Positions 1 through 64,000 are shown, numbered from the stretch's first letter. The stretch is DNA of 64,000 bases from Lama glama (GCA_028534125.1 CM052816.1:62994001-63058000); one strand, 5' to 3'. The notes: a model not told the origin generated them from the letters alone. Translations and numbers: made by a program.

Positions 1-39
1 CAAAAGGTAAATGATATCTATGAAAGCCTGAACCTACAT

Positions 40-231
40 CAAGGGTCAGCAGATACTTTCCACAAAGTGTCAGCAACTAGTAATACTTCAGGCTTTGCAA
101 GATTCTGTTGCAAGTACTCAACTCTGTGGCATGAAAGCAGCCATGTACAATATGTAAATGAGCAAATGTAGCTGAATTGCAATAAAACTTTACTTACAAA
201 GCATGTGGCAGGCCGTGGTGCACCAACCCTA
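40..231 (-). mobile_element. MER58A-like hAT-Charlie MITE
   Basis: Termini CAAGGGTCAGCA...CCAACCCTA resemble CAGGGGTCGGCA TIRs. The internal 'gaaagcagccatgtacaatatgtaaatga...aataaaacttta' matches the reverse of the remembered MER58A consensus. Flanks acctacat/atctatgc resemble the Charlie NTCTAGAN target. Confidence 0.8.
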
Positions 232-239
232 ATCTATGC

Positions 240-1180
240 AAAGGAATGAGGACCACTAGCAATGGTAAATACACTGGTAAACATACAAGCTGTTTTTCTC
301 ATTAAAAATTTCTTCAAAAATCAAAAACTTGAAGCACCACTTCCCTACAACAACTTATAATAAAGTCAAAGGCACAAAACTAATAAGCCCAATTGTGGAG
401 ATAAAATGAAGTCCTTAAAATACTCAACTAACCCAAAAGAAAGCCAAAAACAAGGCAAAGGAAACAACAAAAAAGGAAAAATAGAAAACAAATAGCAAGA
501 GAATAGCAGTAAATCCAACTATATGGAAACTCATGTACCATTTTAATTATAAAAAATGTAGATTGCATAAAATTACATGAAATGTAAAAAGGCAGAGATT
601 GTCAGACTGATTTAAAAAGCAAGGCCCAGCTATATACAAGAGGTGCATTTTAAATATAAAAACCGAGATGTAAAATGATACATGTAAATGTGAATAGAAA
701 AGCAGGAACGGCTACATTAATATCTGACAAAGTAGACAAAGATAAGAAGTATTGCCAGAGATAAAGAAGGGCTGCGCAATTTCTGACACAAAGTCTGAAC
801 ATTCTTGAAGTTCTTTATCAGTACTGGCTGCTTCTAATATTTTTGGATTTCCTTTGTCACAAGTTTTTGACAATTTGATTAAGATGTGCCATGGTGTCAT
901 TTTCTTTCTGAGATAAAGAAGGTCAATTCATCAAGAAGACATAATAATCCTAAATATGCATATACTCACCTAGAAGCAGACCATCAAAATACAGAAAGCA
1001 AACACCAACAGAGTCCAAGGAGACACAGATCCATCCACGAGGGTTTTAAAAGAATGCATTAAGTATATACGTGAAAAGAATCTAATAGGCATACAGAAAA
1101 CAAGAAACTAACACAGGCGTAGAAGACCATCAAACAAATTCACTGAACTGACATAACATGTCACCCAACATCTGAAGAAT
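240..1180 (+). mobile_element. Old L1 (L1M-type) ORF1-end/ORF2 endonuclease-region fossil
   Basis: A-rich decayed L1 motifs: 'aaatgtaaaaaggcagagattgtcagactg', 'tacattaatatctgacaaagtagac', 'tcaattcatcaagaagacataataatcctaaat'. Confidence 0.8.
771..909 (-). mobile_element. Inverted L1 ORF1 fragment between 13-bp direct repeats
   Basis: The minus strand encodes KMTPWHILIKLSKTCDKGNPKILEAA...SDFVSE, matching L1 ORF1p 'TPRHIIIKL.K.KDKEKILKAAR...ADFSSE'. Flanked by GAGATAAAGAAGG at 758-770 and 910-922. Confidence 0.75.
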
Positions 1181-1605
1181 TTTTTTTTTAATGTACAATT
1201 CTGTGGCTTTTAGTACATTCACAAAGTTGTATTTGTGGGAGAGGGCGAGCTGAGAGTCTCTCTACTCTGCCATCTTGGCTCAATCTGTATTCACAAAGTT
1301 GTGCAACTATGACCACCATCTAACTCAGAACGTCTCCAGCCCCCAGAAAGAGTGCCTGTACCCGCTAGCAGTCACGTCATCTCTCCCTCCCCTTCACCCC
1401 TGGCCACCACTCATCTGTTTCCTGTCTCTATGGATTTGTCTATTTCAGACATAATATACAAATGAAATCATCCAATTCATGGTCTTTTGTGTCCGACTTC
1501 TTTCTCTTAGCATAATGTTTTTAAGGTTCATTCTTGTGTAACATGAATCAATACTCCATTTCTTTTCCATTGTATAGGTATACCATGTTTTATCTATGAA
1601 TCCAT
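1180..1605 (-). mobile_element. L1MB-like 3' end, antisense
   Basis: Poly(T) at 1180 followed by 'tgtacaattctgtggcttttagtacattcacaaagttgtgcaac...ctgtctctatggatttg...ttagcataatgtttttaaggttcat'. Confidence 0.8.
1231..1288 (-). mobile_element. Isolated L1 5'-terminal fragment with 14-bp TSD
   Basis: The minus strand reads CCAAGATGGCAGAGTAGAGAGACTCTCAGCTCGCCCTCTCCCACAAAT, an L1 5'-end pattern with a YY1 AAGATGGC motif. ATTCACAAAGTTGT is repeated at 1217-1230 and 1289-1302. Confidence 0.7.
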
Positions 1606-2705
1606 TAGGCTTTCCTCAATATATTTCATTTACTGATCACTAATGATGTCAGAGAGCCAAAGGAAATAAGTTAAACAAGAGTTAGAAACAGGAGGGAGAA
1701 ATAAAGATACTCAGTTTAGACATCAGTCTGCCTCGTTTTTACTCACTTGAAAATCTAAGTTCTCTAGGAAAAGGCCTAGACCGTTCTGATTCATGGCATC
1801 CCAGAGAGTCTTAATTCCAAAAGTGATGTCATTTTCAAAACGTAAACATGGTTTCATTAACTTTTACGCCTAAATTTTTCACTCCCCTTGAGATTACAAT
1901 GAGGCTCAAGGGGATACATTTTTTAAATTCTGAGTGTTCTAGAATCAGTTCTTAGATATTAACTATTTAATTAAGCAGAGGCTACATTACTCCCCTCTAA
2001 AGCAGCTATAGCTGAAATTGGTTCAAGCTAGAAATATCTATTATGTTATATAAATTTATTATAAATTAAATGGTAACTTACTGGCAGAATTGTCCAGGAA
2101 ATTCTCTCTTCCCAGTAATGTCATTTTCCCTGAATTTCCCATAAATTTCTGTCATTCCTACAGATCATGCTAGCAGCCCTTGATCTGCATTTTTCTGAAG
2201 GGCTAAACTAAGGACATTCTGCAGGAATTGATTGAATCTACAGTTTAGTGAGGAAATTTAAAGATAGTATCTTTTAGGCTTAAATTTATTGTCTCTAGAA
2301 GCTGAGTTATAGCAAAGTCATTTTTCATAATGCTCATTCACCAGAGTGAAAACTTCATTTTCTGGAATGAAAGACTATCATTTAGAATACCACAAACTGG
2401 AATGCTTTTCCTTACTCACAAATGCTCTTCTGATTATGACAATATACATTTGCATGTACTTTGCTAATTAGGAACACAGACATTTAAACATAAGTTATAT
2501 TTTACATTTCCTGAGTAAATTTTACCTTTATCTTTGAAATGGTATAAGAAAGACTGTAAGGGAAAACATTTAAGATGCTTTAATGAACAAGTGGTTTTCA
2601 AGAACCTCCAAAGCATCTACAAACATATGTTCAAACTGTCTTGAATCAAAAATAGCTTGTTTTGTTAAAAATCTATCTTCTAAGAGACTCTTATACAGTA
2701 CTTGT

Positions 2706-3545
2706 GAATTCAATAAATATTTATTGAGCACCTATGTCTTCTAGGTGAGATAGGCTGGGACCTGGGATCCTCTACCAAAGAGCTTGCACCTGGACAAACA
2801 TCTCCTCGGCCAACAGGACACAAAGAATCTATAGGTGACTAAAAATAACTGCATACAGGCACAAGCTGGGGCAATTATGAGCAATAGGATACAAAAAGAC
2901 CACAACAAACTGCCATGTCTGAGGTGCTGCAAGCTGAAGCAGGGAGCTGCCCATGATTCCTGCATAGGGTACCACCAAGGCGGTAGACTGACGACCTAAG
3001 CTACACCCCCTACCCAACCCGCAGATCCACCCCTGTTGTTACCCCATTTAAAGACCCCAGCAGCTCCCATCAGAGAGCGAGCAGGGGCACCTGTTTCCTC
3101 CTGTCACTCCCTCGTGCTACAGCATGAACCCCAATAAAGCCTTGCCTGAAATTCTCACATAGCCTCTTATCAATTTCTATTGTTTAAGGAGTCCAAGGGC
3201 CCAGTCAGTAACATAGGTGCCTGGGATACATCCATAAATAAAACACTGTGGGAGGGGAAAGATAAATAAACATAAATATAATGAATAAGTTACTTAGGAT
3301 GTTAAAAGGTGATAGATTTTGTAGGATAAAGAAAAAGAACTAATCAGGAAACTAAGAAGAAGGAATGCTGGGCAGGGGTGAGGGGTAGAGGGGAGATAAT
3401 GCCAGCTACCATTTTGGATAGTGTGCTTAGACAGGCCTCCTTGAGAAAGTAACATTCTTTTTTTTTTTTTTAAGTGTAGGTAAAGGAGTGAGCCATATGA
3501 ATATCTGGAGGAAGAACATTCCAGGCAGAGGGAAGTGCAAACATC
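2706..3545 (-). mobile_element. L2 3' fragment, split by the LTR at 2746-3213
   Basis: 'ttcaataaatatttattgagcacctatg..tagg|tgcctgggataca' and 'ggaagaacattccaggcagaggga' are typical antisense L2 3'-end motifs. Confidence 0.7.
2746..3213 (+). mobile_element. ERV1-class solo LTR
   Basis: TG...CA termini (TGAGATAGGCTGGG...CAGTAACA), perfect 4-bp TSD TAGG (2742-2745/3214-3217), AATAAA at 3133-3138. Confidence 0.9.
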
Positions 3546-3899
3546 CTAAGGTGGTATGTTTTGAGCTTCCTAGTTCTGATAGTGTTGTTGCTTTTCTCCC
3601 AGTCCTGAAGAAAGGCTCAAATCCCTTGGCCCTACCTCTTCTTTGCCTTATTCATGTGAGTTTACTTGGCCCTCCTGACCCCTGGTCCATTACGTCCTTC
3701 TTGGCAGTACCTTTCCTCAGCGCTTTTATGCATCTTACATACATGGCTTCCCATGCCTCCTGAACTGCCTTCTTGGTCCCTCCATCTCACTGTTCTGATC
3801 ATGGATCTTTCAGAAGCTCCCCATTACTTGCTGGATTAAGTTCAGATTTCTTAGCACTTAACAATTTCTCCTACCTGCTCTCTCAGCTATCTTTTTATC

Positions 3900-4190
3900 C
3901 TCACGCTCCCAACTCCCTGACTGCAGGCCAAAACTGGACTACAAACTTTCTGTAACTTTCCTGGCACCTGCCCACGCTTTACTTTTCTCATGCTCTTCCC
4001 TCTTCCTGAAATGTTCATGCCAGCTCTAACCGCTCCTATTTGAAATCTAAACTGTTCCTAAAGGACCCACTCACATACCACCTCACTTGTAACGTGTTTT
4101 CTGATTTCCCCAGTTGATGTGATGGCTCCCTCCCCTCACCTTCCAAAGCACTTTGCACTACTCTTACCTCACGGATCATACTCTACTTTG
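3900..4190 (+). mobile_element. L2 fragment
   Basis: Pyrimidine-rich L2-like text: 'catgctcttccctcttcctgaaatgttc...cccactcacataccacctc'. Confidence 0.5.
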
Positions 4191-4547
4191 TATTATGGTT
4201 GCTTCTAATGCTGTAGTAGTCTTCCAGCAGATTGAAATGTCCTAAGTTTAGCCACAATTGCTCACAGATTTTTATATGATGCACAGCACACACCACAATC
4301 AAGTGGGAGGAACTTGCAACTGAATCTTCCAGGAAAAAGCAGAGAATATACAGCTGACTGGGATTACATGTCACACTGATAAAGTTTTGGAAATCTGGGC
4401 TGTATAAGAGACTATAGAAATATTTCTGAATGACTATCAGCTTCTCTCCAGAGAAATTTGTTAGCAGTAATAGAAATAAAAATGGACTCTGGGACTACTA
4501 ACTTATTTGCATGCTAATATTATATAAAAAATAAAAATAGTGGCATT

Positions 4548-4700
4548 AATAACTGACCATCATTGAGTGACTATTGTGTGTTTGGTACTGTGGTTAATTT
4601 GATTTACTTTATTTACTCCTTGTAAAACCCCATGAAGTAGGTATTTAAATTATTCTCTTCATTGTCAGTTGAAGAAACATGATATGGTTAGTTACTTAAC
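4548..4700 (-). mobile_element. MIR fragment
   Basis: 'cattgagtgactattgtgtg...aaccccatgaagtaggtatt...cagttgaagaaac' resembles the MIR core. Confidence 0.65.
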
Positions 4701-7584
4701 TTACTGCAGCTAACTTTTCCATGATAATCAGGTATCAGTTCTTGGGACATAAGAACACAAGTTTTTCTTCATGTATGAATCTATCTATACATTTTCACAT
4801 ATTCAGTACTTTATGTTGCTCCTTTGTGAGCACTCCTGGACTTTAAACAAGGGTCTCATATTTATTAACTGAATCAAGTAGGATGGCTTAGTTTTAAGAG
4901 TCAAAATTTTAAAATACAGATCTGGATTAATGAATTGAGAAGGGCTTTTTTCATAAAATGACCACAGTTTTATGTAGTCACAACAGTGATCAATAATGAG
5001 AAACAGGTACTTCAGATTTTACTGCTGAGTTGAAAGACAAGGAATTCCTCCACTGAAAGTTGGAGCAAAATTCTTAAGCCAGCATCTAGTAAAATATCTG
5101 TAGGTGGGTCTGCATGTGAGCACACACTGACTTTCGCACAATCCTTAATTTTCCCAAGAAGTTAGGAACAGATTTTCCTAAAGAAAATCAATTATAATTA
5201 CAAAAGACTGTTTCTGCTCTATGAGAAATATTTAACTTCACAGTCCAAGGAACAGGCTCTGATCCTTCAGTGTCATTACCCAGAAAGAAGGGGTTAGGAT
5301 AACTAGTGCTTTCGAGGACCCTCCATGTGGAGGAAAAACCCTTTGGGTTGGACAGTTAAGGAAATCTAAACCCCAGGGTTTCAAACTAGACCATTGAGCC
5401 AGGTATTATCCTCCATCAAGTACCAGAAAAAGAAGTAAAATAAACTCATCTAATTGGTGATGTACAGTATCTCTGGTAAACGAAATGACATAATGCAACA
5501 GAAGGCTGAGTAAAATTGAAAATACCATAGTATCATAAAGGAATTGTATACAAAGCAAAGGATTTATAATTGGGTGATTAGGGGCATTATTTTAATAACT
5601 TGGAAAATCAAGAAGGCCATTGCTTTTATGGAAAAAATATAAAACACAAATTAAAGAAAACATGTTTATATGATCAAAGAAAACTTGGTCACTTAACTGG
5701 TTTATAGGTAAAAAATATGAAGCAGAATATTCTCTCATTGATCATTCAGTTGAGTAAGTCTAAAGCACTTTGATCAGTGTCATTGTATTCTAGTGCACTG
5801 GCTATGCAGTTGTAAAAATCACCTAGGTTAGGAACTCCTCAAAGTCAAGAACCAGGTATCTAGTGAAGAATTTTTGGTATCTAGTGAAGTAGCATGTGTG
5901 GTGCTTTAAAATCAGCAGGCACTCAATAAATGCTTATTGAATATATAGGTTTTGCTTTAGGTTACAGCTGTAAAGTTAAGCCAGTACTTGTGAACTTGGT
6001 TTCACATAGAAAATTTTGAATTTGACATTCAGTTTCTCAAACAGAATTTCTAGATGAATGCATAAAATAAGCCTTTCCCCCTAAGTATCTATTCACCACA
6101 CTTACCAGCATACCTTATCGCAAGCATTCTTGCACCAATCTCCAACTGGCATAAATACAGTACTTTAACTCTGTAGCTCCCTTAGCCAACAGTACATATA
6201 CTACAGTCCAGAAGGCCCTGAAAAAATGTTTGCCAAAGAGTGTAGCACGTTTTACAAAGCAATAGTATTTGTAAACAATTTCTGTCCCCAGGATAGAGTA
6301 AGATTTCCATCCCTCTGTGGTCCCTATCTATTTGCAATGGAGAACTGTGAATTGATCTGTCATGCAGTGAATCTACCTCTCTGGCCACTACTGATTTCAA
6401 TTTACCCAGTCAACAAGGTTCACACACTTACTTTTAAAAGGGTTGAGACTATACGGACTGCCAAAGGATGGCTATTTATCAAGGGAAACCTGAAGCCATT
6501 GGATCAAATTCATCTGCCAGTAACCTGGCGCAGTCTACTAAATCTATCAGAGTCAGATGAGTGTAGAAATGTTTCCACCAAACGAGCCTCTTGTTCTCTC
6601 TTGCTGCTCTAATGCTGCAACCAATTTCAAGCCACCTACTCTTACTGTTTTAAACAACCAGGTATCCGCACCTATTTACTTCACTTACTATATGCAACAA
6701 ACCAAGCCAGCACTCAAAAAGTGGGGTCCTAATGATAACCAGAGAGTCACCTCCGTGCCCCAGTTTCTCCATCTGTACAATGAATAAGGTCGCAGCTGCT
6801 CTTCTCAAGCTTGCCATTGTTCTCATCTTCCTCTGCCTCACAGGCAAACACTGAAATAAGTGAGAAAATGGATTCTGTGTCCAAGCAGGCAGTCATTCCA
6901 GTGGCTCTCTTAAGAAAGGACTCGTATACTCCTTCTGTAGTTTCCTTTACTGTCATATTTCTGGATGGCTTCCATAACTCAGCATCTCTAATATCTAGTA
7001 ACAGAAATAGAGAGTCGTGCTGACTGTAAGGCTGGCAGTTTTAGTTCCTGAGTATTGGTCAGAAGATCAGCTCTTCTGATGCTGGTCAGTTCCCTCTTAG
7101 AGTCTACTTTTCCCTATGAACATCAGTGTGCCACTCTCAAACAGAAGCAAAGGTAAATCCAGACCATCTCTGTTCCTTGTCTTGACTCATAGTATTACCT
7201 ATCAAGGTATCATTTTTTCTTCAAGTATTACCCTCCAAGCATCTCTGCCCAAACCTAGCCTACTTACATTTTGCTATTTCTCCTACTGCAATGTCTCTTA
7301 AGTCTGACTTCTCTTAATGTCATCACTTCCGTCTTTAGACCCTGCTCATTTCTAAAATTATCACAATAGTTAGAGATCTAAGTAATCACTCTTGCTTTCT
7401 ACTATTACCAGAATTATCTTTTAAAACACCAAACTTGTTATACTATTCTCCTCCTTACAAGCCTCCAATGGCATTTCATCACTTACAAAGTTCAAAGTCA
7501 TTAGAATATCAAACAAAGCCTTGAACATCTGGCTATACTCTCACAATGACTAAATTCTAGTTACACCGTATTACTCACTCCCAT

Positions 7585-8012
7585 TGGTTAGGTGTCCCCA
7601 GAAGAGGACCTTTGGATGAGATGGAGAAGGAATTTGGAAGGTGGTTCCAGATAGCACCAGTAGAGAGGTGAAACTGAGCAAGTCAAGAGAAGAAAGTCAG
7701 AGCATGCTAATAAGTGATTATTATGTGGGCTCAGATGTGCACAATTCCTTCAGAGCCTCTCAGTGACTATGTAGAGCATACCTCAAAAGTCATTCCACCC
7801 AAAGGGCAAGGGCCTTGAGGTGTTTGTGCCTGTCATATTTTGAGGCATATTTTGAGTGTGCATTTACTCTCTGACACTTCCAGCCTGCAGGCTGAGCACA
7901 CATCTAGGGCCAGAAGCCTTCAGACAGAACAAATGCTCGCAATAAGGAGCCACCAGCATGAATATGGATAGAATGCTGAGGGCACCAAGCCAGAACACCA
8001 GAAGTGTCTGTT
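7585..8012 (-). mobile_element. Old ERVL-class LTR (LTR33/LTR41-like)
   Basis: 'ggttaggtgtccccagaagaggacc...ggaaggtggttccagatagcaccagtag...gggcaccaagcagaaca' resembles antisense old ERVL LTRs. Confidence 0.45.
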
Positions 8013-8085
8013 ACATTTACCAATCTGTAAATACACTCTGTTCCTTCCCACCTCTACCATACTTTTCTGTCTCTGTTCATTTTTT

Positions 8086-8607
8086 AAATTACAATATAGT
8101 CAGTTACAATATGTCAATTTCTGGTGTACAGCATAATGTCTCAGTCATGCATATTCATACATATATTCATTTTCATATTCTTTTTCATTAAAGGTTATTA
8201 CAAGATATTGAATATAGTTCCCTGTGCTATACAGAAGAAACCTGTTTTTATCTATTTTTACATATAGTGGTTAACATTTGCAAATCTCAAACTCCCAAAT
8301 TTATCCCTTCCCACCCTCTTTCCCTTGGTAACCATAAGATTGTTTACTATGTCTGCAAGTCTGTTTCTGTTTTGTAGATGAGTTCATTAGTGTCCTTTTT
8401 CTTTCTTCTTCTTTTTTTAGATTCCACCCATGCATGGTATCATATGGTATTTTTCTTTCTCTTTCTGGCTTACTTCACTTAGAATGATAATCTCCAGGTC
8501 CAACCATGTTGCTGCAAATGGCATTTTATTCTTTTTCATGGCTGAGTAGTATTCCATTATAGAACCATACCACAACTTCTTTATCTAGTCATCTTTTGAT
8601 GGACATT
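8086..8607 (-). mobile_element. Young (camelid-type) L1 3' end, 5'-truncated
   Basis: L1 3'UTR 'ttacaagatattgaatatagttccctgtgctatacag...ggtaaccataag...ctggcttacttcacttagaatga'; TSD-like TTCATTTTT at 8076-8084 and 8608-8616. Confidence 0.9.
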
Positions 8608-8957
8608 TTCATTTTTAATACTGTTCTGTCTAAAGTGCCTTAATATTACTTTTCCTCCTAGTAAAAAGCCCACATCCCCTGAGACTTCTCCATGGGTACC
8701 AGGCCTGTTGGACACTGTCTTCTGGGCTACATAAGATTCTGTGCATACCTGTGGTAGAAGAGCAGCTACCTTACTGATATGTTTTTACCTCCATCCCTTC
8801 TGTGCACAGTGTAAATAACTCACATTTGAGTTGGAAACAAGTCTTTTACTTGACTGCATTTTCTCAAACAAAAATTCTCAGAGTACAGATCCAGAATGCA
8901 GATTTCTAAGGGCCCTTGGAGAATATTCAGTTCAATCTTTCACCTCACACATGAGCA

Positions 8958-10010
8958 GTATCTGAGTTTGGGTTGCTGTAACAGAATACCATAGAGTGAT
9001 TGGCTTCAACAATTTTCTTTTTTTATTCTTCACAGTTCTGGAGGTTGGGAAGTCCAAGACCAAGGTATAGGCCAATTTGGTTCCTGGTGAGAGCTCTCTT
9101 CCTAGTTTGCAGAAGGGAAAGTATGTCCTCAACATGACGGAGAGGAGAGATCACCTTCCCATGTCTCCTCTTGTAACAGGCTTCCGCATTTTGTTTTTAA
9201 TATGAATCGGCTGAGATTTTTCCAAATCTTTTTAGTTCTCCTTTGCTTAATAATTCCATTTTCAAATATTTCTCTCTTCTCACATTTTACTATAACCAGT
9301 CAGAAGGAACCAAGCCACTAAAACACTGTGTAGAAATCTAGCTAAACGTCCAATTTCATCTCTCTCAAGTTCTATCTTCCATGAAGCACCAGGACAGGAG
9401 CACAGTTCAGCCAACTTCTTTGCCACTTTCTAACAAAGATAGTCTTCTCTCTGTTGTGCAGCTACACATTCTTCATCTCTATCCAAGACCTCATCAGAAT
9501 GGCCTTTATTGTCCATTATTTCTGCTAACATTGCGTACATGATTATTATGCACTGTCCAAGAAGACGGAAGCTTTCTCTATCTTTTCTCAGCTCTCAGCA
9601 GAATAACTTTTAAAATTTCCTTCACAACAATCTCAGCTTGCTAGCATACACTCCAACTTCTTCCAGCTTCTATTACCCAGTCACATTTTTAGGTATTCAT
9701 TACCCTAAACTGAGTAGCTTAAGCAACAGACATTTTTTGTTTTTCTCACAGTTCTGGAGGCTGGAAGTCTGAGATCGGGGTGTCAGCGTGGTCAGGTTCT
9801 TGGTGACTGGCCCCTTCCTGGCCTGCAGGTAGCTGCCTTCTGGACCATGTGCATATAGTGGAAGGAGAGCTAGCTGACCTCTTCTTATAAAGGCACTAAT
9901 CTCACCCACAAGGGCTCCACTGTCATGACTTAATTACCTCCTACTACCATGTTGAGATTAAGATGTCAACATATGAATTGGGGGGAAATACAAACAGACA
10001 GTCCATTTCA
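8958..10010 (-). mobile_element. MaLR (MLT1A/B-like) remnant: partial LTR, internal sequence, LTR
   Basis: Two related LTR segments ('ttcttcacagttctggaggttgggaagtc' ~9030; 'ttctcacagttctggaggctggaagtc' ~9745) bracket ~520 bp resembling MLT1-int. Confidence 0.75.
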
Positions 10011-12324
10011 CATGCTCACCTGAGAGCCTATTAGCCCCAGTCCTCATTCTCTTTCTCATCAATAACCACACCATCCTTCTCTGATGAACTTTCCAAATTA
10101 TGGTGTGTATTATTATTTATACCTTATCCTTACAGTATAGTATGCCATCTGTTATTAATTGAGAGCTCCTTGAGATTGAATCTTTGTCTCAAATATCTTT
10201 ATACCCTCATAGTATTTTCACATGTTTTTGGAATAAATTAATGTATAAATGAATACACAACTGAATGAGTAACAACAAAAAGAAACTGGCCCTCTGTAGC
10301 TGGGGAAATTAATGAACGAGAACTGAGCTTGCTCTGATACCAGGGATGATGAACAATTTCACATCAATCTAGTGTCCACAATAAGAACACAGGTATAGAC
10401 TTCTGAAGTTACTTTTTAAAATAGATTAAGTGTTTTATGGGTATTTTGAGGCCTTGGTGCACTGGATAGTATTTTTCCTTCCTTCATTGGGGTAGCTTGT
10501 CCCTGAAATAGAGATTACTCGGTACATTTCTTCCTGTACACTGGGGTCATCTAAACTGAGAGAGAAAAACCAAGCACTAGGCTAGTATCAAACATAGTTA
10601 AACTGCTTACTTCAAGTTTTCTTTTTGAAAAGTTTTATTTCTACTATTGTAATATTGAGCCTAGGGTCACTAACAGTATTTGTTTTCCTATTTTCTGGGC
10701 AATGAACCCCAACAGATCACTGAGATGTAAGAAACAGAAGACTAAAGCATAAATAAACCTTTAGAAGAGCTAAGAGGAAAAAATCCTGTCTTTTAATATG
10801 GGAATAAGAAAATAGAAATGGCTGTTTAATTCTGACTGTTGGAAGCATTTGAGTTGGTAGACACAATTTGCTGTCCTTCTTTAATATATTTTTTTCAAAT
10901 CTGCAATGATTTTTTTGTAAATTTAAAGAAATGGCCCTTATATATACTTTATGTAATGATTGGAAACCTTTATTTTTGGAAATGAGAGATTTTAGCCTTA
11001 ATTTTATATATATAACCTTAATTGTATATTTATTTTTTAGGAGAAAAATTGTCTTAACTTGCATCAATGATAATTACCATTTTCTCTCTGCTGTGAAAAA
11101 GTAGCAATAGGCTTTTTATACTTTTAAGGATATTTTTGGTTTAGAAACCATTGTTTGAACAGTGAAAAAAGCTGATGGAATCTACTTATGAAGCACAAAC
11201 AGAAAATACTAAATTGCTAATGAGTGAGGGGGTGTTAGCAAATGTGATGCTACAGACAAAAACCTTCTGTGGGATTTTTTGGGATATGTTTTAGGGGTAC
11301 TTAGTTCATTGCTATGGAAGTGAATAACATGCACCAAAAACTCAATAGTAGGGAAATAAGGATCAAGCCTTAGGGCATTTGTAGAAATACATTTCTTGTG
11401 CTTGTAAATTTAAACATTTCCATTGGAGAAAAGCAGTAACTAGCCAATCCAAAGATTAATTTTACACAGAATAGCAAACAGTGATGACAACAGAAAAAAT
11501 GCAAGAACAAGAATTTTAATGTTTTCGTAATTTCTCTTAAAAATTCAGTGTCCCAAACCACAGGACACCTTAGCTACAATTCAGAAACTATTGGATGTGG
11601 TTGTAGTTCTTTCAGGCAAGGGTAACTTGGTGTATCAACTGATACTCTCAGGGCCTACATGAGTTTTAGTGAACTATCTACAGGAGAAATAATAAAAACG
11701 TTGTGTTACTGAGCTTGATCCATTTCCCAAGTGGCATACAGGACAGCTAGAGCAAAGTGGCAATAATTCAAAGGCCAGAGGCTTCTGGGAGCCTCCGTTG
11801 AGGAAAAAATACACTCTGCTGGTTAAATTTCTAGCATTTTATCTTCTTTTTCACTAAAAATGCAATAGTCTTAGCAATTTCTGAAATCACATTAATATGC
11901 TAGTTTCAGAACTTGAACGCAATGAAGAAATTTCAGGGAGGAAAAGAAAAAAAAAAACTCTTTTTCCTGAAGCACCAATGTAGGCATATTAATGGATATG
12001 AATTTGATTTTTGGAAATAATGTCCTAAAATATGTACTTTGGAATCATTAACTGAGATTATCCCTGGGAATAAGTTTCTTTCGAAGAATATAAAGTGTTT
12101 TTTCCCAAAATCTACAACATTTCAATTTGTTAAGGAGTAAAGTTTTTAGCAGAAGTGTGAAAAATTAGAAGGCAAAGCATTTGATGGTTACTTACTTGGC
12201 AAGATCTGGCCAGCAAAAAAAAAATATGCTAAGCAAAAAATCAATGGTAATTACAGATTCTTCACCTCCTTAATTAGGAAATGGGGAAAGTATCATACTC
12301 TCCTGCTCTTAGATCATCACTATT

Positions 12325-13308
12325 TGTGATAGTTTGCAAAATATGGATGCAATTACTCCCCAACTTGTATCTACACCCCTTGCAGTGTGATTTTGCAGAT
12401 CGTTTCATCAAAAGGTTAATTTTCCTAGCACTTGAGCTGCCTTGTGACTTGCCCTCGCTAGTTGTGGCAAAATTGTTATGTATCCATCCTAAGCCTAGGC
12501 CGTAAGACGCCTATACATTTCTGTATCCTCTCTTGGAACTCTGGCCAGCTGCTGTGTGAAAAACTAGGGCTACTCCCCTAAGACGATGAGCGATGTGAGC
12601 ATCTGTCACCTGGATTTCCCTGGTTTGGCAGCTAGCCGGCCACCAGAAATGTAAGTAAGAACATGCTAGACCAACCAGCCAACCTGCCAGCAAAACACAG
12701 ACACCCAATGCCATTCACAGCAACATGGATAGACCTGTTGGACATCATTCTAAGTGAAGTGAACCAGAAAGAAGAAAAATACCACATGATATATCACTCA
12801 TGTGTGGAATCTAAGAAAAATGAAGACACTAACAAACTTATCTGCAAAATAGAAACAGACTCACAGACATAGTAAACAAACTTACGGTTACTGGCGGGAA
12901 AGGTGGGGGGAAGGGATAAATTGGGAGTTCAAGATTTGCAGATACTAACTAGTATATATAAAATAGATAAAAAGCAAGTTTCTTCTGTATAGCACAGGCA
13001 ACTGTATTCAACATCTTGTACCTATACAAAAAAAGAATATGAAAATGAATATATGTATGTATGTATGACTAAAACATGATGCCGTTCACCAGAAATAACT
13101 GACACACTGTAAACTGACTATACTTAAATAAAAAGAAAAAGAAAAAACATAGATACACAAGCAAACCCAGCAGAGACCTGCTGATCTAGCTCTAATAGGT
13201 GAGCAGATCTATCCAGCCAACCTTCACTTGTGAGCCGGACTAAATGGTTATACTCAAAGCCACGCAGTTTGGGACTGCTTTGTTATATTGTAAAAGAAAA
13301 CTCATGTA
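12325..13308 (+). mobile_element. MLT1H/G-like MaLR solo LTR, split by an L1
   Basis: Begins 'tgtgatagtttgcaaaatatgg...ccccttgcagtgtgattttgcag'; ends 'aagccacgcagtttggg...ttgttat'. Confidence 0.7.
12706..13143 (+). mobile_element. Young (camelid-type) L1 3' end
   Basis: Encodes the ORF2 C-terminal MPFTATWIDLLDIILSEVNQKEE, then 3'UTR and A-tail. TSD AAAACACAGACAC (12692-12704) / AAAACATAGATAC (13144-13156). Confidence 0.9.
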
Positions 13309-13544
13309 CCATTTGAAAACTTTATTCATCTTATGATTTAATTTTTCTAATCTAATTAGCTCCCATTTAGGATCTAACTGAATAAAATTAAGAGAAAGAA
13401 CATAAATGTTTTCATTGGAATCAAACTGCTCATTCACTCTGAACATAGTTTCAAGGTTATCTTGCTACACGGCTGAGTGAAAATTGTTACTAGAAGACCA
13501 GTCGAGAGCTTTCTCTAGCTCTGAATACGTGTATGAACTGGGTA

Positions 13545-13750
13545 GGAGAGAGAACACGCCAGGGTAGGAGACCTTGTCCCTGTAGCGCCTTCCTGCCCTT
13601 TCTAGAGACCGGTGGGGCAGGGGAAAGGAAAGGATTACATTCCAAAGCTTCTGCCTGTTTTCTGTGCTGCTAAATCGAGATCCAAAAAAACCTCTTTTAG
13701 AGCCATGCTTTGCCAGACAACGGAAAACAGGCAGGATCAGCACAAGGAAG
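13545..13750 (+). repeat. Diverged direct repeat, copy 1 (partner ~15822-16040)
   Basis: TTCTAGAGAC[C/T]GGTGGGGC is 18/19 identical at 13600-13618 vs 15880-15898. Collinear ACCTT, TCCAAA and TGTGCTGCTA blocks lie at a ~2280-bp offset. Confidence 0.75.
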
Positions 13751-13780
13751 TAACAGGGGTCGGGGCTTCGTCAGATGCCC

Positions 13781-14295
13781 CAATGGGCTTCAGGACTGCT
13801 ACCCCAAAACACGGCACCGTGGTATGTTGAGTATTTTAAGCTGAAAGAGTCTGAGCAACAGCAGGTGAATGAAGGTCACTCTGGTCTTCACCTCCTCCTT
13901 TCCCCACTAAGCAGATCATAAGACTCTTCTATGAAGGGTGTCCTCCCCACACCCAGAGGAGAGCAGCAGCCTTGTCTCTGAAGATAGAGGGACCCTGAAA
14001 AGCATTCAAACCAGCAGGCCTTGCCAGATTTCCCCCAGTTCACGACACTCACCTCCTACTCTGCCCTAACCATATTTCCTTCTCCATGACTCTACATTCT
14101 GCATCAATCTAGCATAAAAATACTCAGATTTAACCATTTCTTCACATCTTCATTTTCTTAAGGTGGCTCCCATGTCACGTAAAATTAATATTTCACAAAT
14201 ATACGTGCTATTCTCCTGTCACTGTCTCTGTTAGATTGATTTTCAGACCCAGCCAGGGACTGTAAGAGAGTTAAGAAAATTTTTCCTCCCCTATA
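13781..14295 (+). mobile_element. ERV1-class solo LTR (MER39/MER34-group-like)
   Basis: Starts 'ttcaggactgctaccccaaaacacggcaccgtggtatgttgagtattttaagctgaa'; ends 'ttttcctccccta'. Confidence 0.75.
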
Positions 14296-15821
14296 ATTCC
14301 TTTACAAAGAAATTCACTTAATGTTCAGTACCAGTATCTGTCAGAGAAGTGGATGTTCAAGGTGAACTTGTTCACAATAGATGGAAGAATCATATAAACC
14401 AGGGGATCAGAGGAAAAAATTTTAGAGAAGGCTCCAAGTTCAAGTTACTTTGGCAACCCCAGGAGTTTGTGCCTTCTAAAAGATAAGGCACTGTTCAAAT
14501 ATAATATTATTCTCAGTTTACGTGGAAACTAAGGCTCAGAGCAGTGAAGCAACCCTCTAAAAGGTCTTATAAATTTCAAGCACTACAGTCTAACAACAAT
14601 CTCATACTTCAAAACAAGGTTTCTAAGAAAACAGACCTTCAAAATTAGTTTAGAGTATCTTCTTTGCCAGCCTAATAATCCTTGGGTATGATCTAAAGTC
14701 CCTTCTTAAAGAATGGAAAGATGTGGCTGTGATTTTTTTCCCTATTTTGCATTGAAAAATATATGTAATTGGCATCCTTGTTACATAGATCTTTCCAAAA
14801 ATTGAAATCAAATCATCCTTAATTTCTCTGAGATGAGTAACAGAAGGTACAGCTGAGACCCTGTCAATATGCAGGCTCCACCAGCGTGAGTCATGCTGTC
14901 TCTCAAACCTGTGGCTTATATTTTGCATAATTCTGCATAGAATGTGTTTGTTGCCTCTCATATTCAATTAGTAAGTCCTTAAGTTGTAAAGTAAATCACA
15001 CCCTGAAGTAAAAATGGAAGAGCAGTAGCTATGAGTCTTTGCTATTGGATTAACATCAGCCCTTTAAGTTTTGTTTGGACTTAGCTTATTTTACCATGAT
15101 TTAAAAAAATAAAACATCATTTTCTTGACAAGAGATTGACAAGTAAAAACTGGATAGGCTCAATTTTCCTGGAAAATGGACATCTTACTAAATGTGTGTG
15201 CCATGCTGCCACAGAATTACAGTTAGAAAACAAGTGTATTTCCTTGAGAATTGAAATTATATTGTTTGCTAAATGCTGCTAAACAGCACCAAGTTGTTTG
15301 TTAATACTATTCTAGCTGGTGGAAACCAGGAAAGTGACAGAAATTAACTTCTGATAAAGATAACACTGAAGTTCCGACCTCGTTGGTGTTTCTCCTATTT
15401 CCAAGGAGTTTGTAAGGAGACGTTCACTGAGCATCTTCTTTATTCAAGGAGCTGTGCTAGGGACACAGGGGCAATAAGACAACTCCTCAAGAACCTCCAA
15501 ACCTTAGACAGATGTACAGGTAACAGCCAGATGAGACAGAATGTTTAAAGTACCACTGGAGAGGGAAAGAGAAAGAGTTCCAAGGAAAACTCTTTACTGC
15601 TGGACGACTTAGTTCCTTCTCTGCGCTGCCTGTTGACACAATGTGCTTTGCTACCTCAGGGATGTTTTTTAAGTTGATACCAAAAACACATTGATAAAAC
15701 TCTGAAATTTGTAACTTCCATCTGAAAAGAGGGTGTCTCCAAAGGGAATTACATTCCAGGAATTCACTTCAAAATAAACTACAAAACCCTGGTGAAGAGG
15801 GTGGAAATTTCACAGCAGCGG

Positions 15822-16040
15822 AAGAGGTAAATAATGCCTAAGTAGAGGACACCTTAGCTCTGCATTGGCCTCCTTCCTCTTCTAGAGACTGGTGGGGCCG
15901 GGTAAAAATAGGGAATGAAATCCAAACTTCTGTCTACTCTGTGTGCTGCTACAAGTTGAAAAGTTGAAATAGTAAAGAACTTTTTGTATAGTCATTCTCT
16001 ACAAGACTGTGGCAACCAAGTGTGATTAGAACAAAGAAAG
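15822..16040 (+). repeat. Diverged direct repeat, copy 2
   Basis: See copy 1; similarity ends where the L1 5' region starts at ~16040. Confidence 0.75.
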
Positions 16041-17501
16041 GAGCTTGGCAAATCCTTTCTCCCAAAAGCAACAATAAAGTTTGACAAAATTGTCACAACC
16101 ATTTCAAGACCCTGGAAATCAACTAAAGCCTTGGGGAAAATAGAAGAGCTCTATTCAAAGAAAGAACTACTAAACCTCTGGCAAAAAACAGTGACAGTCT
16201 ATATATAGCCTTCCTGCCTGAAGCTTCTCTGATAACCCTGTCCTAGGTTGGTGACTGCAATAGGTGAATAACGGCAGGGCAAGCCACGAGAACCAGCAGC
16301 TTCACCGCCAGGAGGGGTTCACTAGGTTTGGAGCAGAAAGTAGAAAAACTCCACACACAGGCACATGGTCATAAGCAGCAGCAATTTCAGTAATAGACAG
16401 GGAAAGTCAATGGAACGGCTAACCCGAGGTTGCAGCCCTGGTTGAGGCAAACAATGGAATGACAGGGTAGTCAGATTCAACAGGGAGGTCTAAGGGATGG
16501 GATAGATACAGGGATCCTTGATAAGTATCCACACATCCCTGGACGTCTGGAAGGCTTTGCTCATGTGCAAGGCTGTATGCATGCAAAGTAGAGGCCAGAG
16601 AGGACCCTAGCCATCTACCTACCCTGTCTGAACCCAATGTCATGTGCACATGCAAACAAAGTACAAAAGGACTCAATGGAAAACAAAAGCCTGGGATTTG
16701 AATCCATTCTCTAACTCACATGCAGAATCCATGCAGGGTTGGGAAGTGGTAATGTCTCGAGGTGTTTAAGTACAACCTCTGTTGAACCATTGGCTGAATG
16801 ATGGTAACACAGGAGAGACCACTGGGAAGCTAGGTTTTATGGCAGAAAAATAAACTTTTTTTGAGCAGAGACATTAACAGATGCATACTGAGGGTGAAAC
16901 AGACTATACAGATCGAGTCCAAGCAAGTAAATAAAAAATTTAAATAGAATCCCAAAGTGCTATATTATCAAAAACATTCAGTTTTTCAATCAGAATTATG
17001 AGAGATATGCAAATAAAATGAAAATGTGGATACAAATGTTGGACTTAGCAGATGAAGACTTTAAGGTAACTATTATTATATTCAAAGAATTAAGGAAACC
17101 ATGTATAAAAACTTCTTAACAGCTTTACTGAGATATAGTGTACATCCAATGTAATTCACTCATTTAACATGTACAATTCAGTGAGTTTTAATAGATGATT
17201 TACAAATCTGTGTGACCATCACCACAGTCATTTTTTAAACATTTTGATTACCTCAAAAAGAAATGTTGTATCATTTAGGTATCGCCCCTCATTCCCTATT
17301 CCACTCTCCAGTCCCAAGAAATGACTCACCTACTTTCCGTATCTATAGATTTGCATATTCTGGATATTTCATTTAAATGGAATCCTAATTTTTTTATTTT
17401 AAACAACTGACTTTTACACTTGGCATAGTTTTTTCAAGGTTCATTCATATTTAATTTAGGGGAAAGCATCCATGTTGTTCCACTTATCTCTTAATCCCTT
17501 T

Positions 17502-19205
17502 TTTAAAAAATTTTATTTCATTGAAGTATAGTTGATTTACAATGTTATTTGTTTCTGGTGTACAGCAGAGTGATTCATTCAGCAATACGTATACATATAT
17601 TCATATTCTGTTCTATTATAGGTTACCACAAGATACTGAATATAGTTCCCTATGCTATATACTGCAAACTTTTAGTTTATCTATTTTATATATAGTAGTT
17701 TGTATCTGCTAATTCAAATTCCTAATTTATCCCCTCCCCTTGCCACTTTCCTCCTTGGTAACCATAAGTTGTTTTTTCTTTCCATGTCTGTGAATCTGTT
17801 CCTGTTTTATAAATAAGTTCATTTGTATCATACTTGAGATTCCACATATAAGTGATATCATGGATATTTGTCTTTGACTTATTTAACTTAGTATGAAAAT
17901 CTCTAGATCCACCCATGTTGTGGCAAATGGCATTATTTCATTCTTTTTTATGACTGAGTCATATTCCATTTTGTGTGTGTGTGTGTGTGTATACATATAT
18001 ATATATATATGTATATGTGTACCACATCTTCTTTATCCATTCAGATGTCAATGTCCATTCATCTTCTTTATCCATTCAAATGTCATATGTCATTCAGGTT
18101 GCTTCCATGTCTTGACTATTGTAAATAGTGCTGCTATGAAATTGGGGTGTGTGTATCTTTTTGAATTAGTTTTCTCTGGATATATGCCCAGGAGTGGGAT
18201 TTCTGGGTCATATGGTAAGTCTATTTTTCATTTTTAAAGGAACCTCCATACTGTTTTCCATAGTGACTGCACCAATTTACTTTCCCACCAACAGTATAGG
18301 AGGGTTCCCTTTTCTCCACACCCTCTCCATAATTTATCATTTGTAGACATTTTAATAATGATCATTCTGACCAGTGTGAGGTGATACCTCATTGTAGTTT
18401 TGATCTACACTTCTCTAATAATTAGCAATGTTGAGCATCTTTTCATGTGCCTATTGGCCATCTGTATGTTTTATTTGGAGAAATGTCTATGTAAGTCTTC
18501 TGCCCATTTTTAAATTGGGTTTATTTGTTTTGTTATTGAGTTGTATGAGCTGTTTGTATATTTTGGAAATTAAGCCCTTACTGGTAACATCATTTGCAAA
18601 TGTTTTTCCCCAGTCTGTAGGTTTTCATTTTGCTTACGGTTTCCTTTGCTGTGCAAAAGCTTATAAGTGTAATTAGGTCCTACTTGTTTATTTTTGCTTT
18701 TGTTTCTATTGCCTTGGGAGAATGACCTAAGAAAATATTGCTGCCATTTATGTCAGAATTTTTGCCTATGTTCTCTTCTAGGAGTTTTATGGTGTCATGT
18801 CTTATATTTAAGTCTTTAAGTCATTTTGAGTTTATTTTTATGTATGGTGTGAAGGTGTGTTCTGATTTCACGTCTGCATGCAGCTGTCCAGTTTTCCCAA
18901 CACCTTTTGCTGAAGAGACTTGTCTTTTCTCAATTGTATATTCTTGCCTACTTTATCGAAGATTAATTGACTATAAATGTGTGGGTTTATTTCTGGGCTC
19001 TCTATTTTGTTCCATTGATCCATATGTCTGATTTTGTGCCAATACCACCCTGTTTTGACACTGTAGCTTTGTAGTGTTGTCTCAAATCTGGGAGAGTTAT
19101 GCCTCCAACTTTGCATCCAATAACCCATGACATTTTTCACAAAAATAGAATAATCCTAAAGTTTATGTGGAACCATAAAAGACCCAGAATTGCCAAAGCA
19201 ATCTT
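17502..19205 (-). mobile_element. Young L1 with 5' inversion (twin-priming structure)
   Basis: Antisense 3'UTR plus ORF2 to 19113 (e.g. HMDQWNKIESPEINPHIYSQLIFDK), then a sense-oriented piece at 19114-19205 encoding ...KFMWNHKRPRIAKAI. TSD-like CTTAATCCCTTT / CTTCATTCCTTT. Confidence 0.85.
17972..18020. repeat. (TG)n(TA)n compound microsatellite within L1
   Basis: Directly visible. Confidence 0.95.
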
Positions 19206-19544
19206 CATTCCTTTATGATCAAATAATATTCCATTGTATGACTGTAACATTCTTTATTTATTAGTTGATGTACATTAGAATTAATTCCACCTTTTCGATG
19301 TTATGAGTAGTACCACTATAAACATTCACGTACAAGTTTTTGTGTATAAAATCACTGCTTTGGGGTATATACCTAGGAGTGTAGTTGCTAGAACTCTATG
19401 TTAAACTGAGGAACTCCCAAATGCTTCCCCACTAGCATTTTATGAGTGTTCCAGTTTCTCCACATCTTCAACACTTTTTATCATCTGACTTTTTGATTCT
19501 AGCCACCTTAGTGTGTTATGAATTGGTATCTCATTGTGTTTTTT

Positions 19545-19600
19545 GTTTTGGGGGGTTTTTTGAGTTATAGTCAGTTTACAGTGTTGTGTCAACTTCTGGT
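19545..19600 (-). mobile_element. Tiny L1 3'-terminal insertion
   Basis: T-rich tail plus 'gagttatagtcagtttacagtgttgtgtcaacttctgg', between TCATTGTGTTTTT / TCACTGTAGTTTTT. Confidence 0.65.
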
Positions 19601-21181
19601 TCACTGTAGTTTTTACTTGCATTTCCCTGATGTCTAATGATGTCAAAAATGTCTTCATGTTCATGCTGCCCATTTGAATACCTTCTTCGGTAAAATGCCT
19701 ACACAGAAACCTGGCCTATTTTTAAATTATTTTTATTATTATTATTGAGTTGTGTGAGGTCTTTGTGTAGTCTAGAGTAAATGCTTTTCAGATATGTAAT
19801 TTGTAATTAATTTCTCCCCTCTGTGGGTTGTTCTTGATAGTGTCTTTAAGCAGAAAAGTTTAAATTTTGATGAAGTCCAATTTATCAATTTTGTTTCCAC
19901 TGCTTTTGATGTCACATTTAAGAATCCAGGCTCAAATCCAATGTCAAGAAAATTTACAACTAAGTTTTTTGTTGTTGTTGTTGTTGGCATGTGGATACCC
20001 AGTTATCCAGCACCATTTTTTGAAAATATTTTCCATTATCTATTAAATGGTTTGAGGACCCTCATTGAAAAACAGTTGACTTTAGTTGTTTGGTTTATTT
20101 CTGGACTCTCAATTCTATTTAATCAATCTATAACCTTAGGCCAATACCACAATGTTGCTTCATAGTAAGCTTTGAAATTGCCAAGTGTGAATATTCCAAC
20201 TTTGTTTTCCTTCATTAAGATCGTTTGGGCTATTCTGAGTCTGTGGTAATTCCCTATGAATTTTTAGAATTAGCTGGTTAACATATACAAAAAAGTCAGC
20301 TGGGATTCTGATAGGAATTATATGGAATCTATAGTTCAATTTGGATATTTTTCTTCCTAACACAATTAAGTTTTAGTAACATGTTTTCCCAATTATTTTG
20401 ATCTTCTGAAATTTCTTCTAGCAATGTTTTGTAGTTTTTAAGAGTATAGGTTTTACATACACTTCTGTTAAATGTGTTCCTATTTTATTCCTATGACGCT
20501 ATTGTAAATGGAATTGTATTGTTTTCTTAATATCGTTGTGCAATGTTCTGACAACTTAGATAAATACTGTAAATTTTGTATATTGATCTTGTGTCCTGCA
20601 GACTTGCTGAACTTTATTAGTTCTAACATTTTTTAGAAAATCTCAAAGAATAACTATATACACAATTATATCATCTGCATATAGAGATAGTTTTATTTCT
20701 TCCTTTCCAATCTAGATCCATTTAATTTACTTTTTTAAGACCTAATTGCCCTACCTGACTGTCTAGTACAATGTTGAACAGGAGTGGTGAGTGCAAGCAT
20801 TCTCGGCTTGCTCCTGGTCTTAGAGGAAAGCGTTTAGTGTTTAATTAGGGATGACATTCAGTGTGTTTTTCTTCATAGATGTCCTTTATCAGGTTGAGGA
20901 AGTTACCTTCCATTCCTAATTTCAGTATTTTTACCATGAATGGGTTGTGGATTTTGTCAAAAGGTTGGAAGTAAAGGGATGGCAAAAAACATACAATGCA
21001 AAATGTACCTATAACAGCTGGAATGCCATGCTAATAGACAAAATTAACTCCTGATAAAAAAAATTACTACTAGAAACAAAGATAGCCATTTCAGAGTGAC
21101 AGTAGTATTTCATTAGGGAAACATAATATGAATACTTATGTGCCTAATAAGGAACCCAAAAATACATTAAATAAAAATGAC

Positions 21182-21325
21182 ATACTTATGGTAGCTCAGA
21201 GAGAAAAAAATGTGACAATGAATATATATATATGTTCATGTATAACTGAAAAATTATGCTCTACACTGGAATTTGACACATTGTAAAATGATTATAAATT
21301 TAATAAAAAATGTTTAAAAAAATAA
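21182..21325 (+). mobile_element. Short young L1 3' end
   Basis: 'atgttcatgtataactgaaaaattatgctctacactggaatttgacacattgtaaaatgattata' plus A-tail; flanks AATAAAAATGA / AATAAAATTGA. Confidence 0.7.
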
Positions 21326-22051
21326 ATAAAATTGAAATTAATTAATTAATTATCATCAACATAATTGACCCTTTAATCCTAAGGTTGAGTTTCAAAGAAA
21401 ACAATAACATAATTGAAATTAAAAAATAGTTGATCCAACAATAGTTGGAGACATTAATACCTGAGTCTAAATAACTGATAGAAAAGGAAGACAGAAAATT
21501 AATAAAGATAAAGAAGAGTTGAGAAACACTATCAGCCAACTCGAATGAACTGAAATCCATAGAACACTCCACCCAATAAGAGCAAAACACATATTCTTTT
21601 CAAGTGAACATGCAACTTTCTCTGTGACAGACCATATGAGAGTCCATAATACAAGTCTCAGTAAATTTAAAGTAACTGAAATAATCAGAATTAGAAATAA
21701 GCAATATAGACAATTTTGGGAAATCTCTACATATTTGGAAATTAAACAATTCTAAACAATCCAAGGCTCAAAGATGAAGCCACAAGTATAATTAGAAAGT
21801 ATTTTGGCATTAAAATGAAAACACAACTGATAAAAATTTGCAAGAAGCAGCCAAAGCAGTGCTTAGAGAGCAGTATGTAGAAACACCTGTCTTAGGAAAG
21901 TAGAATGATCACAAGTTAATGACCTAAGACACTACCTTAAGAAGCTATGAACAATAGAACTGAACCCAAAGCAGATTGAAAAATGAAGCAATAAAGATTA
22001 GAGGCCAAATAGATTAAACATAAAACAGATTTTTAAAATCAAGGGAAACCA

Positions 22052-23595
22052 AATGAAGCTGGAGGAATAACCCTCCCAGATGTCAGACAACACTGCACAG
22101 CTACAGCCATCACAACATGGCATTGGTACAAAAGCAGACGTGTGGATCAATGGAACAGAACAGAGAGCCCAGAAATGAACCCACAGACTTTTGGTCAATT
22201 AATCTTTGACAAAGGAGGCAAGAACACAATGGAGTATAAAGACAGTCTCTTCAGCAAATGGTGTTGGGATAACTGGACAGCTGCATGTAAATCAGTGAAG
22301 TCAGAACACTCCCTTCACACCACACACAAAAATAAACTCAAAATGGCTTCAAGACTTAAACATAAGACAAGACACTATAAACCTCCTAAACGAAAACATA
22401 GGCAAAACATTCTCTGACATAAATCTCAGCACTGTGTTCTCCTAGGGTAGTCTACCCAGGCTATATAAATAGAAGCTAAAATAAACAAATGGGACCTAAT
22501 TAAACTTACAAGCATTTGCACAGCAGAGGAAACCATAAGCAAAACAAAAAGACCACCTACAGAATGGGAAAAAATATTTGCAAAAGATGAGACTGACAAG
22601 GGTTTAATTTCCAAAATGTATAAACAGCTCATACAACTTAATAATAAAAAAACAACACAATCCAAAAATGGGCAGAAGACCTAAACAAGCAATTCTCCAA
22701 TGAATACATACAAATGGCCAATAGGCACATGAAAAAATGCTCAGTATTGCTAATTATCAGAGAAATGCAAATCAAAACTACAATGAGATATCACCTCACA
22801 CCAGTCATAATGGCCATCATCAAAAACTCCACAAACTATAAATGCTGGAGAGGCTGTGGAGAAAAGAGAACCCTCCCACACTGTTGGTGGGAATGTAGTT
22901 TGGTACAGCCATCATAGAAAACAGTATGGAGATTACTCAAAAGACTAAAACCAGACTTACCATATGACCCAGCAATCTCATTCCTGGGCATATATCCAGA
23001 GAGAACCTTAATTCAAAATAATACATGCACCCCAATGTTCATAGCAGCACTATATACAATAGCCAAGACATGGAAACAACCTAAATGTCCATCGACAGAT
23101 GACTGGATAAAGAAGTTGTGGTATGTTTATACAATGGGATACTACTCAGCCACAAAAAAAATAAAGCCATTTGCAGCAATATGGATGGATCTGGAGATTG
23201 TCTTTCTAAGTGAAGTAAGTCAGAAAAAGAAAAATACGAATTTACACCACTTATATGTGGAATCTCAAAAAAAAAAAAAGACAAACATATTTACAAAACA
23301 GAAACAGACTCACAGACATAGAAAACAAACTTATGGTTACTTCTGGGGGAAGGGGATGGGAAGGGATGAATTGGGAATTCAAGATTTGCAGATACTAATA
23401 TATACAAAATAGATAAACAACAAGTTAATACTATATAGCACAGGGAACTATGTTCAATATCTTGTAGTAACATGCTGAGAAAGAAAATGAAAATGAATAT
23501 ATGTATGTTCATGTATGATTGAAGCATTATGCTATACACTAGAAATTGACACAAACTGACTATACTTCAATAAGTAAATATATATATATATATAT
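22052..23595 (+). mobile_element. Young (camelid-type) L1, 3' 1.5 kb (ORF2 C-terminus + 3'UTR), disrupted
   Basis: Frame-shifted ORF2 peptides [44 protein letters not shown] (CCHC region) and MFIAALYTIAKTWKQPKCPSTDDWIKK. TSD AAATCAAGG(G)AAACCA at 22036-22051 / 23596-23610; (TA)n tail. Confidence 0.95.
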
Positions 23596-24310
23596 AAATC
23601 AAGGAAACCAATTTTCCTTGAAAAACAAAATTAACACAGTTTTAGACTGACTGACACAGAAAAAAAAGAAACATGAATTAGCAATATCAGGAATGAATTT
23701 ATCAGGAATGAAAAATAAATTTATATTTATCATACACAAACACTGAACCAAAATGTTATACACCTAAATGTAAGAGCTAAAACTATAAAATGATTACAAG
23801 AAAAAATCCCGGAAAAATACTTGCGAGCTTATAAATATTATGCAAAGAATTCTTAGATATGACACCACAAAAAGGACTACCGATGAGTGAATTTCACTGA
23901 AACTGAAAAATTTTGCACTTCAAAATACATTAAGAAAAGACAAACCAAGTCCGGGAGAATGATATTTGCAAATCACATGACCAATGAAGAACTCATATCC
24001 AGAATATGTAAAAAACTCTTACTACTAAATCATTGGAAGATAAATAATGCAATTAAAAAATAGAAGAGTTGAATATACATTTCATCAAAGAAGATATAAT
24101 GGCAAATAAGCACATGAATATACAGCCAAGATTATTAGTTATTAAGGAAATGCAATTAAGGGCACAGTGAGACACCACTTCACACCCACTAGACTGGCTA
24201 TGATCAAAACGACAGACCATAACACATGCTGGTGAGGATGAAGAGAAAGTAGGACCCCCCTGCTCTGCTGGTGGTAATGGCCAGTGCTGTCAGCACTTCA
24301 GACACCAGTT

Positions 24311-24866
24311 TGGTAAGACAGACTCTAAAATGGCCCCTAGCAATTCCCACCTCCCATTCGTCACTCCGTTTGTCATCACCTCTCCTTTAGTCTGGGCACA
24401 ACAAGTGGCTTGCTTGTAACCAACAGAATATGGTAAAGGAATGTTAGCTTCCATGATTACATTTTGTAAGATTAAAACCACTCTCTTGCTAATAGACTCT
24501 CTCCCTTGCTGACTTTGATGAAGTAATCTCCTATGTTGTGAGCTGTCCTACAGAGAGGCCATGCAGCAAGAAGTGAAGTTAGACTTTGGCAGACAGACAA
24601 CAAGAAACTGAGGCCACATCAGTCCAACAACCCCGTAAGGAAATAAACTCTTCCAAAAACCACATGAGCTTGAATGCAGATTCTCCAAAGATATTTGAGA
24701 TAAAATCACAGTTGCAGCACTTTGACTGCTGCCTTGTGAGAGACCCTGAGCCAGAGGACCCAACTAAACCAAGCTCAGAGTCCTGACACATAAAAACTAC
24801 GAGACAGTATGTTTATGTGGTTTTTAGCTACTAAATTTGCAGTTTTCCACAGCAAACAGTAACAGT
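24311..24866 (+). mobile_element. MLT1E-like MaLR solo LTR inside L1
   Basis: 'agacagactctaaaatggccc...gagagaccctgagccagaggacccaactaa...ctactaaatttg'. It interrupts the L1 text 'cagtttgg|cagtttcttaaaaag'. Confidence 0.8.
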
Positions 24867-26050
24867 AAGGCAGTTTCTTAAAAAGGTAAACCTTAGCTTA
24901 CCAACCTAGCAATTCCAATCCTAGGTATATACCCAGGAGAAATGAAAACATATGTCCACAAAGACTTATACACATATGTACTTAGCAATATTATTTATAA
25001 TAACCCAAAACCAGAAATAATTCAACTATTCATCAACTGGTGAATGGGTTAACAAAATGTGACTTGTCAATTCTTCAGAATACTATTCACCAATTAAAAT
25101 GATCAGCAGTGCAACATGAATGAATCTCAAAAACATTAAGCTAAGTGAAAGACACATGCAAAGACTACATATAATATGATTCCCTTTATATGAAATATTC
25201 ATAAAAGGAGAATCTTATGCAACAGAAAGGTCTATGGCTGACTGGGGCTGAAGGTGGGAATGGGGCTTAACTATAAACGGACAGGAGGGATCTTTGGGGT
25301 GATGGAAGTGTTGTTAAACTGGGCTGTACTGATGGTCAACCACCTCTAAATTACTAAAACTCAGAATTGTACACCTGTAGTGGGTGAAATTATGGTATGC
25401 AAATTATACTTCAATAAAGTGTTTCTTTTAATCCTGATGGAGATCCTAGCTTAGGAAGAATTGATTTCACTCTCTGATCATTGTGTGCCTGCAACACAGA
25501 CCCACATGGAACCCACAGAGTACCCTCACCAGACATCGAGAACATCCCCAGCCAGGAGGTGGGCACACCACCATCTTCCGGACCATGCTCCTTCTCCTCC
25601 ACCTCTCTGCCCGGTGCCCCCACTTACCTGACTACCTAACAATTCCAGAACTCCCTTTTTAATTTCCTGTATTCCTAGAAATAAATTTAAATTGTCAGGC
25701 CCACCATGCTTTCATCTTGTCAAATTCTTTCTTCCCAAGGCAGGAGAAGACAACTGTGAGTTCTCAAAAATAATGTTGGTTGAATTTTTTAAGATTGAGG
25801 ACACCTACTTCCACTCCAATCTCATCAAGTGCTGCTAGGCAGTGGCCTTATGTTCATATGAAACCCAACCCAAGACCCAAGAAAAGCAAAGCGCAGAAGC
25901 ACAGATGCACATAAGATGGGAAGGCACCTTAGAAATAATGGACTCCACTCACCACCTCACTCTCCATTTAACAGTGAAGGACCAGTGCTCAAAGAGAGAA
26001 GTGATTTACAAATGTGCAACTGTATATACAGCAGCCAGAGGCCAAGCCTA

Positions 26051-26110
26051 ATATTGCCAATTGATTAAAATATTGCCAACTGATTAAAATAATTTTGCCA
26101 AGTTGATAAA
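26051..26110. repeat. Three-copy ~19-bp tandem repeat (ATATTGCCAAyTGATTAAA)
   Basis: Units at 26051-26069, 26070-26088 and 26092-26110. Confidence 0.8.
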
Positions 26111-29100
26111 ATTTAAAAATTAATATAACTGAGTCTATAAGCTTCCAGAAATGTATTAAAATTAGATATGCATAACTTACCAAAAAAAAAAAAATAGAAC
26201 ATCCCCAGCCAGAACTGACTCCTCTCAGACTGTGGCTTCTCTTAGCAGCTAAAAGGAGGGAGATCAAGGTGATATGGCTATAGACTTTGATGGAAAGAGG
26301 CAATTTCTGAGCTGAGTCTTGAAGGAAAAGTAGAAATTATAGAGCCTGAAAGGAAGACAATTTAAAGTAAAAGAAAATACAGAAAAAGAAAAAAAACAAG
26401 ATATATTTGCAGAAGACTAAGTAGTTTTGGTTGAAATGTTGCAGAAAGAAGAAAATCTAAAGATGAGAACAATTAGATTCTTAACAGGTAGACTCTCTGA
26501 TCATTATCACTCGCCTCATCGTTCAGCAAATAGTGAGAATGTGCAGCACACCATGTTACACTGTAAGGGTGAAACGTGCAACATATGTGCTCTATAGACA
26601 AGGCCTGAACATTTAGGAGTGGTAAAATTATAAAAGGATTCTCTCTGAAAATACCCATACTATTATATTTTCCCCTTATTCTCCTTACATAAACAAGGGA
26701 GAAAATGGTGAAAGAAATCTGAGCTGGTTTTCCCCACTCTAAAAGACTCTGTCCCAGAAATCAGGGGAGCAAATAAAGAGGTGCATAGTGACATGACAAT
26801 CCCCTTTTTTTTAAACCCTTAGTTGAAATAGATGCATATAAGGTCAGAGATCCACTTCTAATTGTTAACTTTGCCAACCTGTATCTCTAAAGCTCTTTCG
26901 CAGGAGCACTGCTAATGGCCGATAAAACGCACACTTCCACTCCAAGTAGTGGGACACGGGAAACCTAGTAACCAAGAAACAGGGGATGCTCCATGCTTTA
27001 CAGACAAACAAGAATCCTATTTTTTCACAAAGTCATGATGAAAAAAGACTAGCTATTACTCAGCATTTAAAAGTAGAGTCTCACCGTCCTCTTGTCTCTT
27101 TACACTTCTCAGAGGACACAGTGATAATGAGAACATTTCCGTGGAGCAACAATCAAGTTGCTGAAATGCCTGTGCTCCAATGTCCTTGGCCTTCTATCCT
27201 GATGTCAGCAGTGTCAGGGCACATCCTCTGCTCTAGCCAGTGTTCCAGGACTTCCCATTAGCAGTTTACATACAAAACACATGCTTTTACAAGCCCACAA
27301 ATTATTTTAGGGATTCATCTATATCTGGAAAGTTAGGCAATTACAAAGGAGAGAGGAACCACACACCCATGCTACCCTTTGACTATTAAATAGAAGTACA
27401 GGGATGTTTACAGGAATTAGACCTGCCTGATATGCACAATTCAAATGAGGAAAGGCAAAAAGAGCTACAATGGAAGTAATTAGACCTCTAAGAAAAAGCT
27501 TTCAAGAATTTGAAACAGACTCCGCAATTCTCACTAGCCTTAATTGGTTTCTACACACACATATATATCTTTTATATAGTCTTTTATATAGTCCATCTGT
27601 CTGTAGGAATACACATTCTCTTCTGTCTTGGTTAAACCTTCATTTCATTTCTTGGTTAACTACTACAAAGACATTAGAAAGTTTTGTTCTGCAGTGTTTG
27701 AATGTCACAGAGTGACTAAGTCCAACTTAAAATAGAGAAAGAACATTGTGAAAGGCTGTAAATGTGACATTCAACTTGAGGACCACAGAGGGAGCAATAA
27801 TACCAAGTAAGTAAGTTTGTGTGCTAGGTATGTCCACCAACCGCTGCCATGAGATGACTTCCAAGTTCAGGTTCCTTAAGGAATTTTCCCAGGCCATCTT
27901 TTCTCTCTAGTTCATCCTTACTCATCTAAGTTAGTTCCACTCAGTAAAGTTTGTTCATGTATTTGTAAAGAGACACACCCTCTACCTTAATCATTCTAGA
28001 TAGAAAAGTGACAGGAGACGGATAACTTCTGGACTTTTGATATTCCTACGTGACTATGAATGGATAATGCTATGCCACCCTCACTTTATATATGCGAGAA
28101 TGGAGGGGGAAATGTGGTAAAGAGATTCGGAATCAGGCTCCAAATGGAATTATAGCAGTTATAATTCTATTAGTATAAAAAATCATGAACATTTTCTTCT
28201 AAATAGTAAAACAGTAGCAACATTAATAGTAAAAAGTAGAAGGTTTGGGCTGAAAGCAAAACGTAGTAACTTCTTGTTCCACCGAGAGGTCCCTCCCCAG
28301 AGCTGACGTGGACTAAACTGTGTCTTGCACACAAGGTGACTGCACACTCTGAACAGGCAACGTGCTGGCTGTGGATGGGCAGATAATTGGGGATATTTTT
28401 AATAAAAGCTGCTGCTGGTGCCTTCACTCCTATCTCCCAGGGTGCCATGGGACTCTAGCGAAGAGACCATCTTCATTCTTCATGTTTATGAAAAGAGTTC
28501 AGAGCATTTCATTTACTTTCCACAAGAATTGAACTTCCAGTGCCAAACATTTAATCTGATATAGAGCCATGCAAAGACAATTTATATGTTTGTTTATTTT
28601 CTGTTGTTTCTAAAAACTGCTCCTTGTTAAAACAGCCCTAGGGTACAAGAACTGTCAAACCACATTAGCAAAATACAAGAACAACAACAAGCTGCCATGA
28701 TTAAAATATATATCAACTTATTGAAGCATATTTAGTTCTATCTTAATTCATCTATCATTTGAGATGCTTAGCAGTTTTAAAGTATATATGAATGTTAGCC
28801 AAACAGAGCACTTAACGCAGACAATGATAAAGTGTCTCATTTGAGGAAATCATAGGAGGGTAGCTATGCATGAAGGGGGAAAAAGATGACCAATAGCAAA
28901 AACTATTCTTACGGATCACCACTAAGGTCCTAGTATTTATCAGAGAATACCACCAGAAAGCCCTGAGTTGTCATCTTGCACCTACGCTGGGACAAAGCCC
29001 AAAACTCATACTTGTCTGAGCCTTGTCTGAGTTCCTGTAAGGCTAGGCTCAGGAAGAGTCTCTGACAGGCAGGGTCCATCTCACTAATATTTCTATTCTT

Positions 29101-29602
29101 CTTTCATTTATTTAACAATTATTTCTTGAGCATCTATTATGCTCAAGGTTTTGAGGGATACAAGGATACATTAGACACAGTCTGAACTGGGAGCACCCGG
29201 GCTATGCCTCCTTGTGGTAAGAATATTCTTACCCTACATACTCCTCTCCCTCACAATAACCTTCCAGAGTATTTTTCACTTTAACTGACGTTTGATCATG
29301 TTACTAACACTAAAACCATTGATCCCTGCCTCCCAATGGTCCAATGATTAGCTTGAATTGTGAACCTCCATGTCAGCTCATTATGAATACATTGTATGTA
29401 GGTTACTGTCTGTCTTTGGAAGAAGGGAAAGATGTGAAATATACACAGGATCTCTTTACACTGGAGAATCCCAGTACTATCAGGAGGAAAGCCAGAAAAA
29501 GGTATATAAAAGGTCTTCCTGTGTGCTTTGAGCTAGTTCACACGTCAATACACAGATATACATATATTTGTACATATATACACACATAAAAACATGTATA
29601 TG

Positions 29603-29609
<7 letters not shown>

Positions 29610-29633
<24 letters not shown>
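29610..29633. repeat. (TG)n microsatellite
   Basis: Directly visible. Confidence 0.95.
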
Positions 29634-30224
29634 ACAACAGACACTAAATGATCTTAGGAATGCTCACTTGGAAATAGAGAAGGAGACATATGAGTACGTA
29701 ACAAAGCAGAAGAGAATTTAGAGGGGTTATTATGGGGCCACACTTCCAGAAGTTGAAGAAGCTCAACTTGAATTCTCTCCATTACTCTCTGCATTACCTG
29801 TATCTTCACATAGTGGGTTGCTACTATACAATTACTTTCACCTTTCCAGTTCCACTGACATCTTGTAAAATCTGGGCAACTGCTGATCCTAACTGGCTAG
29901 GGAGTAAGTATCTATGCCATTTCCTGACTTTAATTGAACTAAGTGTGTGAGTAACACACAAAGTCTCCTTCCCTGCCATTTGGCCTCAAGGATGGTTGGA
30001 ACTGGCCTATTTAGACATGAGTATGACATTCAAGACAGTAGAGGATGGGAAAGTAAATCTCATCAACATCCAACTGGAAGAACCTACCCAGGAGTGACCT
30101 GGGGACATTTAGGAAGTCATCCCGTAAAAATTTAACTCAAGAAGACTGTAATCCAGGTCTAATTCTCTACAAGCCAAGTGGAGACTTCTGTAAAAGTCCA
30201 GTGAAAAGTATCAGAGATATTCTG

Positions 30225-30880
30225 TTAAACATAGTAAAGTAGATACCAACTCTTATCTTTGCTTACTTCACAAACTTCACTAAAATTAGAATAAAGGAAC
30301 TAAAAGTATAAATCCAAAGGGAAAAACAACTAGAGAGTGGGTAATAACAGACAAGAGAAGTCACCCAACTTTGCAAGATGGAGAACAGAAGAATAACTGA
30401 CTTAAGTGAAATTGTGCTGCCTACAGTTGTACATAAGGAGAAGCAAGCTGATTCACCCTGTAGAATCCCAGAGGAGCTCAGGATTTGGAGTCAACAGGCA
30501 TACAGAAGTCAAGATGACACAAAACACTGGTATTGGATAGTATTTGAAAGCCTAGCTAGATATGAGAGCCCCTCCCCAACTCCAAAGCAAGAAGCAACCA
30601 TCCCTCCCCAACTCCTGAAGGAAATGATTATAGATCTGGAGAAGTGAACATGGAGCCTCCAGATTTAGTGATAACAGGCATAGATGAGTGTGGGGCTAAG
30701 GCCCCCAACTGACAACAAAAGGAACAGATGAAAGTCTGTAATGAAAGATGAGGCCTCCTCTACTCCTCACTCCCCACCCACTACCAGCCATGTTCCTCCA
30801 CCCAGTTCCAGAGACACTGGTGGCCAGATAGGAGAGCAGAAGGTTCTTTATAGAGAAAATGGGAGTCTCCCAAGAAAATG
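30225..30880 (+). mobile_element. Ancient L1/HAL1-like 5' region
   Basis: 'cttcactaaaattagaataaaggaactaaaagtataaatccaaagg' resembles old L1M 5'UTRs; followed by a purine tract at 30880-30931. Confidence 0.4.
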
Positions 30881-31536
30881 AAAGGAGGGATGGAAGGAGG
30901 GAGGGATAGAGAAAGGAAGGAAGGAGAGAGAAGCATTCCTGATGTCTCTAATGACATTTAGGACCTACTGGTCAAAGCTAACTCTTCAATAATTAGTATA
31001 TGATGTATAATTAATGTCAACCCTACCTATCTTCTCAGTTAAATTTTAAGTTTAACTTTAGAGCCCATTTCTCAATATAGTATCTTCTGTATAATAGTTA
31101 TTTCATTAGAGTATCAGTTCAGAGGTGATTGCTTTAATCAAAAAACTCTCTTTTCATTGAGCACAATTGCTAGGCACAAATAAAAAAGGCTTTCCAGTTG
31201 ATATGGAAGGGAGAAATGGCCTCCATTACTTAGAGGCTCCTCTGCCCTTTTTAATCGTCTTCCATGGGAGCCAGGGAACACAGAGTGTTGCGTGTGGTTG
31301 AGGGTGATGATAACTTTCTTTCTCCCCTGGTACCATCACCTCGTCCAGAATTCCAAATGTAAAGTAACTGTCTCAGCCCAACATGCTGCTGTGTCCATTC
31401 AGTTTACTTCTAATTCCTGTAAAGCCAGACTTCCCATGATTATGGAATTCCTTGCATTTTAAGTAACAAGAACATAGCAGCCTATGAAATTTAATATAAA
31501 TACAAAGGCAAATTTAAGTGTAAGTGTAAATGGGTG

Positions 31537-31622
31537 TGCGCACGGGAGCACGTGCCCATACGCAGATCCTGACGTGCTTTTCCTCTGGGGGCCTAATCAA
31601 CCATCACCCTTCTCAAACGTGC
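31537..31622. promoter_or_regulatory. Candidate enhancer: three ACGTGC (HRE/E-box) motifs plus an MRE-like site
   Basis: ACGTGC at 31550, 31572 and 31617 (the first within CACGTG), TGCGCAC at 31537-31543, and six CpGs in ~80 bp of CpG-poor non-repeat DNA. Confidence 0.45.
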
Positions 31623-32519
31623 TCTCACTGATGTAAAGCCCTGTCCTAGCTACAGGAAATATACTGGATTATTGGAGGCCAACCAAGATTTGAGGCAGTT
31701 TTCCACTTAAATGAGTAGAACAAAACCTTGATATCAAACCCAAAAAGTACTTTTTACAAATAAGCAGAAGAATGTTTAAAAAAAAAAGTTTCCCTGGGCG
31801 TATTTCAAAAAACAGTTCATTTTTTAAATAACAAGGCAATAATATCTCAAAGTTGAATTGTGCTGATTCTTAACATATTTTAAAGCCTTGTGATGCTTGG
31901 ATAAATATGGTGACTAGTTCCTCAGGCATGAATTTGTAAGTCACCAATGATGAGTCTTTGCCTTAGGACCCTGCATAAAAATGGTAAGCTAGAAATAATA
32001 ACATTTCAGTGAACTTATCGTTAGGCTAAGCTGGAGACTCTTGGCATCAGAATCGAAAAAATTTCACATTAAAGCAGCAGATCACTCATGAATGTATTAA
32101 TGTGTCCCCAGCACCTAGCACATGGCATGTTAATCAATACTGGGTGGATGAATGAAAAGCTAATGATTTAATTTTATTTCCCCATCACACAATCAGCTTA
32201 TCTTACTATTCCTATTTGAGGACATACTTAAGGATAAAAGTCCTTTTGTACCGACAAGCACTCTGCAGAGTTCCTTCTCCCTTATGCCAGTGGTATGTCA
32301 CTGCTGGGAAGGGTACACAAGTTAACTGTATAAAGACCCAGCCTAGGTAAACAGGGGAGAAACAGAAATGATCAAGGATAGAATGTAAATAAGGTACTGG
32401 AAACAAGAGAATTTCAATGGGTACGGTTGCATTTGTGCTTTGCCTTTGGAAAGGAATGTATTTTATGCATTATGGATTTCACCTGGAAGTAGTAGGTTGA
32501 CAACCCCAATGATACGAAT

Positions 32520-32975
32520 GTTCTAAGGGTCTATTTTGTGCCAAGAACTGTATTAGGGATTTATATAAATCTCTCATTCAATCCTTAAATAGATTCTGTT
32601 TTAAAGAAGAATAGCATCGCTGCCTGACCTCAGTAAACTCTTCCAGATGAGAGAACTTATGCATTAAAGGACTTTGACTGACATGTCTAGCAAATTGGTA
32701 GCAAAAGCGCAGCCAATATCTCTTAGCTCTCGTCTTTCCCATAACCTTAGATACAGTAGAGGATAGTGGGCAAGGAAATTAGGATTATAATTACCTTGAA
32801 GGTAGCTCAAGTCCTGGCTCTCTCTCTTACTGATAATGTACCATTGGGCATATTACTTAACCTTTCTGAGGCTAAACTTCTTTGTTTGTAATGATACCTT
32901 GCCCTGTTATGTGATGAGGCTGTTGTGTTTCAGGATGTATGATGTACTCAGTCCAGGATCTAAAACATGGCAAAT
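32520..32975. mobile_element. Two MIR fragments in opposite orientations
   Basis: 'tgtgccaagaactgtatt...ctcattcaatcctt' (minus) and 'ttgggcatattacttaacctttctgaggctaaacttctttgtttgtaa' (plus). Confidence 0.6.
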
Positions 32976-35545
32976 AATCGTGGAAGCTGTTCTTTCTGAC
33001 GCTGGGTTTTGCATTTCTGTGCATGTTAAGTAGTCTACTGTGCTCTATGTGCATTTTCAGAGCTCTTTAAAAAGGAGACTGACTGTGTGCCCCATCCATC
33101 CCAGCCACAGCAGAGTAGAACAGAGATCCATGCCTCTCCCATAGGCAGCCGATCTCTTTCTGGCAGTAGCATCTGAACTGATCTAGTACGACAGATTTGT
33201 CCCACAAGGTCAGAAGTGTCTAACTAACCCAGTAACATCTCTTGTGTTGGGGACTTTGAACATACGAACTTTAGAGACAATCAGAAGTTGGTACCAGCTG
33301 GCATATCTCAAATACTTAGGTACCCAGAGAGGGTAGTACACAAAAGCCATTAGCAATAGAAGCCACGAGTAAACCAGTGGCTGTGAGAGCACTTATTTAG
33401 ATGACACACCTTGAAGTGCCTCTGATCATTAAAACTTGAAGCGTGTACATCAGTCTATTTGGTGTAAGAATGATGAGCAAGGGGACCAAGTGAACACAGC
33501 TGATAAACAGCCTAACTGCTATAATGAAGCCCATTTCCCAACCCAGGAGGATTACAGGGAAGGATATGATGTCTATGTGATTATTTAGGAAGAAAAGAGT
33601 TAATAATGAAGGGAATACATGGTCTTCTCCCTCAGAACAAAGCAAGTCATTTTTTAGGATAGTGTGTTAACACAAGAACTGCCATAACAGTCAAGTCCAA
33701 CCATGAAATGGTCAACCGACCAAACCAGCCACTTCCATCAGCACAGCCCCAACTGACAAATAATTTGCAAAGTGTCAGAGAAGCATTTAATTAAGCCAAT
33801 ATTGGAGGTTTCTGTTAGATTTGTCTATAATTATTATTTCCTTAACATAAACAAATTAGCTATAATAGCGTGTCAGATGGTGCTTTCAGTCTCCACAGGA
33901 CTTCCAATTTGTAGGCTTTTCAGTTGCTGATGAATCAAAACTGCCCAGAAAACATGCTCTCAACCCCATGCATCTGCCCCTCTCATGCTCTTCTGGCCCC
34001 TCAGTATCTATTAATTTCGTTTCTTCACACTGGGACAATTTTTTCATTTGACTTTAAAAAGATAATTTCACTTTCTAGGAATAGATGTAACATGGTGTCG
34101 AACAGTGGTAGAACGTCAGAAGAATCATGTGATTCCGAGAAGGTATGCATGTGTTACAAAATCTCTGTGTTTAAGGCAACAGTGTTTCTCAATGGCTTCA
34201 TGTAACTGAAAGACATGTTTTAGAATTTGAAAATATTTCCTCCCTGTCAACCAGTTTAAAATAGTGAGTTGCTCCCGGCATCCAAACATAATTAATGGGG
34301 GTGTCATTCCTGTCTGTAAATATGAAAAAGCCATTCAAGTAAGAGACAGGAATAACTGAATCAGTCCCATCTGTGAAATAGGGTAAACTTGAAGTGTTCT
34401 TTCTGAATATCATGGTTTCATTCATCATCCGGACTGTTGCCACCACTGCCCATCAAAGTGGCTCAAACTGCACATGGCGAAAGGGAGGAGAAAGATACAT
34501 TCAACCTCCCAGCCAGTTCGCGCTCATTCCTGCTGTATCCCATGTAGTACTGATATTTTGTTGTTTTATATTAAATCACCTGGCCCTGAAAAAGGGACTC
34601 CCTGGGCGAAACAATTCTGACAGTGATCTCAACCAATTACTTCACAGTTGCCATCAGTCTCTTATTCTAGCTCAGCAGGACGAGCTGTCCCCTATTTAAA
34701 AATGCGTAGTCTAACCTGAAGAAAAATGTTGCAATCCCAAGGTGATCTCAGAAATGTGGCTTGTGTCTCAGTGTGTTTCTGTACCAAGTGGCTCCCTATA
34801 ACTGCTCGATCTCCTCCTGTACTTCCTAAAACTTACCTTCCTCTTACTGTCCTATGCCCTTCCTATAAAGCACTAGCTTTAAGATTTCTTGAAGTTTCCC
34901 AAATTTTGAAAATCCACTTTTATTTTTTTTAGAAGTCATTTGGGGGACAAACAAAATGTTATGGAGATGAAAATGAAGCTTAAGGCAAACCGATGAGAAG
35001 CACAGTGGTAGTAAGGAATGTCTTCCTTAGGCAGCAATGTCAGAGGGAGGCATCTTTAACGAATGTTCACCCAGCCCGTGGGGAGCGCCATGCTCAACAA
35101 GTAACTCAGATGAAGATTCCAATGTCTTTATTCCCTTCTTAGTTCGTTTCTGAGGTATCTGATGTTCTATTCTAGGTCACAAGGACCTACTGCTTTAGAG
35201 GCAGTAATTTTTTCAGTAATCCTTCAGAAATTGGAAGTCTTCTGTCCAAATCACCAAAATCAACTGGACAGCCCTCCAGAGCCTTTATAATAACTTAACA
35301 CTCCAGGGTTCTTAATTCCTCCAAGATAGAATGAACTTCTTCTCCCCTCTCTCTACCCTCAGCTATGTTCATTCAGTTATGTTCCTGGCATATTTAATAT
35401 TGTAACTCAGCTGAATTTTAGAATGACCAAGGAAACAGGAAACCTCCAGAATCATTAAATGTCAACAACAACAAAAAAATAAAACACTTCCAAGTAGAGG
35501 GGTAATATCTCAACAGTAAGGTTTTCAGAACCTGGTCTTACTTAC

Positions 35546-35627
35546 CGCCAGTCTCCTCTTCTCTGGGTATCTGCGCCACGTGAATGGCAGCCCACAAAGA
35601 ACAAACACAGGCTTCCTGCCTGAACAT
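35546..35627 (-). other. Candidate exon (possibly first exon) ending at a consensus splice donor
   Basis: Minus strand GCG|GTAAGTAAG at 35546/35545. The upstream ATG (agtATG) opens MFRQEACVCSLWAAIHVAQIPREEETG (phase 1). TATAAA at 35635-35640, CACGTG at 35577-35582. Protein not recognised. Confidence 0.35.
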
Positions 35628-37584
35628 ACTACACTTTATATTAAAGTTTTTAAATAAATGAGGATTTTTTTTAATGCAGTGACACTTTCCCCAGTAAATG
35701 TTTTAATTCAATTAAGTCGGGAGGTTTATTGCTTATCTTCTGTAACTTTGTTTTTTCACAACTTCCTTCCAGTCCAGGGGAAGAGCTCAGTGTCAGGCAG
35801 TATCTAAGTATAATATAAAAATTCCTTCTGCCTCCATTTTGTAGCAGCTAGGGAGCAAAGCTAAAAGCCATTACTTGCTGTTTTCCAGTACAGAAAGATG
35901 TTTAAATTTAAATAAAATATTTAATATTGGGTGTTATGGCATCAAAACTCTAAGGGTTTTATAGAGGTGGGACCACATTTATCCATCATTTCAACTGTCA
36001 CATTCTCTACAGATTTCCACGTGCTTCTGACTTAGCTTTGTGACAGGTTACAACCAGCATCCGAATGAGCAGCTGATTGTTTTTCATTTATCCAACTTAT
36101 TCGTCATTCCCTTTACCTTTGGGAAAACATTGACTGTTGACCCAAGGCCACTCCTTACTTCAGTGCAAAGACCAATATAGCTTAAAATAAAGACAGTATT
36201 ACTCAGCTTTTAGCTGCAAATTTAATTTCTTCAGTCCAGTGATCTTCATAGTCTTGACAGCCAGGCCATTTCAGAGATAAAGTCTCCCCTCTATATATCA
36301 AAACTCCTCAGTTATTTGGCACATTGAGTTTTTTAACTATTATTTTTGAAAGGATAGAGAATATGGCCGAAGTTTCCACCCTACAGAAAGAGGAAGTAGA
36401 CAACTTGCACGTTTTGGATTGGAAAGAGAGATGGAGGGGGAACACAAGGGGAATCATGATCCCTAGGTTTCTGGGGAGAGACAGTGTTTAGAAAAATACC
36501 TGGGGAACCGTCAGATTTTCAAGCTGGTGGTATATATCCTCACATTACAGCACAGGAATGAGAGACCTGCAGAGATAGAAATGGGTCTGGATAGATGGTT
36601 CTGGACGACTGAACCCAAGTCCCTCTGATCTCCTGCATCATGCTAAAGGAATCCAGATTACCTCACATGGCCATGAGTGGCTGTGGAAGCGCCTTCATCA
36701 TAACGAAGGACAAAAGGGGCATCGTAGCAGAGAGACAACGAACACTCGAACACTTGATTAGATGGTGCTGCAGCCAAGCTTCGGGGTCAAACCATGCTTT
36801 CAAAGAACACAGTGAGAAAAGCCATCGTGCCTTGTCTGTGACAGAAGAGCATGCTAGAACTTCCACAAGCCCGGGCTTTGCTGCAGTGTCTGCAGTCAAG
36901 GTCAGACAGAGCCTGCAGAGAAGACTACCATGTCCCTCAAACGCCCCTCCCTTGCCACCACGGTGAGGCTTTCCACCAACTCAAGCTGGGAGGCACAAAG
37001 GAGGAAAGACGCAGCAACAAACCTAGAGAACAGCTTACCCAAAGGATGTTAAGTTGAACTGAAATCGACTGCTTAAGGCCAGAACAAAGTTACCTCAAAA
37101 TGGCAAGTTTTCCTTTCTCTTCTACCATCAGCAGAAACAGGGGCTTAAGGACATTTAAGAGGTTCCATTTTTGTACACTGTACCATATAAATTATGCCTA
37201 CTTTTCTAGGATAGCATTTTTCATCTCAGCTTGTATTTACGCATGTTTCTATGAGATGTGATGGCCGTATCTCCCTCAGTGAGACCTATTATGTCAGTCT
37301 GCACAGAAACACCTCCCTCAGGTCATCAGATCCACTCATTCTGACTGACATTAATATCTTTTAAATCTGCCCAGTTTCCTTCATCACCACTGAATCTCAC
37401 CACAAGATGAGAATCTCACCTGCCTCTGGATTTTTTTTTTCATTCCATTCACAGCCAACATAATCCCAGGCCTCTATTTCATACTTCATACACTGAATGT
37501 AAAACAATCCAATTGCACGTCTGTTCCATTACTGCCCTGTGGTTTTCAGTTTTCCTGAGGATAAATCCAAGCACATTTAAATGG

Positions 37585-38557
37585 TGTATCATCCAGGGTC
37601 CTAGTGGGAAAGATGGCACAAATTAGTATCTCAGGTAGGCATCATAAATGACCTATTTAGATAGTTTCGGGTGTGATGGAGGGAAACCATTAGGAATAGT
37701 GGAAGGGGATTGTACTGTGGCTACGTACATTTGGCTAAGCTAGAACCACATTTTCAGAATCTCCTTCACTGTATGGTTCTGGACTTCAGTTGATTAGAAG
37801 GAAATTTTATTTTGAGATTTGCAAGGCAGAATGAGGCAGCAGCTATTACAACCTGATGGTAGGCGCTTTAGAGTGGTAAAGGGCAGATAACAGAGTACAG
37901 GTGGGTCCCGGCTTGCCCTTGCCCCAGGCCCAGCTCTTCCTCCCAACGGCAACCCAGGCTCTCTGTTACATGCAAGGCTTGTCCCCCAGCTCTCCTCCAT
38001 CACCCCAGTCCACTGCTCAAAGTCACTGGCATTACAGATTGGATGATAAGCTCCCATTTGTCCACCTGTACCAGTGCTTCAGTAGGGCCAATTTATGACT
38101 TTCCTCTGATCCCCTAACTCTCCCTTACGGTACATTATTTCCCCAGCTCCTCCCACCATTGTGAAAGGTCTTATTTCTGTAACAGTTGCCTTATTTCATA
38201 ATAAATACCTATACAGTTCAGCTCTCCTGACTCGGCAGAGCATTTAGGAAACTGGGAGTACTGGTATCCCTAGGCTGAAAGGAGAGAAGGCCGTCAGATA
38301 GAGGAAGCCTCCTTCAGATTAGGAGGGACTTGGAGCTCTGGAACAAAACTACTTCAAGACTGTTTCACAGAAAGGTCAGTAAGGAAATAAATCCTGTGAT
38401 TTTACCCTCCCCACTCCTTCTAGTCTACTGTACGGGGTTCTCGTTGGCAGAACACAACCAGAAACTCTGGGCACAGGAACCACTGATGTAATCTACACAC
38501 GTTGGCCTCTGGTGCAGAGAGCAGGGGACACACTGGATCTGGAGAACATCCAGCACA
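37585..38557. mobile_element. Nested old ERVL-class LTRs (outer 37585-38557; inner LTR40-like ~37711-38215)
   Basis: Outer 'tgtatcatccagggtcc...gatggcaca' to 'acatccagcaca'; inner 'ttggctaagctagaaccacattttcagaat'. Confidence 0.55.
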
Positions 38558-38820
38558 TGTGTCCTACATGACACATCATGGCCTGCCCCCAGCACCTCGG
38601 CTCAGTCCTTTTCCCCCCACGTACCTCACGGGCTTTCTCCTCAAATTCCATGCTACACCACTCTGAATCTCTTTTACATTTTTAAGTGTTCCGTGTTTTT
38701 ACTTTCCTAAGGGAGGGCCTTTGCACATAATGTTCTCTCTGCATGTGCTATTTTTCCCTTTCTTCTTCTCCTTCACTTGGATAATTTCAAATTACCTTTT
38801 GTGTATCAACTTGATCACTT

Positions 38821-39320
38821 NNNNNNNNNNNNNNNNNNNNNNNNNNNNNNNNNNNNNNNNNNNNNNNNNNNNNNNNNNNNNNNNNNNNNNNNNNNNNNNN
38901 NNNNNNNNNNNNNNNNNNNNNNNNNNNNNNNNNNNNNNNNNNNNNNNNNNNNNNNNNNNNNNNNNNNNNNNNNNNNNNNNNNNNNNNNNNNNNNNNNNNN
39001 NNNNNNNNNNNNNNNNNNNNNNNNNNNNNNNNNNNNNNNNNNNNNNNNNNNNNNNNNNNNNNNNNNNNNNNNNNNNNNNNNNNNNNNNNNNNNNNNNNNN
39101 NNNNNNNNNNNNNNNNNNNNNNNNNNNNNNNNNNNNNNNNNNNNNNNNNNNNNNNNNNNNNNNNNNNNNNNNNNNNNNNNNNNNNNNNNNNNNNNNNNNN
39201 NNNNNNNNNNNNNNNNNNNNNNNNNNNNNNNNNNNNNNNNNNNNNNNNNNNNNNNNNNNNNNNNNNNNNNNNNNNNNNNNNNNNNNNNNNNNNNNNNNNN
39301 NNNNNNNNNNNNNNNNNNNN
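38821..39320. other. Assembly gap (500 N)
   Basis: Run of N; the round length suggests a placeholder size. Confidence 1.
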
Positions 39321-39488
39321 CACCAGACGCCGTGGCGAAACCCTAAGTCCTTTAGGTGGGTATCTATAACCAACCGTGTTCTCCTAGTTGTATTTTATAT
39401 CACAACCTGTAGTCTCCCTAGTCCATTTAATATCACATTTTATTACGATGTCTTTCCTGACAGAACATAAACCATAGCAGTAAAGGCC

Positions 39489-39508
39489 GTGTGTGTGTGT
39501 GTGTGTGT
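39489..39508. repeat. (GT)n microsatellite
   Basis: Directly visible. Confidence 0.9.
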
Positions 39509-39859
39509 CTGTACTTCTCTGTTGTAACCCAAAATATAACATTGTTCCAGGCACTTAGTAGACACTCAGTATTTGTTAAGTGATGGAATAAATAAATGAA
39601 TGAATGCAAACTGTGTTCTTACTATTCAGGCAGCTGAACAAAAACCGACCAGAGTACAACTGTACTTATAGAAGTTGAGCCTTCACCTCAATAGTGAACC
39701 GATTAGCATGTGGTGTCCATGCCCTCTCTGCACAGAGGAAAGAAGAATCACAGGGTGTGCACAGAGCCCATTCCCCTAAGAGGGAAATGGGAAATTAAAG
39801 GAGCAAACAATGACCACAGTGTCTTTAACAGCCTAGGCCCAGATTTATACTGGAATTTC

Positions 39860-41245
39860 TACTTCCAAGTAGGACAGACTCAGGCAACCAGATGGGCCCC
39901 TCTGCAGAAAACTATAAAACATGGACATAATACAGAAAAGCAGCCACCTGGATCTGGAGAACATCCAGCACACGTGAAGGTACCTGAGAATGAAGGAAAC
40001 AGAGCCTGCTGGGAAGCGCGCACTGACTTGGAAGGGGGAGATGGCACGCTGCCACGAGTGCGTTCCCCCGTCCATGGCCTTACCCTGGGACTAAGTGCGG
40101 CGCACATGGAACACACAGCGGGAAGAGGGGCTCACAGGGAGAATTTCTCACTCCTTCTAGTCTGAGGAACTGGAGAAGCGAAGCCAGACAATATTGAACA
40201 CTGAAGACAGTATCGAAGTTCTGAAGTGATAAAAACCATAACGAGAATCCCCCAACTCTCCTATCAGTGTCTCCAACTGACCCTGAGCGTGTCCAGTGTA
40301 GACCAGACTCTTGTCGCTGGAATTAAAGACAAAAGCTCTCATTTGAGACCAGCACAGACTGTAGTTCAAATCCAGCCAAGCCAATTACCTGCTGAAAAGA
40401 AAATGACCCTCATCACAGAAAAGTAACAGAATCCAGAATCTTCACAACTAAACCCTTATAGTATCTTGAACACCATCCAGACTTATCCAATGTAAGAAAA
40501 GCCAAGAAAATATGATGCATTGTCAGCAGAGAAGGAAGAAAAGTCACATCTGACCCAGAGATAAACAAATGCTGGACCTAACATACAAGGATTTTAAGAT
40601 GGCTCTTATAATTATCACCAATTAACGAAAACAAAACTTTTGGTGAATCAAAGTATCAGTAAAGAAATAGAAAATATTGAGGGGAAAAAACAGTCTTATC
40701 AACCAATTAGATGGTATTAAAAGGTCTAACATACATGGAATTAATAAATCAGTAGAAGAGAAAGAATAAGGCAGAAAAAAATTTTAAATAACAGTTGAAA
40801 ATTTCCCAATTTGATGAAATACAAATTTTTTTCAAAATGAAGATATTAAATGTCAAGCAAAATAAACACAAAAAACCTCTAATGAGGCTCATCATAGTCC
40901 AAGTGATGAAAGCCAAGAATTAGGAGCAACTCTTGAAAAAAGCAGCATATAAAACACAAGGGAACAATCATCCAATTCATGGCTGATTTCTCATCAGAAA
41001 CCATGACGAGAGAGAAGATCTCTAGTTCTGAGAACATCTTCTTTGGTCCAACTAGGATTCGAGGATGTCTTTATCCTAGATATTCGTGGTATTTTCCTTC
41101 AAGAAGGAAGGCAAATTAAAGATATTTTCAAATAAAAGAAAACTAAGAAGACACTGCCAGTATATAATAAATGCTGAAGGAAATTACTCCTGTCATGGGA
41201 AAGTGATATTGAGTGGAAACTTGGATCCTCTGAAAATAATAAAAA
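39860..41245 (+). mobile_element. Old L1 5'UTR + ORF1 fossil
   Basis: ORF1-type motifs 'aaaaggtctaacatacatggaatt', 'gaaaatttcccaatttgatgaaa' and 'ggctgatttctcatcagaaaccatg'. Confidence 0.7.
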
Positions 41246-41249
41246 CCAA

Positions 41250-41425
41250 GAGCTGAATTCTGCCAGCAACCTGAATGAACAAGAAAACAGATTCCCCTGG
41301 TATCTCCAGAGCGGCTACAGCCCTGCCAACACCTTGATTCCTGACACCAAGTGAGATAATAAATGAGTTGTTTTAAGCTGCCAGTTTGTGATCACTTGTT
41401 ACAGCAGCAATCGAAAACCAACAGA
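41250..41425 (+). mobile_element. MLT1D-like LTR 3' half
   Basis: 'ctgaattctgccagcaacctgaatgaacaagaaaacagattc...ttgttttaagctgccagtttgtg...ttgttacagcagcaat'. Confidence 0.8.
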
Positions 41426-41439
41426 GGAGCTCTTGGATA

Positions 41440-42380
41440 AATATTAATCCCACATGTTTTGAAAGGCTAATTCTGAGGTGACAGCTACACCAGTTTTCAA
41501 AGGGTCCCCAACAGAACGGAGTCCCAGTTTTCTACAGTGGTAACCAGTCCAATGATGCTACTCAGGAGAGGCTTTCCCTCCTTTCTTGATTTAGTCTTCC
41601 TAATCCCCCATCTCTGGGTCTCTGGAAGCACATTCTAAACTCAGCGACCTGTGATCCAGGCCTTTCTCAGGTTCTGCTTTTGGGGGGACCCAGACTCAGA
41701 CAGCTCCAGGGATTGCCCTGGTCAGGAGATGCTGAGGTTGGGAGAGTTCTCAGGTTAGAATTCTTGGTTATTGTGAGTGACTCTCAGGTCACGTGGCAAT
41801 CAGGACCGGTGGGGTGGTGATCAGGGCTGGCTGCAGAAAACCACAACTCTAACACGCTAACCCGCGGTGGACTCGGGCAAGTTACAGGCTAAAGTGGAGC
41901 ACTGGCTTATGAGGTCGGGATACCACTTGAAAGGTCTGGGGTCAATGGTAATTATAAGGTCTGTAGAATTGGCTGTGCTTGATTAACTGCTTTTAGAGTC
42001 TTTTTTAAAATGAAGCAGGTTTGGGTTATTCGACTCAATTCAAGGCAAACTGTGAAAGTCAGAAAGCCTCACAGCAGCACTTACACCCATCTGCAGGTCC
42101 AAGTTGTCGGGAAAACATGCTCAGGCACCGATGGTGCTGGCAGGACACCTGTAAGGAGACTGACGTGCAGCCCCAGCTGGACTCCTGCCTCAAAAGCCGG
42201 GGCCCTAATTGAGAAAGAGTGAGACCCTGATACCTGGGAAAGATTCATTTGCATCAAAGAACCTGAGGAAGTTGAACCCTCAGGCCAGTAGTAGCAGATC
42301 TCGCCTTCTTGACTGAGAGCAAACTTCCCTTGCCTGGACACCTTGCAAAGACCTCCCCTCAGACAGGTGCCTCATAAGAT
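41440..42380 (+). mobile_element. ERVL LTR (LTR16/33-like, to ~41702) plus decayed internal gag region
   Basis: LTR end 'ggggggacccagactcagaca'. 42190-42237 translates SKAGALIEKE*DPDTW, resembling ERVL gag 'KVRALIGKEWDP.TW'. Confidence 0.6.
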
Positions 42381-43340
42381 AGAGCACTTTCCATCCCCAT
42401 CTGTAGATCAGCCAGCTCTAATGCAGTTTACCTCTCTTGTAAAACATTTTTGCAAACTTTGAGAAGCACTTAACAATATATCCTTACTGCAGCACAGGGA
42501 AACATGGCCATTATTTTACAACTTTAAATGGAGTATGATTTATAAAACTACTGGAACACTATGTTGTACACCTGAAGCTAATGTTGTCAACTATACTTCA
42601 CTAAAAAAGCAGCTAACATACTTCATTTTGAATTCCTATGAACCTAAGAAGATACACCTTTGAAAAAGAATTTTAATTGTTTTCTAAAGAAAAAACATCA
42701 AGGAGAAACAGAAAAGTAATAAGAATGTAAGTACTAGTATAATTTAAGATAAGTTATGTGTTATATCTTTATAAACATTAGTGTTTATTTCTTACCATTT
42801 CTTTAGTCAGGAAATGCTATTTAATTTTTTGAGTACTTCCAATGTAATGCCAATATTTGAAGGCAGAACTTGAGACCAAAAAAAAAAAATGAACACAAGG
42901 CTGTCAGTTTTGGTTTGCTTACATTGCTAAAGCATGTTAGAGAAAATTTTTTAAATGAGAGAAGGTATAAGTTTAACAGGCAGTGAAGCAAACTTGGCCC
43001 CTCAGTCAATTGAGCACATTTAACAAGTAAATCTTGGTAATTCTTTTGTCAACAAGTCAATGTTATTGAATTCAGTATGACAACATGTAAATAAGTGACA
43101 TGTCTGTCTGTGAGAAATACAGCACAATGAAATGAAATACTGCAGAGCTAGAGAAAATGAAGTTCAAATCATACTGTTCATTTATAAGTTGTATGAACTT
43201 TGCTAAGTCACTTTCTCTGAATGTAACCTTCTGATTCCAAAACATTAACATAAAAATGCATATATCAGAGGGTTAAATTATATAGTACATGTAAATATAG
43301 GAACATATACTGGAGAAATATAAAATAAGACAAATCCTCC

Positions 43341-43796
43341 TGTCAATCAAGAAAACTCACGAAAGTAAAATAGTTTTATTATCAAATGAACATTAAGCTG
43401 TAATGTGATGTGCATCATAGTCTGCTAAGCGATTGCAGAGACAGAAAGAAATCTTCCCCTTCTATGTGCCAAGCAGATACAGTCCATCACACACATGTTC
43501 TCAAAATCAACCGTAACTAGTCCTCAAGTAAGATGACTTGACAGCACCACTTGTCACACACAGGTCATCCTAAGTTCACCTGGTAACTATGGTGACAGCG
43601 TTTGCTGATTAGCTTTAGCCAAAGGAAAAATAAACCTCTTATGCCTTAGTGATGGGAGGTAGCTTTACCACTTGGAGTAACGGGTCCACTAAAGTTAGGC
43701 TCTGACTCTCTGACAGACACAAGGAGATAGGGGTGCGATCTTCCATGACGATAACATTTTAAAGAAATGGCTCCCAGGTCCTTAAGACATTCCTGG
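43341..43796 (-). mobile_element. MER34-like ERV1 LTR (partial)
   Basis: 'tgtcaatcaagaaaactc...gttttatt...atgtgatgtgcatcatag...aaagaaatggctcccaggtcctt'; AATAAA on the minus strand at 43375-43380. Confidence 0.7.
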
Positions 43797-43978
43797 AACA
43801 ATCTAAATTACATTACCTATCATCAAGTAAGCATGTTTTTCACTTCCTCTCAAAACTAAGACTGGTACATGAAGTCTCCAAATGTTTGTTTCTTCTGTCC
43901 TATTAAGTAGCAGTAAAAATAAATACGCAAAAGAACTGAATATATTCTCAATGTTTTCAGTGTTACAATTCATTCGTG

Positions 43979-44502
43979 TGAATTAAAAATATTGCCTGCC
44001 ATATCAGCAAAGAAAGGATGCTTCCACCATCAAGACCTCAGCCTCTACCGCTGACCCAACAGTGAGCCAGCTAGAACTGAGGATGGAGACAAGACAAGCA
44101 GGCAGCCCGGCCTCTGCCACCACCCCCACCGGTGCACCCTGAGGGAACTCAGGACGCGAAAGCACAGGATACTGGCCCTAGACAGCCCGGTGCACAACAA
44201 AGGAACGATTTCAATGAGCCTAGACTTTTGCACCTTCCCATACAAAAACAAAAACAAAAACAAAAGCATTAAATTCCTTAAATTGAGATATCTGGTTTTC
44301 TCTAACAGCAATATTTTAATGTTCTTACCACCTGGTTTTTGTTGCAAAAACTCCTATATATCCTGGCTCTCCCCCTGGCCCTTTGGAGCAGCCCCTCAGA
44401 GCTAGCTGAGAGGCTGGATGTTGGCCTTAAATCCTTAGAAGTGTCTGCTTAATAAAACGTAACTCCCAACTTTTAGGTTGTGCATTTTTTTTTCAGTCAA
44501 CA
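43979..44502 (+). mobile_element. ERV1-class solo LTR (artiodactyl-type)
   Basis: TG...CA termini; 4-bp TSD CGTG/CATG (one CpG transition); TATATA at 44355; AATAAA at 44451; internal (AAAAAC)n. Confidence 0.85.
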
Positions 44503-44786
44503 CATGCAATAAAGATTACTCCACATTAATGCCCAAACAGAAACACTGAAGCAGGAATTTAACTGTAACAATTTTAAAGGCCCAAAACATTTAACAGAGC
44601 TTGGAAACCCAGTGGCTCCACTTCAGGAGATGAAATAGCCAAAAAATATTTCTCTGTGCAGTTTGCAGCTCTGATAAGACTATGAGGTAGACACTAATGG
44701 CCTTAAATGGCTGCAGAAGGAAGTACCTGAAGGTTCGGGGACCGTTCCTTGACTCTGGAAGGACACGCTACACAGCGGGCACTTAC

Positions 44787-44977
44787 ACAGTCACGACACG
44801 GGGGCCTACCTGTCTCTCACACAGTGTCGTCCCACGACTTCACGTCTGGTTGACAAACCCATCTTGGTCCACTTCCTGAGAAGAAAAAACAAAAACTACT
44901 GAGGTAGAAGTAACTTCCAGGTTTAGACAGGACTACAGCCAGTATAGTCATATGTTTATACAGATCCTCGTTAACAC
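44787..44977 (-). other. Candidate internal exon with alternative acceptors and donors
   Basis: Minus strand: branch point GCTAAC (45015-45020) and CCCCTGTCTTTTCTCTCCAG|G at 44977; second acceptor TTTTTGTTTTTTCTTCTCAG|G at 44875; donors CAG|GTAGGC (44810) and TGT|GTAAGT (44787). Confidence 0.45.
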
Positions 44978-45747
44978 CTGGAGAGAAAAGACAGGGGCGG
45001 CCCCAATTGTCAAGGTTAGCACTTGGAGGACAATTGCTGAGCAGGACGGGAACAGGCTGAATCCTGCCGCTCTGACAGTTTGCTGGAGGCATGAAAATGT
45101 CAATTCAAATGAAGGGGCAGACTCCACATTCCTTAAAATGACAAGTAAATTCAGGCACATAGTGAAAGATAGTATTGCTTGACATTCTCTAGTTTACAAA
45201 TACCTTAATAAGCTGTGGTAACAAAGAAGAAAACATAGCCTTTAAAAAAAACTTCACAAGGAGTAGCTGACAAATGGACAGTCACACATGAAAGAGATTG
45301 ACACACTTCTGAGTAAAAGATTATGTAGAAAATATTAAGATCTAAAAGATTTAAATATCCTGGTCACAAAGCATAATCTAATGTTCCTGTATTAAGTTCC
45401 TTTATCCAACAGTTAGAGTACACTCTCCATAAACATCTGTGAAATACATTTAAAAAACTGCCTAGCACAACTCAAAGCACAGGCCAACAAACAGCACAGG
45501 GCATTATCTTAGGACAACGTTCTTTGACCACAATGAAACAAAATGATAAATACCATAAAATATTAGAACCCCCAAAATATTTGTTTATGTTTAAAATCAT
45601 TCTTCTGTAAAATTCATAGATCAAAGAAGAAACTACAATGGAAATAAAACAGACCTCTGTGAGGGAAAGAGACAAAACACAAAATATAAAATGAAAAAGG
45701 GAAACTGGCTAGCAAGTAAAACAATTAAAAAATAATAAAAATATAGT

Positions 45748-46132
45748 TGTTAGAAGACACCCTTGGGAGTTTCGGGTAAAATCTGAAACTGGAGGGCAAG
45801 GAGAGACCAGAGGAAGAGGCGGACCGCTCCAAATTGGCAGGGGGCAGTTTTAATAAGCAAGGGAGCTAATTTACAGCGCTCATCTTGGGCGGCCATAGGA
45901 CAAGCAGACCTCCACACCTGCCCACCGCTATCTTAAGAATGTATACAGAGGTCCTAATCAGGTTCCATCACATATTCAGTTCAGATGGACTCAATAACCT
46001 TTACTCTCTCAAGGTTACGTCCTTGAAACCGGGTCCCACTGTGGAAACACTGGGCTGAATGTGTTTTCTTAGACGGGAGGGGGTGAGGAACCACCAATTG
46101 CCAGGGTCCAGCTCACATGACTTCCTCCAACA
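45748..46132 (-). mobile_element. ERVL-class solo LTR
   Basis: TGT...ACA termini; perfect 5-bp TSD ATAGT (45743-45747/46133-46137); ATTAAA on the minus strand at 45849-45854. Confidence 0.85.
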
Positions 46133-46363
46133 ATAGTCAGCTGGACTCTAATCAAGATGACGACCAAGATTAAACAGATAAATTACTCAAAAATTATTAA
46201 AAGCCAACACTGTTGCAAAAGAAACAGAAAACTTAAGTTTTAAAGGTATCAAAATAATAATTGAAACCCTCCCCAAAAAATGTTTGTAGGTGATTATTCT
46301 CAAATATTCAATGTCAAGTTTCCTAATGTAAGGTAAGCAACTACTGCTGTTTTCCTCAGCCTC

Positions 46364-46782
46364 TGTTGGGCTGAAACCCACAGGCCTCCGAGGCTTGTAG
46401 CTGCCCAGCCTCGAGACTGAAGAGCCTGAAACAGTGACCAAGACATCGACGGTTTACTGGACAGGGGAACCTTACCTGTCTGAAACAAAAGGTCCTGGAG
46501 TGACATCCCACTGTGCACGGCACCCCACAGGCAAGGCACTGCTGCAATGTTCCCGACTCGAGGGAGAACGAAGCTACCATTTATAGGAGGAACTGACGTC
46601 AGGTTGGCTCATCAGTTACCAGGGAAACCAGCAGCTGAGGCAGGGGGCAAGCACCTAGGCAGCCACTGATTAAGCCCCATGATTAGGAGGATTGGATAGT
46701 CATGTGAGTGAGGCAGGCACTGGTCAAGCAGGGGATGTACAGGGAGCACAACCACAGCCACCTTGAGTGGCCTGACCATACA
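46364..46782 (-). mobile_element. Solo LTR (family A, copy 1)
   Basis: Minus strand TGTATGGTCAGGCC...CAGCCCAACA; 5-bp TSD GCCTC/GCCTG; collinear with 47951-48338. Confidence 0.9.
46471..46695 (-). promoter_or_regulatory. Putative LTR promoter and first exon (CCAAT-CRE-TATA-splice donor)
   Basis: On the minus strand: CCAAT 46691-46695, TGACGTCA 46594-46601, TATAAA 46580-46585, donor CAG|GTAAGG at 46476/46475. Confidence 0.5.
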
Positions 46783-47400
46783 GCCTGAAAAGAAAAGTGC
46801 AGTCGGTGGCAGGGAGCATACAAACATATTTTGTAACAAACGTATGTCACAGGTAATTGCTTCTAACTGAAAATATTATTGACAATTTTCCATTTGGAGT
46901 TGACTTTATCTATGACCAGAAATATTTCCATAACAAGCTACAGACAGACTGGGGCAAATCTCCTTGAGTTTGGAAATAAATGTCCAACAATCTACATAAA
47001 AAATAAATTTTACACTGCAAAGGTAAAGATGTAATAAAACTGAGTTACAATTAATTGATATATACAATATGAAAACTAGCACACCAGTTGACTAGGTTTT
47101 ATGGATTGGCTGAGCACGCAGCACCCATTCAAGGCATTTCTCCTTTGGGGATAAAACACCCTGCACTCTGACCAGCTAACTTACAAATGGACTTCAGAAA
47201 AGACACCCAGTCGTCTTCAGATCAGTGAAGGCTCCCAGGTCTGCAGCCCCCAGTTCCCTAGGTTGATACACCTATGCCATTTTAATAACCCAGAACTGTT
47301 AAGAAGGAACCTAATTATTTTCTAAGAAATAGATCTGACTAAAGCAACAGATAGTCAACTACAATTGAAAAATAGGCCTCTCCTAAGCTACTCCTTAAAG

Positions 47401-47584
47401 CAAAGTGTGGTTCCCAAGCCAGTAACACCGACGTCAGCTCCCCCAGGAAGCTGTGATAAATGGAAGTTTCAGGGCTCCCCCCTAGATTTACTAAATCGGA
47501 AACTCTGGGGGCAGGGCACAGCAATCTGGGCTTTAACAAACCATCCAGGTGATTCTGACATACGCTCAAGTTTGCAAACCACTG
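47401..47584 (+). mobile_element. MER5A hAT-Charlie MITE
   Basis: 'caaagtgtggttccc...gaaactctgggggcagggcacagcaatctgggctttaacaaaccatccaggtgattctga...aagtttgcaaaccactg'. Confidence 0.85.
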
Positions 47585-47950
47585 GCCTGAAGGTCGACTC
47601 CAAGAAGCAGCTACTAAAGATGTCTGTAAAGCAGATTTGTCAAACAATGTTGTTTTCTACAGTGTGCCTGAATTTACCTGTCATTTCAAGGAGTAGCCTG
47701 CACCCTGATTTGAGTTATACTTTTCATGCCTCCAGCAAACTGTCAGACTGACAGCACACAGCCCGCTGAGGCTCCTGTCATGCTCGGCAGTACCTCCAAA
47801 TGCTGATACCCTAGCAAGTCAGGATGCCCTGCTCTCCTTCTGCAGACATTAAAACAACAAATGCCCAAGCCCCACTGCCAGCAATTCTGATTTAAAAGAT
47901 CTGAAATAAGGTCTTGGTGTCAGTATTTTTAACCTCCCCCCACAGCACGC

Positions 47951-48338
47951 CACATGGTCAGGCCATTCAAGATGGCTGGTTCTCTTGCTCTTTGTACATC
48001 CCCTGCCTCACTCATGGCTATCTAATCATCTTAATTATAAGGCTTAATTAGTAACTGCCCACTGCTTGCCCCTTCCCCGCTCTCTGGTTTCCCTGGTAAC
48101 TGATGAGCCAACCTGACTTCAGCTTCCCCTATAAATGGTAGCCTCCTTCTCCCGGAGAAAGGAAGGTGGCTGCCATGTCCTGTTTGCCTACTGCTGTACA
48201 CGGTGGGGTGTGGCGCCAGGACTCTTTGTTTTGGACATGTAAGATCCCTGGTCTACTAACCGCTGATGTCTCTGTTGCTGACTCCGCGCTCTTTCTTCGG
48301 TCTTGAAGCTGGGCAACCACAAGGCTTGCAGCTCAACA
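47951..48338 (+). mobile_element. Solo LTR (family A, copy 2), inserted in a MER5-like fragment
   Basis: (CA)CATGGTCAGGCCATTCAAGATGGC...GCTCAACA; TATAAA at 48130-48135; flanks CACGC/CGTGC, both derivable from CGCGC by CpG decay. Confidence 0.9.
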
Positions 48339-48456
48339 CGTGCCCGCATGTGAAAGCGCGTGCACGCGCACACACGCACACACCCCCTAATTATAGGCAG
48401 GATTGAATACCACTGCCCTTTGAAAACACTGCTGAATAAAGGGTACATTCTCCTAT

Positions 48457-48601
48457 TTTTTTTAACATTTATTTTTTATTTAATTTTGGGGGGGAGATCA
48501 TTGGGTCTATTTATTTACTTTTTCTTAATGGAGGTACTGGGGATTGAACCCACACACTCTTAGTGCTTAGCATGCACTCTACCACTTGAGCTACACCCTC
48601 C
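48457..48601 (-). mobile_element. tRNA-derived camelid SINE (vic-1-like)
   Basis: Minus strand GGAGGGTGTAGCTCAAGTGGTAGAG (A box)...GGGTTCAATCCCCAGTACCTCC (B box), A-rich tail, TSD CTCCTAT at 48450-48456/48602-48608. Confidence 0.9.
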
Positions 48602-49499
48602 CTCCTATATAAAGGTTAAAGAATCCAAATAAATCTTCATGATAATCTGTGTGAGAAAGATATAAACATTTCTGATGCTAAGTACTTGGCCCATGTTGTT
48701 TTTCTACATGTTTTTTTTGCTCCACTTCCTCTTCATTTTCAACACTAACTAGATAGAGGCAAAAATAAAAGAAAGGAAATAATTAGGAGCATGAAGTGCC
48801 ACACCACCATGTCTCACTGTTGTAACTCTTATAAACAAATCTGCACTCCAGGGAAAGCATCAAACATGAGTCATTACCAAGGGCCAGAACGTCGGTTGGC
48901 ATGGCGACTGTTGAAGACTGGGGACCACATAGAAAATAACGTCTCACCAGAAGACTTTCAACTGAGGCTTGTGCTCCCTGTTCCTTGCATGACAACATTC
49001 CCTGCTGCCAACAGCAGCCCACTCTCAGGGTCACCTCCAGAAATGCTTCTGTATTTGAAAGCAGAGTGTCCCATTTTGCAAATGCTGTCACATTCATCAC
49101 TTCCTAATGCTCTGAAATCTCCACAGGAAAGGACCTTCCCAACATAGAAATCTAACTTTAGCCTCTTCCCCTCTCACAAGTAGACATACTGGCCCACTGA
49201 GATGGCAGTATCTCTACTGTGGGATTACACGGTGCCAAATCAGCGCGGTGGTCACAGTCCTATTCAGAAGTCATCTGGAAACACATTTTGTCAAGGTTGT
49301 TGTTCTACTCAGTCATAGACTTGGTATGCTATCACAGTTCCCAGAGACGCAACCAAAATTTTGCTCTCACTTTCCATCGCTGCTGCTCTTCCCATCACTG
49401 TCTTTCTACCTATCACCCCACCAAGGTTTGTTGGCTTTGAAAACTCATAGCCCCGAGAAAATAATATTAAAGTATTTAAGAGTCAAAGTATATTCAGTG

Positions 49500-51352
49500 G
49501 ATCACAATGAAATATTGACATGCTAAATTTTGAAAGATGGGATACACGATGTGACAAATAAAATACAATCAAGAACAGAAGGAAATCTCTTTAACACAAA
49601 AAAGGGAATCTACCAGAACCTACAGTAAGCATCATACTTCATGAAAGAAAGTGTGAAGAATTCCCATTCTTTATAGGGAAAAAAAAAATGCCTGCTACTA
49701 CTTTTACTTTTCAATATTGTGCTTAATGTCTTAATAATTCAGTAATAAAAGAAAAGAGGAGATTAATATCAGAAAGGAAAGGTAAAAATTGTCATTAGTT
49801 TTAAATAATGAATTATAACTTACAAAAAAGACAAATAAGAAGGCAATTAACTCTAGTTAGAATTTATTAAGGAGACTTCATATAGATGTTAACCCTAATA
49901 TTAATATCAATAACTGTCCTGCTAGTTATCAATATCTTGTTATAAAATTCAATATTTTAAGTTTTCTTTTTTAATTTTTTTATTTGAACTAATTATATAT
50001 TCACCAAAAGTTATAAAAATAGTACAGCCAGGTTCCATGTGCTCTTCACTTGGTTTGCCCAATGGTTTCCTTCTAGACTGAAAGTATTATACCAAAGCAA
50101 GGAAACTGATATTGGTACACCGTGTGTGTGTTCCTATGTCATGTTATCCCACGTGTAGAGTCAGGTAACCACCCTACAACTCATACCTATCCCCTTTTCT
50201 CCTCACCATCCCTAACCCTTCACAGTAATTGATTTGTTCTCCATCTCTGTAATTTTGTCATGACAAGAATGTTAAATACATGGAATCATACAGCTGTAGC
50301 ATGTGACTTTTTTAAGGTGTTTTTTTTTTCTCCTGTTCAGCATAATACCCTCGATAAAAACTGGATGTTTTGAATATTATGTGATAACCCTGGAAATCAC
50401 TCTTCCCCCTCCATGGAGTCTGTTTATGCAGCTTGATGTAGACACTAGCTTTTTGTTTGTTTCATAACTTCTCTAAACTATTTTGGTTAAACTGTGCTTT
50501 TTTGTTGTTGTATGTGGTCTCTGAAAGAAGCAGTTCATTTAGCCTGGGTTTAGCTAGTATTTTGACAGATTTCCTTGAATTTCAGGAGCCAGCTGAGAGA
50601 GATAAGAGAGAAAAAAAAGAAAGAGAAAGAGAAAAAAGAAGAAGGTGGAGGAGGAGGAAGAGGAGGAGATGGAGAAGAAGTAGAAAAAGAGGAAGAAATA
50701 AATGAAACCCTCTCCCAGTTTTTGCAGATTGGCTCCGTGCTGGGCACTCCTTCATTGCTTAGCCAGGCTATTTACAGCCCTGCCTTAGCCTTCACTTCCT
50801 GGTTTGTTTACCTACCATAGGACATTTGGGTTCTTCCACTTTGGGGTTTTTGGTACTCAGACCTTTTTTAAAAAGTCAAATTCATAGAAATAGATAGTTG
50901 ACTAGTAGTTGCCAGAGGCTAAGGGTGGGAAAAATAGGGAGATGTTGATCAAAAGGTACAAATTGCCATTTATAAGATGAATAAGTCCTGGATATACTAA
51001 TGTACCGCACAGTGCCTATAGTTAACAATACTGTTAACAAACTGGAAGTAGACTCACAGGCATAGAAAACAAACTATGGTTACCAAACAGGAAAAGGGCT
51101 GGGGTGGGGGGATGAATTAGGAGTTTGGGATTAACATATATACACTACTATACATAAAATAGATAAACAACAAGGATCTGCCATGTAGCACAGGAAACTA
51201 TATTTAATATCTTATAATAACCTATAATGAAAAAAATCTGAAAAAGAATACATATATGTATATGTATAACTGAATCACTTTGCTGTACACCTGAAACTAA
51301 CACAACGTTGTAAAACAACTACACTTCAATAAAAATTGATTAAATAAAATAA

Positions 51353-51390
<38 letters not shown>

Positions 51391-52140
51391 ATTCCAGGTT
51401 GCTAGGAGATTAGATCTTAAGTCTTACCAACAAATAAGCAGTGGTAATTTTGTGAGGGAACAGAGATGTTAACTAACCCTACTGTGGTAATCATTTAAAA
51501 TACATAAGTGTCTCAAATTATTGTGATGCACACTTTAAACTATCTCAATAAATGAATAAATAAATAACTAATAAATAAATAACTACATAAAATAACACAG
51601 ATCTCTGGGCCTCAAAAAAAGTGTAATGGGATAAGCAAATATATTTAATTAAAAAGAAAAGTTAAATTGGAAAGTGGATCTCCAAATATGTTATTATAGA
51701 GACATCCAAAGTAGGGTGACTCTGAAAAGCTTTGAAAGTGAAAGCCTTAGAAGGTAGATCATTTTGATTATAATTAACCAAAATCACAGTGTTTTCTGTA
51801 TACAAATAGAAATCAATTTAGAAAGAGTACTAAAAGGAGAGGAGATCTAAATTAAAACTTATGCATTTGAAAATATACAAGGAAAATGAGCCAAAAGGCA
51901 AATTGAAAACTGGGAAAAATCATTGCCAACACATATGAAGACTAATACCCAATAGAAAAAAAATTTTTCAAGCAGATGATAGAAATGCAAATATAAATGG
52001 ATCTTAATACTTGAGAAGATGCTCATGTTATTCAGAATTTAAAAGTGTAAATTAGTTTTGCAATGAGATGCTATCTTTCATCCATCAAAGTGACAAAGAT
52101 AAAAAGGTTTGGTAACAGAATTACTGGAAAGTGTAAAAAT
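49500..52140. mobile_element. Cluster of L1 fragments (old ORF2 +, L1MC-like 3' end -, L1M 5' -, L1MA-like 3'UTR + split by a young L1 3' end at ~51045-51385)
   Basis: Recognisable L1 motifs in each block; (TA)n tail at 51357-51385; purine-rich tract at 50601-50700. Confidence 0.7.
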
Positions 52141-52502
52141 TTTGCTTTTAGTTCATAAGTATAAAGCATAAAATTACATTTTAGTTTTTACAGAAATCCC
52201 ATTAATTTATTTATATTTGTAAAAGTTTTTTTAGATACTATAAGATCTGTAGAGGTCCAGGCCATCTTGCTTAAAACCTATTTTCATGTCAGTTGCATAT
52301 TAATTATTTTGTGCTTTAACTTGAATGTTTGTTTATCACCATCATATTATACTATACCCCAAATTTGCAAATCTGGGCTATAGTCTCAAAAGAGATTCAT
52401 TGAAACAGTAGTACGATTACCATAATCCAAGAGGAAAATGTGAAATATACTGAAATTAGTAAAACTTTGATTATGGCAATTGCCCACAGGTAGCCACAAA
52501 TG

Positions 52503-52805
52503 CACAAAAGGAAAGTACAAATAGAAAGTGAAATAATGACTATGAGAAAATCTGATTTTATTTGGATGAGCAATCCATTTTGTCTTTTTCAATGTGACAC
52601 TGTACAAAACATTATCAAGTAGCATTACGAAGCCACTGAACTTCACATATCATTCTAAGACAAAACAGTAACTTTGCTAGCAAGCAGATTGATCTTATCT
52701 CAGAATGAGTGCAAAATAATCCTTTCCAGTATCAAATTCATTCATTTCATGACAAAGAGACTAAAGATACAGAAGCATCATTCAAAGATGCACCCTTTCT
52801 GGAAA
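52503..52805 (+). mobile_element. Decayed hAT (Charlie/SPIN-like) transposase N-terminal fossil
   Basis: From 52503 reads HKRKVQIESE...NPFCLFQCDTVQNIIK*HYEA; at 52769 reads TEASFKDA. These resemble KRK..., the BED-like 'CL.C...N..RHYE' motif and 'TEASF.VA', in the expected order. Confidence 0.45.
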
Positions 52806-53449
52806 ATACAAATTTAAGTCTCCATATTGCCAAGAAGATAGCCAAACTGAGCACAAAATGAATGACTACTGTGTGCAGACAGAAAATAGAAAGAGCTATA
52901 TACAGGCGTCCTTTCAAAGGATCCTCCTGGATGTAACACAACATCAGTGATATTCAATGTATGTGAGCAGTGACTACTGCTCTGTTCATGGTGACAGACA
53001 CTTAACTTTACAATTGTTTGACAAAGTGTATGAACTTGCTCCTGGTGTTTGTGCAGTATTTATGAGAAACTTTTTCTGTTATCCTCTTAAGACATTTACT
53101 CTGAAAAAAACATGTATTATATAAAAGACTTCATTTCAAGGAAGTATTTTCTGAGCTGTGATAGAGACTGGAAAGCTAGAACTATATGTGCAACCTGGAG
53201 AGGTTTCACTGTAATGAAAGGATGCTCCCGGATGCCAGTTCACATGGTGCTTCATGCATAGAGAATGGTTAAGGGGTCAACCACATGCCTTCTGGCCTTG
53301 ACATTTGGTTGAAAAACAGTGAAAATTATGAATACATTAAGTGAAGCTACTGTATCATTTCTTCAATCTGATATCTGAAGAAATATTCAGTAATTGTAGG
53401 ACTTGTTTTTCACAGTGAAATATACTTTCTGTTCAGGTCAAAGATACAA

Positions 53450-53592
53450 TTTGCTGAGCACTTTCTAGGTACCAGACATTCTACTTGTCTTATTTAATTC
53501 TGTCTTATTTATTTCTCACCCTGAACCCTATGTGGAAGGTATTGTTCCTATTTTAAGTAAGGCAATAAAGGCTAAGAAAAGTTAAGTAACTG
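53450..53592 (-). mobile_element. MIR fragment
   Basis: 'tttgctgagcactttctaggtaccagacattct...aaccctatgtggaaggtattgttcctatttta...gttaagtaact'. Confidence 0.65.
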
Positions 53593-54206
53593 ATACTTTG
53601 CTTTCTAAATTCTAACTTAAGACTTAAAAGATCTTTTTATGAAACTGGTAGTACTTTATGTAATGATAAATAGATCAAAAAGCTCTTTTCCAGTTGAAAC
53701 AGTCTTCTACAATATCTAAGAGGGAAAGACTGACAATTTATCTCACAGACAGATGATAAGTAGATTACAAAGAGAATGAGAGAGCAGAGAGAGAGAGAGA
53801 AAAATTCTGCTCCCTATAACAAAGGAATACACTTATAATTCTGAGCATACACTAAAATTTTTTTAAATTGACAATGTAAATCCTGACAAAAAGTAAATAT
53901 CAAGTGAATTTAAGATAATTAGTATCATTTATATAATCCCCACCACATCACAATTAACCAGAAGGCAATAAAAATGTACAACAAATACTTCATGTGCTGG
54001 AAAATTTCAAACACATTTCAAATAAAGAAATTATGAGTAAGTAAAAGATATTTAGACCTAAAGGATAAAAAAATTATAAAATACAACTTCTGTGATATAG
54101 TAAAGTGGCTATGTAGCTTTTATTCTTATAATGGAAAAAAGCCTGAAAATAAACAACTTAAGCATCCAAATTAAGAAATTATCAAAAGAACATTTTAATA
54201 ATCTGT

Positions 54207-54840
54207 ATGTAGTAGATTAAAGATGGCCACAAATTCATTTATATTCTTCCTACACTGGGGGTGAGTGGTTGTCTGTGTCCCAGTCCTTTCATCCTGAGCT
54301 GGTTCTTACAACTTTGGGTCATTAGAATAATGTAGAAATAAATATATGTCAGTTTCAAATCTTGGAGGCATCAGAAGCCATGTAGGAAGTTCAGCTACCT
54401 TGCTGGAGAGACCACACGGAGAGGACCTAGGACTATATGGAAAGAGAAGCTCAGCCGAGCTCAGCATTCCAGTCGTCTTGTTGCACCTCTAGAAAATACC
54501 AGCCCCCAACTGAATAAAGTGACCCCAGACATCACCACCCGGAGAAAAAGAATAATCCAGCCAAGCCCTCCCCTAATTCCTGACCCCCAGACTCAAGCGC
54601 AAGCTAAATGATTGTTAAACCTAAAGCTAAGATTTAGGGTGATTTGTTATACAGAAGGAAGTAATTGTAACAGAAATTGGTTCCTGGAAGTGCTACTATA
54701 ACAAAAAGCTAAAACACATGGCAACAGCTTTAGGAACCAGCTACAGGTAGAAGCTGGGAGGGCTTTGCGGGCACGACTGATGGCAGATGGGAGGCACTGA
54801 GGCAGTGCCAGTGAGGACTGAAAGGAAATGGGAAGAGACA
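54207..54840 (+). mobile_element. MLT1G/H-like MaLR LTR plus start of internal sequence
   Basis: 'tgtagtagattaaagatggccacaaattc...tttgttatacag...taattgtaaca' followed by 'gaaattggttcctggaagtgctact'. Confidence 0.7.
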
Positions 54841-57800
54841 TTAACCTCTAGAGTAACTACCTCCTCAACTTTTTAGTCTGATAATCCTTTGCCCAGTCAG
54901 TTTCCTGAGAAACATTTTTCTTGCCCACCATTCTCTTCACCCTGCCTGACAAACCTGCAACCCAGCTTTGTGCATGGATGGGACAGCCTACTCTTCTCTT
55001 CAGAGGGGTTTGGCTTCTTTGCCTTCTGTTGGCTATTAATAGTTTGAAACTCAAAAACAGCCACATAGGCTATTAGTGTTAATACTTAATCCTCATTCCT
55101 CATGTTTCCACAAAGTCAGAAACAATCTGTACACTACTGACCAGGAGGGGACAGTCTGACTCTCCCCTGCCCCTCTCATCCCTTCCCATGGAGAAGGAGG
55201 TGATGTGATGGGTTGGTAAGTTCGACAGAAGAACTCAGCTTAGACCCTCTAGAGTTGCTCCTTCCTGTCCTGCCTGGAAAGACTGTTGTGTGGTAAGCCT
55301 AACTGGGAAGGCTATGCCATTCAGCTGTTATGAATTTCTCATTTACTTCTAAACCACGGTGGGGACAAGGACAATATTTATATCCCATTCCTCCCAAAAT
55401 TCAAAACTTCTAAGAGGTTTACCTTGTGTTAGCTACAGCAAACGTTTCATTTGATTGAATCTATAGCCACTCATTCACATTCTAGAGCAGAAATTTTTAA
55501 ACATATAAGCTCACAGGATCTTGGAGCATCATGAAAATATTCTTGTATCCTTTTGTGTTTTGGGGAGAGGGTCAGTAGACCACTCTCATCAGATTTTCCA
55601 AGCAGGCCATAAACTAACTCTAGTTTAAGGACTACTTACTGCTCTTGAAACATTCCACTGAGCTCCTGTTCCCTCCACGCACCTTGTTCTTAATGAACTG
55701 CAGAAGTAAAGCATCCTTTCCTTGCGCAGAGTATTCTCAGACTGGTGTTTGCTTTCAAGGATCTTAATTCTGCAATATCGTGTACCTCAAAGTCAAGAAA
55801 AAAGGCAGGCACAATGGGAAGAAGGTAAGATCATCCTCACAAAAACTAAATATGGAAATAACCTACTACAGTCTACACGCCCCCAAGAACAGAGGTGTTT
55901 CAAATTCACACTTTTTCAGACATTAGAGAGGTAATACAATGCATATATTCTATGTCACCCAGCGCCCCTAACAGCGCATGGAGCAGTGTTCCATGATCAA
56001 ACATGTAATTATTACTGCAGCAAAACATGAATATTCACACCAAAGTAGGAGAGGCTATAAATAATGTCATCTCAGTGTAGTCAGGTTTTTCTATAAAATG
56101 TGTTATGAAATACTAGTTTTTCGGTGATTTTGGGGGAGCATGTGGTTAAGGAACTGTGAACCTATAACTAAACATCATCATGTCCTTCCTTTAACCTCCC
56201 CTTGTCCAAGACTAAATAATTCTAGTTTCTTAAATACTTCTTTGAAAGTCTGTTTTTCACCATCTTTAATTATCCGCATAGCTGTCCTTCTTCTGCATAA
56301 TCTGGCAAGCAATAGATTCAAGAACACTGTATGTTACTACGCAGTGGGGTCTGAAGGGAAGATTACTTTTGTCTTCCACTTACACAGGGTTCGTAACTAA
56401 GTCTTATTCCACGCACTCAAAGTTAGTAACTAACACTTGGGCAACTCAGTGTGTGATTTCAATTCTTTCCTTGCCCACATGGAGAATAAGCATCCTGTAC
56501 AGTCTCAGGGCTTCTCATGCCACAGGACTGCTCTTCCCCAGAAGGGGTCTACGGCTAGAATCCGTTTCAACTCAAATCACTTCAGTGAGTGTTTATTGCT
56601 AATTTGCTTTATCTCTAATAAACTGCTTAGAGTCCGTCAGGGAAAATATTCACGTGTACATGTAATACCTGTAGAAGCCACTAAGGACAACATAAGCATG
56701 TGTGGAATAATATGGTCAGTTCCTTAGGCGGGGATACATAGGGAATTTAAATAAAGAAAAGAAAATTAAGACGCCATGGCACTCTGGCTGAGGAATATGA
56801 ATTTTGTTATAGCCTAGGCCATCTCAGGGAAAAACAAAAAAATAGATGGCGTTTATAATCAGGGGGCCAACCTATTTTTTCAATCTTTCCTCCATTGAGT
56901 ATTCGTGGGCCTTCAGTCCAAAATTCTTACTGGATCTCAACTCTTCTTCAAAATTCTGATCAGATTATTTTTTAATCTGTATTAGATTCTATTGAGCACA
57001 GTACTAGACATCTCAGTAAACCCGAAATAAATGGTAGCAATTATTATCAATAAAGCGTTGCATTTCTAAGGGTGTTATCAAGAGACAAAAAGTTGTAATA
57101 CAACAGAAAAGAGCTTAAATGATGTATTACTTTATGATTCAAAAAGAAAGTTTCAAAAGGACATACATAATATATTAACTTTGAAACACACAGAAAATTA
57201 GAAATTGTGGGATTGCATTCACATGGACAGTATTTTAGTAGTTAACCTAAAATGTGAAGTTTCAATAATATTGAGGGCTGCCCCACTAGAGTTAATTGTA
57301 TCCAGATTCTGGGAAAAATATTTAAGCTGAAAAAAAATATATATATATATATGTATATGGTAAAAATACTCTTCCATATAACAATGCAATTTTTCTCTGG
57401 GAAAGAAGGAAGTGGAATTGTACCTGTAACATATCATCACAAAATAAGAAAGGCAAGAAATTTAAATATAAAGAAAGTATAATGAATTAAAATAAATAAA
57501 TTCATAAGCTCCCTTTTAATAACCTTCACCAATATTTTAGTTATCTCTTTTAACCAGTCATAGTTTACCTTACATAGTTGGTATCATTCTACCAAGAGTT
57601 TCATAATTTATTCTAAGCATTTTCTCATGTCATTCAAATCTATTTTTAAGCATTTTTTTCTTTTAAAATTGCTCCTCTATTATATTTCTAAGTTACACAA
57701 GTTAAAGGCTCTTGTAAGAAAAGTGAAATACTGTGAATATGTATGTAAAGATAATCTTCTCTATATTCACCTCTATTTACTTCAATACCACCCTACTTAA

Positions 57801-58209
57801 TATTAGCAGGCTGACGTGTATGTGTATCAACAGCATACACATCCACTCACATACACACACAGACACACACACCCCTTTTCCATTCTTCTCCATGTTCATT
57901 AAAATGTGGATACTCAAATATAGAATGTTTTCTATAAAAACATAATTTATTTATTTTATTTACTTAATAAATAATTAAATAAACTAATAAATTCTTTCAA
58001 CAATTATTAACTAGGCAAATTACATGTTTCAGACAATGAAAATATAGCTGTGTATGTACAAATCAGACAGTCTCTGCCTTCACAGAGCTCCGCTTCACTT
58101 TGTACCATGGTTATCACTCAAGGTTGATACATATGTAACTCACTGTTTGTCTGTTTTTTTCTAGCTTTGGGGTTTTTTTTGTTTGTTTGTCTGATATTCC
58201 CAAATTTTT

Positions 58210-60480
58210 ATTGTGGCCAAAAAACCTGTAAAAAATAAAATTCACCCTACCAACAGTTTCCAAGTGTACAGTACATTACTGTCAGCCATATGTGCACTGT
58301 TGTTCAACAGATCCCCAGACCTTCCTATAATGCATGACGGAAACACGACACCTACTGAACAACACCTGCCTCCTCCTCCACCCAGCCTCTGGTAACCAGC
58401 ATTGTATTTCTGTTTGTATATCTAACTCATTGTTTTTAACAGCTGCCTACTATTCTCTAGTACTTATGTACTGCTTCTGTACAATATATACACACAGATG
58501 ATTGATAAGTAGATCAGATAGAAAAAGAGATTGACTGATAGGTAGGTAGGTAGGTAGGTATGTAGATAGATAGATATTGGATGGATATACAGAAAAGACA
58601 GTTATAGTATTATAGATAATCCTATTTCACAAGAGAATCCATGTTCCCACAGCAATGTATGATTGAGATGATTTCCTAACACAATCACCAATTTTGGAAG
58701 TTACAGTGCTACATTTTTGTAAATCTTCGGGTCAAAAAAAAAAAACCTTTTTATATTTAACTTGTATTTGCTAATTTGTAATAAACCGGTCATCTTCTCA
58801 ATGTTTATTTGGAAGTTTTCTCTCCCATTGAAGGGCTTTTTATCCATTTTTCAATTCTATTTGTCCTTTTCTTCTTAAGTTGCAGAACCCCAGTGTATTA
58901 AGGATACATCTAATCGCAGGTATTTTTCTTTATCTGTCATTTGCATTTTTACTTTTTTATGGTATCTTCCACCATACAAAATTTTAAAAGTATTTATATT
59001 GTGAAAGTTTTCTGCCTCTGCTTTATGGATATTGGACCTTTCCTACCATAAAGTTATATAAATATTTTCTTCAGTTTTCTTCTATATCTTTAAGTTTTTC
59101 AGATTTTCCTTACACTTAAGAATTTGATCTGTCTAGAATATAGTTTTATATATGATACATACAGTAGTGATTCAAATTACTTTTGTTTTGGATGAATGGT
59201 TAACTGTCTAGGTTGTGTTACCAACACCTATTAAATAAATTACTATATTTCTACTGAATTGAAAAAACAACACTATCTTCCATTAAATTTCCAAATATTC
59301 TTTAATCTGTTTCTACTTTCTATTCTCCAAGAATGTATTTGTTCAATTCTATGTCAAAAATATTCTGTTTTATTACAGTGGCATGACCATGTACTTCAAC
59401 TTTTGGTAAAACAAATCCACATTAATCATTCTGTTTATAAAATATTTCTGGTTATTCTTAGATATTTATTATTCCTTCTGAACTTTAAAAATTTTTTTAT
59501 TCATTTCCAAATTAAACTATTTTAATTCTTACTGGAGAAACGCTAAAGTGTAAATTTGGAAACATTGATATTTCTATAGTATAGCTTCCTTCTAAAAATG
59601 CATGTTGTATTGCTTCATTTGATTACATTATGTTTTATGTCCTTGAACAATGGTTTATCATGTATTTCCCATAGAAACTTTGCCTATCTTGTTAATTTAT
59701 CCCTAATAAAGTTTGCCCTCCATGACAAATGTGAACTCTTGGAGTTTTAGGGAAAAGCAATAGATTAGTGTGTATCTGTTTTATATCCAACCATCTTCCT
59801 TATTATATTATTAATTACAATCATTTAGGAGAGTGTCAAGTATTTCTAACATATATTAATTCTCTCTTGCATCATTTATAATGTGTTATTTTGGAGACAT
59901 TGAGTTGATTTTGATTTTAAAACAAGGTTAAAAAATACTGATGGCAGGAGCTATTGTTTACTCCTGATTTGGGTGGAAATGGCTTTAACATTTCCCCATT
60001 TTATATACTGTTTATTCTTGGTATGTGGGAAAAAGTTTCTCCTTATTTTTATTTACCTTAAGTTTCAATTTAGAGCAAAAATGTTTGCTAAAGTTAACGA
60101 AATCTTTTATTCAAATGGGAAGAATATTCTGTATAACAATACTCTGTGTAAACTTTATGTAACATTGAAGTTTTCTTTTTAAATTAACCTCCATAATGAA
60201 TTATGTTGATTGATTTCCTATTGTTGAACCACAAATGTGTTTCTGGAATTATCCCTGTATTTTTCTTTAAACCCCCTATTGGATTCAATTTACTATTCAG
60301 AATTTTTGTCTGCATATGTATGTGAAATTAGTTCACAGTTTTATTTTATTACTGTCTTTATTGACTTGACACTGAAATTATGTTTGATTTATAAAATGAA
60401 GTAGGTTGATTTCCATCTTTTTTATGGCCTGCAATAGTGTTTAGTTATTAAATGCTAGAAATAACTCAACTTTTAAAACA
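58210..60480 (-). mobile_element. L1MA-like 3' end (58210-58410) and old antisense L1ME-like fossil, with (GGTA)n/(GATA)n at ~58540-58575
   Basis: T-rich antisense L1 motifs: 'aagtgtacagtacattact', 'ctggtaaccagcattgt', 'ttgatttcctattgttgaacca'. Confidence 0.65.
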
Positions 60481-60714
60481 ACATGAGCATAATGTCTATA
60501 ATGATAAATTTTAATTACCTATTCTATCTTGATGAATCAAGACTTAAATATCAAGAAAATACCTTAAATAAGTAAATCAAAGGCAGAATATAAGTGCCAC
60601 ATAAGTGAAAAAACTAAGATGTCAATATCTTATTATAATCAGTGTATAAAAAGACAAGCTTTACACAAAATGTCCAATAACTGCTGAATTCCAATTTTAT
60701 GAATCATACACTTT

Positions 60715-61065
60715 GTGATAGGTGGCCTCTAAGACAGTCCCCTTGTACAATTTGCTCCCCTTGAGTGTGGGCTGTACCTAATGAATAGAATATTGCAAAG
60801 GTCATGAGATACTCCTTCTGATACTGGGTCACAAAAGAGATTGGCAATCATCTAGGATACCTTCTCCCATTCTCTCTCTCTCTTCCCCTCACCTTCTCCC
60901 ACTCCCTCTCCCTCTCCTCCCCTATCCCTTCCCACCTCTCTCTCCCCATTCAGGGAAAAGCAAGCTGCCACATTATGAAATGCCCTATGGAGAGACCCAC
61001 AGAGTGAGGAACTGGTGTCTCTGGTCAACATTCAGATAGACTCGAGGCTTGCTAATGGCCATGTT
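60715..61065 (+). mobile_element. MLT1E/F-like MaLR LTR fragment
   Basis: 'tgtgataggtggcctctaagac...ccccttgagtgtgggctg...gccctatggagagaccca'. Confidence 0.7.
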
Positions 61066-61508
61066 AGGAAGATGCAACAGGCTTTTCAGTGACCAGTAAA
61101 TAGATTTCTCTAGCAAATAGAGAACTATGTTCTAATTTCCCAATTACAAAATTATAAAGTTATACATTTTTACAGTTTGGGACTTTTTAATAAAATTCCA
61201 ATAGATACATGGTTTGACTAAGTCTGCTAGTCTTTAATTATGGCTACTTATACCTAACAGTTTTGTCATCATTTCTTTTAGTGTAATCTCTTAGCAAAAA
61301 CAATTCTTTTTCTCAACAGCTGAGAAGCCAAAGGTGAAACAAAGTTTTAGGTATCCCTACACAGGAGAAGGGTTGTAGTGAAGTGCCAACAGCAGGGCTT
61401 CCATCCACTTATAACCACCTGAGGAATGATGAGTCAAAACTAAAGGCATCCAAGAAGAGCAGACTTCTTCTGCCCTTCCCCTGTTGACTTCCCAGCACCA
61501 CTCCCCCA

Positions 61509-61536
61509 ACACACACACACACACACACACACACAC
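61509..61536. repeat. (CA)n microsatellite
   Basis: Directly visible. Confidence 0.95.
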
Positions 61537-63264
61537 TGTTCTAACCAACCAGTACGTTGCAGAACTTGGTGTGACTCTAAAATGTTAGACATGTCCCTGA
61601 CTTAATAGAATGGCACCTTTACATTTGTTTACCCAAAACAGTGACAGCAAAGCCATACTTGAACCATTTTGTTCTTCAGTAAGAAGGAGAATTTTAACAA
61701 GATTCAGTTTCATTCCTTGATGTCAGCTAGTATGTGATCTCTAATCACAGCTTTGGTCTGATTCCAGTTGGCAAGACAGGGATAAAAGGCAGAGTAAGAG
61801 TTAGTTCATTTCAGTAAAGGAAACACAGGCTTTGAAGACACTGGAGTCCATAGAAAATGATAATGGGAGCAATTAGATCACTCTCCTTATCTTATTTTTT
61901 AATCCAGTACTTTCTTCTAAGCTACTTTAAATATTAACAATTTAAAATTTGAAAATTTGACAATTAAATGATAAAAACACAACCTGGTTACAAAAAGATG
62001 ATCGTATTTTCAGAGTAGTGAGGTAACATTAAGCTCCTAAAATTTTCCTAAATACAAATTAAAAAACAAAGTAAGTTTTACATTTAACATGTAATTGGCC
62101 TAAACAAACTTAAATCAGACTCTGCTGTCGCCTCATCAAATGACTAGACCCTAATCTCAATCTCTAGGAAACAAGTCATTTAGCCATGTGTATTCTATAG
62201 GAGCAGATCAAGGGAAAGAAACAAGTATGAAGAAAAGGATTTGTTACCTAAGCACATCAAAAATGTTCAGTTGCCTCGGAGTGGCTCCTGTGAGATTTCA
62301 TGATGAAGATGCAGTATGATAGAAAGAAAATCATGATTTTTGTTTTGCTATGCTTTTCTGCAAAGGGTAAAGGCAAGAACAGGGGTGGAAGTGCATATGT
62401 AAGGCCCTTCCCCCAGAGTGCATCTATCGTTCATACCATCAGTTTAACTGATTCTATCACATAACTGAATTCCCCGGCTTATAGAAAATGTAGATAGAAA
62501 TAGCCACATTTTAAGAATTCAGGTTAAATTTGGTGCTGCTTGTACTTACTGAATCATTTTTTGCTTAAGTTTGTTTCAGGACAATCTTATATGAAAGGAA
62601 AAGTCTGGAACTTAGGTCTTCCCTCATAGAAGGATAAATTTCTCCCATATGTGGGATTTTTTTTTTCTCCAGCAGCCACATCAAAAAAAAAAAAAACTGT
62701 CCTGATAACTCAGTGAACAATAGATGTTATACCTCCTGGGAGAAAAATACAGTAAATCCAAAGGATGAGAATTTCCATCCTGGTCTAGGCCTGAGCAGCC
62801 AGTCCTCACGCGGTGCTCACGTCTGGCAGGCAACCTTCCCCCATCATGATACTGCTGGCCGTGGCCACCCTGCCTGTTGCCAAGATGGTGATGACTTCAG
62901 AAGTAAACAGATTCAAGCAAGCAAGCAATTGGTCAATTAATCAATATGTGCTACCCTCAAAGTACTCAGCACAGTGCCCGGCACCAAGGGAGACACAGAG
63001 AAAGAATTAAACATCAAGAAACTTGCAATCAACCAGTCGGAAAAAAATGTTCTTGACTCAGAAAGATAAATTAATTATAGGGATATTAAGGAGCAATTTT
63101 TTAAAATAAACTTTCAACTATGGTTTGACTTTGTGACCTTGAACAACTCAGTAAACTCTGGGTCTCTAGCTCCTCAGGCAGAAGTCAAGGAGACTGGGCT
63201 AAATTATTTCCCCTAAAGACTAAATGATTCTATGAATTAAGTTATAAATTATATGGTCCTGAAG

Positions 63265-63465
63265 GGAAACAGTATAACACAATTACTTAAGCATGCAAAC
63301 TCTGTAGTTAAGACTGTCTTGGCTCAAATCCTTGCCCTGTCACTTAGCGTGAGGACTTGAATAAGTAACTTCAACTTGCGAACCCAACATTTCCTCAGCC
63401 ATCACTTCGGGATAGTAATAATATTTACATCATTGGATAAGGGGGCTTAAATGAGGTCACACATG
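63265..63465 (+). mobile_element. MIR
   Basis: 'agactgtcttggctcaaatccttgccctgtcacttagcgtgaggacttgaataagtaacttcaac'. Confidence 0.7.
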
Positions 63466-64000
63466 GTGTGAGTTAGCCACTGCTGCGAAACAAACCACCC
63501 AAAATCCAATGGCTTAAAACAGTAAGCAAGTATGGCTGTTTACGTCAATGGGACATCTGGGTGTTTCTGTTGGTGTCCCCTGGACTTGCTCTTGCATCTG
63601 CAATTAGTTGTGGACTGATAGGCAGGCAGCTCTCTCGCATGTTTGGGGATCACGTAAAATAAATTGGTCTAGGATCCTTAGTCTTAGCAAGGACAACTGG
63701 CCTCCTTCCACAGGGGTCTATCTTCCAGCAGGTGTACCAAGCTTGTTCACATGCTGGGGGAGGTGGGGCAGAGGAGGGGTTCTAAGAGAGATAATGAAGG
63801 CACACAAGTTCCCTGGAGGCCTTCACTCAGAACTAGCACACTGTCTACTGCATTCTACATTTTAAAGCAAAACGCAAGATCAGCTTAGATTCAAGAAATG
63901 GAATAAACTTCACCTCTTAGTAGATAAATAGGTGTGAAAACCAGGGGGGATTAGAAGGGAAGAGGATTAGAGTCAAGTCTGTATTTGCAATTGATCTACT
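63466..64000 (-). mobile_element. MLT1 (G/H/I-like) MaLR LTR, antisense
   Basis: 'tgtgagttagccactgctgcgaaacaaaccaccc...ggcttaaaaca...tcagaactagcacactgtc...cagcttagattcaag'. Confidence 0.75.

Follow-up and report, generated by a model that had tools for sequence, protein, structure and literature searches.

Can a solo LTR in intergenic llama DNA supply the promoter and first exon of a spliced RNA, or does it stand beside a good exon by chance? The question arises from a first-pass annotation that had proposed an LTR-driven transcript spliced to a well-formed exon further along the same strand. We analyzed the whole 64-kb stretch of Lama glama DNA in which this locus lies (hereafter the window, with positions counted from its first nucleotide), which is AT-rich mammalian DNA packed with old repeats. 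Scripts covered the whole window, and reading by eye covered it outside 12001-17499. The motifs noted in the annotation are real and correctly placed, and, judging from the DNA sequence, we propose with moderate confidence that an ERV3/ERVL-type solo LTR in intergenic DNA may provide both the promoter and the first exon for a predicted spliced lncRNA, in the known plug-and-play manner of ERVL elements.

No coding gene was found in the window by a Pfam scan of 57 ORFs, drawn from the 181 stop-to-stop frames of at least 65 codons: 0 of the 57 scored above the cut-off, and a match to EMC1_C in 1 of the 57 frames was rejected at 18.4 bits against a cut-off of 27. The "alternative promoter" that had been suggested therefore has no host gene among the ORFs scanned, and an Rfam search of the window returned 0 matches. 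Among the repeats are two inverted LINE-1 3' fragments (17512-19111 and 22056-23578), which are 76% identical over 1.6 kb and have more LINE-1 pieces in between; four LTRs lie inside about 4.4 kb around the predicted exon.

The putative promoter resides in a single element:

46364-46782, minus strand: LTR-A, a 419-bp solo LTR with TGT...ACA ends and flanks CAGGC / GAGGC

The termini of LTR-A (TGT at 46782-46780 and ACA at 46366-46364) have the TG...CA form, and its flanks constitute a 5-bp target duplication in which 4 of 5 positions match, compared with 3 of 5 for a related copy, LTR-B. Target duplications are given as 5 bp for ERV3/ERVL, 4 bp for ERV1 and 6 bp for ERV2 elements (PMC6523648); by its ends and its 5-bp duplication, LTR-A looks like an ERV3/ERVL-type solo LTR. 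It has no internal retroviral region, as the duplication abuts both ends and no retroviral Pfam family appeared among the 57 ORFs scanned. That it belongs to an interspersed family is indicated by LTR-B, which is 72% identical and has different flanks. An exact 20-mer from the LTR core had 0 matches in metagenome and viral contigs, and a 16-mer matched at least 117 loci, with 2 of 117 alignments longer than 30 nt and none longer than 41 nt among the matches listed, which we took as chance.

The divergence between LTR-A and LTR-B (K2P 0.33) points to an old family. Neutral sites change at about 2e-9 per year, and at that rate the roughly 0.17 substitutions per site accumulated by each copy (if both belong to one subfamily) would make them older than the camelid radiation. 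The divergence of the two copies thus renders doubtful the earlier suggestion that the insertion is lineage-specific.

The promoter motifs of LTR-A are as follows:

46691-46695, minus strand: CCAAT box, 110 bp upstream of TATA, absent from LTR-B
46615-46628, minus strand: X-box-like site GTTTCCCTGGTAAC, 13 bp ahead of the CRE, with 2 mismatches when compared with an ideal inverted repeat
46594-46601, minus strand: full palindromic CRE TGACGTCA, a single copy in the window
46580-46585, minus strand: TATA box TATAAA, 8 bp after the CRE, common to LTR-B

The arrangement of CCAAT (at 46695), CRE (46601-46594) and, after an 8-bp gap, TATAAA (at 46585), all on the minus strand, is exactly that described in the first-pass annotation. 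The X-box-like site had been overlooked; it is identical in LTR-A and LTR-B and falls, together with the CRE and the TATA box, inside 50 bp. The ideal RFX X-box consists of inverted GTTGCC half-sites with a spacer of 0-3 nt (PMC2797782), and matches of equal quality (2 mismatches) occur 7 times in 63201 bases, compared with a mean of 4.0 in 30 shuffles. Such a match alone is common, and the site owes its weight to having been kept in both LTR copies. One further X-box-like palindrome with 2 mismatches, at 14444-14457, lies outside the LTRs and within the chance number. Directly upstream of the CRE, a 34-nt run containing the X-box-like site is identical between LTR-A and LTR-B, a run reproduced in 0.115% of 20000 column shuffles, and the block extending from this run to 9 nt past TATA is identical at 56 of 65 positions, compared with 223 of 311 in the remaining alignment (p 0.009 by Fisher test, for a block picked post hoc).

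According to PMC4498915, the round-spermatid stage has two sequence-specific master factors, RFX2 and CREM, whose target sets in mouse are nearly distinct. The earlier guess of a CREB/CREM-type spermatid promoter, based on the full CRE beside TATA, gains from the X-box-like site, which hints at activity in spermatocytes or spermatids, but loses from the near separation of RFX2 and CREM targets in mouse. The core may have been conserved by constraint acting when the LTR family was still mobile, and constraint dating from that phase would be no proof of use by the host. An inserted LTR brings a promoter, a start site and a poly(A) site, to which ERVL elements may add a donor and an AUG, with no acceptor, according to PMC5538554; because promoter, donor and poly(A) site arrive with the LTR at insertion, they are not evidence of exaptation or of present activity.

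Splice sites were scored on both strands with a crude matrix, and the rank counts given here include the site itself. The predicted first exon and the signal behind it (a slash marks the splice junction) are:

46476-46559, minus strand: predicted first exon of about 79-84 nt, its start placed by TATA spacing, ending at CAG/GTAAGG
46453-46458, minus strand: AGTAAA, placed as an LTR poly(A) signal would be, 17 nt beyond the donor GT

Candidate starts are the pyrimidine-purine steps at 46559 and 46554, about 26-31 nt after TATA; no match to the YYANWYY initiator was found. The donor CAG/GTAAGG after 46476 is confirmed 104 nt past the end of TATA (about 105 had been claimed) and, at 12.5 bits, is the second best in the window; AGTAAA (at 46458) was likewise found beyond the donor GT, where it had been placed. 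In position the donor fits the MaLR motif TGTAAGY, with LTR-A reading GGTAAGG and LTR-B TGTAAGA; neither has the full motif, and the LTR-B donor is closer than that of LTR-A to the TGTAAGY given for ERVL elements (PMC5538554). LTR-A combines intact promoter elements and an intact donor with an acceptor downstream on the same strand, the sequence layout of an LTR-initiated transcript.

The sister copy permits a comparison:

47951-48338, plus strand: LTR-B, a solo LTR 72% identical to LTR-A and back-to-back with it, flanks CACGC / CGTGC

LTR-B retains the X-box-like site and the TATA box, lacks CCAAT and carries an imperfect CRE, TGACTTCA, that is one base off, as well as the donor CAT/GTAAGA after 48238, without G before the donor. 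Both TGACTTCA and CAT/GTAAGA sit in the aligned columns, in agreement with the first-pass annotation, and, the comparison being between two copies only, gain in one is indistinguishable from loss in the other. The further assertion that only LTR-A has the full set is borne out by the missing CCAAT and the imperfect CRE of LTR-B, but overstated for its donor, which is weaker and not dead (7.35 bits, a score that 141 of 6684 GT sites equal or exceed). The best exon in the 2 kb downstream of the LTR-B donor scores 16.3 bits, and no strong exon is present there. LTR-A (46782) and LTR-B (47951) face in opposite, outward directions across a distance of 1.2 kb, an arrangement that could serve as a two-way germ-line promoter. 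A SINE lies at about 48460-48600, presumably of the camelid type that it resembles.

Downstream of LTR-A, the predicted second exon comprises these features:

44810-44977, minus strand: predicted second exon, long form, 168 nt, with acceptor 44977 and donor 44810
44810-44875, minus strand: predicted second exon, short form, 66 nt, with acceptor 44875
44781-44790, minus strand: weak second donor TGT/GTAAGT, after 44787

Acceptor 44977 ranks 1st in the window, acceptor 44875 ranks 3rd and donor 44810 ranks 21st; acceptor 44875 lies 102 nt downstream of 44977, which leaves the frame unchanged, and a branch-point motif, TGCTAAC, is found at 45021-45015. All the exon parts listed previously are thus present, with the reservation that donor 44787 is weak (548 sites score as high). 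Exon 44977-44810 scores 25.5 bits, more than any other exon in 60 two-kb tiles, and its score was reached in 0 of 300 shuffles of its own 2 kb (mean 17.4, maximum 24.4), values that overstate the surprise, given a crude matrix and a site picked for its good looks. Most of the top donors and acceptors in the window fall on the minus strand (donors 25628, 46476, 10020 and 34837), and further minus-strand exon candidates (40169-40084, 36912-36667, 36380-36159 and 26345-26181) score 20-21 bits, within the range of ordinary tiles.

The DNA around the exon had been called CpG-retaining and apparently unique. CpG retention is real, with 13 CpG in 44720-45070 (351 bp), in the top 0.6% of 351-bp windows, but it is modest: the o/e ratio is 0.57 over this interval and reaches 0.78 over just 131 bp, which does not make a CpG island by the limits of at least 200 bp, GC 0.5 and o/e 0.6. 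Uniqueness did not withstand comparison of the window with itself, as 45215-44978 recurs in inverted orientation at 47608-47845 with 72% identity. This copy and the other elements that bear on the predicted intron are:

44978-45215, minus strand: element X copy A, 238 nt, an old repeat or duplicate containing the branch-point motif, a pyrimidine tract and the AG
47608-47845, plus strand: element X copy B, sharing 72% identity with copy A and ending at acceptor 47846
45748-46132, minus strand: LTR-C, a second same-strand solo LTR in the predicted intron, with TG..CA ends and a perfect 5-bp duplication, ACTAT

The two copies of element X (nhmmer E about 1e-25) are inverted and 2.4 kb apart. Their similarity stops exactly at the AG in both, and acceptor 47846 of copy B is the second best on the plus strand. 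Acceptor 44977 hence came with a duplicated old element, and its strength needs no selection. The identity of the element X pair (72%) equals that of the LTR pair, yet their order is not a mirror image; a single inverted duplication of the whole block was rejected on this ground, and because the spacers and flanks score within the shuffle range. Inspected by eye, element X showed no terminal inverted repeat, duplication or purine tract that would mark it as a complete MITE or an internal part of an ERV. Two pieces that we take to be MER5-like (47410-47585 and about 47846-47945) flank copy B, and the first of them contains a half-CRE, TGACGT, near 47430.

LTR-C matches LTR-A weakly (E 0.17). 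It contains ATTAAA at 45854 and donor-like sites at 46117, 45926 and 45918 (8.0, 7.6 and 9.5 bits, respectively), with no match to TATA or CRE, and is a candidate for a competing poly(A) site or an alternative first exon. Together with this sense-strand ATTAAA, the intervening acceptors 45656 (12.9 bits) and 45788 (10.7 bits) are obstacles to the spliced reading, but neither acceptor has a donor of at least 6.5 bits within 250 nt. Just past the exon, at about 44501-43977, lies an LTR-like element with TG..CA ends by eye and a minus-strand ATTAAA at 44320, which we assume to be of the ungulate ERV1 LTR type.

These features suggest the following sequence of events. An RNA would be started near 46559-46554 by RFX and CREB/CREM factors, with spermatocytes or round spermatids as the most likely cells. 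U1 binding suppresses nearby poly(A) use, and U1 on the donor after 46476 would mask both the weak AGTAAA 17 nt on and the ATTAAA of LTR-C. The RNA would then be spliced from 46476 to 44977 or 44875 by exon definition, these acceptors presumably winning over 45788 and 45656 on account of the good donor that they alone possess within 250 nt, and would leave via donor 44810 or continue to a downstream poly(A) site. A 500-base assembly gap (38821-39320), 5.5 kb downstream of exon 44977-44810, could hide the next exon.

The strongest competing explanation, which we regard as possible if somewhat unlikely, is that the locus is silent: the LTR would be methylated or off in all tissues, and the good exon would be a chance neighbor whose acceptor derives from element X. 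A repeat-rich window with no coding gene found in it speaks for such a fossil, and most solo LTRs are not co-opted, the full 5' exon cases counted in mouse amounting to 842 (PMC5538554). The CpG content can be read either way, in that the o/e ratio of the whole of LTR-A (0.28, 9 CpG) is like that of LTR-B (0.32, 8 CpG), whereas all 9 CpG of LTR-A lie from the CRE downstream, between 46598 and 46390, where the ratio is 0.50. Similarly, copy B of element X also ends in a strong acceptor with no need for selection, but a silent fossil would leave to coincidence that LTR-A unites CCAAT, TATA, a donor of 12.5 bits and a full CRE whose CpG is intact, and that the best exon of the window stands 1.5 kb downstream on the right strand, while LTR-B has nothing above 16.3 bits.

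A read-index check of 44600-46850 with 221 sampled words gave 22 rows, 6 of them not indexed. Ten RNA or guessed-RNA rows (6 studies; 5 on record as RNA) contain only 0.05-0.11 of the words, 4 of these low-fraction rows, from a single study, bearing a reproductive-system label, and 6 rows from 2 studies contain 0.74-0.81. The fraction expected is 0.04-0.095 for the spliced forms, 0.073 for the unspliced 3' half of LTR-A and likewise for any fragment of similar size, so the low fractions fit the spliced forms or any such fragment and are no evidence of expression or tissue.

It is also conceivable, though in our judgment distinctly unlikely, that the exon is used without the LTR-A promoter, either as part of a longer minus-strand lncRNA that takes up the LTR as an internal exon via acceptors 46784 or 46634, or fed by the LTR-C donor 45918. 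Acceptor 46784, at the LTR edge, scores 11.2 bits, and among the exon candidates listed 46634-46476 comes second with 23.1 bits, but ERVL LTRs are described in PMC5538554 as having no acceptor. The best minus-strand donors (12.9, 12.5, 12.0 and 12.0 bits) exceed the plus-strand best of 11.2 bits, which favors this reading, yet in the interval from 48.5 to 64 kb no upstream promoter or CpG-rich block was seen, bar one 500-bp bin with 8 CpG. As for LTR-C, its donors are offset by its lack of a TATA or CRE match.

That the promoter fires and yields a short, unspliced RNA ending at AGTAAA (46458) or at the ATTAAA of LTR-C (45854) appears very unlikely. Both poly(A) signals are on the sense strand ahead of the exon, but AGTAAA is a weak variant located 17 nt behind a near-perfect donor, where suppression by U1 would be expected.

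With respect to coding potential, AUG 46506 in the LTR exon opens 63 codons via acceptor 44977 and 29 via 44875, both acceptors preserving its frame, which closes 7 nt before donor 44810 and overlaps the frame of AUG 44862. The latter, noted earlier as a Kozak-type start, is indeed present (A at -3, G at +4), but it is first in no predicted spliced form, the LTR AUG 46506 preceding it, and its frame, open for 17 codons to donor 44810, stops after 18 codons unless this donor is used. The 52-residue exon part of the upstream frame had no homologue among proteins of 28-91 or 92-2000 residues. A coding role, with AUG 44862 as alternative start of a downstream gene or the LTR AUG giving a 63-codon micropeptide, appears exceedingly improbable, since neither the good context of AUG 44862, nor an LTR-AUG frame kept by both acceptors, nor the 23 ORFs of ERV-driven testis lncRNAs with detectable peptides (PMC5494522) outweighs an upstream AUG that overlaps 44862 in every predicted form, a first frame that closes at 63 or 29 codons without a homologue and the 0 of 57 scanned ORFs above the Pfam cut-off. 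The product of an LTR-A-driven transcript would thus be a lncRNA, because its first AUG opens only this short frame, and, in all likelihood, LTR activity in the germ line yields it as a by-product rather than as a selected gene.

If transcribed, LTR-A would be the start of one more LTR-initiated lncRNA, a class with hundreds of members per genome, and alone would change little. If the X-box/CRE/TATA core is a family trait, it would amount to a testable sequence code for the firing of one LTR family in spermatids of a livestock lineage, and the active-looking LTR-A with the weaker LTR-B 1.2 kb away offers a natural side-by-side comparison. More speculatively, and with slim prospects in our estimation, an LTR family with a compact module of X-box, CRE, TATA, donor and AUG under constraint might have seeded spermatid promoters among camelids, and perhaps among even-toed ungulates more widely, joining two master factors that act on nearly separate genes in mouse; LTR-A would then be a host-kept copy giving a spliced testis RNA, possibly with a 63- or 29-codon peptide begun inside the LTR and switched by the two in-frame acceptors.

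An LTR-initiated spliced RNA is a common, known kind of event. Among the papers listed in literature searches, none was seen to describe this locus or an LTR family whose core joins an X-box, a CRE and TATA. ERVL LTRs serve as first exons in the mouse, human and bovine genomes, with 125 MLT first exons in the bovine genome (PMC5538554). LTR-A resembles the ERVL/MaLR solo LTRs of that work (MT, ORR1, MT2 and MLT) in its promoter, its internal donor just before the poly(A) signal, its LTR AUG and its predicted splicing to flanking DNA. It differs from them in that its donor reads G/GTAAGG instead of TGTAAGY (LTR-B has TGTAAGA) and that its core suggests male germ cells instead of oocytes. A promoter in an ERV pol region (PMC1079825) was set aside as a comparison. 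In RLTR10-initiated transcripts (PMC13408016), too, an LTR start is followed by splicing to downstream exons, as predicted for LTR-A, but RLTR10 mostly needs the internal region and takes its donor from within the LTR in only 23 of 536 cases, whereas LTR-A has its donor within a solo LTR, as in MaLR elements.

In mouse and rat, spermatocytes and round spermatids are the main sites of LTR-driven lncRNA transcription (PMC5494522), and LTR-A resembles these cases as an intergenic LTR that would be the sole promoter, sometimes with a short ORF; the species and LTR family are different, and RFX, CREM and the word "motif" are absent from the main text of that paper. The testis-specific alternative SRPK2 promoter furnished by MLT1F1 in pig, human and mouse (PMC10839656) likewise shows an old LTR serving as first exon in the testis of an even-toed ungulate, a use that we propose for LTR-A, but there the LTR is spliced to a coding gene through a demonstrated junction, whereas for LTR-A no host gene was found in the window. 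Finally, like the promoters controlled by RFX2 and CREM-tau during spermiogenesis (PMC2797782, PMC4498915), LTR-A has an X-box-like site near the putative start and a full CRE beside TATA; unlike the mouse RFX2 and CREM promoters, which form near-separate sets, it has both putative binding sites, the X-box-like one with its 2 mismatches and the CRE, 13 bp apart in a single LTR module.
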